Source: Octopus sinensis
Taxonomy: Eukaryota
Assembly (NCBI RefSeq): GCF_006345805.1
Contig: NC_043009.1
Span: 62,124,001 to 62,188,000, forward strand
Length of the DNA stretch: 64,000 bases
Reading direction: 5' to 3'
Shown: positions 1 through 64,000 of the stretch, one piece after another
Numbering within the stretch: position 1 is the first letter of the stretch
Layout: each line of letters starts with the position of its first letter
Program-made: the position numbers and the translations under genes
Notes under the pieces: generated by a model
Databases searched by the model: none
Told to the model about the DNA's origin: nothing
The model's input: the letters and a program-made list of their open reading frames with translations, nothing else

Positions 1-346
1 CGCTAGTTTAGTAATGCTGTTACGGGCAACAAGTATGTAATAGTAGTAGAGAACACTTAACTGTGGCACTTGTCTTTATTTGTCTCATGTAACAGAAACA
101 CAAAATACTGATTAAATGAACAAAGAGAAGTAGTCAAAACGAGGCGATTACTTTGACGTAAATTAATTTTTTGACATTATTTCAAAGTGAAAAATAAAAT
201 TTTTAAAAATTGTTTTACAAGCAGGGTCTTCTGATTAACGACTCGCACAGACTAAATTTTGTATAAAGCTAGTATTCCACTACATCTAGTATTGCGAATG
301 CTTTTCTTTTTAATTTAATTACAATTGACACCAGCACGACCCCAAA

Positions 347-592
347 ATGTATGTATGTATGTATGTATGTATGTATGTATGTATGTATGTATGTATGTAT
401 GTATGTATGTACGTATGTACGTATGTATGTATGTATGTATGTATGTATGTTTTTATGTATATACGTATGTATGTATGTATGTACGTATGTACGTATGTAC
501 GTATGTATGTGTATGTATGTATGTATGTATGTACGTATGTATGTACGTATGTATGTATGTATGTACGTATGTTTTTATGTATGTATGTATGT
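347..592. repeat. (TATG)n microsatellite with TACG variants
   Basis: Direct reading of tandem tatg/tacg units; explains the MYVC-type ORFs at 325-635. Confidence 0.97.
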
Positions 593-909
593 TATTACCA
601 TCTCTCCCAACTTTTTTTTTTTTTTGATTGACTAAAAACTCGGTAAAATAAATTTTTCTTTTTCACTTGAAGTAAAAATAACTTTTGCAAGTTTGGGAAA
701 TAAAATAAGTTGAAAAGTTTCGAAGTATACTTTCCAATATGTTTTATCATCGTGGCTGAGTGATCTTATACTATGACGTGTTGAGAGGTGTGGACGAGAT
801 TTTATCAGAATTTTACTTCCTTCCGTACGGAAATTACTTTCACTTTGATCGCACAGTTGTTGGTCACTCAGACGCTTTCCAATCACTTGTACGGACGTTT
901 TATTGTAAG

Positions 910-1044
910 GTAAATAGTGTAAACTCGTTTCCTATTCGTCATTCTATCTAAGAATTATTGCATTGTTAGAGTTAATCTCAGTATTGACTTGTATTTAAAA
1001 GTATTGACTTGATTGAAATAAAAACAGCGCAGTTTCGTTTCAAG
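910..1044 (+). other. Possible 5'-UTR intron of the zinc-finger gene
   Basis: Donor-like AAG|GTAAAT at 910 and acceptor-like TTTCGTTTCAAG ending at 1044, six bases before the ATG. Motif match only. Confidence 0.3.
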
Positions 1045-1050
1045 GGGAAA

Positions 1051-2226
1051 ATGTTGAATATATTAGAAACGGATTCTACGCGTATAAAAACCAGTTATAA
1101 CTGTAATAATGACCAAGAAAACACAAAATATAAAGAAAATGTTTTGAGTATTTGCTCTGACATGTCCAATTTGAAGATTTCCTCTTCTGAAGATGAAAAT
1201 ATCTCATTCTCAGATAAATGTGTTGTGTGTGATGTGGTATTAACTAGCGAAGCTAATGCTAAGCAACATTTTGAAGGTAGGAAACACCAGAAAAAAGTTC
1301 AAAGTCAATCTGAACCAATCTTTCCAAACAGGACACCTGAAAATTCATTCGTTGACTGTCATACACCAGTAAACTTACCTGTAAATAATGAATATAAATG
1401 TGTTGTATGTGAAGTGGCATTTACTAGCTCAGTTATTGCCAAGCAACATTTTGAAGGTAAGAGACATCAGAAGAATGTTCTAAGTCAACCTATAGCAGCC
1501 GTTTCAAACAGTCCACCTGATAATTATTCCCAAGGCTTCCACACCCAGGAAAATGGGCCTGAAATAAATAAAGACGAATGCAAGTTGTGTGATGTCAAAT
1601 TTACAAGTCCCTCTCAGGCTGCCGATCATCTGAAAGGTAAAATGCACCAGAAAAATTTTAATACAATGTCTGCTTTTAGAGCGAATATTAAATTGGAGTG
1701 TGATACATGTGGTGTTGTATTTTCTGGAATAGTTGACTTCAAAGCACACTTTGCTGGTCGGAAACATCAAAGAGCTATTGAAAACAGAACTACCTTACCA
1801 AAATTAATTGCTGAGTCAGCTTCTCCTCAGAAACCTTTCTCTGTTGCAGCTGAAGCTTCCCAAGTTGAAGATAAGTGCAAGATATGTGATGTAGTGTTTA
1901 CTAGTGCAGTTACTGCTAAGCAGCATTTTGAAGGTTGGAAGCACTTGAAAAAACTTTCAGCTGAATCAGTCAATTCCAAAACTACATTTGAAAGTTCTCC
2001 TGGTTTTTCCTCTCCAACAGACATACCTTCAAAATACCCAAATAAATGTGATGTGTGTAATGTAGTTTTAACAAGTGCTGCTAATGCTACGGAACATATG
2101 CAAGGCAAAAATCATTTGAAAAATGTTAATCTGAAAACTATCTCTAATGGTTCCATTCATCATTCTACTGACAACGAATTCAATATCAACAACAATTGCA
2201 ACAAAAGCTATTCAAAGAATATTTAA
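1051..2226 (+). CDS. Six-finger matrin/U1-type (ZNF385/ZNF346/ZMAT-like) C2H2 zinc-finger protein, probable double-stranded RNA binder, about 391 aa from first ATG
   Basis: Six widely spaced Cx2C-x12-H-x5-H fingers (CVVCDVVLTSEANAKQHFEGRKH, CVVCEVAFTSSVIAKQHFEGKRH, CKLCDVKFTSPSQAADHLKGKMH, CDTCGVVFSGIVDFKAHFAGRKH, CKICDVVFTSAVTAKQHFEGWKH, CDVCNVVLTSAANATEHMQGKNH) with the H-x-x-G-x-x-H signature. ATG at 1051 is in frame with the 1009..2226 ORF. Confidence 0.88.
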   Translation: MLNILETDSTRIKTSYNCNNDQENTKYKENVLSICSDMSNLKISSSEDENISFSDKCVVCDVVLTSEANAKQHFEGRKHQKKVQSQSEPIFPNRTPENSFVDCHTPVNLPVNNEYKCVVCEVAFTSSVIAKQHFEGKRHQKNVLSQPIAAVSNSPPDNYSQGFHTQENGPEINKDECKLCDVKFTSPSQAADHLKGKMHQKNFNTMSAFRANIKLECDTCGVVFSGIVDFKAHFAGRKHQRAIENRTTLPKLIAESASPQKPFSVAAEASQVEDKCKICDVVFTSAVTAKQHFEGWKHLKKLSAESVNSKTTFESSPGFSSPTDIPSKYPNKCDVCNVVLTSAANATEHMQGKNHLKNVNLKTISNGSIHHSTDNEFNINNNCNKSYSKNI

Positions 2227-3700
2227 GAAGTAACTTAAACAGAAACAATTCTAGTAGAACTTATACCATGTGAACCTTGTGTGATGTGGATGAATATTCT
2301 AAAGTATTTAATAATTTTCGCAATGGCAAATTTAATTTAAAAAACTAAAGTGAGCAGGAAATCTAAGTTCCAAACTGTTGATGTAACTGATGATTGAGAT
2401 GGAGAGGAAATTTTTACTGGAGAAAGGAATACAAAATATTGTTAACCATTTATGTGAAATGGTTAGGAAATAATATCAGTTGATGCATAAATGTTGATAA
2501 AACACAGATGTATTGATACATGAAAATGTGGACAAAGTAGAGATATTGATATTTAAAATGCTGGCAAAATAGTTCTTACATTATGTTGACAAACGGATAT
2601 TAATATATGGAATCTCAGTAAAATAACATTAGCGATGTTGACTGAAATTATGATATTGGCCCACAAATTTGGGATATTGATACAAAGTGCTGACAAAATA
2701 ATGATGATGACATATTGGTCAATAGAGATATTGACCCATGGTATGTGGGCAAATAATATTAAAGGTAGTTCTGATTCATGGAATGTGGGAAAACTGATGT
2801 TAACATGAAATATTCTCAAAATAATTGAAAAGATTCTTCTTGCATTTTGTTTGTTTATTAATGCTGGATGTACTGGTTCCAATCTGGAGTTCCATCGTTG
2901 TCTCAGTTCTTTGTCGTTTAACGCACAAAAGGATGGCTTAAACCACTGATATTTATTCTTGTTGCATATCTTGTGATGCTGTGTTGCTGCCTGGATGCTT
3001 CTTCTTATCACCAAACTTTTGAAATAAAAATATTTCACAAAACTCATCATTTGTACATTATTCTCTTAGATTCTTTAGAATTTATTGTAATCTACAAAGC
3101 TTACAGGGTACACAAATGCACTGGTAACATTGACATATTAAAGAGCAACAAAAATATATCTGTTAATATAATGACATTATTGAGGCAGCAAGCTGGCGGA
3201 ATTGTTAACATGCCAGGTAAAATTCTTAGTGGCATTTCATCTATCTTTATGTTCAGTGTTCAAATTCCACCAAGTTTGACTTTCATCTTTTCAGAGTCAA
3301 TAAGATAAATATCAGTTGAGCACTGGGGTTGATGTAATTGACTTAACCCTTCTTCTTAATTTGCTGGTCTTTTGCCAAAATTTATAACCAATATAATGAC
3401 ATCACGAGAATACAGAAGTCGCAGTTTCAATCTAGACACTTCAGTAGAAACATTGGTAGGAGATACACTAAAGAAGAAATAATTTTTAGATGCGTTGAAC
3501 TTCTTGATTGCAAACAGCTTACACCACACACGCTTGCTTCTTAGCCTATATGATCCTTTTTTTCATGCACTCTTACAGGATGTTTGGGTTAAATTTGACA
3601 GTTTGCATAAAAGGGAAAGAAAACAATATCTCATCTAAAAAGAAAAGAATTTAAAAAAAATCAAAATGTGTCAACTAGATTATGGCTGGTAGATAACAGC

Positions 3701-4150
3701 TTACTCAAGGTAGCCACTGTAAGCTACTACAGTAGCCTCAAGACTGCTCCAGAACTTGGTGCATGCATACCTCACTGTGTCCCTGGGAAGACCTTTGAAA
3801 ACCTTCTTATCCTTGGACTCCAGTTCAGGCCTTAGTATTGCAGGCAGAGTGGTTGGTGTTCTTCTCAACCACACCCCACAAACGGGAATTAGGTGACCAG
3901 AAACTGGGGCTGATCAAGTCATAGAAATTCTCTAACAACCATTTCTGACTCTTTCCAGAGCGATGGCATGGATCTGAATCTTGCTGACACACATATGGCC
4001 CTCCAACAGCAACCCTCTTCAATCAAGGTTTCACCAAAACATCCAGCTGTTTCACATAGCCTTCTAAATTGAGCCTGAGACCCTGCTTAAAACTGGGACA
4101 ACTTGATGTCACCTTTACTGGAGATATACCCAGAGACCACCACAACAGCT
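3701..4150 (-). mobile_element. Tc1/mariner transposase C-terminal fragment, degenerate
   Basis: Minus-strand frames read VVVSGYISSKGD..QGLRLNLEGYVKQLDVLVKP*LKRVAVGGPYVCQQDSDPCH..SPNS..WGVVEKNTN..SLEATVVAYSGYLE*, matching the catalytic region of the 35-36 kb element. Confidence 0.85.
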
Positions 4151-4579
4151 TTGTAGTGTCCGTTGCAGCTGTGCATATCCTGTCTTTCAGCCTTTGCAGT
4201 GTTTACAGAGAACTGAGCTGCAGTCAAGATGTTGACATTTTGATACTTGATGCAAATCATCATTAGACAGGTAGCTTGTTTATTATTTTCAGGTGGCTTC
4301 CAGCCTCCCATGTCAGCTAGCTTTTTCTCAACCACAACTTTAATTCTTATGCTCTCCACTGCCATTGAACATTCACCAATATGTTGTGCTTCTCCTGATA
4401 AAAAAAAAAAAGGAGACATAAACAAATTGTTGAATTTAGCCTGGCCACCCTGTATGTCTTTGCAAGACTGTGTTGGTTTGGTCATGTGATGCAGATGGAT
4501 GCTGACGGCTCCATAAAGAAGTGCTGATCTCTCAAAGTAGATGGAAGTGGAAGACTCAGGAAGACATGAAATGAATGTG

Positions 4580-4888
4580 ATACCAGTGCCGGTGGCACGT
4601 AAAAAGCATCATCCGAACGTGGCTGTTGCCAGCACCGCCTCGACTGGCCTCTGTGCCGGTGGCACGTAAAAAGCACTAACCGATCATGGTCATTGCCAGC
4701 CTTGCCTGGCACGTAAAAAGCACCCACTACACTCACGGAGTGGTTGGCGTTAGGAAGGGCATCCAACTGTAGAAATACTGCCAGATCAGACTGGAGCCTG
4801 GTGCAGCCTCCTGGCTTCCCAGACCCCGGTCGAACCGTCCAACCCATGCTAGCATGGAAAGCAGATGTTAAACGATGATGATGATGAA
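4580..4888 (+). mobile_element. SINE-like repeat family C (internal TGGCACGTAAAAAGCAC repeats, (GAT)n tail, probably RTE-related)
   Basis: Four dispersed copies in the window (4580-4888 +, 5020-5352 + diverged, 6045-6272 -, 8098-8335 +) share ggttggcgttaggaagggcatccagctgtag...ccaacccatgctagcatggaaa..gatgatga. Confidence 0.8.
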
Positions 4889-5019
4889 GAATGACCTCAG
4901 GATGCTGAACCTTTCAGGTGAGATGATAAAAGAGCAAGATGCCTGGTGCCTTACTGTACTCAAGAAGACTCATACTCTGTAGACTCTGAAGACTCTTACT
5001 CTGTAGCAGAAGTGTTAAG

Positions 5020-5352
5020 AACAGTTCCTCTGATGGTGTTAAGCAATTGTGGTGGTGTCCACATAAAAGCACTGGTGATGGTGCCACATAAAAGCACCCA
5101 TGTCATGCCATGTAAAAGCACCTGTGAGGTATCACATAAAAGCACCCATGCAGTACCATGTAAAACACTTGTGCAGTGCCACGTAAAAGCACTCAGCACC
5201 CTCTGTAAAGTGGTTGGCATTGAGGAGGGCACCCAGCTGTAGAAACCATGCTAAATAAGACTGGAGTCAGGTGCAGCTCCCCAGCTTTCCACCTCTGGTC
5301 AAACTGTCCAACCCATGCCAGCATGGACAACAGACATTGAACAATGATGATG
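5020..5352 (+). mobile_element. SINE-like family C, diverged copy
   Basis: Five diverged cacgtaaaagcac-type units followed by the same ggttggcattgaggagggcacccagctgtag...gatgatgatga tail. Confidence 0.7.
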
Positions 5353-6044
5353 ATGAGTCTTGATCTTTGTAGTCCACTCATTGCTGCTTTTTCTGGCACA
5401 CACATCTTTGTTCTTACCGGTTTCTACATTGTTGATACAAAAGCTACACTATTTATGTGTCTGCATGAGGTAACAACTTTCATATTATTCATAAATCACT
5501 TGCTTTTGCAGAAACAGAGATTCATTTTGCTGTAGATAAGGTTTGTTAAAACCACTTTTTGAATCAGTTGATTTTTCTCCTCGCTTTGTGGTTGTTTTGA
5601 TGTTCTTTCTGTTTCTCTTCTGAACTGACAGTGTCTCAAATAAATGACATGGACTTAAAAACGATACAGGCTTTATTAGTAACATATTAAATGTGTGTGA
5701 CAGGAATTTGGGGAATTATCGTTTATAGTAATTGATTTAATTACTCCTGAGTATAAAAACTACCTCTCTCTGCCAAGCCATATTGTGCCAGTGTGACAGA
5801 GTAGGCTCATCAAACCAGTGTGATCTCAAGTTCAAATTCATAGCCTTTACTTCAGAGTGTGGTTAGTGGAGAGAACATGCAGAGGCCCTCGTACTGCAGT
5901 GGATGGAACATAGGTGATCCAATCCAATCCAATCCAATCCAATGAACTGACACAAAGTATATTTCTAATGCTTATTTTATTGACCCATAGAAAGATGAAA
6001 AGTAGAGTTGATTGTCACAGGATTTCAACTCAGAACTTTAATGT

Positions 6045-6272
6045 CTGTTTTCCGTGCTAGCACGGGTTGGATGGTTTGACCGGGGTCTGGGAAGCCAGGA
6101 GGCTGCACCAGGCTCCAGTCTGATCTGGCAGTGTTTCTACAGCTGGATGCCCTTCCTAATGCCAACCACTCCGTGAGTGTAGTGGGTGCTTTTTACATGC
6201 CACCGGCACAGGGGCCAGAGGAGGCTGGCAGTGGCCATGATCGGATGGTGCTTTTTACGTGCCACTGGCACG
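6045..6272 (-). mobile_element. SINE-like family C
   Basis: Reverse complement of the 4580-4888 copy. Confidence 0.8.
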
Positions 6273-6559
6273 AACAAATTACATGGTCATGTCCAATTAT
6301 TGTTTGCATTATCAATGCCATGTCTATTTAGTAATAATTATTTCTTATTTAGGTACAAGGCCAACAATTTTGAGGATAAAGAGTAAGATGATCCCATCAG
6401 ACTCAGTTTGACCCGACTAATAGGTTATTTTATTAACCATGGAGTGATAAAAGATAAAGTTAACCTCAGAAGAATTTGAACTCAGGATGTGCAGAGCTGG
6501 AAGAAATACAGGAAGGCTTTTTTTTCCCCAACACTCTAATAATTCTGTCACTCCACTTC

Positions 6560-6922
6560 CCTTTTTGTAATTCTTTTGACCGTGGCCATACTGGAGCACC
6601 ACCTTTAGTTGAATAAATCGACCCCAGGACTTGCTCTTTGTAAGCCTAGTATTTATTCTATTGGAATCTGTCACCGAACTGCTAAGTTATGGGGACATAA
6701 ATACACCAACATCAGTTGTCAAGCAATGGTGGTGGGGATAAACACAAATACACAAATATATATATACGCCAGGCTTCTTTCAGTTTCCATCTACCAAATC
6801 CACTCACAAGCCATTGGTTGGCCCGAGGCTATAGCAGAAGAAACTTGCCCAAGGTCTCAATCAGTGGGACTGAACCCAGAACCATGTGGTTGGAAAGCAA
6901 GCTTCTTACCACACAGCCACGC
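6560..6922 (-). mobile_element. tRNA-derived SINE family A
   Basis: Head ggcgtggctgtgtggtaag...gggttcagtcccactg (A/B-box-like), internal (TA)n, tail ctggagcacc..gtcaaatgactgaaacaagtaaaag; homologous to 13075-13520 and 17405-17822. Confidence 0.8.
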
Positions 6923-7099
6923 CAAGTTTTGTTCTAATTGTTTTTTGAGCAACCACATACATGACTGAATTTAGTTGCAAAAGAGTAAATAGTAAGTCAT
7001 ATTATTTATCTTTGCCAGACATAAAGAATGAAAATACATGAGACTGAAGAAGGTTCGAGCACCATTTCTGATGCTTTGACATTTCTGTCTATGCTATGT

Positions 7100-7450
7100 C
7101 ATGGCGACAAGGGTTCCAGCTGATCCGATCAATGGAACAGCCTGCTCGTGAAATTAATGTGCAAGTGGCTGAGCACTCCACAGACATGTGTACCCTTAAC
7201 GTAGTTCTCAGGGAGATTCAGCGTGACACAGAGTGTGACAAAGCCGGCCCTTTGAAATACAGGTACAATAGAAACAGGAAGAAAGAGTGAGAGAAAGTTG
7301 TGGTGAAAGAATACAAAAGAGTTCACGACCCCACTTCCCTGCTGGAGCCACATGGAGCTTTAAGTGTTTTCACTCACAACACCCAGACTGGGAATCGAAA
7401 CCATGATCCTACGACCGTGAGTCCGCTGCCTTAACCACCGGGCCATTGTG
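7100..7450 (-). mobile_element. tRNA-derived SINE (CORE-like family D)
   Basis: Minus-strand head with tggttaaggcagcggactc..ggtttcgattccc; body homologous to 9043-9365, 33740-33930 and 34230-34540. Confidence 0.75.
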
Positions 7451-7854
7451 TCTCCACATTGTTATTATTAGGGATAGAGGGAAAGCAGTAATGTAGCAGC
7501 ATTGTTAGAGCATCTGAAAAATGCCCGTTGACATTTGTTCCTGTTCTTTATGTTCTGAGTTCAAATCTTGCCAGGGCCATCTTTGTCTTTCAGCCTTCTG
7601 CGATCAATAATATAAAGTATCAATCAAGTTCTGGGACCGAATCCCCTTCTTTTCAATACTGCTAACCTTAAGCCTAAATTAGAACTCAATTAATAGTGAG
7701 TTGGGATAGGGTAGTATAAGTGGCAGAGCAACACAAAAATACCCCGTGCTTTTGAGTTACATTGCCTTACATTTAGAGTTCAAATTGCACCAGGGTTAAC
7801 TTTATTTTTCAGTATCTTGCTTTGATAAAATATGTACTAGTATAATGCTAAGGT

Positions 7855-8098
7855 GGAGGCGCATGGCTTGGTGGTTAGGGTGTTAGCATCATGATCGTAA
7901 GATTGTGGTTTCGATTCCTGGACCGGGCGATGCATTGTGTTCTTGAGCAAAACACTTCATTTCACATTGCTCCAGTCCACTCAGCTGGCAAAAATGAGTA
8001 ACGCTGCGATGGACTGGCGTCCCGTCCAGCTTGGGAACAGATACGCCATAGAAACCGGGAAACTGGGCCCATGAACCTGGCTAGGCTTTAAAAGGGTG
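7855..8098 (+). mobile_element. tRNA-derived SINE with CORE-like central domain
   Basis: ggcgcatggcttggtggttaggg..ggtttcgattcctgg then ttcttgagcaaaacacttcatttcacattgctccagtccactcagctg; related heads at 9043, 15985(-), 20066, 31575(-), 44563. Confidence 0.78.
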
Positions 8099-8349
8099 CA
8101 TGCCGTGCCAGTGGCACGTTAAAAGCACCAACCGATTGTGGCCGCTGCCAGACTCCCCTGGCACGTAAAAAGCACCCACTACACTCACGGAGTGGTTGGC
8201 ATTAGGAAGGGCATCCAGCTGTAGAAACACTGCCAGATCAGACTGGAGCCTGGTGCAGCCTCCTGGCTTCCCAGACTCTGGTCGAACTGTCCAACTCGTG
8301 CTAGCACGGAAAACGGATGTTAAACGATGATGATATAATAATAATAATA

Positions 8350-8548
8350 ATGAAATTATTGTATACAATGCTCAGGTGCACCACAACTTGTCAGAAAGTG
8401 CATATAAAGTACATGCAGTAATGTAGAAATGTCTGGAAAGCGAACAATGTATGAGTCAGATACATGCTTGCGTGTGTATGGAGGGGAGAAAATCAAGTGT
8501 AGTGTTGGCGAATCTCAGGAAGCATGGAAGTTTTGAAGGATGCAGTGA
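8350..8548 (-). mobile_element. CR1-clade LINE 3' end
   Basis: Reverse complement of the 3' part of the 10010-10365 copy. Confidence 0.8.
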
Positions 8549-9042
8549 TGATGATGAATGCTAAGGCTGGTCTAGTCAACTCCTTCCTTCTCGCTTTCAC
8601 TGGTGATGTACAGCAGGACTTGTTGAATGCTAAACCAAATACATTGTTGAATTCAATTGTATGCTTTATATTCTTGCTGAGTCATTTTGTGGTTTGTCTT
8701 TTGTTTGTTTTAATAATAAAATAATAATAATGAAATTATTGTATACATGATTATTTTATAATCATGATGTAAAGAAAAAAAGCAAAACAAAGGACAAAAG
8801 ACAAGATGACTCAGCAACAGAGAGACCGATAGACTAAGTACTAGGCTAACAAAGAATAAGTCCTGGGGGCGATTTTATTCGACTAAAGGCGGTGCTCCAG
8901 CATGGCCGCAGTCAAATGACTGAAACAAGTAAAAAAGAGAAAGAGAAAATAAATAAATAGCTAAATAAAGTCTGAGTAGAAGTAGATCCATTCCTGTTCA
9001 GAAAATGTTGAAGCGTCCTTTGTTTTATATTCATGATGTGTC

Positions 9043-9365
9043 AAGGCATGTGGCTTAGTGGTTAAGGTATTCAGCTCACGATTGTAGGTTTGTGAGTTCA
9101 ATTCCTAGTGGCGTGTTGTGTCCTTGAGCAAGACACTTTATTTCACGGTGCTCCAGTCCACTGAGCTGGCAAAAATGAGCGGTACATGTATTTCAAGGGA
9201 CCAGCTTTGTTACACTCTGTGTCACGCTGAATCTCTCTGAGAAGTATGTGAAGTGGGTATGAGTGTCTGTGGAGCGCTCAGCCACTTGCACGTCATTCTC
9301 ACGAGCAAGCTGTTCCGTTGATTGTATCAGTTGGGATCCTTGTTTTCTTAACCGATGGAGTGCCC
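9043..9365 (+). mobile_element. tRNA-derived SINE (family D)
   Basis: tggcttagtggttaagg A-box, gagttcaattcc B-box, CORE-like tccttgagcaagacactttatttcac. Confidence 0.78.
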
Positions 9366-10009
9366 CTATTCATGATGTCATCATTGATCAAGAGTCAAAA
9401 ATAAAATTATGAACAGCAATCAACTGCTTGTGTTTTTCTTTTTTTCTCAGGAACATTATCAAGTTTGCCCCCTTTTTAAAAAAAAAGATGACAGTCTACG
9501 ATATGGGGAAATTTAGCTGCTATTACATGTTGGTAGGGAGACCATTGAAATTTTTCCCAGTTGCATCATTGTTTTTTAATGTTATTCCCTTCTTGTAAGG
9601 GCGTTTATCTTGCCTATTAGCCACGTAACAGCCTCAGTTAATACTGGACTCTTGCCAATCACATCCACAAGAAGTAACTCCCAAATTGTTTCACTTTATC
9701 ACAGTAGTTTCCAAACTTTTTCATGCACCCAGGCCACATTCCTAGCACCCACCCCCTACTCACCACCACAAACATAGACCACATTCTGCCTCAAATTGAA
9801 AGCAACTGTAATTCACAAATGAAACATAACCTGATCAAGCCATCATTTTTGTTGTTTTTACATCCATTACTCCTTTTTGGCCATCCATTATTGCCCCCAT
9901 TTTTCTTCAGCACTCACTTGGATCCTTCCCCTGCCCCCAGAAGGGCAATACCACCCACTATGGGAACCACTGCTTTATGAGAATATATTAACAATAACTT
10001 ACAATAACT

Positions 10010-10365
10010 CTGAGCACCTTTTCAAACTCCACCTGTCTAACACCTGTGAACATGTTTACAAAGTCAGAAAGCAGCACAGCTCCCATGACTTTCAGAAACA
10101 TTTTTTCACGTTAAGAGTTGCTGAAGTATGGAACAAACTGCCGGCATCAGTTGTTAGTTGTCGGAGTACTGCATCCTTCAAAACTTCCATACTTCCTGAG
10201 ATTTGCCAACACTACACCTGATTTTCTCCCCTCCATACACACGCAAGCATGTATCTGACTCATACACTGTTCGCTTTCCAGACATTTGTACATTACTGCA
10301 TATACTTTACAAGTACATTGGACAAGTTATGGTGCACCTGAGCACTGTATACAATAATTTCATTA
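10010..10365 (+). mobile_element. CR1-clade LINE 3' fragment (ORF2 C-terminus and 3' UTR)
   Basis: Translation HVYKVRKQHSSHDFQKHFFTLRVAEVWNKLPASVVSCRSTASFK matches the CR1/L2 ORF2 terminal FF..RV...WN.LP..VV motif. A third copy lies at 25180-25445. Confidence 0.82.
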
Positions 10366-10387
10366 TTATTATTATTATTATTATTAT

Positions 10388-10946
10388 TGAGTGAGAGAGT
10401 AGTGCATGCCATCAAAGTGACACTGGGGTAAAATATACGAAGCCCAGTATACCCATCATGACCACCCATCTGATAAGGGGACATCAAGCACATGCATCAC
10501 AACCATACATGCGCAACATGGTGATCTCATATCAAGAGAAACAGCGCATGACCTTGCAGGTGGGGCCCAGTTAGAATTTTCTTCTGGTCGAGTAGCCCAT
10601 CCCGCTCAAAAGGTCCCTGAATAAGGACTGTTTAAGGATGTTGAACAAACCACCCATGTTTCCAAAGGTGAATTATCCAAACCTCCAAGAATTCCTCTCA
10701 ACACACGGCTATGATGCTCCCCTGCTACTTTTGCTTGTGATCAGAGATGCACATATCATCAGCCACTAAGGGACTTGCTCAACTGGTTAAGGTCAAACAA
10801 CTGACAAGCAAATCTGTGGTACTGAGCAGAATATTTGCTGTAGCCCATCTTTTATACCAAGACAAAACAATGTACATGATAACACTTCAAATCAGTTAAG
10901 ATCAGAAGCCATGAGAGCCACTGTCTGGTACTGCATCAGGGCATTT
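10388..10946 (-). mobile_element. About 560-bp non-coding retroelement ending in (AAT)n, full-length copy
   Basis: Flanked on both sides by (TTA)n. Homologous copies at 27162-27400, 27431-27863, 43349-43857 and 44062-44104 all end at ..ctctcactc/ctcgctcact(tac) directly followed by (AAT)n. Confidence 0.82.
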
Positions 10947-11228
10947 ATTATTATTATTATTATACTTTACTTCCACCATTCCAGGTGTTAAGATTATTCA
11001 TGCTGACATACTTGTTAGATAATACAGACTCAAAAAACAAGATTTCCTGCAATATTTCATTGATGATTATGGAAAACTAACTCTTGTTGTTGCCTTGTAC
11101 CAGGGCATATGAAGAAATAACATATTAACACATGGACCAGTGCTCTGCATAATGTTTACAGTTTTAAAATTCCCAATTTTAGTGGACGAATTTCCCTGCA
11201 AAACGATATGTGCCTCCAAGTAGGTCGT

Positions 11229-11572
11229 GGATCTTTTCACTTTGACTGGCAGATTTTAAAAATGATTTCTTTGTTACTAAGCACTTTTAAACTTCGTATA
11301 CTGGTAGAATGTCTCACATAAAACATCTTTTTCTCTTGGTGTTCTTGAGAAAATTATGCAGTTTGTAAGCTATTTGTTGTTTAATTTCTTGTATTTCGGC
11401 AATTTCAACCAATCAATGACGTCTATTGAGGTGAATACAATTACTGCTGTTGCTTGCCAAAAAGCTCAACAACAACTTCCGGCGGTGTCTATTTCGAGAT
11501 CGATACTCGGGTCATAATTATGGGTGGACACTAAATGAGGGGACGGTTCTGCCGGTCAAAGTGAAAAGATCC
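11229..11572. mobile_element. MITE with 24-bp terminal inverted repeats
   Basis: GGATCTTTTCACTTTGACTGGCAG (11229-11252) and CTGCCGGTCAAAGTGAAAAGATCC (11549-11572), one mismatch; CGT on both flanks. Confidence 0.8.
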
Positions 11573-11744
11573 CGTTTCGTTAGATTTAAATTATCATTAT
11601 ATTAGTCACTTATTAATTCTAGTATTAAGTTGATTCCTTGCTAAATTTGAACATATTCTGTTAAAAAAATAATAAATAGAAAAAAATAAAAGCAAAAAAG
11701 AAGAAAATTACAAAGAGCTAATTCAGAGTGGTGAGATATTTCGA

Positions 11745-11885
11745 TTTATTTTCCAAATTCCGCCGAGGTTGACTTTGCCTTTCATCCTTTCGGGGATGAT
11801 AAATTAAGTACCAGTTGCGTACTGGAGTCGATCAAACTGACTGGTCCCTTCACCAAAAATTTCGGGCCTTGTGCCTAGAGAAGAA
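11745..11885 (+). mobile_element. tRNA-derived SINE family B fragment (Meta-like central domain)
   Basis: caaattccgccgaggttgactttgcctttcatcctttcggggatgataaattaagtaccag; related fragments at about 3255, 5980, 6380, 7560, 7780, 23345, 30620 and the 38-40 kb array. Confidence 0.72.
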
Positions 11886-12368
11886 AAGAATATTTAGATT
11901 TATTTATTTGGTTAAGCAAAATTCAAGAAAAATCACATCTAGTAACCAAACACTGCAGAATTTAACAAGTATATACTTAAACTTTACTGAAAAACAAAGC
12001 AAAACCTAAGAAATATAAAAAAAATTAGATATATACGATATGAGAAAAAAGCGAATTTATGAGAAATTTTTCTGACAAATTATTGCACATTCGAAAATAG
12101 AAATGCAAGGGAGTGAATTGATGTAAAACCATATATATGAGTTCTCTCCCTTAACAAGAAAATTTAGCAATGTAGAAAGTTGATTTTCACGTAGTTATCA
12201 CGTAAGATTAATTTAAAATCAGTCATTTTTTAGTAAGACAAACCGTACATGGGCAGATCTTTACCTTCTTGCAAAACCGAAGGAAATAATTAGAAATTAT
12301 ATTGAAATAGAAGACAAATCAGAAAATAAATCAACGAATTCTTACAACTGATCGAAGAATTGATGAAA

Positions 12369-12763
12369 TCTTTATATATAAAAGTGAAGTTGTGCGTCTG
12401 TCTCCTACGATTTAGATTCCTAACTACTCCCACATTTTGCGGTGCAGTGTAACCAAAACCGGGTATCTTATAGTCGTGATTCATATCGAGCCCTTCTGGG
12501 CATTAGCGCGAGTCTACGATGAGTCTACGATTTAAAAGAAAATTTACCATAATTTTTTCCCATTTTTAATGCATTTTTTTGCTATTATATAAGGGAAGTA
12601 ACTCTCTAAAAATGTATTATTAAATCCCAGAACGTAAAAAGCTACAGTAACCCCCCCCTTTGTGGTTAGCCATATTGAGATGGCTATTATACTTTACATC
12701 TCTAAAAATGCTTATATAGTTATTTCCCTTACAAACCCGAGCAACGCCGGGCGATACTGCTAG
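12369..12763 (+). mobile_element. Non-autonomous Helitron, 395 bp
   Basis: Begins A|TC (tctttatatataaaag), ends with the hairpin cccgagcaacgccggg followed by CTAG|T, i.e. inserted into an AT dinucleotide with no TSD. Confidence 0.85.
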
Positions 12764-13074
12764 TAACAGATGAAAGAGAATTCGGTGAAAGTAATTAATT
12801 GAAATGAAGACATTTTGGAATTGCCTTTAAAAAAATTGTTACTTCTCGTATATTCTTTCCCTGTATACTGCAACATTAATAAACCGCCATTGAATCGGGT
12901 CCATGAGAATTAACTGAAACATTCTCCTTGAGAGCTACTCACTGTACAGACGATATATGGTCACCGGTTAACCATCACGCGCTGACGCTTCAACATTTTC
13001 CGAACAGGAATGGATCTACTTCTACTCCGACTTTATTTAGCTATTTATTTATTTTCTCTTTCTCTTTTTTACTT

Positions 13075-13279
13075 GTTTCAGTCATTTGACTGCGGCCATG
13101 CTGGAGCACCTCCTTTAGTCCAATCAAATCGACCCCAGGACTTATTCTTTGTTAGCCTAGTACTTAGTCTATCGGTCTCTCCGTTGCTGAACCGCCAAGT
13201 TACGGGGACGTAAACACACCAGCTTCAGTTGTTAAGCAATATTGGGGGGGGGGGGGGCAATCACAGATACACAACATAT

Positions 13280-13374
<95 letters not shown>

Positions 13375-13520
13375 CGACGGGCTTCTTTCAGTTTCCGTCT
13401 ACCAAATCCACTCACAAGGCTTTGGTCGGCCCGAGGCTATAAGTAGAAGACACTTGCCGAAGGTGCCACGCAGTGGGACTGAACCCGGAACCATGTGGTT
13501 GGTAAACAAGCTACTTTATT
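13075..13520 (-). mobile_element. tRNA-derived SINE family A with internal (TA)n/(CA)n
   Basis: Reverse complement of the 17405-17822 copy. Confidence 0.82.
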
Positions 13521-13829
13521 TCATTTAATTTGCCACAAGGGCAGTACACAGATAGCTGCTACGGGCTGGACATAGACATTAATGAATGATGGTGATGGAA
13601 TGAAGATGGTGATGGGAGAAGACGAAAGCGCCTGCCGACCCCCGCTTCTCTAAAACAATGTTCTTTTTTTCAATGAGTTCAAAAATGTTCAAAATTTACA
13701 ATGTTCTTTACCACACAGCCACTCCTGCGCCTATTTATTTATTTATTTATTTATTTATATAAATTGTTGTTTTGGTTTGGAGGAAGTTACGGCGGTAGTC
13801 GTCGCAGACCTTCTGAGACTGGCGACATC

Positions 13830-14468
13830 AGAAAGGTTGTATGTAATCATTCGAGAATTTCTGCGATTCACCTCAGCATCCACAGTGAACTTCTCGTCCA
13901 CAAACACGAGAGTTTTCCCTGCACCTTGATGCTTGATGAATGACAGAAGCTTTGGGCACCTCTCGGCTCTGACTGCTTTGGACTTGGCTGTTAGGCGGTG
14001 ACGGCGCTCGTCGAGCATAGCTAGTCATGCCAAGGTCCTTGTTCACAGCCATGGACTCCGATGAAAGGGACACATTGCGTTTTTTTTTGTTTTTGCAAGA
14101 GTTGTCATGGTCGTGGATGGGTTGGCTTCAAGCGAGTGTTTGAAGCCAGCGAGAAACTTTAGATTGTGCTTGGAATCACTTCGAGTCTTGAGTTCTTTTC
14201 TGTCAATCTTTCTCTCTTCTTTAAATTGTTTATACACACGACAAACTGTAAGAAATTTCGTCAACTTATCAATTTTATTGGCAGTGTTCCCGGCACGAGC
14301 CAAAACAGCAATGTTTTATCACTTTCTGATGTTCAATCAGTTCACTATTTACATGGAAAATAAAGAGGAGGATTAGATTTTCAGTCAAACAAGGTTTTGT
14401 CAAAAAATGAAGTGTTAAACCCACTAAGCCAAATGCTTAAAATTGGTTTCAATTTATCTGCAAGACCC
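13830..14468 (-). mobile_element. Tc1/mariner 5' part (terminal repeat and N-terminal transposase), 3' truncated
   Basis: Minus-strand MARAGNTANKI...EANPSTTMTTLAK (HTH region) and KTLVFVDEKFTVDAEVNRRN (first catalytic D region); starts at TA-GGGTCTTGCAG in a (TA)n tract. Confidence 0.8.
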
Positions 14469-14528
<60 letters not shown>

Positions 14529-14719
14529 CAAATAAGAAAATGGAGAAATAAATTTAGTTTGTTCATCAACTAACGGATATTATAATGTTAGATTATTTAT
14601 TCATTTTACAAATGAGAAAATTGGAAGCATACAAAATATTATATAAATCAATAGATAAGATAATAATACAAATACAGATTTTAAAAGTCATATTATAGAT
14701 TATTGAAATCCAGAAATTA

Positions 14720-14858
14720 CTTCTTACAGCTGTTTCAGCCTATGGTCTAAAGTGAATCTAATTTTCATTGTCTACAGATGTCAACATACTAGGGTTGTAG
14801 GCATTTAAAAAATATATAATACTTATATGTTAAAAGAACCATAGGCCTCGTCAGAGGT
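14720..14858 (-). ncRNA. Type I hammerhead ribozyme motif (Penelope-type) in a (TA)n-flanked element 14520-14945
   Basis: CTGACGA ggcctatggt [about 90 nt] accataggct GAAAC agct GTA: 10-bp stem II, palindromic stem III ACAGCTGT, weak stem I. Homolog at 48616-48740. Confidence 0.7.
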
Positions 14859-14939
14859 TATAATTAACTATAAAATATAATAATATTAATATACTAAACA
14901 TCCCATAGTGGGTTACACCAATAACCCCTATCTTACTTT

Positions 14940-14997
<58 letters not shown>

Positions 14998-15172
14998 ATA
15001 TATATATAATATATATATATATTTTGTGAAATAGAAAGATGAATAATCTTGTTGCAGATTAATCAAAAGTTTAACCGATACCTTGGTAGCAAAAATCACA
15101 GCAGAAGACAGCACGGTTGGAGGTACAACCATATGGTGTTGCAACCGTGCGTTGGTGCGGATAATTGAATTT

Positions 15173-15618
15173 TAATATTATTAGTGAATTGAAGAAATGG
15201 AGTTGAACGAAGATTGAACAGAAATCGTTTTATTGCATTCTACACGTGTTTCGAAAGGCACAATTTACCAAATTCCGATTGAATAAGGAGACCATATTGT
15301 GTTTTTCTCTTCAGGAAGAAATAGGAAATCCGTTGGAAAAAACAAAAACAGAACAGAGGCGGAGCAAAACAAATCGAACGAGGCTCTTGTTCACCAATCG
15401 AACGAGGCTCTTAGGAGATTTGTTTTGCTCCGCCTCTGTTCTGTTTTTGTTTTTTCCAACGGATTTCCTATTTCTTCCTGAAGAGAAAGACACAATATGG
15501 TCTCCTTATTCAATCGGAATTTGGTAAATTGTGCCTTTCGACACACGTGTAGAATGCAATAAAACGATTTCTGTTCAATCTTCGTTCAACTCCATTTCTT
15601 CAATTCACTAATAATATA
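15173..15618. repeat. Palindromic element (about 200-bp arms, 41-bp loop), each arm carrying a hammerhead motif
   Basis: 15173-15375 is the near-perfect reverse complement of 15417-15618; the loop contains aatcgaacgaggctctt twice. Confidence 0.92.
15238..15317 (-). ncRNA. Type I hammerhead ribozyme motif, canonical core
   Basis: ttc CTGAAGA gaaaaacacaat...attgtgcctttc GAAAC acgt GTA gaa. The mirror copy at 15475-15554 (+) has GACAC in place of GAAAC. Confidence 0.75.
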
Positions 15619-15631
15619 ATATATATATATA

Positions 15632-15695
<64 letters not shown>

Positions 15696-16074
15696 TGTAT
15701 CTACCAATTTATCGGATGTTGTTACACATTGCTGGCCACAATGCGCTTCCTCCCAGAGTTCTGTTTTAGCTTTCGAATGATGCCACTGCTGGCTAGGTGG
15801 GCCAATATCCAGTATTCCTGAATGGAAGGCCATTCCGTCGCAGAGTTACCCATTTTCAGCTGAATGGACTGGAGTAACGTATAATGAGGTGTTTTGCCGA
15901 AAAACAACACACCGCCGGTCTGGGAATCGAAACCACGATCTTGCGGTCGCGTGTGCGACACCTTGACCATTAGGCCACATGCCTTCACACACACGTACGC
16001 GCACACATACACACACACATAGTGGATTCTTTCTTCGGCTTCGACGTCTGGGTTTTACATTCAATATTAAAACC

Positions 16075-17030
16075 GTTGAACAACCAAGGCAGATGATTTG
16101 TTTTCAGCAGTGAAGGATTATGTAGGACCATTCATACTTTTGAGAAATGCTGCTAGTAGAATGTTGGCGCAAATATTTGCCAAAAGCTCAATGAACGACG
16201 TGGATGGAAAGCATTCAGCATACAAAAAAGACTATGCATGGGCATGTTGCCCGGAAGCTTGAGGAAGACTGTAGAATTGACACGAAGCACAGCCTTTCTT
16301 GGACACAAGGCTACTACATTACATCACACTTTGAAGGCTATGCGTTTGCAATCCAGGAATCAGAGATTGCCACAAAGTACCTGGTGAACAAGAGAGACAA
16401 TGACGCTCTTGTAATCCCAAGGTGCAACCGCATGTGTAGGTTATATGATATTTCTGTGGAAGACATCAGGCATGTGATTAGCAGCTGTCCTAAAATGTCG
16501 TCACGGAACTACCTCCCTTTGCGGCACTATGTTGTCACTAAAAGAATTTACAAAGCCATCCGCAAGAAAGACTGTCATGAAATAAACTTAGAAAATCCCT
16601 CTGTTATGGAACACATTCATAAACATCAACTCAAGGAATACTGGTGGAATATTCCCATCAAAACTTCTGTCAAATGTAAACATAATAGGCTGGATATTAT
16701 CATTTGGGACAGAGGGGCAAAAGTATGTATCGTCATGGAGGTCAGCTGCCCTGCAGATATAAATATCTCTTTGAAAATCAAAGAAAAAGAGGATATCTAT
16801 GGACATCTGCTTCGAAACCTCCAGCTTCTATATCCAGACTTTGAAGTCATATTCATACCAATGATAATTGGAGCACTAGCTTTTGTTAGTAAATGCTTAA
16901 ATGAGAATCTGGATAAACTGGGATTTTCAGAAAGAGAAATCGACCGGCTAAGTCGTACATTACAAGTACAATCTGTGAGTGGAACAGTAAAAATATGCAA
17001 GACATTCTCAAGTTCCAAATGTGAATTTGT
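16075..17030 (+). mobile_element. R4/Dong-like non-LTR retrotransposon C-terminal fragment (zinc knuckle and REL endonuclease)
   Basis: ORF 16204..17115: MHG, EGYAFAIQE, CRLY..VEDIRHVISSC, RHY, WWNIPIKT, NRLDIIIWD, MEVSCP, KIKEKEDIY, IPMIIGALA. Degenerate CCHC and RHD motifs. Confidence 0.85.
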
Positions 17031-17404
17031 CTATGTTAACTACATCCCAAAGATGGAGACTTGTTTCTTTGTTGGAAACCGGTTCCCTCCTCAGTGGGAG
17101 ATTTATAATAATTAAAATATAGAAGAGACACATATGCATATTACGAACTCGAATATTTGGCGTAGGAGACTATTCATCGAAAATACGATGAATACCATCT
17201 CCAACTTTGGAGCCACAACTATCGGCCTTGTTAAATATCTGGTTAATCTTCAGATGAATTAACTGAGGGAGACTTTTATTCACGATCATAGTGATTTTCG
17301 ACTGAAACTTGAACTTAGCATGCAGAGAGTTACTACAAACAACATGGCTGGACACAACATCAACAACACAATCGAGGAACAGCACAAAATCAACAGATAA
17401 TCAA

Positions 17405-17822
17405 TAGGCGCAGGAGTGGCTGTGTGGTAAGTAGCTTGCTAACCAGCCACATGGTTCCGGGTTCAGTCCCACTGCGTGGCATCTTGGGTAAGTGTCTTCT
17501 GCTATAGCCCTGGGCCGACCAATGCCTTGTGAGTGGATTTGGTAGACGGAAACTGAAAGAAGCCTGTCGTATATATGTATATATATATATATAAGTGTGT
17601 GTGTATATGTTTGTGTGTCTGTGTTTATCCCCCTAGCATTGCTTGACAACCGATGCTGGTGTGTTTACGTCCCCGTCACTTAGCGGTTCGGCAAAAGAGA
17701 CCGATAGAATAAGTACTAGGCTTACAAAGAATAAGTCCCGGGGTCGATTTGCTTGACTAAAGGCGGTGCTCCAGCATGGCCACAGTCAAATGACTGAAAC
17801 AAGTAAAAGAGAAAGAGAAAGA
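17405..17822 (+). mobile_element. tRNA-derived SINE family A, near full length
   Basis: ggcgcaggagtggctgtgtggtaag..ccgggttcagtcccactgcgtggcatcttgggtaagtgtctt...gtcaaatgactgaaacaagtaaaagag. Confidence 0.85.
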
Positions 17823-17989
17823 GGTAGACAAATTCTTTCTAGTTGTAGTTATAGAAGGAACCGTAATTCCAAAACTCATTTCTCTTAGAGTTATGAATTG
17901 AATACTGATTTATTTAACTGCTTGAAAAAAAAAAAAAAAAAGAAAAGAAAAGAGAACCAAAACCCCGCTGTTGGTTATACGAATCGCTT

Positions 17990-18366
17990 GAAATCATATT
18001 GAGATGATCTGCATCCAGAATTAAATCCTTTTACTGCGAAGCAACTACGCCAACAAACATTTGTAGAACATAGAAAGAAGGTTAGTGTGACTGTAATTTT
18101 ATTTAAAAAATTGAAATTAACCTTCTTCCCAACTCTATAGACAAAAACGAAAACGTGAATGATATAAGACCACCACGTGATATCGCAGCTAGCGACATTC
18201 CAACAGATTCCGTTGTGCCTGTCAGCCAGCCACGCGACATTACTGGCTAAAGTAACTGACCACTGTCCCCTTACTACGACTATGGTAAACAGCAGATGCA
18301 ACCACAACGATTATTGTTGTAGTAGTAGTAGTAGTAGTAGTGGTAGTAGTAGTAGTAGTGGTAGTG

Positions 18367-18415
<49 letters not shown>

Positions 18416-19213
18416 GGATTATATACTGGTGAAAAATGTCCTTATTGAAAATTTCTGAGAAAAAATAACCACCAGGTACGGTATCAAAAGATTTTAGCGA
18501 AATTGGTGATGAGTACTTACAGCAGTGTGATGAACCTACATTCTAGCAGACTGACGCCTCTCAGTATGCTCTGGCTACGACTGCAAAGCAGTACATGAAT
18601 GTCATTAAAAAACAAAACAAAACAAAACAACAAAGGAAGCACCATCATGGGCTTTGAAGACAGAGAAAAAGATAACTGGTTTACGGAAGACCATCAGTCA
18701 TGTAATGGTGCTTATTGCATGCAAACAAGCAAATCATTACACATCCCACCAAAGGAAAATAAAGATGGAGATAGAATGATGTTTGGAGACGGTAAAAAGA
18801 GGACACTCACTTGCAAACTGATTACCTTCAAGCGGGAGCTCAAAGCTCTCAGTGAAAATCTCCGACATCAGAAGAGAATTTCCGAGAGAAGAACAATAAG
18901 CAAAAAATTTAACTGCAACCAGGCAGTAGTATACGGAGATATGAAAGGAGGAGCAGTGAACATCACAGAAGCTCTTTCATGAGAAGACCATAGACTCCTT
19001 CTGAAGGAAAATCAAGAATGAACAGAAGAAGTTTAACCAAGATGCTCTGTGGCTGGAAGAAATCCGAAGTTATTGCTTCTGCGTTTCACCCAAGGCACAA
19101 CATTGATGGTGAAACTCTTGCAACTGTGATCCAGGATGGAAAAGCATCTGGAAGAGACTTGATTGTTGGATATTGGTACAAGAAGCTAATCTTCTACCAA
19201 CCATATCTTCACA
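17990..19213 (+). mobile_element. Degenerate R4-like LINE N-terminal and pre-RT fragments, interrupted by (AGT)n
   Basis: DLHPELNPFTAKQLRQQ; LKALSENLRHQKRISERRTISKKFNCNQAVVY; KFNQDALWLEEI; GKASGRDLIVGYWYKKL, resembling the KAPG.D.I...W.K.L motif ahead of the RT. Confidence 0.6.
18320..18413. repeat. (AGT)n microsatellite
   Basis: Direct reading. Confidence 0.95.
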
Positions 19214-19531
19214 ATTAAAACTAGTTTTGCTTGTGCCTCTGAGAACCTAATTTATGTAATCACCTGCTCGGGCTGTGGACACAACTATATTGCACAAATG
19301 AGTATGACCTTGAGAAAGAGAATCACTCTACATAAAGAGCAAATTCGTTTCCCGCAATACAGGCAAATTCCTCTCAGTGAACATATGGAAAAATGTGCAG
19401 ATAACATCAAACCAAATTTCACAGTCTTCCCCTTCTACCAATGCAAAGACACAATCTCCCCACAAGAACGTTTAAATAAAGAAACTTTTTTCATCGAAAG
19501 ATACAGAACACGTCTTAATATGCACGCATAA
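19214..19531 (+). mobile_element. Penelope-like element GIY-YIG endonuclease, C-terminal fragment
   Basis: IKTSFACASENLIYVITCSGCGHNYIAQMSMTLRKRITLHKEQI...ERLNKETFFIERYRTRLN*: IY..C..C..YI motif, R..H and E..I. Confidence 0.85.
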
Positions 19532-19950
19532 CCAACTTTTATCTTTTTACATATTTCAATTCACGATTATATCACTGTACATAAATCCCCTCACTAAACA
19601 AGGCTTTCGAAACTTGTCTTTGTCTGTACATATATATTCCCCTCCCATTACCGAAAGCTGAGCAGTTATCTCCCTTACCCACAACAATAACAATAATAAC
19701 AATAACCATTTACCTACCTTTATTTATCTACTTGTGAAGTCATTCACTCGTGAATTTCATCACACACAACATGGACAAAATTTCTACTTAAGAAAAATAC
19801 ATATTCAAATAAGTAAAACATAATATCATGAATAGCGATAGCGAAACCGGTCGATATATTAAAGATTATATTAAAACTATGTAAGTGTGCGTATTTTCCT
19901 TTATTTAATTTCTTATATATATATATATGTATATATATATAATATATATA

Positions 19951-20065
<115 letters not shown>

Positions 20066-20335
20066 GTGAAGGCGCATGGCTCAGTGGTCAGAGCGTCGAG
20101 CTTACGACCGTGAGGTTGTGAGTTCGAATCCTGGACGGGTTGCGTGTTGTGTTCTTGAGCAAGACACTTTATTTCACGTTGCTCCAGTTCACTTGTGTCA
20201 AGCTGTATTGGCCTTTGGCTTTCCCTTGGCGTGGAGAGGGGAGGCTGGTATGCATGGGCGACTGCTGGTCTTCCATAAAACAGCCTTGCCCGGACTTGTA
20301 CCTCAGAGGGTAACATTCTAGGTGCAATACCATGG
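20066..20335 (+). mobile_element. tRNA-derived SINE (CORE-like)
   Basis: ggcgcatggctcagtggtcagagc..gagttcgaatcctgg..ttcttgagcaagacactttatttcacgttgctccag. Confidence 0.8.
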
Positions 20336-20515
20336 TATTTTATATATATAAAATTAGAAAAAACCCACATTTTATCAATTCAAAATGAATTATTAAATTA
20401 AAAACACCATCTAGAAAATTACATATAATAGAAATATTAAAATTAAAATAGCAATAAAATACCAATGGTTAAGTAAATTGCAAAAAAATAATAAAAACGT
20501 ATATAATTGGTAGAA

Positions 20516-20619
20516 TAACGACACGTGTTTCGTAGCTATATTTAAGAAATGATTATAGTAAAAAAATTAATAGTAGTAGTAAAATCACTTCGATATAAAT
20601 ATAGCCACTCATCAGGTTA
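20516..20619 (-). ncRNA. Type I hammerhead ribozyme, canonical core
   Basis: taac CTGATGA gtggctatattta[about 60 nt]taaatatagctac GAAAC acgt GTC gtta: 4-bp stem I, 13-bp stem II, palindromic stem III, GUC triplet. Confidence 0.88.
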
Positions 20620-21111
20620 AAAATAAACTAGAATAATAAAATAATTAATAAATATACTTTAATATATATATAAATAATACTAAATATACATTAAGTGAAA
20701 ACTAAAATAATATTACTATAATAAATATTTATTTAAAAATAATATAATTATTTATTTATTAGTTAATTATTAGGTGATATATTTATTATGTAGTATTAAA
20801 TTTTAAGATAATTAGGTATTATATTAACTGATATTTAGTCAACTATATTATAGATTGATATATTTAATCTATAGATACTACACATGTATATTAATTATAT
20901 GGTTAGCTTATTTAATGAGTTTGTCTATATTTAAACCATTTCTTATTTTGATTACAATTTAATGACTTGTACTAGCATTGTGTATATTAATTAATTCTAA
21001 AGTATTTAATAATTTAAGTATTGTTTTAGTTTTCACTTAATGTATATTTAGTATTATATATATATATATTAAAGTATATTTATTAATTATTTTATTATTC
21101 TAGTTTATTTT

Positions 21112-21213
21112 TAACCTGATGAGTGGCTATATTTATATCGAAGTGATTTTACTACTACTATTAATTTTTTTACTATAATCATTTCTTAAATATAGCTACG
21201 AAACATGTCGTTA
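21112..21213 (+). ncRNA. Type I hammerhead ribozyme (mirror arm)
   Basis: Same fold with GAAAC at GTC (stem III palindrome ACATGT). Confidence 0.82.
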
Positions 21214-21468
21214 TTCTACCAATTATATACGTTTTTATTATTTTTTTGCAATTTACTTAATCATTGGTATTTTATTGTTATTTTAATTTTAATATTTCTA
21301 TTTTAATTAATTTTCTTGATGGTGTAATTTAATTGTTCATTTTGAATTGATAAAAGGTGTTTTTTTTCTAATTTTTTTATATATATATATATTATATTGT
21401 GTGAAATTTGACTGAGTATTTCTAAATTGAATTTTCTCCCTGTAAGTTAGGATTAATATTCCCTCAAA

Positions 21469-21532
<64 letters not shown>

Positions 21533-21732
21533 GCTTCATAATTAATATAACGCGTCCATAATTAATCGAAGACTGATTTCATTATTTTTCTTCTTTTTAC
21601 CTATGTGAGTTACAAATATTGTTATCTGTAGAGACATATTTTGTAAGAAAAAGAAATAGCGGTCTTTTGGCTGCTATTTCTAAAATTTTCGGTATGTGGT
21701 GAAGCAACTTGTTGCTAAACCCTTAGTTATTG

Positions 21733-21780
<48 letters not shown>

Positions 21781-21782
<2 letters not shown>

Positions 21783-22392
21783 GCCAAAAGAAACTATTAC
21801 CACCTTAAAATCTCCGAGAATAACCACCACATGATAGGCTTGCAAAAGAAAGAAAATGAATCAAAGACTTTCGGTTAACCACATACAAGATCCTGTTCCA
21901 AGCTTGAGATAAAAATAAAATATTACCAATTGCTATCATCAGCGACGGTATTCCAAAGTATAAATTTACGAGCATCTCAGAATATGCATGCGAGCTGCGA
22001 CGTCGCATAACTAATAGCCATCCACACTCGTAGAAACATACTGCAAAGTAGAATTCACATCTTTCTTTTATACCCACGTGTAGTGTGTCAAGACTTAGTC
22101 TACAGTTAATACAATTTCTATCGAGGAGTAAATTTTTCAACTATTAATTATAATAAAGGGTAAAAATCATTAATGATTTTACCAGGTGGTCAACGTGGAA
22201 ATAAAACCCACAAAATATTTTATAATTATATACTTAATTATATCCTAATTATATACCTAATTATATCCTGTTTCAAGAGGATCTTGTGCGCGGTTAACCG
22301 AAATTTTTTAATGCATTTTCTTTCTTTTGCTAGCCTATTATGTGGTGTATTATTCTCCGAGATTTTAAGGTGGTAATAGTGTCTTTTGGCGT
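21781..22392. mobile_element. MITE-like element with about 115-bp diverged terminal inverted repeats
   Basis: acgccaaaagaaactattaccaccttaaaatctccgagaata... versus ...tattctccgagattttaaggtggtaatagtgtcttttggcgt; begins at the edge of a (TA)n tract. Confidence 0.7.
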
Positions 22393-22463
22393 CTATTCTT
22401 ACAGTGCGTGGTGAGACACAAGCCAATCCCTTGTTTTTTCGTCATGAAGACATTATTATTATT

Positions 22464-22514
<51 letters not shown>

Positions 22515-22614
22515 GGTGCTGGTGGTATGACACATCGTTAGCAAATGCCCGAAATTGGAGCAAGGGCACTTTTGTTTTGCTATGCATACTAAAATTATCT
22601 CCACATTTTTTCCA

Positions 22615-23267
22615 TTTTAGATGGAGAGTGCTTTCCGTAGTATATGGGCTGTACCCATCAAGGTTATCTTTTGTAGTTCACGGGGAATTGAGTTACCGGG
22701 GGAGTTGCTTAATATACCTCTCAGCGCCCTTCTTTATCATTCCCAACGCACCAATTACTACTGGTATCACAGTAATACTAAGTTTCCACATTTTTGTGAT
22801 TTCAATTTGCAGATTTCTATTGTGAAAAAGCTTTTCGTATTCCTTTCTTGAGACATTTTGATCTTGTGGGACAGACATATCTATTAACAGACAAGTTCCT
22901 CTGTTGTAGTCCTTGATCACAATGTCTGGTCGATTAGAGTCAATTTTTCTGTCTGTTTGTATTGAGAAGTTCCAAAGGATGGTGATGCTGTCACCATTTA
23001 CTACATCCACTGGATGGTGCCTGTACCATGGATGTACTGCCCTAGTCTGTCATGTCTGATGAGGTACTCCTTTTCAGCGAGGACTGGGCAGCCAGAAACA
23101 ACATGGTCAATTGTCACTGTGAATTTTCCGCAAACTCTGCACGAGGTGTCAGCTCCATCTTCAAGGACGTTTGCATGGTAGTTTCCGGTAGGTAGGCTCT
23201 GATCTTGCGCTGCAATAATAAAACCTTCTGTTTCCCCTTTGAAATCTGTCCCTTGTAGCCATTGGTG

Positions 23268-23268
<1 letters not shown>
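22615..23268 (-). mobile_element. R4/Dong-like LINE, 5'-truncated 3' fragment
   Basis: HQWL..ETEGFIIAAQDQSL, CRVC..TIDHVVSGC..RHD, ILWNFSIQTDRKIDSNRPDIVIKD..LIDMSVP..IPVVIGALG; bordered by (AAT)n and (CAA)n/(AAT)n. Confidence 0.88.
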
Positions 23269-23338
<70 letters not shown>

Positions 23339-23459
23339 GTCTGTCGCTAAGTTACGAGTTCAAATTCCGCCGAGATCGGGGTCGATAAAATAAGAACTAG
23401 TTACACACTGGGGTCGATGAAATCGACTTAATCCCCTTTACCAAGCTGCCCTTGTGGCA

Positions 23460-24085
<626 letters not shown>

Positions 24086-24214
24086 TATATTCATCATTCA
24101 GTTCTGTTGCCATTTCTTGCCGAATTTCTTCCTGGCACGTAGGACAGTGAAATGCACTGTATAAATTGTTTGGCCATTAAAATAAACACACCAGATTGTT
24201 CATTTACAAAGTAA

Positions 24215-24625
24215 TGTGATAGAGTAGCATGTTGTATACCACGTCCTTCGTTTATCCCCAGGTATTTATAGCTTTCTTGTGGGTCAATCTCCTTGGTGGT
24301 AATGTCGGTATCTAATTTAATGGAAGCTGGTTGCTTGAGCTTGCCTTTTATAAAAGTTGCTTTAGCACCCCTATCAACGCCAAAATCCATCCCGATGTCA
24401 TCGCTGAACTCTTGAACAGCCCAACTAGCTTTCCGTCATTTCTCGCAAACAGCTTCAGATCGTCCATATAAAACAGATGGTTTACAATAGTATTATACAC
24501 TTTGAATCCATACATGATGTTACTCAGTTCGTTTGAGAGTGGGATCAGTGCCATGCAAAAGGGTAATGGGGAGAGGGAGTCACCTTGAAAGATGCCTCGT
24601 TTGATGTTGATTTCAGCGTCAGGTA
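24215..24625 (-). mobile_element. R4/Dong-like reverse transcriptase fragment
   Basis: IKRGIFQGDSLSPLPFCMALIPLS, NHLFYMDDLKLFA, MDFGVDRGAKATF, YKYLGINEG. Confidence 0.88.
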
Positions 24626-25179
24626 ATCATTTATTCTTAATGTTGTCTCTACGTACATTACTTAATTTCTTTTTTCATCTATGTATCTCTGTACTTCGTT
24701 GCCTACTAAGTTTCCCCATAAAGTGTACGTTTGTACAATAAGGTTATTGTTTGGGTTTAGTTGGGCTGTATAGAAAGCTTTCAACACAACTCTATAATCC
24801 TCTCTAGTCCATTATATGTGTTTTGCTTTAGGTGGTGCTTTTGGTGGTGTCACTACAGGTCTAGGATTAGGGTTGCCTGGTTCTTGTTAAACTGGTAGTT
24901 GGTTTTTTTTTTTTGAGAGCTTGTCCTCGCAGCAGACTTTCAACTCCAGTCTGGTTCCTTACTGGGTAACGCGGTCCTTGTCCCGGGAGATGACCGATTC
25001 GGCATGAGTTTTGGTTTGTCATTAAAGCATTGACGGTGATAATAGGAGGCGAGTCTGTTTGTTCAGGGTTGACTTTTTGACCTGACACCGCTTCCTTGTC
25101 CTTCGAATGGATATATTTGTCTTATCGTAGGCTGATAAATTGAAAATCGCCTGTATATTTTTATGTAGCTATGTTTCCG

Positions 25180-25445
25180 GGCACATTTTTTCACGCTAAG
25201 AGTTGCTGAAGCATGGAACAAACTGCCGGCATCAGTTGTTAGTTGACGGAGCACTGCATCCTTCAAAACTTCCATGCTTCCTGAGATTCGCCAACACTAC
25301 ACTTGATTTTCTCCCCTCCATACACACACAAGCGTGTATCTGACTCATACATTGTTCGCTTTCCAGACATTTGTACATTACTGCATGTACTTTATATGCA
25401 CTTTCTGACAAGTTGTGGTGCACCTGAGCACTGCATACAATTAAT
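25180..25445 (+). mobile_element. CR1-clade LINE 3' end
   Basis: Homologous to 10010-10365. Confidence 0.8.
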
Positions 25446-25971
25446 TCATTATTATTATTTATAATTGTTTACTGATATTTTAAGCGGTGACTAATTTGCT
25501 CCTTTTTATATTCGTTTGTGGGAAATCGCTTTGCTTTTGTTTGATTAGGCGTCGCTCGTGACACCTGTTTTTCTTTTATTTTCTGTGTGTATATGTGTAT
25601 GTCGTGTTGGCATTATTTATATTGCTTGTAAATATAATTTTTTTCACATTGACGTATGGTCAGTTGCATGTATAGGTAATTATTCAATTTACGTACGTAC
25701 TGTGTAATTGGTGTGGTTTCCCGGGGTTCCTGGTGCTGGTTTCGACGTCTGGAGTATTTCGCATTGAGATATCGCGCATTTAAGAAAGAAACTACACTAT
25801 TTAACAAAAATCTTGCCCATATTTTAAAATCCTTTGATTTAACAGAACTTTTCTCCACAGTTGTATCGCGAAGATTTCTTTCCATTGAACCGGTGTTATT
25901 GGAATAAGTTTGTTTTTTGGAGAGAGCTCCTTAGTGTACGTCCAAGCTGTTATTTAGCCCAGAGCTTCTTC

Positions 25972-25990
25972 CTTATTATTATTATTATTA

Positions 25991-26025
<35 letters not shown>

Positions 26026-26062
26026 GTATTCTTCTTCTTCTTCTTTTTCTTCTTCTTCTTAC

Positions 26063-26157
<95 letters not shown>

Positions 26158-26212
26158 TATTATTATTATTATTATTATTATCATTATTATTATTATTATT
26201 ATTATTATCATT
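25972..26212. repeat. (TTA)n/(TTC)n compound microsatellite
   Basis: Direct reading. Confidence 0.95.
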
Positions 26213-26214
26213 TT

Positions 26215-27060
26215 AACTATTCAATGTTTGGTAGACCGAGGCAAATTTCTACTGCAGCTCCGTGTCGCAGGGGTGTGTGCTCTTTTCTGCTGTTGAGAGT
26301 GTGCAAACTCTTCCCGGAACTGTATTATGTTAGCTTTTTTCCTTGAGGTGTGGTGCTATCTTTGGTTGTGTTACTGTTTGTATTGGGTGTTGAGTGTGTA
26401 ATGCTGGATGGAGTTTATTTCACTGGCTAAATGTTGTATAGAGTGTGTCTTGTCTTTGTGGGTTGTCCTATTTAGGATTGATAGTGTCTTGCGTAGGATG
26501 TGGGCTGTTCCTAGTAGGGCTATTTTTTGGACAGTGTGTAATTTTGAGGATCCAGGTATTGTTTCTACATTTTTGCTCATATGATTTTTTATCATTCCCA
26601 ATGCTCCAGTTATTATTGGTATTGTTTTTGCTTTCATGCCCTACATTTTTGACTTCTCCACTTTATTTTTTTGACAATATTTTGATCGGTTGGAACTGCA
26701 ATGTCTATCAGTAAGCAGGTGTTTTTCCCTAATCGTTGACTGTTATGTCTGGGCGATTAGCTTTTATTTCTTTGTCGGCTTGAACCGGCACATCTCAGAT
26801 GATTCTGGCCTGATCCTTGTCTTGTACCTTGCTTGGTTCATGCTTATATCACCAACTGTCAGTTTTGATGCTGTAATGTTAGATTATTGTCCAGTGGATA
26901 TAACTGCTTACTTTGCCGTGTCTGTATACATATTCAGACTTGGCAAGGACTGGGCAGCCCGAGATGATGGGGTCAATTGTCTCATTGTGCTTGTTGCACA
27001 TTCAGCTTTTGGCGTTGAGGCCCGTTTTCATTATTTTGTTTTTATAATTGTTTGTAGTCA
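26215..27060 (-). mobile_element. R4/Dong-like LINE 3' fragment with 3' UTR
   Basis: TIDPIISGCPVLAKSEY, KEIKANRPDIT, TIPIITGALGMIK..QKIALLGTAHILRKTLS; the 3' UTR runs into (AAT)n. Confidence 0.82.
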
Positions 27061-27161
27061 GGCATTGGTCTTGTGCAGCGAAAATCAGCCATTACATTTC
27101 GGCCTTTGGTCCAGAGCTTTTGAGCCATTGTTGGCTTTTACTTAGTCCAACCTTAAGCAAC

Positions 27162-27863
27162 CTTTATTCAGGGACCTTTTGAGCGGGATGGGCTACTCGA
27201 TCTGAAGAAAATTTTAACTGGGCCTCACCTGCAAGATCATGCGATGTTTATATTGATATGAGATCACCATGTCGCGCACATTTGGTTGTGATGCATGTGC
27301 CTGGTGTAGCCTTATCTGACGGTTAGTCATGATGGGTATAGTGGGCCTCATATATTTGTACCCCAATGTCACTTTGATGGTATGCACTGCTCTCTCACTC
27401 AATGATAATAATAATAATAATATGCTCTCTACCACAGATTTGCTTGTCAGTGGTTTGACTTTAACCAGTTGAGCATGTCCCTTAGTGGCTGACGATATGT
27501 GCATCTCTGATCACGAGCAGAAGTAGTGGGGGAGCATCATAGCCATGTGTTGAGGGGGATTCTTTGGGGTTTGAATAATTCACCCCTGGAAACATGGGTG
27601 GTTCTTTCAACATCCTTAAACAACCCTTATTCAGGGACCTTTTGAGCGGGATGGGCTACTCAACCTGAAGAAAATTCTAACTGGACCCCACCTGCAAGGT
27701 CATGTGCTGTTTATCTTGATATGAGATCACCATGTCGCGCACATATGGTTGTAATCCATGTGCCTGGTGTACCATTATCAGACGGGTAGTCATGATGGGT
27801 ATAATGGGCCTCGTATATTTGTACCCCAATGTCACTTTGATGGTATGCACTGCTCTCTCACTC
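27162..27863 (+). mobile_element. Two adjacent 5'-truncated copies of the about 560-bp (AAT)n-tailed element
   Basis: 27162-27400 and 27431-27863 each end ctctctcactc followed by (AAT)n. Confidence 0.82.
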
Positions 27864-27867
27864 AATG

Positions 27868-27919
<52 letters not shown>

Positions 27920-28179
27920 TTTCTTTTATTGTCCACAAGGACCCAGAACATGGAGGACAATTTCGAAGTTACAGCAAAAAAATTACAAAAACATGTGGGG
28001 TTAACATCAATCAAATGGAGATACTACCACATGAAAGGATATAACAGAGGATATATAGCAGAAAATAGAGAAATGAATAAATAATTTCCACAATATTGAA
28101 GCGTCAGAGGCTTGCTGGAGATTATTTGAGTTTCCAAGTCAGCAAAGGCAGCCTGCTGTTGAATGCTTATCGATACACT

Positions 28180-30240
28180 TGCCAGATCGATAGATGATTG
28201 TGTTTAATCCGAATCATTCACAAGAAGCTTTACCAAATAATAGATCGACCAAATTGACAGTATATTTCAAGATGAATGAAGAAAATCTCCCAGCAAAAGA
28301 TATCCTCTATTTTGACTTTCCACAACATTATACTTGGTGTAGCAATAATAAAAGTTGGAGGAGAAGAGTTAGATAAAGTAACGATATTCCAGAAGCTATC
28401 TTATCTTAGTCTATTACTTCAACATAAAGCGGGGGCGACAAGCTTTGAAAATTAACAGTGTTGTTAGCGAACATTTTAAGCACGCATATTAAATGATGAA
28501 TCTATTAGAAAATGATCAAGAATGGGAACGTTGTCTAAATGAGGCAAGAACAATATGTTCGGCGAATGATTTACGAATTTTGTTTGTCAGTATTCTTCAG
28601 TTTTGCTCTCCATGTAGACCACTAGAATCATACAACATGTTTCGTGAAGATCTTTGCCAGGATCACTTCCACCAAATGAGACAACACAATTTTTCTGATG
28701 AAGCAGCTTTGGATATTGCACTGAATCATATGCTGTGTGAAGTGGATCATCGCATGGATTGCCTGCTGCTATTTATTATCTCCGAATGAACAATGTTCTA
28801 CTTCATGAAGATGAGATGGATCCAAATGCAGAAGAATCTTTCAATGCTAGCATCCATATGTTAAATAATGACCAGAGAATCATTTTTCAAAAATATTCAA
28901 CAGAAAATTGATAGAAATGAAGGTGGTTTGATATTTATTGATGCACCTGAGGGTACTGGCAAAGCTTTTCTTCTTAATATATTACTGTCTTATATGCATA
29001 AAAACACCCAACTAGCTATTGCGACAGCGTCATCAGGCTTTGCTGCGACACTATTGAAGCTAGGTCGCACTGCTCGCTCTCGATTCAAGCTCCCCATATC
29101 GGTAAACTGTAATTCAAAATTCAAAATATCTCCTTTTGATGTCACTGGCCGTTTGCTTCCTGATGCCCGCTTGATTGTTTGGGACGAGGCACCCATATGT
29201 CATCGTTGTCTATTTGAAGCTCTGAATCGAACACTGAAGGATGTAATGAACAACGACTTGATCTTTGGTGGCTAATTGATAATTTTAGGTGGTAATTTCC
29301 GTCAAATTCTTCCAGTGGTTCGAAGAGCACAAAGGTCTTCTCTAATTAGAGCTTGTTTGAATGCGAAGTACTTCATCTCACCATGAATATGAAAGTGCAA
29401 AACTGTCTCAGCAATAATGATACCACCTCTCAAGCTCGACTGACATATCATTCTGTTTGGTTATTGTAAATTGGTGATGGAAGAACCCCCAATGTTCAAA
29501 GACAATTATATGATGAAGTAACAGAGATTCCTCAGCAATTTTAAGTCAACAGCACGGAGGATTTTATCAACCATGTCTATGAAGATTTAGAGGTTAATTT
29601 TAGCAATGCCCAATGGTTATCATTACGTGAAATATTAACAACAAAGAATGAAGAAGTCAGCAATCTAAATAACCATATAATCCAGAAATTTTCAAGTGAG
29701 ATATATACTCTGATGAGTATTGATTCCGTTGCAGAACATCAACAATCTGCTATCTATCCTCCTAAATTTCTGAATTCTCTTAATATAAGTGGCATGCCAC
29801 CTCACATTATCAACTTAAAAACGGGTGTTCCTATAATGTTGCTAAGAAACTGAGATCAGAGAAATGGACACTACAATGGCGCACGTTATAGAGTGTTAGG
29901 GTTAGGGTTAAGGTTAGAACGTGTAGACAGACGTTATAGAGTGTTATCGGTGTCAGATAATATAACCACTGCAAGTAAAATAACTGGTGTTGATGCAGGA
30001 CGCACACTTTTGATTCCCCGCATTATTCTGCAACCATCTGATACCGATTTGCCCTTTACTTTGAAAAGACGCCAATTTCCAGTGAGACCTGCTTTCGCAA
30101 TGTCTATAAACAAAAGTCAAAGACAAAGCCTTTCTAAGTGCGGCATCTATATGCCCGCGTCCGTATTTACTCACGGCCAGTTATATGTCGGAATCAGTAG
30201 AGTTGGGGATCCAGTGAATCTTAAAATATTTGCTGATTAA
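28180..30240 (+). pseudogene. Helitron RepHel relic (PIF1-family helicase), frameshifted
   Basis: STKLTVYFKMN..LYFDFPQHYTW; LLENDQEWERCLNEA; FIDAPEGTGKAFLL (Walker A); TASSGFAATLL; IVWDEAP; RRQFPVRPAFAMSINKSQRQSL; VFTHGQLYVGISRV. Confidence 0.92.
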
Positions 30241-30279
30241 AAAGAATTTACCAGATCAGGAACAAGTAGACGTCATAAT

Positions 30280-30290
30280 TAATAATAATA

Positions 30291-30352
<62 letters not shown>

Positions 30353-30353
30353 A
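30280..30353. repeat. (AAT)n(GAT)n microsatellite
   Basis: Direct reading. Confidence 0.95.
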
Positions 30354-31584
30354 AGTATGTTTCATTACTACTGTTATTCACAATATTTTGCTTTTTCATT
30401 GTCACTAATATGAGTTGGCGATTATCAGGTTGCGCAATTACCAGTATTTTTATTGTGACACCACAACTAGCAGTATTATCGATCAGGACATTGGGGAGAT
30501 TCCAACCACTTCCTTTCATTATTATTATCATTTTTTCCTCCTTCTTTCTTCAAAACATTAGCGCTCTGGACAAAATACTTAACGGTATTTCGCCGGTCGC
30601 GATGTCAACTTTGCCTTTTATTCTTACAGGGTCGATAAAATAAGTACCAGTCGAGTACTGAAGTCGATGTAATCGACTCATCACCTCCCCCAAAAAACTA
30701 CTGGCCTTGTTTTGCTTGTTTTTCTGTGGACAAGGTATCTCAAGAACGGTTGGATAAATTCGGATGACACTATCAGGAATGTTTGGCCTCGTGATTGGCA
30801 CGAACTGATTAGATTTTGGGATAGATCCGAGAATTCTGGATTATTTTTCCTGTTTTTTACTTACTTTTTGAGAGGGGTTGGATTCATTTTTAGTATTTTC
30901 GTTTGTGAGAGCAGTCGAGTTTATTTAGATATTCTCATTTTAAAACTCATCTCTGGCTAATCGTTGAGAGTACATTGGTGTTGAATTGGCGGAGGTTTGC
31001 GCTCCCTGAGTACTCTTGTTATTGACTTTTAATCTGCATGTTTGTTACAATCATTTACCGAGATACACCCAGCGTTCTAAGGCGAGTGAAGGATAAGAGG
31101 TGCTACAGTATGACTGAAAGCTCGAGGAGGGGAAGTGGCAGAGGCAGTAGCTTTAAGTAGCTTTAAGTAATACAACACAGACATTCAAATGGACAGGGTT
31201 TTTCTAAGGATGTGGGCAGTACTTGTCAGTACAATCTTTTGGATTTCTCTGAGACATGGTCCTCCTTTTTTTAGTTTGTTCCTTCTCGAGCCATGCATGG
31301 CTCATAAGGGCCGGTTTCCCGGTTTCCTTGGTGTATAGGTTCCCCACCTGGACGGGATGCCGATCCGTTGCAGGTGAGCTGCAAGATACAGGAGGAAAAA
31401 GTGAGAGAAAGTTGTGGCGAAAGAATCAGCAGAAGTTCGCCATTACCTTCTGCCGGAGCCGAGTGGAGCTTAGGTGTTTTCGCTCATAAACACACACATC
31501 GCCCGGTCTGAGATTCGAACCCGCGATCCTTCGACCGCGCTTCCGCTGCTCTAACCACTCGGCCATGTGCCTCCACACATGGTC

Positions 31585-31880
31585 CTCCTGGGATATTATC
31601 CAGATGTTTTTTGGCACCCCTGTTCCTGTTATTGTGGGTGCCCTGAGTATGATAAGAAATTATCATACCCAGGGCACCCACAATAAAAGGAACAGTTTTC
31701 ACTTTAAGATGCCACATCTTTTGTATTTCGATTTCTAGGTCCTTATATTTACTTAATTTATCAAATTCCTTCGCAGATATGTTTTTATCAGTGGGAACAC
31801 TTACATCTATCAGTCTACAAATATTTTCTTCCCTGTCTTTAATGACTATGTGTGGTCGATTAGCCTGGACTGCAATGACA
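31585..31880 (-). mobile_element. R4/Dong-like REL endonuclease fragment
   Basis: QANRPHIVIKDREENICRLIDVSVPTDKNISAKEFDKLSKYKDLEIEIQKMWHLKVKTVPFIVGALGMI. Confidence 0.88.
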
Positions 31881-32439
31881 TGGAGAAAGAAGAGCTGAAC
31901 GATTGATGAATCACAGTGACAAAAGGGGGTAGGCGAAACAGGAGGAGAGTACATAGCCCCACCCCAAGAAATCAACAAAAACCTAATTCTGAAACCACAA
32001 CTGCAACACAATTCACAACTACTCAGACAAAAACAACAAAAACAAGATCAACAACTTCAGACAGCAACATCATCAACAACAGCATGAAATCCATAAACAC
32101 AGAAACAACCAATTACATCGACTTCAAAATTATTCATGAGTCTGTAGACGAAATGTATCCATCAATTTCACTGTTGTGACTACGTCTAACAGTGAATTGA
32201 TGAATTTTGTAAGTCAACCCCAAAACAAAATAGAGACAGAGAGAAAGGAATTTGAGGATGAAATCCTCATAACCCCCATGGGCAGACCTTTAGTTAAAAC
32301 GTCGTCAGACGTTTATAAAACTATAATAGAAAAGTTCCCAGGTAGTGTAGGGATTAAAAAAAAATTTGTTCATAAAAAGCTGTTGGAAGGGCCTTTTAAG
32401 AAATTTTTATCGGTAGATAAGCCCCGCAATACTTAATAT

Positions 32440-33270
32440 TTACAGAGGATTTGTTGCTGGGAAGTGCAATGACATCCTCGAGGAGACCCTAGGCGTCGAC
32501 GAAGACGAACTGGCAAGTCTATTCGGGAGGGCCTTTCGGTCGGGGACTGTTATAGACAATTTTCAGATGCCTTTGGCCTGGTAGTGCTACCTGAGGGCGC
32601 TATCTGTACGAGACGGGCTTGTCCTAGGTGCTCGCAGAGCGACGAAACCTTTCTGCAAGCACTCGTTTAGTGTCTGGGCATTGCTGACTCGTGGAGTTAC
32701 GTCGAACAGCTGCTGTCGCATGTAGGACGGATCCATATATCAGCCGAGTCCATAATGATGATTGCCCCACCGCCCTCCTTTAATCGGGCAGGCAAGGCAG
32801 TTTTCCTTTGTCTGATGACTGTGGTGGAAGAGGTTATCTGATGGACGAGACTGAAAGGAATGAGGACAGAGACTTCCTCTTTGGTAAAGCCCTCATCGAC
32901 TTTTTCAAGTTTCACTTGAAAAGGAAAGTGAGGGTGGAGAGGAAGGTGCTATCCTCGAGTGAATTCATGAAAAGATGGGTGAAAATTGCGAAAATGGCAA
33001 GAGTGTACCAATCTCAGTGTAGACCTGTGAGTCGGAAAAAAGAAGCTGGAGAGAGCTCTTGTTCTTGGTATTCAGGGTAATCTTGGATGTACCAGGAGGA
33101 CCCCATCACTATCACTTGTTTCCTCTTTTTCTAATGTCTTATGTTCATCGTGTATACTTTATATTTTATCATTCCATTACATGTAAACCCCCACACTTTA
33201 TGTCTGTCTTTGTATTCTCCTCCTCATCCTTCGCCCTGGTGACAAATAAAAGAAATCATTATTATCATTA
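32440..33270 (+). mobile_element. L1/Tx1-like LINE 3' fragment (ORF2 C-terminal zinc knuckle and 3' UTR)
   Basis: Reading across frameshifts gives RRACPRCSQSDET...WSYVEQLLS...LIDFFKFHLKRKVRVERKVLSSSEFMKRW; 3' UTR homolog at 44270-44520 (-). Confidence 0.6.
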
Positions 33271-33347
33271 TAATCATCAATAATATTAATACGCTTAATT
33301 ATGTTGGTTTTTGTCCGTACTTGTAGTGTGTGTCACACTTATTTCAA

Positions 33348-33520
33348 AGCGAGAGAGAGAGAGGACAGAGAGGAAGTAAATGAGAAATAGAGGAAGTAAG
33401 AGAGAAAGAGAGAGGGTGAGAAAGAAAGAGAAAGTGTGAGAGAGAAAGAGAGAGTGAGAGAGAGAGAGAAAGCGAGAAAGAGAGAGTGAAAGACAGAGAG
33501 TGAAAGAGACAGTGAGTGGT
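33348..33520. repeat. Degenerate (GA)n purine tract
   Basis: Direct reading. Confidence 0.9.
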
Positions 33521-35143
33521 GACGGCGTTCATATTGTGTTTTTAATGTTTATCACATTGCAAGAAAAGTAGATACATAGATCCAGAGTAAAGTTGATAAA
33601 TAGATACAAACATAGATTGTTAAATTAAAAGTGGGAGAGAGGAGGGACACAGAGGAAGTGTAAGAGAAAGAGAGAAAGTGAGAGACAGTAGATACATAGA
33701 TCGAAAGAAAAGTTATAGTTACATAAACACAGCAAATATTGGATGCCACTTTCACTTTTCATTTCCACACGAGGATAAAATTAACTCGCAAGTGGCTGAG
33801 TACTGCACAGACATGCATATCATTAACATAGTTCTTAGGGACATTCAGTCATACAGAATATGACAAGCTACATATTCTGTGTGACTCATTTTGGCTAACT
33901 GAGTGGACTGCAGCAAGCGAAACTTGCAAGTGGTTGGAAGAAAACGAAAAAAAGATCCTACATAGGGGCAGGAAAATCTTTTTAGTCGTTAGGGTCTCTA
34001 TAGGTGTTAATCCGGTCCTAACAGCGGCATTTGTGGGTCTCACAGATGTGGAGGCCAATCCCCCTGATAAACATCGATGCGCTGGCTATTGTTATCAAAC
34101 TGAGCGTGAGTCGAGGGCGAGTACACGACGGAATAGCAATTATTTCGTCTAAGCTTTCACTGCTTATACTAAACACACGACATTTTTGCCTTACCATATG
34201 GAACATTACCTTTTCTTTCACTCAATAAATGGTACTCCGTCGGTTATGACGACGTGGTTTCTGTTTATCTGATCAACGAACAGTCTGCTCGTAAAATTAA
34301 TGCACAAGTGGCCGAGTACTCCACAGACATACTACCATAAGGTCGTCCTCGGGGAGATTCAACCTCACACAGAATGGCCCTTTGAATTACAGCTACAACT
34401 CATTTTTGCCACCAGAGTGGACTGCAGCAAGGTGAAGTAGAGTACCTTGCTAAAAAACACAGCGCGCCGCAGGGAATCGTACTTGTGACTTTACGACCTT
34501 GGGTCGAATACACTTGACCACTGAGCCACGCACCTTCATTCCCTTAACCGTAGAGAAAAGGGGTGAAGCAACATAGACAACTAAAGGAAAGCCTCAGTCA
34601 TTTACAATGACAATTAGATTGAAATACGATCGATCTTTTCTATCTTCTTTACTTTTAACAATGAAGAAGAGGGAAAGACGTTTAGTAATGAATAGGGGAA
34701 GTCTTTCAGGTGTTTACGCTTTTATTCTGGGAGTTCTAGAACGATCGACTGTTAGTTTTCTCTTCTTTCCCTCACCCCTGGTACTTATTCGCCGTCTTTC
34801 ATAGTTCTTCATGTCTTTTAGTTGGGCGGGGGGAAGACCATGTTTTTTTTTCAGGTAACGTTTTCTCTACAAACTACAAACAAGCGCCCACCGCCCTTTG
34901 TTGTTGTTTTTTTTTCATACAAAAGCTAATGCAAATTTCGAACGGCGTATAGCTCCGAAAAGAGCCCAGAAAAATGGGTAGTACCTCCAACAAAATGGGT
35001 GGGGGAGAAAAGTTGCCAACAGGTGGCTACACGAAATTCAACTCTATACTTTAAAGAGTGTCTTCTACTATAGCCTCGGACCGACCAACGCCTCGTGTGT
35101 AAATTTAGTAGATGAAAACTGAAAGAAGCCTGTCATATATATA

Positions 35144-36410
35144 CAGGGTGCGAGGAATATTTGAGGACAGTTTTGGTATGCAATAAAACAACTATATTTC
35201 AGCATAAATAAATATGTATTTGAATAAACTTTTGTGCATTTTGTCTCAATACTGATTTTTAAGCAAATTATTCTATAAAACTGCCTTCGGTTTCGATGAC
35301 TGCTTCAAGGCAGGACTGAAACCACTGGCATGCTGACACTATATGGTCCTTATTTATTTTGGACATCACCTGGACAATGGCGGCCTTCAGTGAAGCTATG
35401 TTATTATGAGGATGACGATTAGTCTCTCTTTCAACAGCGCTCCACACGTAGTAGTCCATGGGATTCAAATTTGGCGAGTTTGGATGCCGCACATTGTGTG
35501 TTACATAATCGTAAAGATTGTCTGACAACCATTCTTGGGTGACTAGGGCGATGTGAGAAGGTGCTGAGTCTTGTTGAAATACCTATGGCCTTCCATTGCA
35601 TACTTCATTGATCCATGGCTTGATAACAGTTTCCAGTACCTCAATGTATCCAGTAGCATTAATTCGAAGATCCCGTTGAAAGATGTGGGGAGGCATCATA
35701 TGACCTTCGCTACTCACCACTCCTAAAACCATCACAGTTGCTAGAAATTTTGTGTGCATCATTCTGGGTACTTTAGAGGATCTGCACATAACCACCTGTC
35801 ATTTCTTCTGTTAGGCTTTTGATGCTGGTCAAAATCTTTTCTTCAGAGAAAAACCAAAGTATGCCTTGTTCACGAGGGTTTTTCACTTTGTTAAATAACC
35901 GTTTTGAACGAATGAAACGGTTTGTCTGTGTCTTTGCAGACACGAATTGGCCTTTCTTCATTTCATAGGATTTGTATCGAATATCAATCACTACGTACCA
36001 CAGTTCTGATAGTTCACTCTGACACCCGAAGTGCTTTAGCGACGGACATCATTGAACTTCATGAGTTTTCATTAATAATGTTTCGAACATGTGTTATAAA
36101 TTCCGGTGTCCTTTTAGTGTTTGAGCGTTGTGAATGTTTTTTTTTCTCTCTGATACAGATGAAACATTAGCATCATATGCCTCCAATTCCAACCGAACTT
36201 TGTGTAGAAATGAACTTGCAGCATTTAGAAAGTTGGTAATTTCTAAATCACTGTGGTTTGCATGTGTAGCAACTATGACTGCATATATTTTCATTTCTTG
36301 AGTTAGCACGATATCTTGAAAGGTTTATCTGGAAAAAACATGATGCATTAAATAATTTGAAGGTGCAATGAGCTAAAATCAAAATGTCCTCAAATACCCC
36401 TCGCACTCTG
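35144..36410 (-). mobile_element. Full-length degenerate Tc1/mariner DD37D (maT-type) transposon, 1267 bp
   Basis: Imperfect TIRs CAGGGTGCGAGGAATATTTGAGGACA / CAGAGTGCGAGGGGTATTTGAGGACA with TA on both flanks. Frameshifted transposase WFFSEEK..FQQDSAP-(37 aa)-NPMDYYVW; D-to-D spacing counted as 37. Confidence 0.92.
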
Positions 36411-36448
36411 TATGTATGTATATATATATATATATATAATATATATAT

Positions 36449-36571
<123 letters not shown>

Positions 36572-36574
36572 AAT

Positions 36575-36860
36575 ACAATTGCAGCGTGGAAGGTGTTTAT
36601 AAGCCATTTAAGAAACACACAAAAGCCGTTCGATTCACTTCAACATTTAAGTTTAATTTGTCAAAATATTTTCGTCGCTAAAATCCGCGACCTGTTCACT
36701 GACAAAAATCCGTGATGGAGCACGGATTTTTGTCAGTGAAGAGGTCGCGGATTTTAGCGACGAAAATATTTTGACAAATTAAACTTAAATGTTGAAGTGA
36801 ATCGAACGGCTTTTGTGTGTTTCTTAAATGGCTTATAAACACCTTCCACGCTGCAATTGT
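36575..36860. repeat. Palindrome with 140-bp arms, 6-nt loop and a single mismatch; each arm has a hammerhead-like motif
   Basis: 36575-36714 is the reverse complement of 36721-36860 except G36694/G36741; loop ATGGAG. Confidence 0.96.
36659..36704 (-). ncRNA. Minimal hammerhead-like motif with G3-C8 core
   Basis: tgtca GTGAACA G gtcgc ggatttta gcgac GAAA ATATTT tgaca: 5-bp stem I, 5-bp stem II, palindromic AAATATTT stem III. Confidence 0.6.
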
Positions 36861-36916
36861 TTTCGTTTCAGCACACGATCTCAGATCAAATTACTTGGTA
36901 TGCGAGTACATCTCCG

Positions 36917-36980
<64 letters not shown>

Positions 36981-36985
36981 ATAAT

Positions 36986-37029
<44 letters not shown>

Positions 37030-37367
37030 CATATAAATATAAGAGAGTAACCCCTATGTGGTCGACTCTAGCACTAAAAGTAGATCCGCTAGGTTTCAGC
37101 CACAAAGAATTGTTTCCGATGAAATTTAGCACGACTACTAGCGCAAACGAACAGGGCAAATAAAAATAACAAAAATGTAGATTAGTTCAGGACAATTGTT
37201 TCGCTATTAATAAATTATGTAATTTTACTCGCACAACATATCTGTAGCTCTTCAGCCGAACCCGTCCAGAATACAATTTACTCGACCGCACGCAAGATTT
37301 TGCCATAACGACAAACACACGTGCGGTTCGGTCGATTGCACTCGCTGTTATAATTCAAGTGCCCCTG

Positions 37368-37420
<53 letters not shown>

Positions 37421-37901
37421 ATATTTTTATGTGTGTGTTTGTGTCTGTGTTTGTCCCCATCACCACCATTTGACAACCGATGTTGGTGTGTTTGCGTCCC
37501 CGTAACTTAGCTGTTCGGCATGAGAGACTGATAGAATAAGCACCAGGCCAACAGGGCATAAGTCCAGGAGGCGATTTCCTCGACTAAAGTGTGGTGCTCC
37601 AGCATGGCCACCGTCAAATAACTGAAACAAGTAAAAGAATAAAAGAATACCAGACAAACGTTCCATACCACTAAACCAAGAAGGTTCCTTGAATATTTAC
37701 GATGTATTTTAAGACTAAATAGTAATTCTGTTTACGTTTGCGTAACTGAGATATTTGGGTTGGATTGCATAGTTAGCGGTTTTACACTTCTTTCTATATT
37801 CTGTAACTGTCACAATATAGTAATATTTCTCATGGCACCAGCACACAATTTACAGATCTTTACATTTGTATGTATCGGTAAATTTTTCACAGGTCCAGCT
37901 A

Positions 37902-37971
<70 letters not shown>

Positions 37972-37976
<5 letters not shown>

Positions 37977-38255
37977 TACCTTCTTTCTTCAAATTTTCTT
38001 CTATTTCTCGCCGAGTGTTTTCCGTACACCTAGGGCAGAGAAGCTCATTGTATGCATTCCCAGATTACACACGCAAATTCACAACAAAAATATGTATTTA
38101 AAAAAATAAATAAATTCATGGATGGATGTTGTTTTCACAGCGATAATGCTCTTCTCAGTACATGAGTCGTTCCAGTTAACACGATTTTTTGCACTTCCTG
38201 GTATCATTTTCAAATAGGTTTCAGTACCTTTTTTTTTTATCATTACTCAAAGCTT
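37972..38255 (-). mobile_element. R4/Dong-like LINE extreme 3' end with (AAT)n tail (duplicated at 39662-39935)
   Basis: Reverse complement of 43050-43345; ends in the (TTA)n tract at 37903-37975. Confidence 0.82.
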
Positions 38256-38269
38256 CAAATTTGGAGGAA

Positions 38270-38798
38270 GGGATTAAGTCGATTACATCGACCCCGAAAG
38301 GATGAAAGGCAAAGTCGACCTCGGCGGAATTTGAACTCAGAACGTAGCGGCAGACAAAATACCTATTTCTTTACTACCCACAAGGGGCTAAACACAGAGG
38401 AGACAAACACGGACAGACAGACAGATTAAGTCAATTATATCGACCCCAATGCGTAACTGGTACTTAATTCATCGACCCCAAAAGGATGAAAGGTAAAGTC
38501 GACCTCGGAGGAATTTGAACTCACAACGTAGCGGCAGACAAAATACCTATTTCTTTACTACCCACAAGGGGCTAAACACAGAGGAGACAAACACGGACAG
38601 ACAGACAGATTAAGTCAATTATATCGACCCCAATGCGTAACTGGTACTTAATTTATCGACCCCGAAAGGATGAAAGGCAAAGTCGACCTCGGCGGAATTT
38701 GAACTCAGAACGTATCGGCAGACGAAATACCTATTTCTTTATTACCCACAAGGGGCTAAACATAGAGGGGACAAACAAGGACAGACATAGGTATTAAG
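38270..38798 (-). repeat. Tandem array of about 180-bp SINE-B-derived units (also 39960-40500)
   Basis: atcgaccccgaaaggatgaaaggcaaagtcgacctcggcggaatttgaactcagaacg...acagacagattaagtc repeated head to tail. Confidence 0.88.
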
Positions 38799-39031
38799 GT
38801 ACTAGCGCAAACGAACAGGGCAAATAAAAATAACAAAAATGTAGATTAGTTCAGGACAATTGTTTCGCTATTAATAAATTATGTAATTTTACTCGCACAA
38901 CATATCTGTAGCTCTTCAGCCGAACCCGTCCAGAATACAATTTACTCGACCGCACGCAAGATTTTGCCATAACGACAAACACACGTGCGGTTCAGTCGAT
39001 TGCACTCGCTGTTATAATTCAAGTGCCCCTG

Positions 39032-39083
<52 letters not shown>

Positions 39084-39604
39084 GTATATATATATATATA
39101 ATATTTTTATGTGTGTGTTTGTGTCTGTGTTTGTCCCCATCACCACCATTTGACAACCGATGTTGGTGTGTTTGCGTCCCCGTAACTTAGCTGTTCGGCA
39201 TGAGAGACTGATAGAATAAGCACCAGGCCAACAGGGCATAAGTCCAGGAGGCGATTTCTTCGACTAAAGTGTGGTGCTCCAGCATGGCCACCGTCAAATA
39301 ACTGAAACAAGTAAAAGAATAAAAGAATACCAGACAAACGTTCCATACCACTAAACCAAGAAGGTTCCTTGAATATTTACGATGTATTTTAAGACTAAAT
39401 AGTAATTCTGTTTACGTTTGCGTAACTGAGATATTTGGGTTGGATTGCATAGTTAGCGGTTTTACACTTCTTTCTATATTCTGTAACTGTCACAATATAG
39501 TAATATTTCTCATGGCACCAGCACACAATTTACAGATCTTTACATTTGTATGTATCGGTAAATTTTTTCACAGGTCCAGCTAGTTATTATTATTATTATT
39601 ATTA

Positions 39605-39662
<58 letters not shown>

Positions 39663-40689
39663 TACCTTCTTTCTTCAAATTTTCTTCTATTTCTCGCCGA
39701 GTGTTTTTCGTACACCTAGGGCAGAGAAGCTCATTGTATGCATTCCCAGATTACACACGCAAATTCACAACAAAAATATGTATTTAAAAAAATAAATAAA
39801 TTCATGAATGGATGTTGTTTTCACATCGATAATGCTCTTCTCAGTACATGAGTCGTTCCAGTTAACACGATTTTTTGCACTTCCTGGTATCATTTTCAAA
39901 TAGGTTTCAGTACCTTTTTTTTTTTTATCATTACTCAAAGCTTCAAATTTGGAGGAAGGGATTAAGTCGATTACATCGACCCCGAAAGGATGAAAGGCAA
40001 AGTCGACCTCAGCGGAATTTGAACTCAGAACGTAGCGGCAGATAAAATACCTATTTCTTTACTACCCACAAGGGGCTAAACACCGAGGAGACAAACACGG
40101 ACAGACAGACAGATTAAGTCAATTATATCGACCCCAATGCGTAACTGGTACTTAATTTATCGACCCCGAAAGGATGAAAGGCAAAGTCGACCTCGGCGGA
40201 ATTTGAACTCAGAACGTATCGGCAGACGAAATACCTATTTCTTTATTACCCACAAGGGGCTAAACATAGAGGGGACAAACAAGGACAGACATAGGTATTA
40301 AGTCGATTACATCGACCCCAGTGCGTAACTGGTACTTAATTCATCGACCCCGAAAGGATGAAAGGTAAAGTCGACCTCGGCGGAATTTGAACTCACAACG
40401 TAACGTCAGACGAAATACGGCTACGGATTTCGCCCGGAGTGCTAACGTCTCTGCCAGCTAAGCATTTTGCCTGGCGTGTCATGATTCTGTCAGCTCGCCG
40501 CCTTAACAACAACAACAACAATGAGAAAGCGATAAAACACTGCTTCGAACTCTATCCAAAAATATCGGGAATAAAGACAACAAATGGAACCTAAAACTAC
40601 TGACAAAATGTTGGACTATATCCGAGTAAGTAATACTCATTAAGATGTGTAGGATGGAAGATTGCGAAGATAAAGCACCGTACAATCAC

Positions 40690-41185
40690 TTGAGAATGAA
40701 TGAAACTGAAAATAGGTAGATAAAGAAAAGAATGCATGGACAATTTCATAGGGATGTTGAAGATAAGACAGACAGAGAAAAAAGATGGCTATGGATGACT
40801 AAAAGTGATTTAAAACCGGAAACGGGGAGGCTCTAATCTGTGCTGCCCAAGAGAAAGCTTTAAGAACCAATTACGTCAAATACAGAATAGTCAACACATC
40901 AGAAAGTAATAAGTGCAGAATTTGTGGATAAAATGGTGAAAGCGTATGGCATATTACCAGCCAATGTACGCCACTAGACCAGAAAATATATAAGAGTCTT
41001 CACGACAATATAGAAAGGATTATCCATTAGACGCTTTGCAACAAGTATGGACTTGGCAGAGCAAGAAAGTGGTACGAACAAATCCGAAAGCATCATCGAA
41101 AATGATAATGCAAAGATCCTATGGGGTTTTATGATTCAGTACGACCATGAGATAGAGAATAGGAAATCAGACATAGTGTAATTGA
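40690..41185 (+). mobile_element. Degenerate R4-like LINE fragment (distinct subfamily)
   Basis: KRMHGQFHRD..WLWMTKSDLKPET..ICAAQEKALRTNY..CRICG..VWHITSQC..HDN..KILWGFMIQYDHEIENRKSDIV. Confidence 0.78.
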
Positions 41186-41269
41186 GAAAGAATGCCCAGC
41201 TGACCACAAGGTATGCGATAAGGAAGATGAAAAGTCGACGGATATGACAGGTTATTGTCGGAGCCCTTG

Positions 41270-42760
41270 GACTTGAGAAGTGTGCCAAGGCCACTTTCCA
41301 GAAAGGTAAAGTGAAGACCACAAATTCAGTCGTGTTAGATGTTGACACAGTCATAAGAGAGCTTGAGCAAGAACAAACATACAAATATTTAGGGATAAAT
41401 GAAGGCTCTGGTATTCAGCATGCAAGCATGAAAGAGAAGATCAGGAAGGAATGTTATAGGAGAGTTCGTGCAGTCCTGAAATCTGAACTAAATGCACGTA
41501 ACAAGGTGTTAGCTATAAATTCCTTAGCAGTTCCAGTTGTTACTTATAGCTACAATGTGTTGAACTGGAATATGAGTGAAGTAAAGAATATAGATAGGAA
41601 AATACGCAAGCTGCTGAGTTGTAATAGGATGCACCACCCAAAGGCAGACGTAGATCGCCTTTACCTTCCCAGAGCCCAAGGAGGTCGAGGCCTGATCCAA
41701 TTTGAACTAGCTTACAAAACAACCACAATTGGACTGGCCAAATATCTTGAAATAACGAATGACTGGATGCTAAAGCTCGTGGAAAATCACGAGAGACGAA
41801 AGAAGCTTCATTCTATCATAAAGGAAAGCAAAACATATGCTATGGATCTCGTGCAGGATACCCAAACTGAACAGCCCGAGGGAAGTACGGCAACTATTGT
41901 TGCAAAGAAGGTGAAAATAATGGCAACGAAAAAAGCGCACGAGCAATTGGCTGATAGGTGGGAGGAGAAACCTCTGCACGGCAAATATGTGGCCCGCAGC
42001 AAACAAGCTGATGTTGACCAGAAGCAAACCCATCAGTGGCTACGGAGCTCAGGGCTAAAAGCTGAGAGCAAAGGTTTCATCCTGGCTGCTCAAGATCAAA
42101 GCCCATTAACCCGGAACTACCAGGCCAATGTGATGAAAAATGGAGCAGACCCAAAATGCCGATTCTGCAACGACATGATTGAAACAGTGGACCATCTAAT
42201 CTCTGGATGTAAAGTCTTAGCACCAGTGGAGTATAAATTAAGACATGACAGAGTTGGCCAATATCTACACTGGCTAATAAGTCGGCATTACAATATCAAA
42301 ACTGCCGACAAGTGGTATAATCACCACCCTGAAGCTGTAACTGAAGGAGAAAATGTAATGATTCTGTGGGACTTTCCAGTACATACAAACCGAACCATCA
42401 AAGCCAATAAACCAGATATTGTTGTGAAAGACCAAAACAATAAAGTTTGCTTATTGATCGATATGAGCATCCCCTGTGATCATAATATCTCGGCGAAAGA
42501 GTTTGACAAGCTCAGAAAATATAAAGACCTACTCATTGAAATTGAGAAAATGTGGCATCTCAAGGCGGTTACAATACCAGTGATCGTAGGAGCACTAGGA
42601 ATGATCAAGAAGGGAACCGAAAATTATATGAGAATGATCCCTGGCTTACCATCCCTGCAAGAAGTGCAAAAGATTGTCTTAACTGGTACATCACACGTAC
42701 TGAGAAGAGCATTGGCGATGTGAGAACTATTACTACCCATGTATTTTAATTTAACTTAAA
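41270..42760 (+). mobile_element. R4/Dong-like LINE, 5'-truncated, uninterrupted 470-aa ORF (RT thumb, CCHC, REL endonuclease)
   Basis: ORF 41311..42723: YKYLGINEG, RLYLPRAQGGRGL, KPLHG, CRFC..ETVDHLISGC, RHD, KPDIVV..LIDMSIP, KEFDKLRKYKDL, IPVIVGALG; followed directly by (AAT)n at 42760-42880. Confidence 0.95.
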
Positions 42761-42798
<38 letters not shown>

Positions 42799-42833
42799 TA
42801 ATAATAATAATGATAATAATAATAATAATAATA

Positions 42834-42871
<38 letters not shown>

Positions 42872-42884
42872 GTAATAAAATATC

Positions 42885-43345
42885 AGACAAAAAGGATGTG
42901 GTTATTAATTGACATGAGTATTCCTTGCGATCACAATATAGCGGCGAAACAATTTGACAAGATCAGTAAATATAAAGACTTGCTAATAGAAATTGAAAAA
43001 ATGTGGCATCTCAAGGCGACTACAGTACCAGTGATTGTAGGAGTTCTAGGAATGATAAAAAAAAAGGTACTGAAACCTATTTGAAAATGATACCAGGCTT
43101 ACCATCCCTACAGGAAGTGTAAAAAATCGTGTTAACTGGAATGGCTCATGTACTGAGAAGAGCATTATCGCTGTGAAAACAACATCCATTCATGAATTTA
43201 TTTATTTATTAATTTTTTTAAATACATATTTTTGTTGTGAATTTGCGTGTGTAATCTGGGAATGCATACAATGAGCTTCTCTGCCCTAGGTGTACGGAAA
43301 ACACTCGGCGAGAAACGGAAGAAAAGTTGAAGAAAGAAGGGAAAA
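42885..43345 (+). mobile_element. Second R4/Dong-like 3' end with 3' UTR
   Basis: WLLIDMSIPCDHNIAAKQFDKISKYKDLLIEIEKMWHLKATTVPVIVGVLGMI. Confidence 0.88.
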
Positions 43346-43348
43346 AGT

Positions 43349-44275
<927 letters not shown>

Positions 44276-44562
44276 TTTCATTTATTTGCCACCGGGGCGA
44301 AGAATGCGCGGGACAATACAAAGACAGATATAAATTGTTGGGGTTTACATATGATGAAATGATAAAATAAATAAATAAATAAATAAATAAAATAGTAAGC
44401 ATTGCAAGGTACACGATGAAAAGGAAGGGAAACATACATAGTATACAACGTTACAAAAAAGTGGGTTAATGATAATGATGTAGTCCTCCTGTGCAGAAGG
44501 ATCTCTAGGGATAATCTAGGAACCCTACTGTTCAAGATCTCCTTGAACACCAACGGCAAGTG

Positions 44563-44945
44563 GAGGCGCAATGGCCCAGTGGTTAGGGCATCGGACTTGC
44601 GGTCGGAGGATCGCGGTTTCGATTCTCAGACCAGGCGTTGTGTATGTTTATTGAGAGAAAACACCTAAAGCTCCACGAGGCTCCGGCAGGGGGTGGTGGA
44701 GACCCCTGTTGTACTCTTTCGCTCCAACTTTCTCTCACTCTTTCTTCCTGTTTCTTGTCCCCGACTTCCTACACAACCGCTGAGCCTGGATGCGCATTCA
44801 TCCATTCGTCGATGCTCTCGGTGTCGGGGGTTGACCTGCTTTCTCTTCTGCGAGTCTTACGAATAGCAAAGGACCACGTTTCGGACTTCTCCCACTACAG
44901 ACGGGACAAAGACCGCTTCGCTCAACAAACAAACAAACACCAAAA
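44563..44945 (+). mobile_element. tRNA-derived SINE with (ACAA)n tail
   Basis: ggcgcaatggcccagtggttaggg..ggtttcgattctc head; aacaaacaaacaaaca tail. Confidence 0.72.
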
Positions 44946-45664
44946 AGCAAGTGCCCTCTCCAGTTCTCTTTCTCTGACTCACAGTTATTTGGCATTTACG
45001 CAACTTTCAACCACCTTTCAATTAATTCATTCGAGAGAACATTGCAGGTTCCCACCCAAACAGTCCTCCTCAGGTTGAAACGAGATTCTCTACTCCTAAC
45101 AGATGACACATTTGCAGAAACCAGGCAACTCCCCAACCCAACATACCCCTCAGGGTTTTTTTCTATTTAGTAGATGAAGTCCCATTGACTTTGCCCCAAG
45201 CGCTTCGTTCGACATGTCTTATAAGCAGTCGAAGTAATTCCCCGCAAAGGAGCGTCAGGTGAGAGTTCTAAGAGGTGAGAATGCAAATCCTACCTCAACC
45301 GGTTTCAATCGTTTTTACGAGACGCAGAAGGCGCGTGGACGCATTCTTTGTCATTCTACTTCCCGCACAGCCGAGATGTGCGATAGCCAGAGCACAAGCA
45401 GCAGCAACAACAACAACAAACTTCTTGGCAAACGAATAAAAACAAACTTCAGTCGAATTTTCCATTTGAATATTTATTTATTTAAAGACATTCTTTCACA
45501 AAGGTATCAGTTTTATCTGTTATATTTTTAAAGTATAATTTATCACTAGAAGCAGAAAATATAAATGATTTATTTAATAACGCAAATATGTATCTTTATA
45601 TATATATACATGCATACATATACATACATACTACATATACATACATACATACATACACACACCA

Positions 45665-45729
<65 letters not shown>

Positions 45730-45980
45730 ATGTGAGGGAATATTATTTCAAACTTACAGGGAAAAATTCAATTTAGAAATACTAAATCAATTTTCACAAA
45801 ATATTATATATATATATATATAAATTAGAAAAAACCCACCTTTAATCAATTCAATAATGAAAAATTAAATCATACCATTTAGAAACTTACATATTATAGA
45901 AAGATTAAATATAAGATAAACATATAACGATGATTAAGTAATGTGCAAAATAATAAATAAAACGTATATATTTTGTATAA

Positions 45981-46085
45981 TAACGACACGAGTTTCGTGG
46001 CTATATTTAAGATATGATAATAGTAAAAATAGTAGTAGTAGTAGTAAAAATCACTTCAATATAAATATAGCCACTCTTCAGGTTA
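45981..46085 (-). ncRNA. Type I hammerhead ribozyme, canonical core
   Basis: taac CTGAAGA gtggctatattta...taaatatagccac GAAAC tcgt GTC gtta; perfect 13-bp stem II; same family as 20516-20619. Confidence 0.85.
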
Positions 46086-46524
46086 AAGATAACAACAATA
46101 ATAAAATAATTAATTAGATAAATTAATATATATATATGTATATGTTTTGGTTACCAACTTTGACCCCCCGCAAAATCCAGGTTCTCTTACTGGTCTTCAG
46201 TGCTCGAAATGGGGAGTTGATGGTCAGCCGACAACTAATGAAGGATCTTTCTTTATGTTACTTGTCTTGTTTTCCTTTTGTTTCTCTCGTTGTTTGCGTA
46301 CTCAACTTTGTTTTCCTATTTCATGTTGTTTACGTTTTGTAACGTCCTGTACCCATATATGTATGTATATATATATATGCACATACATATATGTGTATGT
46401 AGTACATATATGTATGTATGTATGTATATATATATATACTAAGTAATTAAGGGTTTAGCAACGAGTTGCCTCAACCATTATTACTGATAACCATATTTCA
46501 TCCCAGTATATATATATATATATA

Positions 46525-48115
46525 AAAGATTATTTGAGACAAACACACTATTTTGCAAAACAAACAAGGAAAGACTTAATCAATACATAAAATTTAATAA
46601 ATAGTCAAAAAAACCGCCCTACAATCGTTTCTTGTCTTGATCGACAATCTTCAGGTGGACTTCCAATCTAAAAAATCAAAATTTTAAAATATAAAATAAT
46701 ACTTTTAAATAATTAAAATTAAATAATTAAAATTACGATGTATTTATTGTTGTTTCATAAGAGTGTTATGTATATGAGATTGGTTGTGAGTTTTTAATTG
46801 TATAATTAATTTATTTATCTGTATGAGTGTGGGTGTAAATATTGTTGTATATACGAGTTTTAGTGAGTATGTTATATGCGTACATGTGAGGGAGCAATGG
46901 TATCTGTTGTGTGTGTGGTGGTTTTGCTGTGTGTGTGTTTGGGTGTGAATGTGTATTTGGGTTTGTTATAGGATTTGGGATTATGTGTTATTTGTCTGTG
47001 TGGGGGAGGGAGTGGTTTTTGGTGTATATTGAGGTTTATAAGTTAGTATAGGTTTGTGTATAAGTCTTGGGTCTGTGTTTACGTGTGGGTTTTTATGTGT
47101 GTGAATGTTTAGGTTAGGGGGATTGCTATATAAGTTTGTTATAGGGTTTAGCAAAGGGCGATTTTATCGTATATGCTTTTATGAGTTTTGGTTTATCATG
47201 TTTTTTTTAGGTAATTCGTGTGGTATTTTGTCTATTTAGGTGTTGGTTATTTTTTTACATTGTTTTCATTCATAATTTTTGAGTGGTGTTCGTTTGCACG
47301 TGAATAACCGGGTGGTGAATAGCGTTGCTTGGAATGTGAATGGAATAGTGTAGTAGTGAGGTAGGCATAGAGAATGGGATTGGGTTACTGCAAGTTGTTG
47401 TTAGAGATGCTAAGGTGAGTTAAAGCTCCATAAATGGTATATATGTTTTTTGTGGTGTGTAAGTATTGTTGTATATGTCGAGTTTAGTGAGTATGTATAG
47501 GCGTATATGTGAGGGAGTATATGTATCTTTGTGTGGTGAGTGTTTTGCGTGGTGAGTGTGTGTTTTGGTGTGAATGTGTCTATGGGTTTGTTATTTAAGG
47601 TTTGGATGTATGTGTTAATTTGTCTGTGTGGGAGGGAGTGGTGTTTGCGTGTATTGAGGTTTATAAGTAGTATAGGTATGTGTATAAGTCGTGAGTCTGT
47701 GGTTTACGTGTGTGTATTGTGTGTGAATGTGAGTTAGGGGGTTTACTTTTTAGGTTTGTTATAGAGTTTAGCAAAGGGAGATTTTTCGTTATATGTTTTT
47801 AAAGAGTTTTGTTTTATCATGGTTTTTTTAGGGAATTCGTGGTAATTAGTCTATATTTTCGATATGGATTATATATAGGTTATATATGGATTATATACTT
47901 ATATTTTTTCATTTAGATACTTGAATTATTTAAAAGTATTATTTTTTATATTTAAAATTTGATTTTTTAGATTGGAAGTCCACCTGAAGATTGTCGATCA
48001 AGACAAAAACGATTGTAGTGGCGGTTTTTTGACTATTATTAAATTTTATGTATTGATTAAGTCTTTCCTTTGTTTGTTTTGCAAAATAGTGGTTTTGTCT
48101 CAAATAATATTTTAT
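46525..48115. mobile_element. About 1.6-kb element with inverted about 200-bp hammerhead-bearing ends and a GT-rich, about 650-bp-period internal duplication
   Basis: 46525-46725 is the reverse complement of 47915-48115; 46810-47220 resembles 47455-47850. Confidence 0.8.
46616..46668 (-). ncRNA. Minimal type I hammerhead motif
   Basis: ccac CTGAAGA ttgtc gatcaa gacaa GAAAC gatt GTA gggc. The copy at 47980-48021 (+) has intact stem I (ccac/gtgg) but lacks G12; the copy at 52112-52155 (-) has stem III ACAATTGT. Confidence 0.72.
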
Positions 48116-48214
48116 AATATTTTACTATAAAATTGGATTTAATCCTAAATCTGTTTTTTTTCCCTGTAAATTTGGATATATCCCTAATATTTATTATTTA
48201 TATATATATATATA

Positions 48215-48257
<43 letters not shown>

Positions 48258-48306
48258 TATATATATATATATATATATACATACATATATATATATATAT
48301 ATATAG

Positions 48307-48351
<45 letters not shown>

Positions 48352-48389
48352 TATATATTATTATATATATATATATATAATATAGATAT

Positions 48390-48428
<39 letters not shown>

Positions 48429-48615
48429 TACAAATAAGAAGATAGAGAAACACTTTAGTTGGTTTATCAACTTTAGGATATTAGAATGTTGACTTATCTA
48501 TTTATCAAAATGACAACCATAATAACATACATATATACAATATAATTCAATACATATAAGATAAGAATACAAGCAGTTATTAAAAAAACATTAATATAAA
48601 TTGTTAAAATCATTA

Positions 48616-48740
48616 AAATCACAGCTGTTTCAGCCTATGGAAAAAAGTAATTTGTTGTGCCTATACATGTCAATTGTATTGAGGTTATAGGCAGTTAAAA
48701 ATGAGGTACTTCTATATTTCCATAGGCCTCGTCAGAGATT
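48616..48740 (-). ncRNA. Hammerhead motif, same family as 14720-14858, degenerate cleavage site
   Basis: aatct CTGACGA ggcctatggaaa...tttccataggct GAAAC agct GT gattt. Confidence 0.6.
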
Positions 48741-48775
48741 ATAAAGTTTATTCAGAAAACAGATACACGTACATT

Positions 48776-48821
<46 letters not shown>

Positions 48822-48961
48822 ATATATATATATATAATATTATATATATATATATATATATATAACGGAAGCTTTATGAAAATAAACAAAAGACGAAGGC
48901 AGGTGGAAAACAAACGACAATTGTATTAGTATGGCGCTCAGGAAATATAAATAAAACAAGT

Positions 48962-48997
48962 CTTTAACGTTTCGAGCCTACGCTCTTCAACAGAAAG
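48962..48997 (-). ncRNA. Minimal hammerhead-like motif (A6U variant)
   Basis: tcttt CTGTTGA A GAGC gtag GCTC GAAAC GTT aaaga; decayed homolog at 63092-63128. Confidence 0.55.
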
Positions 48998-49296
48998 ATA
49001 CACAGAGGGAGAAAAACACAACAGAAGGAGGGAGAGAAAAAAAATGCGTGCAGTCGCTAACTATATATATATATATGTACATATACATACATATACCATG
49101 AGCAAATATATATATACCTATACATGTACATAGATACATAATAGACATAATTAAGCATACGTCCAAGCATATAGACAATTAATTATATTATATATATATA
49201 ATATATATATAATTATATATATATAATATATATATATATATTATGAAAAAAACAAGTCAAATAGAAAATGCTAAGATAATTTTATAGTGAATCTTT

Positions 49297-49335
49297 CAGT
49301 ACGGGTTTCGGGTCATTTTGAGACCTTTTCAACTG
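49297..49335 (-). ncRNA. Minimal hammerhead-like motif (candidate U3-A8 core)
   Basis: cag TTGAAAA GGTC tcaaaat GACC C GAAAC cc GTA ctg; inverted copy at 50405-50439 with ACCGGT stem III. Confidence 0.55.
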
Positions 49336-49539
49336 TAACGATTAAATAATTAAATTTAGAAAATTAGAAAAAAGGTTTTTTAAAGGAATATTTCTATAGT
49401 AGTGTTCAGATATAAGTGGCATTCTGCCTTTCTCTGACTCCCTTGTTTGCACTTCATGTGTGTTCGAGGTCGTTGTGAGTTTCTTGGTAGGGTAGGAGAA
49501 GAAGAAGGAAGTCCCATTGCGGGATATGCGACTATCTAA

Positions 49540-49900
49540 TTGAGGATCAGAGTTCTCCTTCAAACAGGGACAACGGTTACAGTGAAAAGCAACTTCACAT
49601 GTGCTTCGGAGAACCTAATATACTCACTAACCTGCTCCGGGTGTCAAGAGCAGTACATAGGCCAAACAAAAAATGGTTTGCGTAAACGAATGGCCCTGCA
49701 CAGATCCCAGATAAATTCCCCAAAACAGAAAAATAGCTTTTAGCCAACACATAGATACTTGCGCCAACAAAAAAACACCAAACTTTAGGATTTTCCCCCT
49801 CTACCAATTTAGGGACGATACAACCTCGAGACAACAAATAAGTAAAGAAAATCTCTTATTACAAAATACAGGCCACTTCTTAACGGGTCCTACGACAAAC
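49540..49900 (+). mobile_element. Penelope-like GIY-YIG endonuclease fragment, degenerate
   Basis: TVKSNFTCASENLIYSLTCSGCQEQYIGQTKNGLRKRMALHRSQI. Confidence 0.85.
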
Positions 49901-50029
49901 AATTAATATACCTCAACTTTAAATAAAAGAAATATATACACACAACAAATATTACATTCCATAGAATCCATTACTAATCAGCCCCATCACAACTATACTT
50001 TCACACCATTCATATTCCCCTTCTCTGTT

Positions 50030-50195
50030 TTTTTCTTCTTCTTCCTCTTCTTCTTCATCATCATCATTATCATCATCATCGTCGTCATCATCATCACCAC
50101 CATCATCATCATCATCTTCTCCTTCTCCTTCTTCTTCTTTTTCTTCTTCTTCTTCTTCTTCTTCTTCATCATCATCATCATCAAACATCGTCATC
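50030..50195. repeat. (TTC)n/(ATC)n compound microsatellite
   Basis: Direct reading. Confidence 0.93.
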
Positions 50196-50577
50196 TTCTT
50201 TCTTTTCTACTTCTCCACCTTCTACCCCTTAACCTGTCACTAATGCCTTTCAGTATAACGCCTACGCAAATTCCATAAACAATTCCTGATTGAACTGCGA
50301 CTGCTGTCCGCCACTGACCATTCAAATACGACCATCAGGCATTCCCAGATTTCCCCACCCCTCTCCACACATCAGCCTTCTACTTCTCCTACCCTACCAA
50401 GAAAAGTTGAAAGGTCTCAAAATGACCGAACCGGTACTGAAAAGATTCACTATAAAATTATCTTAGCATTTTCTATTTTTGACTTGTTTTTTCATATATA
50501 TCAACTCGTGTGTTCCTTTCACCCTAATACATATATATATATATATATAATATATATAATATATATATATTATATAT

Positions 50578-50614
<37 letters not shown>

Positions 50615-50711
50615 TTAATCCAAACAAGAAAACACAAAAAACACAACAACGCGAGGACGTGGAACAAATATAGTATTATTGAACGCTCAGAAAAGAAGGG
50701 AAGAAGGAGGG

Positions 50712-50744
50712 TTTAACGTTTCGAGCGGAGCTCTTCGTCGGAAA
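50712..50744 (-). ncRNA. Minimal hammerhead-like motif (U4C variant)
   Basis: gttt CCGACGA A GAGC tcc GCTC GAAAC GTT aaac. Confidence 0.58.
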
Positions 50745-50867
50745 CATATGAGAAGGAAAGATCCAGAGAAGGGAAGACAGAGGAAAAAATCGCCAACGGT
50801 ACACACGAGGTCACATTCATACTGGAGCGCACATATACATCCATATCCATGAGTACACATATATTTA

Positions 50868-50906
<39 letters not shown>

Positions 50907-51362
50907 AATAATAATAATAATATTATTAGTAATAATAATAATATTATTATTAATAATAATAATAATAATGATAATAATAATAATGATAATAATAATAATA
51001 ATAATAATAATAATAGTAATAATAATAATAATATAATAATATTAGATTCAGTGTAATCTCCACTTCACAATACATAGTATAGCAGATTCAAATATATAGT
51101 ATGCTATAATATAATATAAACAGATAGTTATGAAAGATGTAGTCTTATTAATTTTAAAATCACAGTCAATATATTCATATATCATATAGTTAGACTAGAA
51201 TTATAACATTATTATTCTGCATACATATAAGTCCACGCGTGTGTGCACCAAATAGATGTGCAGGCATAAATATACATACGTACAAATATACATCAATATC
51301 TATATGAAAATTCTTTTCCTTTTCATCGTAACGAAAGTATACGTACATGATAAAACACCAAA

Positions 51363-51533
51363 TCTTTATATATAAAAGTGAAGTTGTGTGTCTGTCTCCT
51401 ACGATTTAGATTCCTAACTACTCCCACATTTTGCGGTGCAGTGTAACCAAAAGCGGGTATCTTATAGTCGTGATTCATATCGAGCCCTTCTGGGTATTAG
51501 CGCGCGTCTACGATGAGGCTACGATACTGCTAG
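51363..51533 (+). mobile_element. Internally deleted non-autonomous Helitron (family of 12369-12763)
   Basis: Same A|TCTTTATATATAAAAG start and GATACTGCTAG|T end; the middle about 225 bp, including the 3' hairpin, is missing. Confidence 0.85.
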
Positions 51534-51838
51534 TTTATAATATAATTTCACAGAATATTACGTAATAAAAGTTCCTGTATTAAGAGATAAGAGATAAGCT
51601 GCATGAGTCTTGTTATTCGTTATATATTAATGTTTTAGTGGTTTAAATCTATCGGGGATTGGGGAGCGATTATTTTTAATCATAAGCTAAATCTAATTGG
51701 TTAACAAATTTGAATTTCTTTCTCAGTTACGGTTGTTGATTGAAGACCGAATGAGTAAAACAAACTGTAAATATATCATGAATAACTGAAAATGTTAATA
51801 CTATTTATATATACCTATCTTAACCTACATATCAATAT

Positions 51839-51890
<52 letters not shown>

Positions 51891-51967
51891 CGATATATTA
51901 TATACACATACATACATATATAATATATACACACATAGATATAAATACATATATATATATAATATAT

Positions 51968-52000
<33 letters not shown>

Positions 52001-52019
52001 TATAATATACATATATAAT

Positions 52020-55000
52020 ATAATTCGAGACAAAACCACTATTTTAAAACCAAACAACAACAAGAAAAGATTTAATCAATACATAAAATTTTAATATAAA
52101 TTAAATAACCGCCACAACAATTGTTTCATGTCTGCTACCGACAATCTTCAGGTGGATTTTCGATCTAAAAATATCAATATTTTAAAATATAATTTAATAA
52201 ATTTAAAATAATAAAATAATAAAATTATCAATAAAATACAAATATATAAATCTATATAATCTATATATTATCTATATATAATCAATATATAATCTAAAAT
52301 AATCTAAAATAAACCCTATAAACAATTTAATATAAAAACCTATTATAAAAGTTCTCATATTTAAAAATGTACAAAAACCAAAAAACAACAAGCAAAAAAC
52401 AAAAACCAAAAACCAAAAAACAAAAAACAAAAAATAAACTATATATACACACACATACTCATACACTCAACACATTACTTATTCATACTTCCTGACACAC
52501 ACATACAACACTCATTCATAAACAATATACATATACACGCTCACACATACATATGCATACACATACATACAGAACACGATATATACCAATATATAAACAC
52601 CCACACCCATACAGATAAATAAATTACGCAAACAATCACACACACACACACACACACATTCACACATACATAAACACTCAAAAGAAAACCGAACAATTCT
52701 TTGCTCGTGGATATCAAACGTTTTTAAAAAATTATGAATGGAAATGAAATCCATACATACAAGTATAAATATAACTATACAACCCCTAACACAATACACA
52801 CAAATACACACCCATATAGACACACACCCACAAACATAACCATATACACACTCACACATACATATACATACGTACAAATCTCGATAGAAACAAACTTTAA
52901 TAAACGACCATGATAACGAAAACTCATATATATATTAATATATATAAAAAAATAGTGTGTACACGCAGACGGGTGCAATCACACGCACATTCAAAACTTA
53001 CATATATACAAGTGCATAAATAATCACACCCCAATACAAAGCACTCATACACTCCCATCTACACTTACACTTGTACACTCGCACACATACATACACACCC
53101 ATACCTACATACAACAATTCTTATTAAAATAATCATGATAAATAAAATCCATACATACAAGTATAAATATAAAGATACAACACCTTACACAATACACACA
53201 AATACACACACATATATACATACCCACAAACATAACCATATACACACTCACACATACAAATACATACGTACAAAACTCGATACAAACAAATACGCACACA
53301 CACACACATTCACACTACATAAACATACAAAGAAAAACAACATTTCTACAAAATACGATATATAAAATACTTCATTAGTAATCAGATTATCATAAGTAAC
53401 AAGATTAACAAAGGAGAAAATAGACATACCTTCTAATCAGTATCAAATTTTGAAGTGAATTTTAAACACTATCCGTTATTACAATAAAAAAATTACGTTA
53501 CCATGGAACCGAACATATAAAATAATTTGCGCTACGTAAAAACATCGTCATTAAAATTATGAATGGAATATAAAATTCTTTGAGCGTAGTAAACAAACGT
53601 AAATTAAAAATTATGAATGGAATATACAAACCTTTCTACAAATTCTTTAAAAAAACCATAAAAACGAAAACTCATATAGATATTAATATATATATAAAAA
53701 AATGAGTGTGTACACGCAGACGGGTGCAATCACACAGACATTCAAAACTTGCATGTATACAAGTGCATAATTAATCACACTCAATTACATAGCACTCATA
53801 CACTACCGCATCTATACTTACACTTGTACACACGCATACATACATTCACACCCATACCTACATACAAAATACTTATTAAACTAATCATGATAATGAAGTC
53901 CATACATACAAATATAAAGATAAAGATAAAACCCCTTTCATACACAATACACACAAATACACACATATATACACACAACCACAAACATAACCATATACAC
54001 CCTCACACATACATATACATACTTACAAACTCGATATATACACTAATATTCATTCCCACACTCAATAAAATATTAAGTAAATACAAAACAAAGAATACCA
54101 TTAAATACCAACTATAATTAAAGCCTAAACATATACTAAAAATATATATATGGTACTCTAAACTAAAAACAAATTAACCTAAAGTAACCTTTAATAGGGG
54201 GCTATTAATTTTATTATTTTATTAATTTATTTATTTATCATTTATGAATGGAAATAAAATTCATACATACAAGTATAAATATAACTATACAACCCCTAAC
54301 ACAATACACACAAATACACACCCATATATACACACACCCACAAACATAACCATATACACACTCACACATACATATACATACGTACAAATCTCAATACAAA
54401 CAAACTTTAATAAAACGACCATGATAAACGAAAACTCATATATATATATATATTAATAATATATATATAAAAGTGTGTACACGCAGACGGGTGCAATCAC
54501 ACGCACATTCAAACTTACATGTATACAAGTGCATAAATAATATCACAAAACCAATTACATAGCACTCATACACTCCCACATCTACACTTACACTTATACA
54601 CACCTCAGACATACATACACACCCATACCTACATACAAAATTCTTATTAAAATAATCATGATAAATAAAATCCATACATACATGTATAAATATAAAGATA
54701 CAACCCCTTCATAATAACACAAATACAACACATATATACACAACCCCACAAACATAACCATATACACACACTCACACATACAAATACATACGTACAAAAC
54801 TCGATACAAGCAAATACGCACACGCACACACATTCACACATACATAAACATACAAAAGAAAAACTAAAAAACGAAAACTCATATAGATATTAATATATAT
54901 ATAAATAAAAATGAGTGTGTACACGCAGACGGGTGCAATCACACGGACATTCAAAACTTGCATGTATACAAGTGCATAAATAATCACACTCAATTACATA

Positions 55001-55450
55001 GCACTCATACACTACCGCATCTATACTTACACTTGTACACACGCACACCTACATACACACCCATACCTACATGCAAAATTCTTATTAAACTAATCATGAT
55101 AATGAAGTCCATACATACAAATATAAAGATAAAGATAAAACCCCTTTATACACAATACACACAAATACACACACATATATACACACACATATATACACAC
55201 ACCCACAAACATAACCATATACACACTCACACATACATATACATACGTACAAGCTCGATATATACACTAATATTCATTCCCACACTCAATAAAATATTAA
55301 GTAAATACAAAACAAAAAAATACCAATTAAATACTAACTATAATTAAAGCCTAAACTATATAACTAAAAAAATATATATATATATATGGTACTCTAAACT
55401 AAAAACAAATTAACCTAAAGTAACATACACACACTAACCTATGTAATAAC
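52020..55450. repeat. Hammerhead-capped, CA-rich complex satellite (about 750-bp period with deletions)
   Basis: Marker gtgtacacgcagacgggtgcaatcacac at about 52955, 53706, 54473 and 54914; hammerhead arm at 52020-52200; appears to be the reverse complement of the 46.8-47.9 kb interior family. Confidence 0.8.
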
Positions 55451-56479
55451 AATAAGTAAAGTTATATAATATTTTATTCTACTTTATGTAAAAACTACGT
55501 AATTTTTTAATGTAAATTTTCTTAGTAACTAAAATGTGTAATAAATAGATACACAGTGTTTATCTCCCGTTATTACAATGTAAATCGTTAAATTTACTTG
55601 CAAATTATCAAACGTAAACAATATATTAGGTACTTAGGTTTGAAGCACCAAGTCAGTTCGGTATTATCTGCGCAGCTCGAAGTAACGTGAAAAAAAAAGC
55701 AAAATAAGCAACAGGATATCAGGTAATAATACAGTACGATCGTTTCAAGCGGTTCCATCAATTTGAACAATGCAATCATTACATCAATTTAAATATCTTC
55801 AGCTGCACAAATATGAAATTGAAAAGACAAGATACGTTAATATAAGTTTTCTTAAATATTTTATCAGAATAAGAGGATGGAATAAATTCATGTTGTCGCT
55901 ATTGTAGCAAGAATGGCTAAGAGAACAGACAATTTTTTAGAGTGGTTTGGAACATCTATCTATCTCTTTATCATCAACTTAAATATAAGACTAGAAAATG
56001 AAAGAAGGGATATAACATTTTTTTTAATAAAATAGAATTTTAAAAAACAAAAAATAAAAAAAATATTTTATAAGAAAGGTCTATCGAAGATATCACTGGA
56101 AGGAGGGGTAGTGTACAGTCGAAATGGAGTTTGAGTTCAGCGAGTAAAGATGTAAAGATGTAGCGCAGTTCAAGGCGAAGTGTGGTGTTGGTGGATCCGT
56201 GGTGTAGGGCAGGCCTGGCCAATTGGAATTACTTTGCGGGCCATTTTAATCATAGAAAATCTTTTGAGGGCCGGTTGTATACTTTATGCACTAATTGTCA
56301 AATAAACAAATTACAGATCAAGAATTTTCCGTACTTTTCTTTTGTTTAAAATTATAAAATTGTAGGGTATTCGTTTATTGCCACTTATAAATTCTAAATA
56401 TATTTTTAAACAAATGTATTACACAAACAATTTTATTTTGAAATTAAGCACAATACTTCAAGAAAATATCAAGTGTGCC

Positions 56480-57170
56480 CCAGGTTCGCAAGCCCTGGTG
56501 TTCGGGCAAGCCTGAAGACAGTGAAGTGCGAGGTGGAGTGGCCTGCTGAGCAAAAATGACGGGTAACAGGAGTATTTCTCTGCAGGCGGACATTCCATAG
56601 GTGTTCTCTGAAACGGTTGGCCAACCGACAGACCGTCTGACCAACATATAGACGGATGCGTAGATTGCATCGGATGCAGTATATAAGGTTATATTAAGTG
56701 CAGGAAAAGAGTTCCGGATGTAGAGGGCATGCTGGTTAGATCCAGTGAAGGAGGTGGTGATGAACGGACAGGTGTGGAATAGGGATCTGGAGCAAGGGAA
56801 GGATCCGAGATGGGAGGCTGTTGGGGGGAGGAAAGAGCTACGGACCAGTAGGCCGCATAGGTTGCGGGCACGCTTAAAGGAGTGCAAGGGTGAGTTGGGT
56901 AAAATAGGGAAGGTGGTGGGATTTAGTTTTTGACGAATAAGGTCCGTAGGGTATTCTTTCGAAGGGGAAGGCTGGAGGGTGGCAAAGGATGGGAGAAGAG
57001 ATGTGGTTGGGAGGCCGGTGTGGGGAAGAAGAGAGGGCTGTGGTACGATTGACTTGGCGAGCACGGGTAAGGGCAGTTCGGACAAAGGTGAATGGATATC
57101 CACGACGCATGAAGAAGAGAGCAAAGTTTTTATATATAAGTGCCTGATGTGCGTGTGTGAGTGAAAGAAA
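56480..57170 (-). mobile_element. Penelope-like element ORF 3' region (post-RT linker and GIY-YIG), frameshifted
   Basis: FMRRGYPFTFVRTALTRAR..; PLHSFKRARNLCGLLVRS..GSFPCSR...TCPFI; alternative frames give the YTAS...YML.RR / RFREH region. Confidence 0.8.
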
Positions 57171-57329
57171 GAATGAACTCCTCATTCATAGTGACTGATG
57201 TATCTATAAGACTCGAGTCCACCTTTATACTCAGACGTGTAATCGATCAACTGGAAATATATATATCTCCGTCGGAGCAACAAGATAAACAACTTAACTT
57301 TTAAAGTTCAGACAGACTTTTGGGTTCAG

Positions 57330-57830
57330 GGAGTTCTTGAGCAAGATTCTTTACTCTCCTAAATTGAGTGTGCACATCTTAGTGCTGTTGATATAAGATT
57401 TGCTCTTTTCTAGTAGTCTCCACTTGATTTCATAATGTACAGCGATTTTATTAAGTATCAAAATTGCTCTGATATCTTGGATATTTAACGATGCTTTGTA
57501 TTCTTTGAACCTGGTCTTGAAGAGGTCTCCTGTGGCAACCAACATCCATCGTCTTACCGGAATCCATCTAGACTACTTCTGCTTCACACATTAGGTTTTT
57601 GTATTCATTACAAGTTATTTGCTCGTATGTCAAATTCTTCTGATTATATTATACCCATCATATAGTTCAACTTCAGATTGCTCAATACTTGTCCAAAATA
57701 TAACTTCAAAAATTTATCAATCAATGTTTTACGTCTGTTCAATATTCTTTTTCCATAGGTGTAGATGTAAGAGACATCTTTCATAAAAAAAAGCAATATT
57801 TAAACTTTCTTAACTTTTCCACTGCCTTCA
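57330..57830 (-). mobile_element. Second Penelope-like endonuclease fragment
   Basis: ATGDLFKTRFKEYKAS...YEIKWRLLEKSKSYINSTKMCTLNLGE. Confidence 0.7.
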
Positions 57831-58247
57831 CCATTTTCATTCCGTTTTCTCAAATCTTTGCATATTAAAAAAAAAAAAATAAGAAAGAAAGAAAAAGAAT
57901 TCTCACCTTTTTCATCATTCTATATTTATAATTAAGCTTAGCGTTTCTAGTTCAAAATCTACTGCTCTGATATTTTCATTCTCCATGGTTAGAATTGAAA
58001 AGAATGCGACGTTTATGCACTTCAACGAATTATTTTATCAGTATCTAGAAGTGTTCTCGGGAAAGTAAAACCAGGATTTCAAGCCGGCTGGTTTGGTGGT
58101 TTGATATGGTGGCCGCATGGATAAAAGAAAGGAAAATGTGTGCTATAGGGCGGACGAAAATTATTCGGATGATTTCTGGTGGATAAAATTTTAGTGTAGT
58201 GATCGAGGGCAGGTTCGCGATGGGATCTTTAAACGTATGTGGTGTAT

Positions 58248-58287
<40 letters not shown>

Positions 58288-58296
58288 TTATATATA

Positions 58297-58353
<57 letters not shown>

Positions 58354-58971
58354 ATATATATATATTTCCTCGCTCTTTCGGAACATCAATCTTCTGTATT
58401 GACCGCTTTCCACCACTTTGATCTGTTTTTTGTATTGAATACGTATCGCCACCGTGGGCCACTGCATCGACACTTTTGAACATATACTTCAAACTATATA
58501 TCAACTATACATGAAATATATCAACTATACATGAACTCTAAGATGTCTGACTCCGTTGTGTATTATAAATGAATTTCTTGTGTTTGACGGCATGAGCTGT
58601 CTCTTTTATATATAACTTTTTTGATAAGGTTCATTTCAGGAACTGAAACAGTGTTATAATGTATATAAAAATTAAAACTGTATAATACAGCAGCATTTTC
58701 GACCTTCATTTTTTACAATATATATAGATATATATATATACTATATTATATATTATATATATATATATATTATATATATATATAATATATATGCATGTAT
58801 ATTTATGCATGTATTCGTATACGTTTTTATATATAAGGCCTGATGTGTGTGGTGAGCGAAAGAAAGAATAAACTCCTCATTTATGGTGATTGATATACCT
58901 ATAAGGCTCGAGTCAATTAAAATAGAGTTATTGTTGTCAGAAACAGTTGAGACAAGCATACATTACATACG

Positions 58972-59013
<42 letters not shown>

Positions 59014-59043
59014 ACACACACACCACACACATATATATATATT

Positions 59044-59074
<31 letters not shown>

Positions 59075-59128
<54 letters not shown>

Positions 59129-59130
59129 TG
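59075..59130. repeat. (GATA)n microsatellite, preceded by (CA)n/(TA)n/(TG)n
   Basis: Direct reading. Confidence 0.95.
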
Positions 59131-59169
59131 ATATCTTTAAAACTTTTTTACGGGAAACATTTTGAATAC

Positions 59170-60450
59170 GCCAATAAGTCTCCTATTCCAATTTGTGAAA
59201 CCATTCTATTGTCGTATATGGTACTATGAGCTGCGGTTGCTTCGTATTTCCCCTCCAATTTTATTCCATTTAGTTTTGTATTTTCTAGTTTGTATATGTG
59301 GTATTTTAGATTGTGAGGGATCGCGTATGCAAATTATATATTATGCTTGTTGATGATTCTTTGATATTTGGGAGATCTAATGCTGTGAAGAATTCCTGAC
59401 CAATTTTGGATTTTATTTGCGAATTGAAAAATGCATTAAGCCAAAAGATTTCATCACTTATTTTTCCAATTCTTTTAATACATCTATTGGGTTTGCCAGT
59501 ATATTTTGTTTCTTCTACTTCTACTGTTTTATTATCACTATTTCTATCGGCGTTTAACGGCGCCCTTCTTTCTACCTCTGGCTGCTGTTTCGTGGGTTCT
59601 GTTTTATATCTAACCTTCTTAGTGTTATGGGTTTTTCTTTCCCTTTTGATCCATGTTATATTTACTGTTTCCTAGGTTCTGGTATTCTGCTATTACTTAT
59701 ATACTCATCTCTACTATTAATAATGCCCTCTTAGTATCGTGCCTTCTCTGTCTTATTCTGTTCTTATATCCCGCTAAGTTATAATATTCGGCGTGCATAT
59801 CAAATATCTATTCATCCGTGGGTAGTCTGGATATTCTGTTACACAATATTCTTGGGATACTTCGCAGTGTATGTTCCGGATGGTTGGATTCTCAGCTCAT
59901 ATTTAAAAGTTCTCATTTGACTTATGGAAAGATTCATACTTTCCATCGATAAGGCTTTACGTCTAGGAATTTTACCTCTCTATGATTTTTCAATTTCAAC
60001 ATGATCTACCCGATCCCCACAGATACTACGGACTATATTGTAATCATTCCAGGAATACAGACTGCGTTCTTACAAGACATTTGACTTGCGGAAACGTGCA
60101 TAACGATGCATTAAAATATTTATAAATTCTATCCAAGGATTATCATTGTTATTAAAAAGAAATATGCTAAGCTCCATTTTACTTAAATTTTCGTGGATGT
60201 AGAACGTGCCTACATGCTTAGATGTAAAGAACTAGAGTAAATAGAATTTTATAGAAATTCCATTCATCCTGGCCTCTAGGTAAAAATATTTGGGCCTTCA
60301 TTGGTCAGTTTCAGGTCATGCGGACACTAGCAACACGGTAATAGCGATTTTTTCTTTGTAGGCTCCATGTTGTAGAGCAAGATGTTGGTGTCAGGTAATT
60401 GAATCGTTGCAGGGTTTGATATTTTTGTAATGATATTTACCACATGATGA
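59170..60450 (-). mobile_element. Highly decayed Penelope-like reverse transcriptase and linker
   Basis: VKFLDV..SNHPEHTLRSIPRILCNRISRL..GY and IFWLNAFFNSQIKSKIGQEFF, resembling the Penelope FLD..SNHP and WFNPP..IGK.F motifs. Confidence 0.55.
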
Positions 60451-60542
60451 GATAAACGATTCTGCGATCAAGTTACGTATTAAATTACATATCAAGCATG
60501 TAGGAATGAGTTACAGAGTTGTTAGGGGATATAACAATGAAC

Positions 60543-61360
60543 TTAATTATTTTCCGCAGCTATGTTAACATTCCTTTTTTCCTCTTCATTTGTCTCTATT
60601 CCCCTGGAAAATATATAAACCTCATCATAATATTGACTGTTGCCGTCTTCGAATTGTTGTAAGTGAGCTTGCGGTCGAATCTCCACCAAGTCTGCACATT
60701 CACTATACGCTTCAAACAGCTCTCTGAAACTAATAATTTCATATTCAAACACTTTCTGATGGTTAGATTTCTTTCTAACAATCACAGGAGCTCCCCATCC
60801 AGGGTGTGTCGGTCTCAATCGTAACAGAGTTTTCACTACAAAGTACTTCTCTGATATTCCCTTTTCTTGCGTAATAACCACTTTAGCCGAGTTGTTTGTA
60901 TTCAAAGTAAACTCGGCGGTATCCGACCATGAGGTGGTCGTATCTGTCTTATCTTCCTGGCTATTATCACGTTTCCCACCGGCATTGAACTCTAATCCTG
61001 CTGCTTTTATCGATACTTTTCCTCCAATACTGTAATTCTTTTGTAATTTTACCGACCGAGACTCCATTTGCGAACCCTGTGCGTTGAATATATGTTTCTG
61101 CGGTCCGGTTATCTGGCACGTGTATGTGGTTGAGTATTGAGTCAGGGATTTTGTTGGCTCTTTTCGCAGAGGCACTTCAGATTCAAGAAAATCCTCGAAA
61201 CTAAAGTAACTCCACCGAATTTCAATATGATAGGCATTTCGTCGATAGAAACATCTTCTAAGACACGAAAAATGAAGACTTTTCAGAAACTTTTTCCAAA
61301 CTAAATCTTCAATTAGCTTCTGTATATCGATTTCTATTGCATATCTTGGGTTTACTTTAC
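60543..61360 (-). CDS. Terminal coding exon (271 aa) of a putative aerolysin/ETX-MTX2-type (LIN-24-like) beta-pore-forming protein; upstream exon not located
   Basis: Acceptor CTTCTCTCTGTTTTTCAG| at 61361 and a stop-free 818-bp exon ending in TAA at 60543. Contains STTYTCQITGPQKHIF, the alternating S/T-rich SRSVKLQKNYSIGGKVSIKAAGLEFNAGG and TTTSWSDTAEFTLNTNNSAKVVITQE. The N-terminal VCVC part of the ORF is the intronic (CA)n. Confidence 0.7.
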
Positions 61361-61414
61361 CTGAAAAACAGAGAGAAGAACAGATATCAATAACTATACA
61401 ACACACACACACAA

Positions 61415-61491
<77 letters not shown>

Positions 61492-61639
61492 GGTAAAGCA
61501 ACGACAAGCAAGCTAGATATGTCTATTTTCATATAAAAATACATTTACTCGAAAAGAAAAATATAAATGTGTGTGGATATTAAGACTTCCAGAAAAAAAC
61601 GATATCACAAATAAATCAGGTAGAGTTTTATAAGCCTTA

Positions 61640-61950
61640 CGGTCGCTGCAGGGTGTATATCGGCGGCACTGTGGACTTTAAACGCCATTATCGTGCTCAT
61701 ATGAATTCTTCCACTAATCCAAAATCTAAACTATCTACCTCTTTAGCAACACATATGTATAACCACAAATCATAAGATATCCAATACGCCCTGTCATGGT
61801 GTATAGCAGGTGAAGATCCCCCCTACAATACAAATATAGGTAAATGTGAATTATGTGTAAGAGTCACTATTCTTCGTCTCCACAACTCCTCGATGTTAAA
61901 TAAATTCTTTGACGCTATTTATTCATGTAAGCATAAATACTACTCGACTT
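61640..61950 (+). mobile_element. Penelope-like GIY-YIG fragment, degenerate
   Basis: VYIGGTVDFKRHYRAHMNS..STSLATHMY..LSWCI..YNTNIGKCELC..LNK..SCKHK. Confidence 0.75.
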
Positions 61951-62111
61951 CAATGCACTTCGCTAATTCTAAATAATCCTATAACAAGCCTCCATACCCA
62001 TTAAAACTGTAATCTAAAACAGAGTCAACCTGACAATCGCTATCTATCCCATTCCGAATAGTTTATATATATATATATATCTATTATTATATATATATCT
62101 ATATATATATA

Positions 62112-62164
<53 letters not shown>

Positions 62165-62330
62165 TATAATATATCTATAGATATATATGTTATATATATA
62201 TAATATATATTATATATATATAATATATATATATAACAGTTACGATGTACTAACAGACAGTTACATTCTTAAATGTTAAACATTAAAATATTAAATATAG
62301 AAAATTTATTGAATTATAAAAAGCTATGAA

Positions 62331-62423
62331 TCCTGATGATTGGGGTTGCATGTTAAGACAGTTTTCTGAAAAAGACTGAGTGCTTAGGCAACGTTAAACG
62401 CACCTCATGAAACATGTGTAGAA
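62331..62423 (+). ncRNA. Hammerhead motif downstream of the 61.6-kb GIY-YIG fragment
   Basis: tc CTGATGA ttggggttgc...gcacctcat GAAAC atgt GTA ga; imperfect stems I and II. Confidence 0.55.
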
Positions 62424-62628
62424 GAGAAATTTGGAACTGAAATAGTAAGTATTAAAATAAAATTCTATAATATGGTGTGATGTATATTAGGATTTGATGA
62501 ATTGCATGGGGACTTCTATCTCTAAATAATACACACACACACACAACACACACACACACACACATGTAAATTAACAGAATGATATAAAAATCCATGGTTG
62601 TGAAAGATTTCAGAACATTTATAAAGAG

Positions 62629-62675
62629 GTCTACAGCTGTTTCCAGGATATCTTATAAATCCCTTCATCGGAGAC
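62629..62675 (-). ncRNA. Degenerate hammerhead-like motif (U4C variant)
   Basis: gtct CCGATGA A GGGAT ttataagat ATCCT G GAAAC agct GTA gacc. Confidence 0.45.
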
Positions 62676-62947
62676 AGTGTGAGAAAACGGTTAAGCAATA
62701 GTTATTCTAGATAAGATATGAAATAGAGAGTGAAGTGGAGGAATGAAAATAGACGTGAGATATGCAGGGATATTGTATCTGCAGTTCCATTATTTAGGCA
62801 GAATGGTATACATACAGGATTCCTGTACCTTGTGAGTAAGTTCCAATAGTATTTAAAAGTGGTCATTCCAGGCATAGAGTTTGTAAACGTGTGTTATGAA
62901 TCGGATTTTTTTCATATATAAAATAACATAACAGTTTATATATATAG

Positions 62948-63005
<58 letters not shown>

Positions 63006-63519
63006 CAAATTTACAGAAAAACAAAAGATGAAGACAGGCGCAGAAGCAGCAAACAAGTGTATTAGTTTAACACTTGGGCAGAATGGAATAGTCTTTTATG
63101 TCTCGAGCCTACGCTCTTCGACAGAAAGGATTAAGAGGCAAAAAAAAAAGGACGGAGAATGCCCACAAGCGATGTGAAAGCACAAACCAAAGTCATGTCC
63201 CTTGTTTTGAAGTTGTCTTAAACGATACGCTTGTTCTTTTGTCCGGTCAACTACTTTTTCACCCTCTTCTTAGTCTCTTAAAACTTGGATCGCCGGAGAC
63301 TACACCAGCAACTTCACCAAGCTTGCTTGGTTAGGGAGGGGATTACTGGACATCCTGCAGGGTAAAAAACAAAAACCTGTCAATGTAGGGAGAAACTGAT
63401 GTGAGTCAACGACCATCCAATAGCATGTACATATCTATGTTACAGTCAGGACTGATTTTTCTCGTTTCCCTGATTTTTCCTGCTACTGGCTACCAAGTAA
63501 CTCAATGCTACCTGCCACA

Positions 63520-64000
63520 TGAGGACAGATGGAAGTTATCGACCTTGGTAGACAGTCCATCTAGGAGAAGGAAAACTCTGACTCTGAACTTCTGATGCCT
63601 TGCAGTAATACCCAGTCATGGGAAGGCTTCAAGCGTAACTCTCGAGGGAAAATCCGGAGTTGGAGCCCATAAGGCAGTTCATCGTTGATTACAACTTCGT
63701 CCTGGCAGCTCCCGTAAGAGGGCTTCTGTCAAACTGTGACAACCCTACTGTTCCTTTGGACCCAGCAGTGTTGTGAAGAGAGGGAATATGCTGCATAGGT
63801 ATCATTCTGTCTCCCTCAACACATCACCTAGGCTTGTATTCGACCACCACTATACATTACTCATCAACACATCCGCACTATCCACCCGGAGAGGACAATC
63901 CAGCTACGCCTACAACACGGGAAGTAGCAGTTAGCGGGGATAAGCCTTCAATCAATGACGTAAAGCAAGGCACCAGATGTTGTTCCTGAGAGTGGGAGAG
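63520..64000 (+). mobile_element. Probable RTE-clade LINE 5' region
   Basis: ccatctaggagaaggaaaactctga resembles RTE 5' UTR sequence; the window ends in FLRVGE, like the LRVGT start of RTE AP-endonucleases. Confidence 0.45.

Follow-up and report, generated by a model that had tools for sequence, protein, structure and literature searches.

A probable aerolysin/ETX-MTX2 superfamily protein encoded by a tandemly duplicated coding exon in Octopus

RESULTS

A large terminal exon of LOC115218515 lies on the minus strand

The window, by which we mean the whole 64,000-nucleotide stretch of Octopus sinensis DNA that was analysed, contains one large terminal coding exon on the minus strand at 61360..60543, with its stop codon included. 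The original prediction had placed an exon at 60543-61360, and these limits coincide exactly with the acceptor, after which the exon begins at 61360, and with the TAA at 60545-60543. The clean acceptor that it described was present as ctgtttttcag followed by GTAAAGTAAACC, with the AG at 61362-61361; the strand and the status as a terminal exon with a stop codon had not been given and are added here. The mechanical open reading frame at 61544..60543 (minus strand, 333 aa) is longer than the true exon because a (CA)n microsatellite adjoins the acceptor, and its first ~60 codons are read-through of this repeat. Both peptides quoted from the translation, SRSVKLQKNYSIGGKVSIKAAGLEFNAGG and DTTTSWSDTAEFTLNTNNSAKVVITQE, are in the reading frame. 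The flanks of the exon consist of microsatellites and transposon fragments, in agreement with the earlier description of the surrounding DNA as decayed.

The exon product was 100% identical over 273 residues to XP_036364338.1, a 275-aa "uncharacterized protein" that is isoform X1 of O. sinensis LOC115218515. It was also 99% identical to the O. vulgaris model CAI9732175.1 and 45% identical to a model from Argonauta hians. These identities indicate a conserved coding exon, and a chance open reading frame was rejected for this reason. The gene is thus a cephalopod gene, as had been supposed, and the earlier label "uncharacterised" holds for its function but not for its annotation, since a gene model already exists in RefSeq.

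The window exon, hereafter exon A, codes from the last two bases of Gly4 onwards, that is, for the whole ETX/MTX2-like protein apart from Met-Lys-Ser. These three residues and the first base of Gly4 are contributed by a separate 5′ exon. When the window was searched for this 5′ exon (ATG AAG AGT G/gt; ATGAARWSNGGT) and for a paralogous coding exon, exon B, neither was present; both would sit past window position 64000. The features are collected in Table 1.

Table 1. Features of the octopus exon and of the corresponding loci in O. vulgaris and Argonauta hians. A slash marks an exon boundary
Feature	Position	Strand	Sequence or remark
3′ splice site, polypyrimidine tract and AG, phase-1 intron	61361..61380	-	ctctctgtttttcag/GT; (CA)n microsatellite directly before
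Exon A, LOC115218515 isoform X1 residues 4-275	60546..61360	-	100% tblastn identity over aa 3-275
N-terminal head, codons ~13-45	61226..61325	-	Family-specific helix IDIQKLIEDLVWKKF and second short helix; W25 nearly invariant
Predicted pre-stem hairpin, codons 105-133	60963..61049	-	Amphipathic segment SRSVKLQKNYSIGGKVSIKAAGLEFNAGG; from model, alternation and A/B conservation
Variable acidic C-terminal tail, codons 259-275	60546..60596	-	ETNEEEKRNVNIAAENN; 35% A/B identity, 24% to Argonauta
TAA stop codon	60543..60545	-	Reads ...GCG GAA AAT AAT TAA
O. vulgaris locus (L002), small 5′ exon	32327-32374		Ends ...GAC AGC ATG AAG AGT G/gtatgt; donor seen at 32363-32380
O. vulgaris locus (L002), large exon B	39159-39974		Acceptor tttcacag/GA
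O. vulgaris locus (L002), large exon A	50117-50935		Orthologue of the window exon
Argonauta hians locus (L001), tiny exon and large exon	20903-21808		Single copy

Two tandem copies of the coding exon share one 5′ exon

The O. vulgaris locus was fetched through CAI9732175.1, the 99% identical protein. At this locus, the 5′ exon lies ~17.7 kb upstream of exon A, and the two large exons are tandem copies, with B upstream and A downstream. Exon B is ~70% identical to A and corresponds to RefSeq isoforms X4 and X2, while X2 and X3 are A/B chimeras; the RefSeq models splice the same 5′ exon to either large copy. The layout in O. vulgaris and the make-up of the isoforms therefore indicate a tandem duplication of the coding exon in Octopus, with both copies placed behind a common 5′ exon. 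Nucleotide similarity between A and B begins ~45 nt upstream of the acceptor and stops near the stop codon. Argonauta hians has a single copy, and the arrangement of a tiny 5′ exon and one large exon is kept in both O. vulgaris and Argonauta.

Copies A and B were compared on O. vulgaris DNA, with dN/dS calculated by the Nei-Gojobori method. They differed at 137 of ~816 aligned nucleotides, evenly over the codon positions (51/44/42), and dN and dS were both 0.19 (omega = 1.03). Such values could mean that one or both copies are decaying pseudogene duplicates whose open frames are remnants, and the divergence of exon A between O. sinensis and O. vulgaris (4/819 nt; 3 nonsynonymous, 1 synonymous) was not clearly below that of the flanks (~0.9%), although this comparison is uninformative because the two species are too close. 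However, both A and B are open, and all indels between them are in frame. When 137 random substitutions were placed on exon A in a neutral simulation, a mean of 5.4-6.7 stop codons arose and the probability of no stop was 0.0008-0.004 (rounded, 5-7 stops and 0.001-0.004), so that pure neutral decay of A and B is unlikely. Furthermore, O. vulgaris has intact copies of A and B and O. sinensis an intact A, and the gene has stayed intact since the split of Octopus and Argonauta, with an omega of ~0.2 between the two at saturated dS.

The differences between A and B were also patterned along the protein. Identity was 100% in region 245-258 and 88% in both the hairpin (116-132) and region 213-244, and fell to 56% in region 46-70, 55% in region 157-185, 46% at the N-terminus, 35% in the C-terminal tail and 12% in loop 133-140. 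A pseudogene was rejected on the absence of stop codons, which has a low probability under neutrality, and on the constraint relative to Argonauta; we regard decay of either copy as very improbable. A mixture of constraint and diversifying change appears to fit the A/B comparison better than pure neutral decay, and an omega of ~1 is equally expected from relaxed constraint.

Profile searches connect the octopus protein with the ETX_MTX2 family

The original prediction had assigned the exon to the aerolysin/ETX-MTX2 fold from a motif pattern and had called it divergent, possibly a new subfamily. The divergence was evident in direct searches. A Pfam scan of the octopus exon product returned 0 families even at E<=10, and phmmer against PDB sequences gave a noise match alone (SafD, E 2.7). 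A profile made of cephalopod sequences only matched neither Pfam ETX_MTX2 nor any PDB chain, and none of the 4 cephalopod sequences matched PF03318 ETX_MTX2 directly above its gathering score (22 bits).

The connection was made through other molluscs. A two-sequence octopus profile was searched with HMMER against a library of 1.84 billion representatives and found 40 proteins at E<=1e-3. The Argonauta protein came first (8e-73), followed by proteins of ~300-450 aa from 2e-17 downward, and the nearest non-cephalopods lay between 2e-17 and 1e-10. All named relatives were molluscs, namely Dreissena, Sinanodonta, Potamilus, Haliotis, Babylonia, Batillaria, Aplysia, Elysia, Plakobranchus, Lymnaea, Physella, Bulinus and the chiton Liolophura. 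The retrieved family thus includes proteins of gastropods, among them the planorbid Bulinus. A word-indexed homolog search with the single octopus protein found the octopus paralog alone, and the same search with the family profile found 14 proteins.

PF03318 was matched by 25 of the 45 aligned members at E<=1e-3 (best 6e-11), several of them above 22 bits. Comparison of the octopod profile with that of the other molluscs by hhalign gave a probability of 99.9% and an E value of 3.7e-32 over 235 columns, spanning the whole protein. The family profile, searched against PDB sequences, matched Cry51Aa1 (8e-8), zebrafish Dln1 (1.6e-7) and epsilon toxin (8e-5), and also Sarol-1, the Laetiporus lectin LSL, parasporin-2 and Cry23Aa1. 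These matches are solely aerolysin-type pore formers; an unrelated family among the best profile hits, which would have spoken against the fold assignment, did not appear. The transitive and profile-profile evidence indirectly supports homology of the octopus protein to ETX_MTX2. Judged by the retrieved sequences, the family is spread across molluscs, in chitons, bivalves, gastropods and octopods.

The predicted structure has an elongated aerolysin-type fold

We ran AlphaFold2 with a 45-sequence alignment made up mostly of canonical relatives. The model of the octopus protein had a pLDDT of 88.3 and a pTM of 0.77. With the two octopus sequences alone the pLDDT was 34 and the model was unusable, and the predicted fold thus depends largely on the canonical relatives. 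Helices were modelled at residues 16-31 and 36-39, and long strands at 91-115, 139-156, 161-185 and 245-272. Between the long strands 91-115 and 139-156 lies a hairpin composed of strands 118-123 and 126-130. The long strands are antiparallel, and the hairpin at 118-130 falls exactly where the original prediction had located an amphipathic segment. The structural check that it had proposed thus gave no refutation, and the model supports an elongated multi-domain β-sheet fold with very long twisted strands.

A Foldseek search of PDB with this model gave 38 matches at E<=1e-3, and 38/38 were aerolysin-family proteins. The best were Cry23Aa1 (5.9e-11) and 2d42 (TM 0.53/0.57), aligned over the full length, followed in order by Cry51, Sip, parasporin-2, epsilon toxin, aerolysin, Mpp75, lamprey immune protein, LSL, Dln1 and BmALP1. 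The alignments cover the full length of single-lobe ETX/MTX2-type proteins. The TM-scores were moderate (0.33-0.57) and the rmsd was 7-12 Å, so these are not tight superpositions; moderate TM-scores are usual for elongated hinged proteins of this fold. A Foldseek search of viral structures was uninformative.

The family assignment made from the motif pattern is therefore upheld by relatives that carry PF03318, with which the model and Foldseek agree. A sceptical reader could take the protein for no aerolysin relative at all, with a convergent Ser/Thr-rich β pattern and a model that is an alignment artefact, since direct sequence searches of Pfam and PDB with the octopus protein gave no significant match and the model depends on a deep alignment. 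However, the HMMER values of the nearest non-cephalopods and the hhalign result concern a match along the entire protein and not just a stretch of low complexity. An unrelated β-rich protein was rejected because of these whole-length links to Pfam-positive relatives, and we find this explanation scarcely credible. The octopus product is very probably a 275-aa single-lobe member of the aerolysin/ETX-MTX2 superfamily that represents a highly divergent octopod-specific branch, with a pore mechanism proposed by extension from the family.

The octopod hairpin is short and carries a charged return strand

Several features set the octopod proteins apart from their relatives. The hairpin segment (residues 104-148) was 43-45 aa long in octopods versus 47-59 aa in 41 other aligned molluscs. 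The hhalign alignment placed a 10-column gap at the hairpin tip, and the octopod hairpin was 7-10 residues shorter than that of other molluscs. Hydrophobic and polar residues alternate at 113-130, an alternation also kept in Argonauta. With a turn at A124-G125, the outward rungs would be A123/L126, I121/F128, V119/A130, G117/G132, I115/R134 and Y113/N136, that is, about three clearly hydrophobic rungs followed by one of glycine and then by mixed ones, and the return strand is charged (KRDNSQEDKTD). In a scan of the octopus protein for β-amphipathicity the hairpin ranked fourth and not top, a measure that proves nothing by itself. Outside the hairpin, the near-invariant Asn of the FxNxT motif, found in >90% of the family including Argonauta, is Cys85 in both Octopus copies, which bears out the earlier remark on a missing N in the motif. 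There is also a PTHPGW insertion just before the conserved PVxIRRK strand.

Given the charges on the return strand and the small number of hydrophobic rungs (about three), it is uncertain whether the octopod hairpin could span a bilayer and form a pore. A serious rival to the pore-forming reading is therefore that the octopod branch keeps the fold but no longer forms pores and would have been turned to binding, regulation or a decoy function as a soluble protein; negative control of another pore former is one example. The short hairpin with its gap at the tip, the charged return strand, the loss of the conserved Asn and the lack of a signal peptide (see below) are all consistent with such a loss. 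There is also a precedent in what is published on the toad paralog BmALP3, described as negatively regulating BmALP1 (PMC7995273). On the other hand, the hairpin is among the best kept segments of two fast-diverging paralogs (88% A/B identity), which points to selection on the hairpin itself, and its alternating pattern has persisted in Argonauta. Flanking strands can moreover add to the barrel in the aerolysin family. On balance, we consider loss of pore formation possible but unlikely, and retain pore formation as the working interpretation.

Neither the octopus protein nor its relatives have a signal peptide

No signal peptide was found in the octopus protein, where the maximum 15-residue hydropathy within the first 45 residues was 0.67, nor in any of the 45 relatives or in the longer O. 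vulgaris N-terminus. The protein is therefore not a classical secreted toxin. Several accepted animal aerolysin-family members also have no signal peptide, and this feature does not strictly define the family. Approximately half of the mollusc family members start with MGCC/MxCC, resembling dual-acylation sites, and long members end in -TSV/-TTV, resembling a PDZ ligand. Our literature search for LOC115218515 found no paper mentioning the gene, and neither cephalopod ETX/MTX2 proteins, searched for under those terms, nor acylated members of the ETX/MTX2 group turned up in the literature.

The suggestion of a venom or immune effector that accompanied the original prediction was thus not supported and remains speculative, given the missing signal peptide and the lack of any paper on the gene. 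If the protein were secreted into venom by the posterior salivary gland, it would have parallels in natterins, centipede beta-PFTx and hydralysins, which show the fold in venoms or defence secretions of other animals, and the diversifying-type divergence of the tandem copies is typical of toxin genes. However, the signal for secretion is missing in O. sinensis, O. vulgaris and the relatives alike, we found no paper that links the gene or an ETX/MTX2 protein to cephalopod venom, and bivalves, abalone and chitons, which are not venomous, have members of the family too. We consider a venom role improbable.

DISCUSSION

The exon in the window encodes nearly all of a protein that belongs to a family spread throughout molluscs, in which it stands out by strong divergence and a recent duplication; it does not represent a novel protein type. 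Among groups already described, the glabralysins of the snail Biomphalaria glabrata come nearest. They are single-lobe, intron-containing ETX/MTX2 proteins of ~300 aa (Lassalle et al. 2020, PMC7016736). They were modelled on Cry23 and Cry45 (4RHZ, 2D42), and the published tree has a Cephalopoda cluster (PMC7016736). The same two structures were the top structural matches of the octopus protein, and in both cases variation is greatest in the head domain while the pore module is conserved. In contrast, the ETX/MTX2 domain model recognises glabralysins directly and their genes have 4-5 exons, whereas the octopus protein is invisible to Pfam, is encoded by a tiny and a large exon, and has a short hairpin.

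Among proteins of solved structure, the best full-length matches were Cry23Aa1, Cry45/2d42, Cry51Aa, Mpp75Aa, Sip1A and parasporin-2 of Bacillus thuringiensis and the epsilon toxin of Clostridium perfringens (Foldseek 6e-11 to 3e-7), and the B. thuringiensis pesticidal proteins and epsilon toxin were also the best profile-sequence matches to the family. The octopus model resembles them in a three-domain elongated β architecture with a helical head at the N-terminus and a predicted packed hairpin that is amphipathic. These bacterial proteins, 10-13% identical in sequence, are secreted or form crystals, whereas the octopus protein lacks a signal for secretion. Endogenous animal members of the superfamily include Dln1 (natterin-like, zebrafish), LIP (lamprey), BmALP1 (toad; betagamma-CAT) and LIN-24 of C. 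elegans, of which Dln1, LIP and BmALP1 were matched both by profile and by fold. Besides an aerolysin-type module, these three carry an additional partner domain or subunit of lectin, jacalin or beta-gamma-crystallin type, whereas the octopus protein consists of a single free-standing ETX/MTX2-type lobe.

Going by what is known of the family, the octopus protein would be a soluble monomer, synthesised with no signal peptide, and its N-terminal head domain would bind the target membrane. Monomers would then oligomerise, and the amphipathic hairpin (approximately residues 106-136) would peel off the central sheet and join a β-barrel pore. Removal of a terminal peptide is perhaps needed first, and the acidic tail at 259-275 is a candidate for such a removable C-terminal peptide. 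Because A and B have diverged at surface and head positions and kept the hairpin, they may be two effector variants with different targets. An endogenous defence or regulated-pore role, like those of Dln1, betagamma-CAT and LIN-24, seems more likely than a classical venom role, against which the missing signal peptide and the occurrence of the family in non-venomous molluscs both argue.

A bolder and, in our judgement, rather unlikely reading concerns the mollusc family as a whole. The absence of signal peptides, the MGCC/MxCC starts and the -TSV/-TTV ends could mean that the family is an intracellular class of the aerolysin fold, not a set of secreted toxins, with an ETX/MTX2 pore module at the cytosolic face of the membrane. 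Octopods would then have lost the anchor, shortened the hairpin and duplicated the coding exon behind one common 5′ exon, so that one promoter would give two rapidly diversifying variants by choice of the terminal exon. If true, this would be a cell-autonomous pore or membrane-remodelling system comparable to gasdermins or LIN-24.

The result is a solid improvement in annotation and not a surprise. A RefSeq "uncharacterized protein" that standard domain annotation missed completely gains a predicted fold and a proposal for its mechanism. Endogenous animal aerolysin-like proteins are an emerging topic, and the functions published for them include immunity, endolysosome regulation, and regulated cell death and stress. 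To our knowledge, functional studies of a cephalopod member do not exist. The branch that octopods have of the mollusc ETX/MTX2 pore-former family is tandemly duplicated and evolves fast. The wider family would be of more interest if one 5′ exon indeed feeds two divergent exons (dN/dS ~1, intact frames), and if its members are intracellular and lipid-anchored, as they appear to be.

Comparison of exons A and B in two Octopus species

The comparison covered exons B (39159-39974) and A (50117-50935) of the O. vulgaris locus (L002) and the O. sinensis isoforms P0002, P0003 and P0005. Over the whole length, O. sinensis and O. vulgaris differ at 12 residues in exon B and at only 3 in exon A. Across residues ~208-258 the B copy of O. 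sinensis is identical to its A copy, whereas O. vulgaris B differs in this segment (EFRPKLHLQQ against EIRPQAHLQQ). Because five of the six B differences between the species at these residues match A, the pattern suggests either a gene-conversion tract or rapid change of O. vulgaris B. RefSeq isoforms X2 and X3 of O. sinensis are A/B chimeras.

Repeats and other open frames

In the Argonauta hians gene, the final ~38 codons form a 114-nt unit, and several further tandem copies of this unit come after them; tblastn placed repeats of this C-terminal unit at 21847, 21885, 21941, 21979 and 22017 of the A. hians locus (L001). The C-terminal tail of this gene is a minisatellite. Multiple megablast matches (~91-93%), staggered with an offset of ~180 bp, link window 38287-40459 to 19914-20688 of the O. 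vulgaris locus (L002), which suggests a tandem satellite common to both Octopus genomes but located at different places. The long microsatellites tabulated for the window comprise ATT/CTT-type runs, from which poly-I/L/Y ORFs arise, (CA)n and (TA)n. Since a (CA)n run adjoins the exon A acceptor upstream, the mechanical ORF has 333 codons instead of 273.

Coordinates of repeats and open frames
Feature	Location	Strand	Match or motif
Tandem 114-nt units, slightly diverged, 3′ of the gene's last ~38 codons	L001 (A. hians) 21808-22138		
405-aa open frame, zf-met/JAZ-type C2H2	window 1009-2226	+	Pfam PF12874 (8e-42), PF12171 (1e-22)
PIF1-like helicase fragment, 135 aa	window 28868-29275	+	PF05970 (1e-33)
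ORF with common C-terminal motif	window 41311-42723	+	...KEFDKL.KYKDL.IEI.KMWHLK...IVGALG
ORF with common C-terminal motif	window 16204-17115	+	same motif
ORF with common C-terminal motif	window 31484-32011	-	same motif
Long trinucleotide and dinucleotide microsatellites	window 23452-24164, 25861-26346, 61380-61490, 62080-62260, 62940-63010		

The 405-aa frame contains six C2H2 zinc fingers of the zf-met/JAZ type (dsRNA-binding, U1-like); it probably represents one large exon in a gene resembling ZNF346/JAZ. The helicase fragment is likely a remnant of a Helitron-type transposon. The three ORFs with the common motif, the longest of which has a weak zf-RVT match, appear to be pieces of a single non-LTR retrotransposon family.

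Terminal motifs of the mollusc relatives

In alignment A3, about half of the mollusc relatives have MGCC, MACC, MFCC or MxCGC at the N-terminus. These starts resemble motifs for myristoylation/palmitoylation, and a signal peptide was found in none of the relatives in this alignment. The longer relatives (414-455 aa) end in -VTSV, -ITTV, -MTSV or -VTKL, resembling a class-I PDZ ligand. Carriers of terminal motifs include P0019, P0020, P0025, P0028, P0029, P0032, P0036, P0037, P0040 and P0045-P0050, plus others. An ETX/MTX2 protein that is acylated and lies on the cytosolic face would be unusual; a literature search for acylated ETX/MTX2 proteins gave no paper.
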